This document shows positions 1 through 15,121 of a stretch of DNA of 15,121 nt, piece after piece. Position 1 is the stretch's first letter. Each line of letters begins with the position of its first letter. The notes below the pieces were generated by a model. It was not told the DNA's origin. It ran no database searches and worked only from the letters and a program-made list of their open reading frames with translations. This stretch comes from Candidatus Hodarchaeota archaeon (GTDB taxonomy: Archaea; Asgardarchaeota; Heimdallarchaeia; Hodarchaeales; Hodarchaeaceae): the NCBI GenBank assembly GCA_029856365.1, contig JAHQWW010000089.1, forward strand, positions 1-15,121. The letters run 5' to 3'. The position numbers and the translations under genes were made by a program.

Positions 1-230
1 TATATCCCAGAAAAATAATTTACAATTATCTCCTTCAATTTCCTCATCATATTTTGAAAATTGTGCTCCTAATGTTTTAATGTAGTCCCTTTGAAAACTC
101 CCTTGAGTGTATTTTTTGATTAATGAGGTTTTCCCTACTGCTCCGTCGCCAATAAGTTCACTCTACTGAATTTTTTCAATAGATCTGTGATTTTGAAGAC
201 GAAGCCTTTTTTATCTTCATTATTTCTCAT
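1..230 (-). CDS. Ras-superfamily (Rab-like) small GTPase, 5' part only, two exons (230..185 and 155..<1) separated by a putative 29-nt BHB intron
   Basis: Translated by hand. ATG at 230-228 with a GAGTGA RBS 5 nt upstream (241..236). Joining 230..185 to 155..1 gives MRNNEDKKGFVFKITVIGDGAVGKTSLIKKYTQGSFQRDYIKTLGAQFSKYDEEIEGDNCKLFFWDI, containing G1 (GDGAVGKTS), G2 (YIKTLG) and the start of G3 (WDI). Unspliced, the ATG frame stops at TAG 137-135 after 31 aa. The P-loop frame has an upstream TAG at 165-163 and no ATG/GTG/TTG start between that stop and the P-loop. Confidence 0.92.
156..184 (-). other. Putative bulge-helix-bulge (tRNA-type) intron, 29 nt: AUCUAUUGAAAAAAUUCAGUAGAGUGAAC
   Basis: Central 4-bp helix UCAC(190-187)/GUGA(161-158). 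Two 3-nt bulges on opposite strands, AGA(186-184) and ACU(157-155). Intron stem of 9 bp, UCUAUUGAA/UUCAGUAGA, with an AAAA loop. Exon-exon helix 205-191/154-140 with 13 of 15 positions paired. Cutting after nucleotide 2 of each bulge restores the frame (ACA-G/UU-AUU = T-V-I). Confidence 0.85.
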
Positions 231-275
231 TTAAATCACTCTGTATAATTTTTTTTCCGAATAATAATACTATTG

Positions 276-287
276 CTTTAAAATTTC
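276..287 (-). promoter_or_regulatory. Possible BRE/TATA box for the GTPase gene
   Basis: Minus strand reads GAAA-TTTTAAAG about 45 nt upstream of the ATG. The region is very AT-rich, so specificity is low. Confidence 0.3.
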
Positions 288-434
288 AAAAGTATAAGAT
301 ATTATTTAATTATTTATTTTTCATCGGTCCATTTTTTTTTTTCTAATGAATCTATATATTAAATTATTCAATAATACTTAAAGAATTAACCATATTCTTC
401 ATCCTTAAATCACAAAACCTAGGAATAAGACATT

Positions 435-1268
435 TTGATTGAATCAAGCTCTCAAAAAGTTGAGTCAATATTTATCTATGAAATAATAATATTTTTATGG
501 GTCATTCTCGCACTCCTAACTCAGTTTACTTCAGATTGGGTAGTAGTGGGACAAATTGTCCTTTTCTCATATGTGCTTGCTCATTTTATCTTGAAAGATA
601 ATCAGCGATTGATTCTCCCACCACTAACTAACATTATCATTCTTTACATTATCTTTCACTTCGATCAGATGATTATGAATACTCCTGTTGTAACGATTCT
701 CACTCAGCTGACCTCACACCTTCTCGTTTTACTGTTGAAATACGGAGATTTCATTCCTTTAGTTATTTTAATCGGTTCATTTTATGTTTTTCAGTCATTA
801 GAGAAACATTCTTCGAATTCTATCACAAAAATCTTGCCTATAGCTACATTTTCACTACTTTTATCCTTCTTAATCCTTTTCAGCAGTTCCTCTCAAGATA
901 ACATAACAGTAATAGACACCACAACTTTTCAGATAGATTATATTGCTCGAATCTCCATTGTTGATTCATGTTCAGGTATTTATGGCTTAATAATCTTCTT
1001 AAGTAGTTTTTTTTTCTTTGTAAACGTTACAAGGACTAATCGGATCTTTAAGAGGAAACAGGTGATTTTATTTGGAACAATTGGTGTTATAGGTGTTTAT
1101 TTACTGAATCTACTGAGAATTTTAATTTTAATTAATCTAAGCATGTGTTTTCCCACTAATATCTGGACTGAGACACATATCTACCTTGGAGGAATCTTCA
1201 TATTATCGTATCTTGCAATATTTTGGATTATAATTTGGTTAATTCTCCCAATTCGCTCCTCAACTTAG
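435..1268 (+). CDS. Archaeosortase/exosortase-family membrane transpeptidase
   Basis: Multi-pass membrane protein with the family's Cys-Arg-His triad in the expected order and context: IVDSCSG (Cys 969-971), NLLRI (Arg 1116-1118), ETHIY (His 1176-1178). TTG start; an in-frame stop at 426-428 bounds it upstream. Confidence 0.85.
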   Translation: MIESSSQKVESIFIYEIIIFLWVILALLTQFTSDWVVVGQIVLFSYVLAHFILKDNQRLILPPLTNIIILYIIFHFDQMIMNTPVVTILTQLTSHLLVLLLKYGDFIPLVILIGSFYVFQSLEKHSSNSITKILPIATFSLLLSFLILFSSSSQDNITVIDTTTFQIDYIARISIVDSCSGIYGLIIFLSSFFFFVNVTRTNRIFKRKQVILFGTIGVIGVYLLNLLRILILINLSMCFPTNIWTETHIYLGGIFILSYLAIFWIIIWLILPIRSST

Positions 1269-1394
1269 TTGTTTCTAAAAATATATTGATTTTTGAAGAG
1301 AATAAGACTTTATAACCAAAAAGAAGTGCTAGCCTGTTTTTTATAATTAGGAAAATCCAGCTAGAAACATAAGATTTTGCGGTGAGAAGATCAA

Positions 1395-2699
1395 GTGAAA
1401 TATATTCCAATTAAAAAACTGCAGGAAACAGTCGATGAAAAGGTTCAAGTTCGTGGATGGCTTCATCATGTTCGGCACCAAGGACGTCTGATTTTTCTAG
1501 TCATTAGAGATCCTACAGGTTACGTTCAAGCAGTTGTTAAAGCAGTAACAGTTGGAGATACTGTTTTTAAAGTGGCTGAAAAGCTTACCCGAGAAACTGC
1601 AATAACTGCAGAAGGTATTGTTAAAAAAGATAAACGGGCTCCTTATATTGGTATTGAATTACAACTTACTGCAATAAATCCAGTTATTGATTATGCTTCA
1701 CCTGAATTGGAATATGAGATTCGTCCTGATTCTGGTCCTCAAGTTTTATTAGATAAAAGGCACTTAGTTCTACGGGGTGAACAGGCTTCCGATATTATGC
1801 GGTTCCGAGATTATATCACCAGAAGTTTTCGAGATTTTTTCTATGGTAGAGACTTCGTTGAAGTTACTCCTTCCACAATTGTTCAAACAGAAGTAGAAGG
1901 TGGATCAACGCTTTTTGCGTTCAAATACTTCGAACATGAAGCTTATCTCACACAATCGAGTCAGCTATATCTCGAAACAGTCTTAGCAAGTCTGGGTAAT
2001 GTGTTCTGTGTATTACCCTCTTATCGCGCTGAAAAATCACGTACAAGAAGACATCTCACTGAATACACTCATATTGAAGCAGAAATGCCTTGGTATGAAT
2101 TCGAGGACCTCTTAGAGTTTATGGAAGATATGATTGTCTTTGTATATTCGAAAGCTAAAGAAAATGTCATACTAGAAAAATTCAACCCTTCAGTAGAGAT
2201 TCCATCTAAACCATTTGAGCGAGTAACCTACGAGCAATCTATTAGTCTTTTACGAGAACATGGAATTAAAGGGGAATCTGGAGAATATTTAGAGTATGGA
2301 GATGAAATTACTGAAGGGCCTGAGAGAGCTTTAGTTGATGAAATCGGCAGTCCTACTTTCTTAACTCACTTTCCAACAGGGATGAAACCTTTTTACATGA
2401 AACTAAATCCTGAAAATCCCGAAGTCATGAATGCCGTGGACTTGTTAATACCAAATGTCGGAGAAATCATTGGTGGTTCACAGAGAGAGGATGACCTCGA
2501 AATTCTCCTACAGCGAATGAGGGAAGAAGGCCTTGACACAAAACCTTATTATTGGTACATTGATCAGCGAAAATACGGTACAGTTCCACATTCAGGATTT
2601 GGCTTAGGGTTGGAACGTCAGGTGCAAGGATTGCTGAATCTAGATCACATTCGTGACGCATGTTTATATCCTCGATTAATCAATAGAGCCACACCCTGA
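1395..2699 (+). CDS. asnS: Asparagine--tRNA ligase (class IIb)
   Basis: N-terminal OB anticodon-binding fold (VQVRGWLHHVR..GRLIFLVIRDPTG), EGGSTLF, YLTQSSQLYLE, motif 2 YRAEKSRTRRHLTEY, motif 3 PHSGFGLGLER. GTG start preceded by GGTGAG. Confidence 0.95.
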   Translation: MKYIPIKKLQETVDEKVQVRGWLHHVRHQGRLIFLVIRDPTGYVQAVVKAVTVGDTVFKVAEKLTRETAITAEGIVKKDKRAPYIGIELQLTAINPVIDYASPELEYEIRPDSGPQVLLDKRHLVLRGEQASDIMRFRDYITRSFRDFFYGRDFVEVTPSTIVQTEVEGGSTLFAFKYFEHEAYLTQSSQLYLETVLASLGNVFCVLPSYRAEKSRTRRHLTEYTHIEAEMPWYEFEDLLEFMEDMIVFVYSKAKENVILEKFNPSVEIPSKPFERVTYEQSISLLREHGIKGESGEYLEYGDEITEGPERALVDEIGSPTFLTHFPTGMKPFYMKLNPENPEVMNAVDLLIPNVGEIIGGSQREDDLEILLQRMREEGLDTKPYYWYIDQRKYGTVPHSGFGLGLERQVQGLLNLDHIRDACLYPRLINRATP

Positions 2700-2827
2700 A
2701 TTACTTTGTTTTACTCTGTGGCTCCTAAATGAGGTGTTTTCATTCTTTGGAGTTCTCCTCCATAACGAAAACAGGTCTAAAAGTAGTAGTGGTAAAAAAA
2801 GCATGTGATAGCTAGTTTAAAGCTTTT

Positions 2828-3067
2828 CTACTTACCTCGAACAATGACCATTGTAAGAGTGGACCGAACTCCATTTGCTTGACGTATTTTATTGATCACA
2901 GTATCTTTTAAACTTTTCATGTCATTTGCAGATATCTTTGCAACTAAATCATAGACACCATACACTACATGAGCTTCATCGATACTAAGCTCCTCGGTTA
3001 GGAATTTTAAAACAGCTTTTTCCTCACCGATCTCTGCGTTAATCATGACAAATGCGGTCGGACACAT
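2828..3067 (-). CDS. Stand-alone Lrp/AsnC ligand-binding (RAM) domain protein, no HTH (demi-FFRP type)
   Basis: AFVMIN..G.E..V...L, EAHVVYGVYDLVAKI and KIRQANGVRSTLTM match the Lrp/AsnC C-terminal domain. ATG at 3067 is preferred over 3094 because an AGGTGA RBS lies at 3080..3075; 79 aa. Confidence 0.88.
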   Translation of the reverse strand: MCPTAFVMINAEIGEEKAVLKFLTEELSIDEAHVVYGVYDLVAKISANDMKSLKDTVINKIRQANGVRSTLTMVIVRGK

Positions 3068-3291
3068 AGATAGATCACCTTTCGAGTATAACACTGGAAA
3101 ATGGATTTTGCTTTTGATTTAACTATATTAAAGATAGTATCCTTACAAGATTAATAAATCTTCGGCTTGTTTTAATTCTCTATGAACAACGCTTCAGCAA
3201 AGAATTTATTTATTAATGACCTAAATTTATGCATAAACATTGAAACAGGTTTTACTTCAATTGATTTATACCATTAAAGGTGAAAAAATAA

Positions 3292-4020
3292 ATGGAAATT
3301 ATTAGACATTCCGAAATTTCTGTTCGTGATCTCATTAAACAGCGTAGCGAATTCCCAGAGAAAGATAAGATGCGTAGAACTATCAATGAAGATAATATAA
3401 AACGGGTATTTAAAGCAATTTCTAAAACGGAGAGAACTGAAGCCCAAATTAGTGAGACGATTACTTGGTTGGAAAGAATATCAGAATATATCCCAATCCC
3501 AAGTGAGAAGGAATTAGAAGAGATAATTAAATTGATGATCATGTTAAGTGAGGTTCGTGCTAAGCTTAACTTTTTGTATGATAAGCCTGGTCTTAATTTG
3601 ATGAAAAGAGTTCGAGAATGTATGATCAGATATCTTATTGTTTTATCAGAAATTCGGGCCCAAAGAGAAGAATATTTTACTCATTGGTTCACTGAAGAAT
3701 CATGGATATTCGATTGGAGCCGTATCATTCTTGACCTCTCGCCATCTGACAACATGGAAAAATACACTTTCCCAGATTTAACTGTTCATGATTTCTTGTT
3801 TCTTTTAACGCTGGAATTAGCTTGTGCAGATTCTACCTCCAAACTAGATAGCCCAATGATAAGAATGCAAGCTATAAAAGGTAAATCTGGGAGTTTCATT
3901 ATTATTCCCACTGAGGCAGCAGCAAAAGAATACCAAATACAGGTTTCAAAAATCCTCAATGAAGAATTAACATTTGCAGAGTGGGTTGATCAGATGTTAA
4001 TCGCATATAAGTTACCATAA
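3292..4020 (+). CDS. Hypothetical soluble, largely alpha-helical protein (242 aa)
   Basis: Long ORF with an AGGTGA RBS upstream of ATG 3292. No family motif recognised. Confidence 0.75.
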   Translation: MEIIRHSEISVRDLIKQRSEFPEKDKMRRTINEDNIKRVFKAISKTERTEAQISETITWLERISEYIPIPSEKELEEIIKLMIMLSEVRAKLNFLYDKPGLNLMKRVRECMIRYLIVLSEIRAQREEYFTHWFTEESWIFDWSRIILDLSPSDNMEKYTFPDLTVHDFLFLLTLELACADSTSKLDSPMIRMQAIKGKSGSFIIIPTEAAAKEYQIQVSKILNEELTFAEWVDQMLIAYKLP

Positions 4021-4041
4021 ACCTGAAAATATTCACATACT

Positions 4042-4069
4042 ATTATTCGGGGGGGAATCCTCTAATAAT
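4042..4069 (+). terminator. Hairpin with GGAA (GNRA) tetraloop between convergent genes; possible terminator or 3' structure
   Basis: ATTATT-C-GGGGG-[GGAA]-TCCTC-T-AATAAT: 6-bp plus 5-bp stem (two G-U pairs, one mismatch), starting about 20 nt after the stop of 3292..4020. Confidence 0.35.
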
Positions 4070-4101
4070 TTAGAAATAAGCCTTAACACATAGAATCAAA
4101 A

Positions 4102-6798
4102 TTAATGGTCTTTCTTACCTTTTGGGGAAGTTAGGTTTGGATGCAAGCCTTTAGATCTTTCCTCAAGATATTCATCAATGACCTTTTCCCAACCAGGCCA
4201 AATTAAGGGAGTCCTCCGCATTTGTCTTGGAACATAGGTATTAATAGCATTAGCAACATTTTTGATAGATGAACGATAGCTGGGAATTATTGTACTGATA
4301 ACCGTTATCAGAAAGGCAACAGTAACCCAGAAAGCGATTAATGTCCAAGAAATATTTGTTTCAATAGGGATTGATTGACTTATGTACCAAGCCATCAATT
4401 CTCCTCCGATTACTCCATTCATAATGCCCAGAATTACCCCTGATATTCCTAAGAGAGTTGATTCTCCAAAAAAGGTCGAAATAACTTCTCTTTTAGATAA
4501 TCCTAAGGCACGCATTATACCAATTTCCCTCTCCATTTTTAGAGTTGAAATCAAAATGCAGATGAACTGAGCTAATCCCGATAAGAGGAAAGTATGAAGA
4601 AATAGCATCTGAAAAAGAGCAGTTTGTACAATCAAAGATTTTTCTATAACCTTTGTATAGTAATCAATAGAAATAACTTCTTGAAATATGTCTTGGTACT
4701 TGAACGATAGACGATCCGTAATGGTTTTAAGAGGTTCACTGCTTTGTGAAATGGACATTACAAACCATTTAGCGGTATAATTTTGCCAAAAATCTTGAAA
4801 CAACGCGTCTGAGAAGAATATGTAAAGGCCTTGATGTAAGAATGGATTACTGGCGGCAATACCAGTAATTATTACCTCGGTACTTGAATTTGATGTCACC
4901 TGGACTGTTAAATTCTCACCAATCCTCAATCCGATACGATCTCGAAGAAGATGGCTGATTATGACCCCTTTTTCTGTTTTATTCATTAATTTTGGAATAT
5001 CAGGATCAGCTGGCGCTAAGGTTGTCCCCTTAAAGAAATAATTGTAAGAATTGGGATCCATTCCAAAAACGTAACCATTTACGTTTTCAATCTTAGTTCT
5101 TTGCTGCAACAAATATGCTGCTCTTTCTATATTAGTATTATTGGACACCAACTGGTTAACAAACCGTGAGGGATATGATGTACTGACTTTAGTCTCAGCA
5201 ACAATATCAATTACTCCATAACGTTCGTTGTAGTAAGCAGGAATTGTTCCAATGACAGCTCTTGATGTGATTCCAACTACAAGAATGAATGTAAGCGCAA
5301 GAGCTGCTACCATTATTGTCACAATAGATTTTTGAAATTCTCTCCTAATATTTCTTGTAGCAATGGTTCTGGGTACTAATCTATGCCAGATCATTAGTTT
5401 CATTCCTATATTCGGTATGAAGTGTAATAGCCCTGCTTCAAGAAGTAATGTTCCAATAAAAATCGAAAAAACTACAAAGAAATGCCAAGAAATAATTTCA
5501 AAAGCTAAAAATCTGCTAGGTCCAATGTAATAGGTAGTTCCAATTCCGATAACAGTTAATAAAGCACCAAGTATTACTAGATAAATCCAATTCTTTGTGG
5601 AAGCTTTTTTCTTTCTCATTTTCCAGTGGATATTCTGAACAACGGGGAGATTTATTGCTGTAAAAATCGGGTATAAACCAGAGATCAAAGCTACAAGAAT
5701 TCCAGTAATGTAGGTTGTAATTATGGAAGTTGGCAGAAGTAATAACACTTCAATGCTTAAGGTAGGAAAATTAAGGTTCAAAAAACCTATAAGTATCACG
5801 GAAAACCCGATTCCAATCGTAATTCCAATAAGGCTCCCAAGTCCACTATAGATTAATATTTCCAGTCCAAGATAAGTAATAATTTGACGATTTGAGGTAC
5901 CAATTGCTCTTAAAACACCAAATTCTTTCGATCGTTCTCTAACATTGATTGTCAGTATATTGGTAATAAATAGAAACTCTATGGCAAATGAAGCAATAAT
6001 TATTAGATTCAATGCCGCCTGATACGATCGAATAGCTAATAATTCGTTTTCACTAATTGATTTCTCTCGATAAACATAATAATCCAAACCTAACCCCTGA
6101 GTATCTTCGATTTCTTCTGCAATGGCATTAATTTTGACAAAATCATTAACTTGAACTACTAAATGATAATTCAAATGAGAGGTATTTGAAAACCTATCAA
6201 CCAAATAGTTAATATCTAGTAGAACGAATAAATAACCTAAATAATTACCAAAGTGTGATTTATCATTCATAATTCCTGATATTCTTATATTTGAACCAAG
6301 AAAATTATACTCAGAATTCTTAGGAAGAAAATATGTTTCCCCAGGCATTATATCGATGAAATCAGAAATTGATTGCGAAATTATGGCCTCACCAGGTTCC
6401 AAGGTACGATTGCCAGAAATTAATTCAATGTTAGGAAAATCAGGATGTGTTCCTGTTTCTAATCCATATATTAAAATGTTATTGGGGATTTCCGTTGATT
6501 CTGTCAACTCCTCCATATAATTAATCGTTGCAACAAGACCTACTTTTTTTGTTCCTGGTATTGTCTTTACTAATTCAGATAAGCTCTTCATTTCTTCTAT
6601 TCTTGTTTTTTCTTTCGGATGGATGGTGATATCAGTAAAATTATCTCCTCGATGACTCTCAATGAAATCTCCATATAACGAATCAATAGTTACAGCTATT
6701 CCTGTTTCAAGCCCAACTGAAATAGCTATTCCAATTATTATCAGAAATGAGCGCCATCGATTACGTGTAACATTTCGCTTAGGAAGAGTTGTTGCCAT
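4102..6798 (-). CDS. FtsX/MacB-like (type VII) ABC transporter permease with two tandem periplasmic-core plus FtsX modules
   Basis: Two copies of the signature (ERSKEFGVLRAIGTSNRQI and EREIGIMRALGLSKREV), two RN..R....RS-type N-terminal helices (RNVTRNRWRS, RNIRREFQKS), and large extracytoplasmic loops. Confidence 0.9.
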   Translation of the reverse strand: MATTLPKRNVTRNRWRSFLIIIGIAISVGLETGIAVTIDSLYGDFIESHRGDNFTDITIHPKEKTRIEEMKSLSELVKTIPGTKKVGLVATINYMEELTESTEIPNNILIYGLETGTHPDFPNIELISGNRTLEPGEAIISQSISDFIDIMPGETYFLPKNSEYNFLGSNIRISGIMNDKSHFGNYLGYLFVLLDINYLVDRFSNTSHLNYHLVVQVNDFVKINAIAEEIEDTQGLGLDYYVYREKSISENELLAIRSYQAALNLIIIASFAIEFLFITNILTINVRERSKEFGVLRAIGTSNRQIITYLGLEILIYSGLGSLIGITIGIGFSVILIGFLNLNFPTLSIEVLLLLPTSIITTYITGILVALISGLYPIFTAINLPVVQNIHWKMRKKKASTKNWIYLVILGALLTVIGIGTTYYIGPSRFLAFEIISWHFFVVFSIFIGTLLLEAGLLHFIPNIGMKLMIWHRLVPRTIATRNIRREFQKSIVTIMVAALALTFILVVGITSRAVIGTIPAYYNERYGVIDIVAETKVSTSYPSRFVNQLVSNNTNIERAAYLLQQRTKIENVNGYVFGMDPNSYNYFFKGTTLAPADPDIPKLMNKTEKGVIISHLLRDRIGLRIGENLTVQVTSNSSTEVIITGIAASNPFLHQGLYIFFSDALFQDFWQNYTAKWFVMSISQSSEPLKTITDRLSFKYQDIFQEVISIDYYTKVIEKSLIVQTALFQMLFLHTFLLSGLAQFICILISTLKMEREIGIMRALGLSKREVISTFFGESTLLGISGVILGIMNGVIGGELMAWYISQSIPIETNISWTLIAFWVTVAFLITVISTIIPSYRSSIKNVANAINTYVPRQMRRTPLIWPGWEKVIDEYLEERSKGLHPNLTSPKGKKDH

Positions 6799-6940
6799 GA
6801 AAAACCAAGTTATTTCTCAGTAAAATAGTATATTTATCTTTCGATAGCTGAAATTCTGTTTTTTCTATTTTATTTATCACAGTAGAAAAGATTTGATCAA
6901 AATGACTGTCTACTGCGATGTTTAACATATTATAAAATTG

Positions 6941-7390
6941 CTAACTTACCATACTTGAAATCAAGAATGAAATCGCAAATAAACAGATAGCTGCCGCTAT
7001 GTATTCATAATTCTTGCCAAACTGAAAAAAACTTACATTGTACTTGAATTTTTCCTCTCTCTTTCCTGTACGATCAATGGTTGCTAAATATTGGTCTAGA
7101 CTTTTTTTAGCGGAAGTTTGAGTCAGATCACTACATCCACCAATAAGAAAATAGATACCAGCAACTATCAGGAGTGACATTCCCCAAGCTGCAGGTAATC
7201 TACTACCTGATATCAGTGAATAAACATAAGCAGCAAGAAAGGAATATAACAATCCCAGCCCAATTTTTCGCAGAAAAGCACTAAACGATAATGGTTCAAG
7301 CTGCGGGTAAATTGCAGTTTTAATCTCTGATTCCTTTTCTGTAGGAGTTTCCTTTACTTCCTGTTCATTATTTTTCTGGAATCCAGTCAT
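6941..7390 (-). CDS. Small membrane protein (about 3 TM segments), last gene of the opp cluster
   Basis: Hydrophobic segments IGLGLLYSFLAAYVYSLI, WGMSLLIVAGIYFLIGG and YIAAAICLFAISFLIS. ATG at 7390 is preferred (GGAG upstream, no overlap with oppF); the ORF track starts it at 7444. Confidence 0.75.
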   Translation of the reverse strand: MTGFQKNNEQEVKETPTEKESEIKTAIYPQLEPLSFSAFLRKIGLGLLYSFLAAYVYSLISGSRLPAAWGMSLLIVAGIYFLIGGCSDLTQTSAKKSLDQYLATIDRTGKREEKFKYNVSFFQFGKNYEYIAAAICLFAISFLISSMVS

Positions 7391-7424
7391 TACTCCAACC
7401 TGTTTGATAGTCTTAACTCCGAAT

Positions 7425-8441
7425 TTAGAATAACTTAGATTCAACTGGATAATGACAGGCCACGAAGTGGTCAGGGGAAATTTCTTCGAATGGAGGTTCC
7501 ACTTCAGAGCATTTTTGTTTTGCGTAGATACATCTTGTTCTGAATCTGCATCCTGATGGGATATTCAATGGACTTGCGACATCCCCAGGGAGGATTATTT
7601 GTTTTCTTTCTAGAGTAGGATCTGGAATGGGAATGGCTGAGATTAAGGCTTCTGTATAAGGATGTCGAGGATTTCTGACGAAATCTTCGCCAGGTGCAAG
7701 CTCTACAATCTTCCCAAGGTACATCACGGCAATTCGATCACTGATGTGCCTAACAACACTTAAGTCGTGAGCAATGAAGATATATGTGAGGTTGAAGCGC
7801 TTTCTGATATCTTTCAATAGGTTGAGAATCTGAGCCTGAACCGCAACGTCTAAAGCAGACACAGGTTCATCAGCAACAATTAACTGGGGTTCAACTGCTA
7901 ACGCGCGGGCAATACCTATCCGTTGACGTTGCCCACCACTGAATTCGTGAGGATACCGCAAAGCGTGGTAATCCTCTAGCCCACAAAGATTAAGGAGTTT
8001 TACTACCCGTTCTCGTCGTTCTTGCTTTGACATACCTCTTGAGTGAATTATGAACACCTCTCCAATGATTTCACTAACAGATAAACGGGGATTCAAAGAA
8101 AGGTAGGGATCTTGGAAAATTAGTTGCGCTTGCTTGCGAAACCAGAGTGCTTCTTTTCGGTCCTTCATATCAAAAATCCTTTGACCGTCAAAAATAGCAT
8201 CTCCACTAGTTGGAGGGAGTAGGTTGAGGACGACACGACCAAAAGTCGTTTTCCCACAACCAGATTCACCAACTAAGCCAAAAACTTCCCCCTTCCTTAT
8301 CTTAATAGTGATATCATCAACAGCTCGTATATATCCAACTAGGGTTTTCCTAACGACACCTTTAACATAAACTGGAAACGATTTCTTCAGATTTTTTGTC
8401 TCTAAAATGATATCACTGGAGGTTTGATTACTTATTGTCAT
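7425..8441 (-). CDS. oppF: Oligopeptide/dipeptide ABC transporter ATP-binding protein
   Basis: Walker A GESGCGKT, signature FSGGQRQR, Walker B LIVADEP, C-terminal HPYT and Cys-rich GCRFRTRC..C..ACH domain. ATG at 8441, just after the oppD stop, is preferred over 8489. Confidence 0.93.
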   Translation of the reverse strand: MTISNQTSSDIILETKNLKKSFPVYVKGVVRKTLVGYIRAVDDITIKIRKGEVFGLVGESGCGKTTFGRVVLNLLPPTSGDAIFDGQRIFDMKDRKEALWFRKQAQLIFQDPYLSLNPRLSVSEIIGEVFIIHSRGMSKQERRERVVKLLNLCGLEDYHALRYPHEFSGGQRQRIGIARALAVEPQLIVADEPVSALDVAVQAQILNLLKDIRKRFNLTYIFIAHDLSVVRHISDRIAVMYLGKIVELAPGEDFVRNPRHPYTEALISAIPIPDPTLERKQIILPGDVASPLNIPSGCRFRTRCIYAKQKCSEVEPPFEEISPDHFVACHYPVESKLF

Positions 8442-8449
8442 TCTTGAAT

Positions 8450-9490
8450 TCAATCCTTTGATGCATTGATCTCCTCGTGGTGGTGGCATGCTACCTCATG
8501 ATCAGAAGTCCAAATTTTCAAGGGAGGAACTACCTCTGCGCATTTACTTGTGGCGTATGAACACCTTGGGTGAAATCGACAGCCCGTTGGTGGATCAATT
8601 AGGTCAGGTACGCTACCAGGTAATGTTTGTAGTTTATCTATGCTTAAATCGAGTCGTGGAATAGCGGCCATCAAAGCTTGAGTATAGGGGTGGCGTGGAT
8701 CTTTGTAAATTGTTTTAACTGCAGCTGTTTCAACTATATGACCCCCATACATCACACCAACCCGTTGGCAATTTTCCGCAATAATACCAAGGTTATGGGT
8801 TATTAATAGAACAGACATGCCAAACTTTTTCTGCAAACCACGAATTATTTCAAGGATTTGTGCTTGAATCGTAACGTCAAGTGCAGTTGTCGGTTCATCT
8901 GCAATAAGTAAAGTGGGATTGCAGGATAAAGCTCTACTAATCATTACACGTTGTCGCATACCACCACTAAACTGATGAGGATAATCATCAACTCGTTCTT
9001 GCGCTAGAGGAATTCCAACTTCTTCCATCAATTTGATAGCCCTTTCTTTCGCAACATCTTTTTTAACATCTTCATGCAGACTGATTACCTCTGCTATCTG
9101 TTCTCCAACGGTAAATACGGGATTTAGAGACGAGAGAGGATCCTGAAAAATCATGGAAATTTCTGCTCCCCGAATCTTTCGAATATCTTTGTCTTTAAGC
9201 TTTAAAACATCTTTCCCCTTAAAAAAGACCTGTCCTCCTTCTATCATTCCTGGGAATCTAACTAGATTTAAACAGGACAATGCTGTCACGGTTTTTCCAC
9301 AACCAGATTCCCCTACTAAGCCAAAAAACTCTCCCTTTTTTATGTGGAAAGAAACGCCTTCAACTGCCTTGACAATACCAAATTCTGTGTAAAAATAGGT
9401 TGTTAGATCCCTGACATCAACAAGAATGTCATCGTCTTCACTGGAAATTTTTATATCGTCTTCACTAATACTTTTCTCTACTGTCGTCAA
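8450..9490 (-). CDS. oppD: Oligopeptide/dipeptide ABC transporter ATP-binding protein
   Basis: [51 protein letters not shown] start. Confidence 0.93.
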
Positions 9491-9535
9491 TACTGATCAC
9501 ACCAATCTAAAAATGACTTTGGTTGTTTTTATGAA

Positions 9536-10993
9536 TTATCGCAACCGAGGATCAAATGCGTCCCGTAGACCATCGCCTAATAAATTAAAGGACATAACAG
9601 CTATGATAATAAGGATTGCGGGGAAAAATACTGACCACCAAGCAACCGTAGCATAATCAAATCCATTGCTAAGCTCACGACCCCAGCTAGATAGATCTTC
9701 AGTGGTGAAACCAAGAAATGCAAGACCTGCTTCCACTAGGATGTTGGCAGATAAACCCAAAGTAACAACAACTATCAAAGGTGCTAAAACATTAGGAAAG
9801 ATGTGAACTATCATGATCCTCCTGTTGGATGCCCCGATACAACGTGCTGCTTCTACATAGTCCGATTCACGAATTTGGAAGATAGTTGCACGAACAAGGC
9901 GCGTGATACCCATCCACCCAAATATACCAAGGCCAATCATTACAGCAATGAGAATGACCTGAGTACTAAGCCCCATCTCGATTAATAGATTGTCTACCCA
10001 TCGAGTATTTTGAATTACTACAATAACAAGGATCATTACAAAGTAAAAAGGCAAAGTCAAAAATACATCTGTTATTCTCATGACAATTTCATCAACTTTT
10101 CCTCGGTAATATCCTGCTACTAGACCTAATGGAAGACCGATGAATAAAGATATAAAAATTGCACCAAAACTAACTAAGAGGGAAACACGAGCACCATGCA
10201 CTAACCTGGAAAATAAGTCTTCAGACTTATAATTGGTGCCCATATAGTGTACATTTTTGAAATATTCCCCTGCTTTGAGATTGAAGTTATCGACTATAAC
10301 ATCTGAGCCAGTATTAACTCTTAAGGACATCTTTATGCTTTCTTGTTTCTCCTTTCGAACTGACAATCCATAATCATCTTGTAAAGCAAGTACCACAGAA
10401 TTCCAGCGATTTTCACTGAGAGTAAGATCTATTTGATCTTCTTTGCCATCTTCATTGGTGAAAATGACAGATAGAGTGGCAGGTTCCCCAACAACATAGG
10501 CTTCAAATGATAATTCTATAAAAAAAAGGTCTTTATACGCAGTGATGTCTTGAGTCAGTTCTCCTCCTTGACTAGAACCCCGAGCAGCGTGCGACCCATG
10601 TTCTATTCCACTAGGAATTCCAGAGGTATTTAGATTTATTATTTGCCAATCATTTGACCATTCACTTAGGGGAAACTCAAAACTTGGATTAAACACATAG
10701 TTCGTATAATCAAAAAGTTGTGCACCTTCTTTCACACCAGGGGGTTGATATGAAGGAACATAACCTGGATAGTGGATCAAGAAATATGTAGCTGGGTCAT
10801 AAGGCGCGAGAACATCAGCCAAAAGAGCCATTAGGATTACACCAGTTGAGAGAATTAATCCAAGCAGCCCTGCCTTATTCTTCCTGAACCGTCGAAAAGC
10901 AATAGCAAGCTGACTACCTGAAAGTTCTTCTGCTTTTTTATATTTTTTTCTTAGCATTTTCTTTTTTCTTCTTTGTGTTCTCGATTCAAACAT
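9536..10993 (-). CDS. oppC: Peptide ABC transporter permease with an inserted ~145-aa extracytoplasmic domain
   Basis: OppC N-terminal motif RRFRKNKAGLLG..LAPYDP, HYMGT...DLFSRLVHGARVSL, EAA loop YVEAARCIGAS, C-terminal FNLLGDGLRDAFDPR. Confidence 0.92.
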   Translation of the reverse strand: MFESRTQRRKKKMLRKKYKKAEELSGSQLAIAFRRFRKNKAGLLGLILSTGVILMALLADVLAPYDPATYFLIHYPGYVPSYQPPGVKEGAQLFDYTNYVFNPSFEFPLSEWSNDWQIINLNTSGIPSGIEHGSHAARGSSQGGELTQDITAYKDLFFIELSFEAYVVGEPATLSVIFTNEDGKEDQIDLTLSENRWNSVVLALQDDYGLSVRKEKQESIKMSLRVNTGSDVIVDNFNLKAGEYFKNVHYMGTNYKSEDLFSRLVHGARVSLLVSFGAIFISLFIGLPLGLVAGYYRGKVDEIVMRITDVFLTLPFYFVMILVIVVIQNTRWVDNLLIEMGLSTQVILIAVMIGLGIFGWMGITRLVRATIFQIRESDYVEAARCIGASNRRIMIVHIFPNVLAPLIVVVTLGLSANILVEAGLAFLGFTTEDLSSWGRELSNGFDYATVAWWSVFFPAILIIIAVMSFNLLGDGLRDAFDPRLR

Positions 10994-11022
10994 TTTAATG
11001 ACCCCAATTCTATAATAAGCTG

Positions 11023-13110
11023 TTAAAGAGAAACTCTTGGATCAATGATCGAATATAAGATATCTGTAAAGAGGTTTGCTAGCAAAATCAGAAGCGCTGT
11101 TATCATGATTATACCCATGACGACTGGGTAGTCATATTGGAGGAATCGCCCTACTGCATACCTTCCAAGGCCAGGCCATGCTAAAGTTGTTTCCGTTATG
11201 GGAGCTCCTCCTAGCAGACCACCAATGCTTAAGCCTATATATGTTATTATAGGAATCATAACATTTTGAATAGCATGTTTCCAAATTACTGTTCTCTGTG
11301 AAAAACCATATGCTAGGGAAGATAAAATGTAGTCTTGTCTTATTACTTCTAGTAATCCAGACCTTACTAATCGAACGTAAAGAACGAGCGAAATTGTGGT
11401 GATAGATACTACTGGAATGATTAAATGGAAGAAGAGATCCCAAGTTTCCCACGTAAAAAGTTGTTGAATAAATGTGTCAAAGTATGCTTTAGCGTACAGT
11501 GAGGTGACCCCTTGAGCGGTACTTTTGTCTAGTTCCATACCCCCAGATGGAAGAATTGGCATATAGTACGAAAATAGTATGATTAAGACAATAATAAATA
11601 GAAATATAGGAACAGATAGTCCCACTGCAACAAAAATAGAGATAGCATTGTCGGCTAGAGAATATTGTTTTACAGCAGCGTAAACACCAATGGGGATAGC
11701 AATTAGGAGAGTTAAAAGCAGAGGGAAGATACTGATCATCAATGTGGGCCCAATCCTATCAATAATTGAAGAACTCACACTTGCACCACCAAAAAGGGAA
11801 TTACCCATGTCTCCCATAATAAAATGGAAGAACCAATTAAACCATTGTGTCTGTGGAGGAGCATCGAGACCATAAACCCGATTTAACAGCTCTCTGTATT
11901 CTGCTCTGCCTCTTGGAAAGGTGTAAGCTGTCATCATTAGTTCTATGGGATTACCTGTGGTGACCATCAAAGCATAACTGATTATTGAAACACCGATGAA
12001 TATTGGAAGTATAATGAAAAGCCTGCGTAATGTGTACCTAATAACTCTATCATCGATAAATGGTCTAATGCCTCTGGGTAAGTAAACCAAAATAAGGAGG
12101 ATAAAGGATAGGACTAAAAGCTGGATTGCTCCAATCTGGATTCCTGGGTATATTGTGATTCCTCTGAATAATTCAGCTTGAAAATTAAATAGTGATTGTA
12201 AGGTTCTATCAAGACCTATTATATATTGAGCCCCAAGCAATATAAAGAGTAATATCACTAAAAATATCATGAAGAGGAGAAACCGCTGAGAAGCTTTTTG
12301 CACTTTCTTGTAAGTCTTTCCGAAAGATTCCACTAAACTCGTGGTAACAATTGGGGAGGAAGGTTTGTTCAAAGATATTCTCAGGAAGTAACAACCACAA
12401 ATGAAGATAACTAGGGGGTACAGATAAATTTCTTGATTCAGATAATAACCAAAAAGAACATCATTGAATAAAGAGCCAAAAGGAAGATTTTGGATAGTTG
12501 TGGGAAAACCACCATAATTAGGTTGAGTTAAGCTGATGATAAAAAGTGATAGTAGAAGTGAAACGACTCCTAAAATAAGTAGATTAGATGATTGGTCAAC
12601 AGATATTGTCCATTTGAAAATCTTTAAGTCTGACTTTCTGTATACTAATAAACCACCAGAAAGTAGTAATATAGCAGTGATAAAGCCCACTACTATGGAG
12701 GGTATAATAGTCTTACTAAAGACCCAGTAAATTGTGAAGATTATAATTTCGTAGTAATAAAGAACGAATAAGAGCACATCAAGACCACAAAACGAGAAAG
12801 AAGTAAAGAAAACAAGGATACTTCCAAAGAGTAAGATTTCTCTTGAATGAACCGTTATGTTAGACCCAATTTGCAACTCCCAATCCGTTAAAAAACCGAT
12901 TATTAGGACCGTTAATGAAATAAATAGCATCACAATAAGGACAAAAGGCGACGCTATTCTTATATTTAGTAATTGAATTCCAGTTCTCTGTGCTATCCTG
13001 CCTGGACTGAAAAACCCCCATATTCCTGAAACAACAGTAATAATGATTGATAACCAGAAAATTCTTAAATTGCTAGATTTACTTGTAATTTCATTAGTCA
13101 TCAGTTCCAC
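11023..13110 (-). CDS. oppB: Peptide ABC transporter permease fused to a ~355-aa multi-pass N-terminal extension
   Basis: OppB core starts at about residue 356 (IRYTLRRLF; YGLDAP..QWF.W...GDMG.S; EVIRQDYILSSLAYG; ITETTLAWPGLG; DILYSIIDPRV). Start is GTG 13110 or ATG 13101. Confidence 0.9.
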   Translation of the reverse strand: MELMTNEITSKSSNLRIFWLSIIITVVSGIWGFFSPGRIAQRTGIQLLNIRIASPFVLIVMLFISLTVLIIGFLTDWELQIGSNITVHSREILLFGSILVFFTSFSFCGLDVLLFVLYYYEIIIFTIYWVFSKTIIPSIVVGFITAILLLSGGLLVYRKSDLKIFKWTISVDQSSNLLILGVVSLLLSLFIISLTQPNYGGFPTTIQNLPFGSLFNDVLFGYYLNQEIYLYPLVIFICGCYFLRISLNKPSSPIVTTSLVESFGKTYKKVQKASQRFLLFMIFLVILLFILLGAQYIIGLDRTLQSLFNFQAELFRGITIYPGIQIGAIQLLVLSFILLILVYLPRGIRPFIDDRVIRYTLRRLFIILPIFIGVSIISYALMVTTGNPIELMMTAYTFPRGRAEYRELLNRVYGLDAPPQTQWFNWFFHFIMGDMGNSLFGGASVSSSIIDRIGPTLMISIFPLLLTLLIAIPIGVYAAVKQYSLADNAISIFVAVGLSVPIFLFIIVLIILFSYYMPILPSGGMELDKSTAQGVTSLYAKAYFDTFIQQLFTWETWDLFFHLIIPVVSITTISLVLYVRLVRSGLLEVIRQDYILSSLAYGFSQRTVIWKHAIQNVMIPIITYIGLSIGGLLGGAPITETTLAWPGLGRYAVGRFLQYDYPVVMGIIMITALLILLANLFTDILYSIIDPRVSL

Positions 13111-13205
13111 CTATCATAATCGGATTGCATTTTCCAGAAGGAATTACCCAGAAAAGAGCTTACTCGGCAATTCATTTAAAGGATTTTGTTGTATGAAATA
13201 ACGAC

Positions 13206-13230
13206 GATGTGTTGATGATGTGTTGATGAT
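13206..13230. repeat. 11-bp tandem direct repeat GATGTGTTGAT x2 (+GAT) in the divergent oppB/oppA intergenic region
   Basis: Exact copies at 13206-13216 and 13217-13227, followed by GAT. Confidence 0.75.
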
Positions 13231-13293
13231 TATTGAGTTAATGTCAAATTATCAGACACAATATTTTTAAGAAATCAGAAGGTGATACAACTG

Positions 13294-13313
13294 TTCAAGA
13301 CAGTAGTCTTGAA
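13294..13313. promoter_or_regulatory. Perfect 8-4-8 inverted repeat TTCAAGAC-agta-GTCTTGAA upstream of the binding-protein gene; candidate operator or 5'-UTR hairpin
   Basis: Arms 13294-13301 and 13306-13313 are exact reverse complements; it ends about 30 nt before ATG 13343. Confidence 0.55.
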
Positions 13314-13342
13314 ACACACAAGAAACATACGAGATATTAAAA

Positions 13343-15121
13343 ATGCGAAAACTAAAAATGGCTATAATACTAGGCCTATTGTTCGGCGGTATATTCGCCC
13401 TATCAACTACAATTCCAGCTTCTGGTGCAAGAATGACGCCAGTAGAGTTTTTTACGGAATTAAATGACGAGGATAGGCTAGCTATTAGGAGAGCAATGGA
13501 TTATGCTATCCCTCGACAACAAATCATAGACAGCGTTCTGCTAGGGCAAGGCGCGTTGCTTGCGACTCCCATTGAGGCGAACGTCGGCGGGTACGACCCA
13601 ACCGTTACTGCTCGAGAGTTCAGCATAGAAAAAGGGCTAGACGAAATGGAATCAGCTTTTGGTTACAGATACAATGACTCTGCAGATGATCTTGAAGAAA
13701 GAAGAGGGTACTTCAGCATGGTAATCCAGGCTCCAACCTCGCGTGACGATAGGATGCAATGGGCTGCGTTAGTCACAAAAACATTCCAAGAAATCGGTAT
13801 CGACGTGACACTCAAGTACGCGAACTGGAATGTTGCTGTAGCTGTGTTTACTCCACCTATTGAGAAACAAGGTTTTGACTATGAGCACGGTGGATACGAT
13901 GCCTTCTTCATTGGCTGGACTGGATCTCCTCAGGCTGATGTCTCACAATGGTTTGGGGAAGCCAATTATGCCCCTGCAGGATATAACATCGGATATATCA
14001 ATGACCCTGATTCTAATGATATGATCACGCGTTCTTTGAACGAGAAAACGTTAGAAAAACGAGTGGAAGCCATACAAGAATTTCAAGCATGGTTCAAAGA
14101 AAATCTGCCCTATTTCATTGTGTTACAACTCATGGATTTGTGGGCCTTGGATCCAGACTTACATGGAGTATCATTTAGTTACGACTATCCTAACATGTAC
14201 AACTGGACCCACGAGACAGCTACCGCAGTTACGGTACAAACTCCAGGTGACTTGAAGAACACGAATCCGTTTAGGGTGAGCTCCTACTACGACTGGCTTG
14301 CAGGGATAGGTACTGGTGGTTGTTTTGAAAGCCTCTTTATTAATTGTGACCCCGAAAATCCCTTGACATACTATCCACAGGTCGCAAAAGACTGGACAGT
14401 GAGTGATGATGGATTGGTGTGGACATTCGATATCCAAGATGGCATTAAATTCAGTGATGGCTCAGATTGCACTGTTGACGACGTTGTTTTTTCATTTAAG
14501 GCGTTTCTCAACCCAGATACAGTTTCCGTTGGTGGTACGGATTTGGGTGCATGGTTAAATGCATCTAACGTTGTAAAAATCGATGAGGATACCGTTGAAT
14601 TCACATTCAATGATTTCAACTGCTATGCAGATGGCTATTTAGCTGGGGTAAACATCCTATCAAAGGCAGAAATGGAACAAATTCCTTATGATCAATGGCC
14701 AACTCATGCAACTACCACTACAGCTCCTCCCTTAGGCACTGGACCTTATAAGTGGGACCTAGAAGCCTCAGATGTTACTGAAAGCTCAGTTAAATTGGTT
14801 CTAAATGAATATTACGATGGCTCATTGCGTGGGCACGAATATTTGAACAACCCAGACATGATCCCTGAAATCAATTGTAAACTCATTGCAACAGCCGCAT
14901 CAGCTGTCTCAGCTCTAAGCAACGGAGAGATCAACATTATCGACTCAAATGTAGCTATTCAACCTTTCATCAACGAAATAAATGCCTCCAGCTGGGGTAG
15001 ACTTGAAAAGGTACTCGGATGGGGTCATCAAGGATTCTATATCAACAATTGGGACCCCCGATGGGGTATGCACGCAAAGGATCCCCGTGAGCTATACCCA
15101 GGAGATTACGAGGCAGCTCCG
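13343..15121 (+). CDS. oppA: Family-5 (OppA/DppA-like) solute-binding protein, apparently circularly permuted; 3' end outside the window
   Basis: Translated by hand: 593 codons, open to the window edge. Signal peptide MRKLKMAIILGLLFGGIFALSTTIPASG, then IRRAMDYAIPRQQII, FQEIGIDV, YDAFFIGW, and later YPQVAKDWTVSDDGLVWTFDIQDGIKFSDGSDCTVDDVVFSF, GTGPYK, ALSNGEINII. Confidence 0.92.
   Translation, partial: MRKLKMAIILGLLFGGIFALSTTIPASGARMTPVEFFTELNDEDRLAIRRAMDYAIPRQQIIDSVLLGQGALLATPIEANVGGYDPTVTAREFSIEKGLDEMESAFGYRYNDSADDLEERRGYFSMVIQAPTSRDDRMQWAALVTKTFQEIGIDVTLKYANWNVAVAVFTPPIEKQGFDYEHGGYDAFFIGWTGSPQADVSQWFGEANYAPAGYNIGYINDPDSNDMITRSLNEKTLEKRVEAIQEFQAWFKENLPYFIVLQLMDLWALDPDLHGVSFSYDYPNMYNWTHETATAVTVQTPGDLKNTNPFRVSSYYDWLAGIGTGGCFESLFINCDPENPLTYYPQVAKDWTVSDDGLVWTFDIQDGIKFSDGSDCTVDDVVFSFKAFLNPDTVSVGGTDLGAWLNASNVVKIDEDTVEFTFNDFNCYADGYLAGVNILSKAEMEQIPYDQWPTHATTTTAPPLGTGPYKWDLEASDVTESSVKLVLNEYYDGSLRGHEYLNNPDMIPEINCKLIATAASAVSALSNGEINIIDSNVAIQPFINEINASSWGRLEKVLGWGHQGFYINNWDPRWGMHAKDPRELYPGDYEAAP

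What the first reader, a model, noticed from the sequence alone, without database searches (positions are those of the whole stretch)
140..205. Canonical bulge-helix-bulge intron interrupting the mRNA of a Rab-like small GTPase
Seen: a 29-nt, frame-shifting insert sits between beta-strand 1 (FKIT) and the P-loop (IGDGAVGKTS). The minus-strand transcript folds into an exact BHB: exon-exon helix (A191-U154 out to G205-C140, 13/15 paired), bulge ACU, 4-bp helix UCAC/GUGA, bulge AGA, and a 9-bp intron stem with an AAAA loop. All three wobbles (U179-G166, U196-G149, U202-G143) are G-U only on the coding strand, which points to an RNA-level structure. Established: archaeal EndA cuts BHB motifs after the second nucleotide of each 3-nt bulge and RtcB ligates the exons. 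Such introns are common in tRNA/rRNA, but for mRNA the well-established case I know is cbf5 of some Crenarchaeota. Applying the cutting rule removes 184..156 and gives ACA-GUU-AUU-GGC, i.e. FKITVIGDGAVGKTS, a typical small-GTPase N-terminus. Inference: this is a spliced protein-coding gene for a eukaryotic-signature-type protein in a probable Asgard archaeon, which pipelines would call a pseudogene. It may be one of a wider set of hidden mRNA introns.
Basis: partly seen in the sequence, partly recalled or inferred. Interest (0 to 1): 0.97.

Follow-up and report, generated by a model that had tools for sequence, protein, structure and literature searches.

The report
tRNA-type mini-intron in Asgard GTPase gene
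A 29-base insert shaped like an archaeal tRNA intron interrupts a conserved Rab-like GTPase gene of a Loki-type Asgard archaeon and almost certainly has to be cut out of the mRNA, but in this window it sits on a 321-base piece wrongly joined to a contig of a different (Hodarchaeales-type) genome.

Summary
On the minus strand, 184..156 is a 29-nt frame-breaking insert. It lies in a strict bulge-helix-bulge fold (dG -25.8 kcal/mol, z -5.8). Cutting after the second base of each bulge gives MRNNEDKKGFVFKITVIGDGAVGKTS, identical to uninterrupted orthologs.

The same intron is present in independent assemblies (G178, G208, G222, G155, two NCBI MAGs, three metagenome contigs). Its length is 28 or 29 nt, and the stem changes keep pairing. 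A second intron (30 nt, 2 nt upstream) has five covarying stem pairs. A third (30 nt) sits at WDI|AGQ. All carriers give intact 178-180-aa proteins, with dN/dS 0.02-0.12. Exon codons next to the intron are tuned to form the splice helix. The host genomes encode EndA alpha and beta subunits and RtcB.

One correction to the context: window 1..321 is about 99% identical to the Loki-type genome G178. This GTPase family was not found in the window's own genus (0 of 21 genomes). Contig C58 overlaps window 340..317 and carries the true continuation. The contig end is therefore a misassembly, although the intron itself is real.

No RNA data could be obtained. In the papers I could search, coding-sequence BHB introns are reported only for cbf5. 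This scan had already noted the same intron on other DNA (e1-5589011, e1-5425741).

The parts
185..230 (-). Exon 1. Start codon at 230..228, codons for MRNNEDKKGFVFKIT, plus the first base (G185) of the Val16 codon.
   Evidence: Identical to residues 1-15 of the intronless ortholog P0024.
156..184 (-). 29-nt BHB intron (type 1), phase 1 in the Val16 codon. Contains TAG (165..163) in the exon-2 frame.
   Evidence: The identical insert is in G178 (L051/L099). Variants occur in G208/L042, G222, G155, L094 and L180-L182.
1..155 (-). Exon 2, cut off by the contig end. It holds UU of Val16, then IGDGAVGKTSLIKKYTQGSFQRDYIKTLGAQFSKYDEEIEGDNCKLFFWDI.
   Evidence: Pfam Ras PF00071, E = 3.6e-12. 92-96% identical to several hundred 179-aa Asgard proteins.
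140..205 (-). Complete hBHBh' splice motif: exon-exon helix 205-191/154-140, central 4-bp helix 190-187/161-158, bulges 186-184 and 157-155, intron stem 183-175/170-162, loop 174-171.
   Evidence: MFE fold with z = -5.79. Geometry check. 91-92% of cells are paired across carriers, against 41-51% when the partner strand is slid.
231..321 (-). Promoter and 5' leader of the Loki-type GTPase gene, near-identical to G178.
   Evidence: Pairwise alignment to L051. 95% identity to L042 over window 321..2.
317..340 (.). Chimeric junction. The 24 nt at 340..317 overlap the end of contig C58 exactly. C58 continues as Hodarchaeales-type DNA, whereas the window switches to Loki-type DNA at about 321..317 within an A-rich run.
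   Evidence: G006 homology (86%) covers window 334..2762 only. C58 matches the G006 continuation at 86%.

Best explanation
Window 184..156 (minus strand) is a genuine archaeal bulge-helix-bulge intron inside the coding sequence of a conserved Rab-like small GTPase. This GTPase is the first gene of a GTPase-thioredoxin-V4R-GTPase-TBP locus in Loki-type Asgard archaea (GTDB family f20). Shown here: the pre-mRNA can fold so that the codons on either side of the insert pair with each other, presenting two 3-nt bulges separated by a 4-bp helix. Cutting between the second and third bulge bases and joining the exons removes exactly 29 nt and rebuilds the Val16 codon (G|UU). That restores beta-strand 1 joined to the P-loop. 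Inferred: the cut is made by the host's heteromeric (alpha-beta)2 splicing endonuclease and the exons are joined by RtcB, as for tRNA introns and the crenarchaeal cbf5 mRNA. The unspliced mRNA can only give a 31-residue peptide. Separately, the copy in this window does not belong to the Hodarchaeales-type genome of the rest of the contig. The first ~321 bases are a misjoined fragment of a G178-like Loki-type organism.
For: (1) The structure is present and far beyond chance: dG -25.8 kcal/mol, z -5.79, 0 of 200 shuffles.
(2) The BHB cutting rule (stated in PMC2738675) gives FKITVIGDG, exactly as in intronless orthologs such as P0024.
(3) The insert is genomic. It occurs in at least 7 further assemblies or contigs with 28- or 29-nt variants. 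Changes fall in the loop or keep pairing: U.G to C-G, U-A to U.G, U-A to A-U.
(4) Two other introns with unrelated sequences occur in the same gene. One is 30 nt, 2 nt upstream, in seven carrier sequences (six genomes and locus L095). The other is 30 nt at WDI|AGQ in G160. Both fit the same geometry and restore the same protein. The 30-nt type has 5 stem pairs with changes on both sides, and its covariation score of 0.298 is reached by 0 of 500 shuffles.
(5) All spliced products are intact at 178-180 aa with motifs G1-G5. dN/dS between carriers is 0.02-0.12 at dS 0.2-1.9.
(6) Synonymous differences between carriers and their nearest intronless alleles cluster in the 42 nt around the junction: 9 of 41, P = 0.004, and 0 of 38 between two carriers. 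With the carriers' own exons the BHB scores -25.0 kcal/mol; with the intronless allele's exons it scores -10.1.
(7) G178, G208, G222 and G155 each encode RtcB; G178, G208 and G222 show at least two EndA-family genes, while only one was found in G155, which is 83% complete. Asgard EndA is the broad-specificity (alpha-beta)2 type (PMC5829648).
(8) Chimera: window 321..1 is about 99% identical to G178. The GTPase family is in 0 of 21 genomes of the window's own genus and 132 of 135 genomes of family f20. C58 overlaps window 340..317 by 24 nt and carries the syntenic continuation. No other G178-like DNA was found in the MAG.
Against: Covariation within the 29-nt type alone is weak: one pair changes on both sides, and the score is not better than shuffles. 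The 30-nt type has only a poor exon-exon helix, so it is a relaxed motif. A strict BHB plus ORF-fusion scan found no further mRNA introns in 339 kb of G178, so the phenomenon may be rare in this genome. The enzymes are inferred from gene presence only.
Confidence: 0.82

Rival explanations
1. Translational recoding. The ribosome frameshifts within the insert or bypasses it (as in phage T4 gene 60), so no RNA splicing is needed.
For: The insert is short and contains a stable hairpin, as bypass elements do. The cbf5 intron was once mistaken for a frameshift (PMC2738675).
Against: Homologous inserts are 28, 29 or 30 nt long with unchanged exons, so no single shift size works. The exon-2 frame has TAG at 165..163, which leaves only about 8 nt for any shift and no slippery run. 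Reading through would add 9-10 residues between beta-strand 1 and the P-loop. Three unrelated inserts all obey the 3-nt bulge / 4-bp helix geometry, with the junction exactly at the second and third bulge base.
Confidence: 0.04
2. Pseudogene. The insert is a disabling insertion in a decaying GTPase paralog and the hairpin is incidental.
For: The frame is broken and the window copy is truncated. Asgard genomes hold about 30 GTPase paralogs, so one could be dispensable.
Against: Carrier genes in several species are otherwise intact. Between carriers dN/dS is 0.02-0.12 with dS up to 1.9. The flanking synonymous sites are invariant among carriers. The truncation in the window is simply the contig end.
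Confidence: 0.03
3. The Loki-type fragment really is part of the Hodarchaeales-type genome, through recent horizontal transfer of promoter plus gene into the intergenic region, rather than being an assembly chimera.
For: Both C111 and C58 end in the same intergenic region, which could reflect a strain-variable insertion. The join is not at a long shared k-mer.
Against: C58 overlaps C111 by an exact 24 nt and continues colinearly with the G006 synteny, leaving no gap for an insert. About 99% DNA identity to a genome of another class, non-coding leader included. The fragment ends 321 nt in, with a mismatched last base. None of the neighbouring Loki genes is in the MAG. The family is in 0 of 21 genomes of the genus.
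Confidence: 0.06

Closest known systems
cbf5 (pseudouridine synthase) pre-mRNA intron of Crenarchaeota (Watanabe 2002; Yoshinari 2006; Yokobori 2009, PMC2738675)
   Same: A short intron (16-44 nt there, 28-30 nt here) inside a coding sequence at a catalytic or nucleotide-binding motif. BHB-type fold cut between the second and third bulge bases. Hetero-oligomeric endonuclease host. Lineage-specific presence and absence. Missed or mis-annotated by gene callers.
   Different: A different gene (Ras-superfamily GTPase) and a different phylum (Asgard, Loki-type). The type-1 motif is a strict hBHBh', whereas cbf5 motifs are mostly relaxed. At least three insertion sites occur in one gene family. cbf5 splicing has cDNA and in vitro proof; this case has none.
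BHB intron in the 5' UTR of Haloferax volcanii HVO_1309 mRNA (PMC7714728)
   Same: An mRNA substrate of the tRNA splicing endonuclease outside tRNA and rRNA.
   Different: It lies in the untranslated leader, so the reading frame does not depend on it. It was shown experimentally by endA knock-down and in vitro cleavage.
Archaeal tRNA introns at canonical and non-canonical positions, which are very abundant in some Asgard genomes (PMC11291895; PMC5829648)
   Same: The same motif, the same predicted enzymes (EndA and RtcB) and similar lengths. Neighbouring sites 2 nt apart resemble the shifted intron positions seen in tRNA genes.
   Different: Here the exons encode a protein, so the exon helix must be built from codons, and synonymous sites are visibly tuned for it.
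HAC1/XBP1 unconventional mRNA splicing (Ire1 cuts; RtcB joins in animals)
   Same: It works in a similar way: protein-enzyme cleavage at RNA stem-loops in an mRNA, ligation by an RNA ligase (RtcB in animals), and a frame change that decides which protein is made.
   Different: A different nuclease and recognition motif. It is regulatory in eukaryotes, and no regulation has been shown here. It is not homologous as an intron.

Membership tests
Archaeal bulge-helix-bulge (BHB) intron spliced by EndA/RtcB | Two 3-nt bulges on opposite strands separated by a 4-bp helix | tested here: met
   AGA (186-184) and ACU (157-155) flank UCAC/GUGA.
Archaeal bulge-helix-bulge (BHB) intron spliced by EndA/RtcB | Flanking helices on both sides (the strict hBHBh' form) | tested here: met
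   The exon helix has 13 of 15 pairs and the intron helix 9 of 9. The 30-nt type-2 relatives have only a weak exon helix, so they are relaxed forms.
Archaeal bulge-helix-bulge (BHB) intron spliced by EndA/RtcB | Cutting between the second and third bulge bases yields the functional product | tested here: met
   The rule is taken from PMC2738675. The product FKITVIGDG equals the intronless orthologs for all three intron classes.
Archaeal bulge-helix-bulge (BHB) intron spliced by EndA/RtcB | Structure kept by compensatory change among homologous introns | tested here: inconclusive
   Type 1 has one doubly compensated pair and is not above shuffles. Type 2 has 5 such pairs and 0 of 500 shuffles reach its score.
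Archaeal bulge-helix-bulge (BHB) intron spliced by EndA/RtcB | Host encodes the splicing endonuclease and RtcB ligase | tested here: met
   PF01139 (RtcB) above cut-off in G178, G208, G222, G155 and G182. PF01974 (EndA family) above cut-off in all five: two or more genes in G178, G208, G222 and G182, but only one found in G155 (83% complete).
Archaeal bulge-helix-bulge (BHB) intron spliced by EndA/RtcB | Spliced RNA or excised circular intron observed | not testable with these tools
No spliced-junction contig was found in the metagenome collection.
cbf5 pre-mRNA intron family | Located in cbf5, at the catalytic Asp codon | tested here: not met
   The host gene is a Ras-family GTPase. It shares the mechanism, not membership of the family.
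Ras-superfamily small GTPase (Rab-like) | G1 P-loop GxxxxGK[ST]; G3 DxxGQ; G4 NKxD; G5 SAK; Pfam Ras match | tested here: met
   GDGAVGKT forms only after splicing. WDIAGQ, GNKID and TSAK are present in the full G178 allele. PF00071 matches. The window itself stops at WDI.
Ras-superfamily small GTPase (Rab-like) | C-terminal Cys prenylation motif of eukaryotic Rabs | tested here: not met
   The proteins end in ...YRYKED or ...NKYKEE with no Cys, so the gene is Rab-like only.
Programmed frameshift or translational bypass site | A fixed shift or gap size with a slippery or take-off/landing sequence | tested here: not met
   Homologous inserts of 28, 29 and 30 nt have identical exons. There is a stop in the landing frame 3 codons before the junction.

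The most novel reading that the evidence does not exclude
Splicing of protein-coding mRNAs by the tRNA machinery is a regular and evolutionarily dynamic feature of Loki-type Asgard archaea. Mini-introns are gained, lost and shifted by a few bases within one GTPase gene: three sites and at least 10 state changes on the gene tree. Neighbouring codons are selected to build the splice helix. Splicing may gate production of the GTPase that heads the GTPase-thioredoxin-V4R module.
Probability: 0.35. Interest if true: 0.85.

Novelty: new member of a known kind. Interest (0 to 1): 0.68.

Why it matters
In the papers I could search, an endonuclease-spliced intron inside an archaeal coding sequence is documented for one gene only, cbf5 (PMC7714728, PMC2738675, PMC12397907). 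This case would extend it to Asgard archaea, the closest known relatives of eukaryotes, and to a eukaryote-signature-type GTPase. It shows selection acting on synonymous codons for an RNA splice structure.

It also shows how such genes are mis-annotated: public records carry 163- and 168-residue truncated versions. The case is experimentally approachable, because a transcript of about 120 nt plus recombinant EndA and RtcB would settle it.

The chimera finding is a practical warning. Taken at face value, the window would wrongly place a Loki-type gene and its intron in a Hodarchaeales genome.

Tried and rejected

Orthologs in the window's own genus and class: none above 52% identity. The syntenic GTPase of the relatives corresponds to G000 contig C58 and not to the window gene. 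This is what exposed the chimera.

Rest of the gene within G000: not found, and no contig overlaps window position 1.

Dispersed copies of the intron (a mobile family): a degenerate 30-nt pattern allowing 3 mismatches hits only this gene in G178, G208, G222 and G155.

Spliced-junction or cDNA-derived contigs: a pattern allowing 0-30 nt between the tuned exon flanks found only unspliced 28- and 29-nt forms in the metagenome collection.

Genome-wide hidden mRNA introns: a BHB-geometry scan combined with an ORF-fusion test, using shifted-cut controls.
- Loose criteria gave no enrichment: G178 sample 25 against 18-24; G000 270 against 240-274.
- Strict criteria recovered only the known intron in G178 (339 kb plus the locus) and showed no excess in G000 (9 against 8-12).
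- This is weak negative evidence, because only 10% of G178 was sampled and only strict motifs were scored.

tRNA introns as a positive control for the cutting rule: ARAGORN found few tRNAs, and its intron borders agreed with a BHB cut in only 2 of 10. I judged this uninformative and cite the rule from PMC2738675 instead.

Single-contig genomes of the sister family f19: their orthologs (about 60% identity) are uninterrupted.

Full report
**What is in the window.** The window is the whole contig G000:C111. On the minus strand a gene starts at 230 and codes MRNNEDKKGFVFKIT. It is then broken by 29 nt (184..156). It resumes in another frame as (V)IGDGAVGKTS...FFWDI and runs off the contig at base 1.
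- The exon-exon helix 205-191/154-140 has 13 of 15 pairs.
- The central helix is UCAC/GUGA.
- The 3-nt bulges are AGA and ACU.
- The intron stem has 9 bp and the loop is AAAA.
- The three G.U pairs exist only on the coding-strand RNA.

The minimum-free-energy fold reproduces this structure at -25.8 kcal/mol. The shuffle mean is -11.4, z is -5.79, and 0 of 200 shuffles fold as well.

**The predicted junction is right.** Exon 2 matches several hundred Asgard proteins of about 179 aa at 92-96% identity. The intronless ortholog P0024 begins MRNNEDKKGFVFKITVIGDGAVGKTS. This is exactly the product of cutting between the second and third base of each bulge, with the junction codon G|UU = Val. That cutting rule is stated for the cbf5 intron in PMC2738675. 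Shifting both cuts by one base would give Leu instead of the conserved Val.

**The insert is genomic and recurrent.** It is not an artefact.
- The same 29-nt insert, base for base, is in G178 (L051/L099, an 84-kb contig).
- G208, which is the same record as NCBI JBHLMP010000023.1, has three changes: U.G to C-G in the stem, a loop A to G, and U-A to U.G in the central helix.
- G222, G155 and L094 carry more diverged versions. Three metagenome contigs carry 28- and 29-nt versions.
- Variation lies in the loop and in two stem pairs, including one U-A to A-U exchange. 91-92% of cells pair, against 41-51% when the partner strand is slid. With 5-7 distinct sequences this does not exceed the shuffle control.
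- The 28/29-nt length variation with unchanged exons argues against any fixed-size ribosomal frameshift.

**Other introns in the same gene.** Seven carrier sequences (G228, G226, G192, G193, G179, G227 and locus L095) have a 30-nt, stop-containing insert of unrelated sequence.
- Its BHB (central helix GAUY/GAUC, bulges ACU and ANN) places the cut 2 nt upstream (AC|N). It again yields KITVIGDG.
- Its stem has five pairs with changes on both sides. The covariation score is 0.298 against 0.199 +/- 0.024 for shuffles, and 0 of 500 shuffles reach it. The central helix is 100% paired.
- Its exon helix is weak, so it is a relaxed motif. The Asgard (alpha-beta)2 endonuclease with the L1 loop should tolerate that (PMC5829648).

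G160 has a third 30-nt BHB insert between WDI and AGQ.

In 80 species-level loci I counted 4 type-1, 3 type-2 and 1 site-B carriers. On a gene tree built without the flanking codons, the distribution needs at least 10 state changes. Some carriers have intronless sister sequences with SH-aLRT support of 92-99.

**The gene is alive in carriers.** After BHB-rule splicing, every carrier encodes an intact protein of 178-180 aa with motifs G1-G5. Between pairs of carriers dN/dS is 0.02-0.12 at dS 0.2-1.9.

**Exon codons are tuned to the splice structure.** G178 and G208 differ from their nearest intronless alleles at about 40 of 537 sites. Eight or nine of these fall in the 42 nt around the junction (P = 0.004). 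They are six consecutive third positions on the 5' side and two or three third positions on the 3' side. The two carriers show no difference there, despite 38 differences elsewhere. With its own exons the canonical BHB scores -25.0 kcal/mol. With the intronless allele's exons it scores -10.1 and is no longer the best fold. This could reflect selection on RNA structure or co-conversion with the intron; I cannot separate the two.

**Enzymes.** G178, G208, G222 and G155 each encode one RtcB; G178, G208 and G222 each show at least two EndA-family genes above the Pfam cut-off, whereas only one was found in G155, which is 83% complete. That these enzymes act on this mRNA is inference.

**Whose gene is it?** It does not belong to the genome that the rest of the window comes from.
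- Window 334..2762 is 86% identical to same-genus genome G006.
- Window 321..1, including the non-coding leader, is about 99% identical to G178 and 95% to G208. Both are in family f20, which is Loki-type; NCBI titles these records Promethearchaeota or Promethearchaeia.
- The GTPase family is in 132 of 135 f20 genomes. It is in 0 of 21 genomes of the window's own genus and was not found in any of its class's families that were sampled.
- In its real hosts the gene sits in a CinA / GTPase / thioredoxin / V4R / GTPase / TBP context. None of that context is in G000.
- The end of contig C58 overlaps window 340..317 by an exact 24 nt. It continues into the GTPase that is syntenic in the relatives.

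The first ~321 bases are therefore a misjoined fragment, joined within an A-rich run. The intron is real, but it is a Loki-type intron. G000's own EndA and RtcB genes are not the relevant enzymes.

**Limits.** No RNA data could be reached. My BHB plus ORF-fusion scans gave no excess over shifted-cut controls in 339 kb of G178 or in all of G000. So I cannot support a large hidden set of mRNA introns in these genomes, although this one gene carries three sites across lineages. The intron sequence is single-copy in each genome.

**Comparison with what is known.** The papers I could search report a BHB intron inside an archaeal coding sequence only for cbf5, plus a 5'-UTR intron in Haloferax. I found none for Asgard protein genes. 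This case works like cbf5 but is not a member of that intron family. I class it as a new member of the known kind 'endonuclease-spliced archaeal mRNA intron'. Earlier agents of this scan noted the same 29-nt intron and its 30-nt relatives on other Loki-type DNA. I re-derived the evidence independently here.

Noticed in passing
window 317-340 and G000 contig C58 (end, 3942-3965): C58 and C111 overlap by an exact 24 nt and should be joined. That join restores the arrangement conserved in relatives: a membrane protein divergent from a Rab-like GTPase. The last base of the window's chimeric end (position 1) also mismatches G178.
   Followed up: yes
P0036 (163 aa), P0041, P0042, P0087, P0090, P0091 (168 aa), P0011 (166 aa): Public protein records of this GTPase are N-terminally truncated gene calls. 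They start just after the 29-nt intron (at an ATT codon) or inside the 30-nt intron. Some come from MAGs labelled Heimdall-, Hod-, Thor-, Odin- or Hermodarchaeota; the species-representative ones, and all 80 related loci retrieved, lie in Loki-type families (f20 and its neighbours).
   Followed up: partly
L084/L160 (G160), between the WDI and AGQ codons: A third 30-nt BHB intron sits exactly at the codon boundary where the window's contig happens to end (…WDI). G178 has no insert there, so the coincidence looks accidental.
   Followed up: partly
window 435-1268 (+): A 277-aa multi-pass membrane protein with no Pfam match. It is conserved (39-79% identity) in 13 of 21 same-genus genomes and, in the loci examined, sits divergently next to a Rab-like GTPase.
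   Followed up: partly
G000 whole genome: ARAGORN finds only 12 tRNA genes in the 4.2-Mb MAG, 7 of them with predicted introns at odd positions. Many tRNA genes are probably disrupted or multi-intron and are missed by standard finders.
   Followed up: no
L042-L047, L094, L095 (Loki-type loci): The intron-bearing GTPase heads a conserved GTPase - thioredoxin (3-4 nt gap) - V4R - second GTPase - TBP gene row. Earlier scan notes discuss this as a possible redox-gated GTPase module.
   Followed up: no
window 1395-2699 (+) and 4102-6798 (-): Ordinary Hodarchaeales-type genes: a class II Asp/Asn-type tRNA synthetase (PF00152 and PF01336) and an FtsX/MacB-type permease of 898 aa.
   Followed up: no
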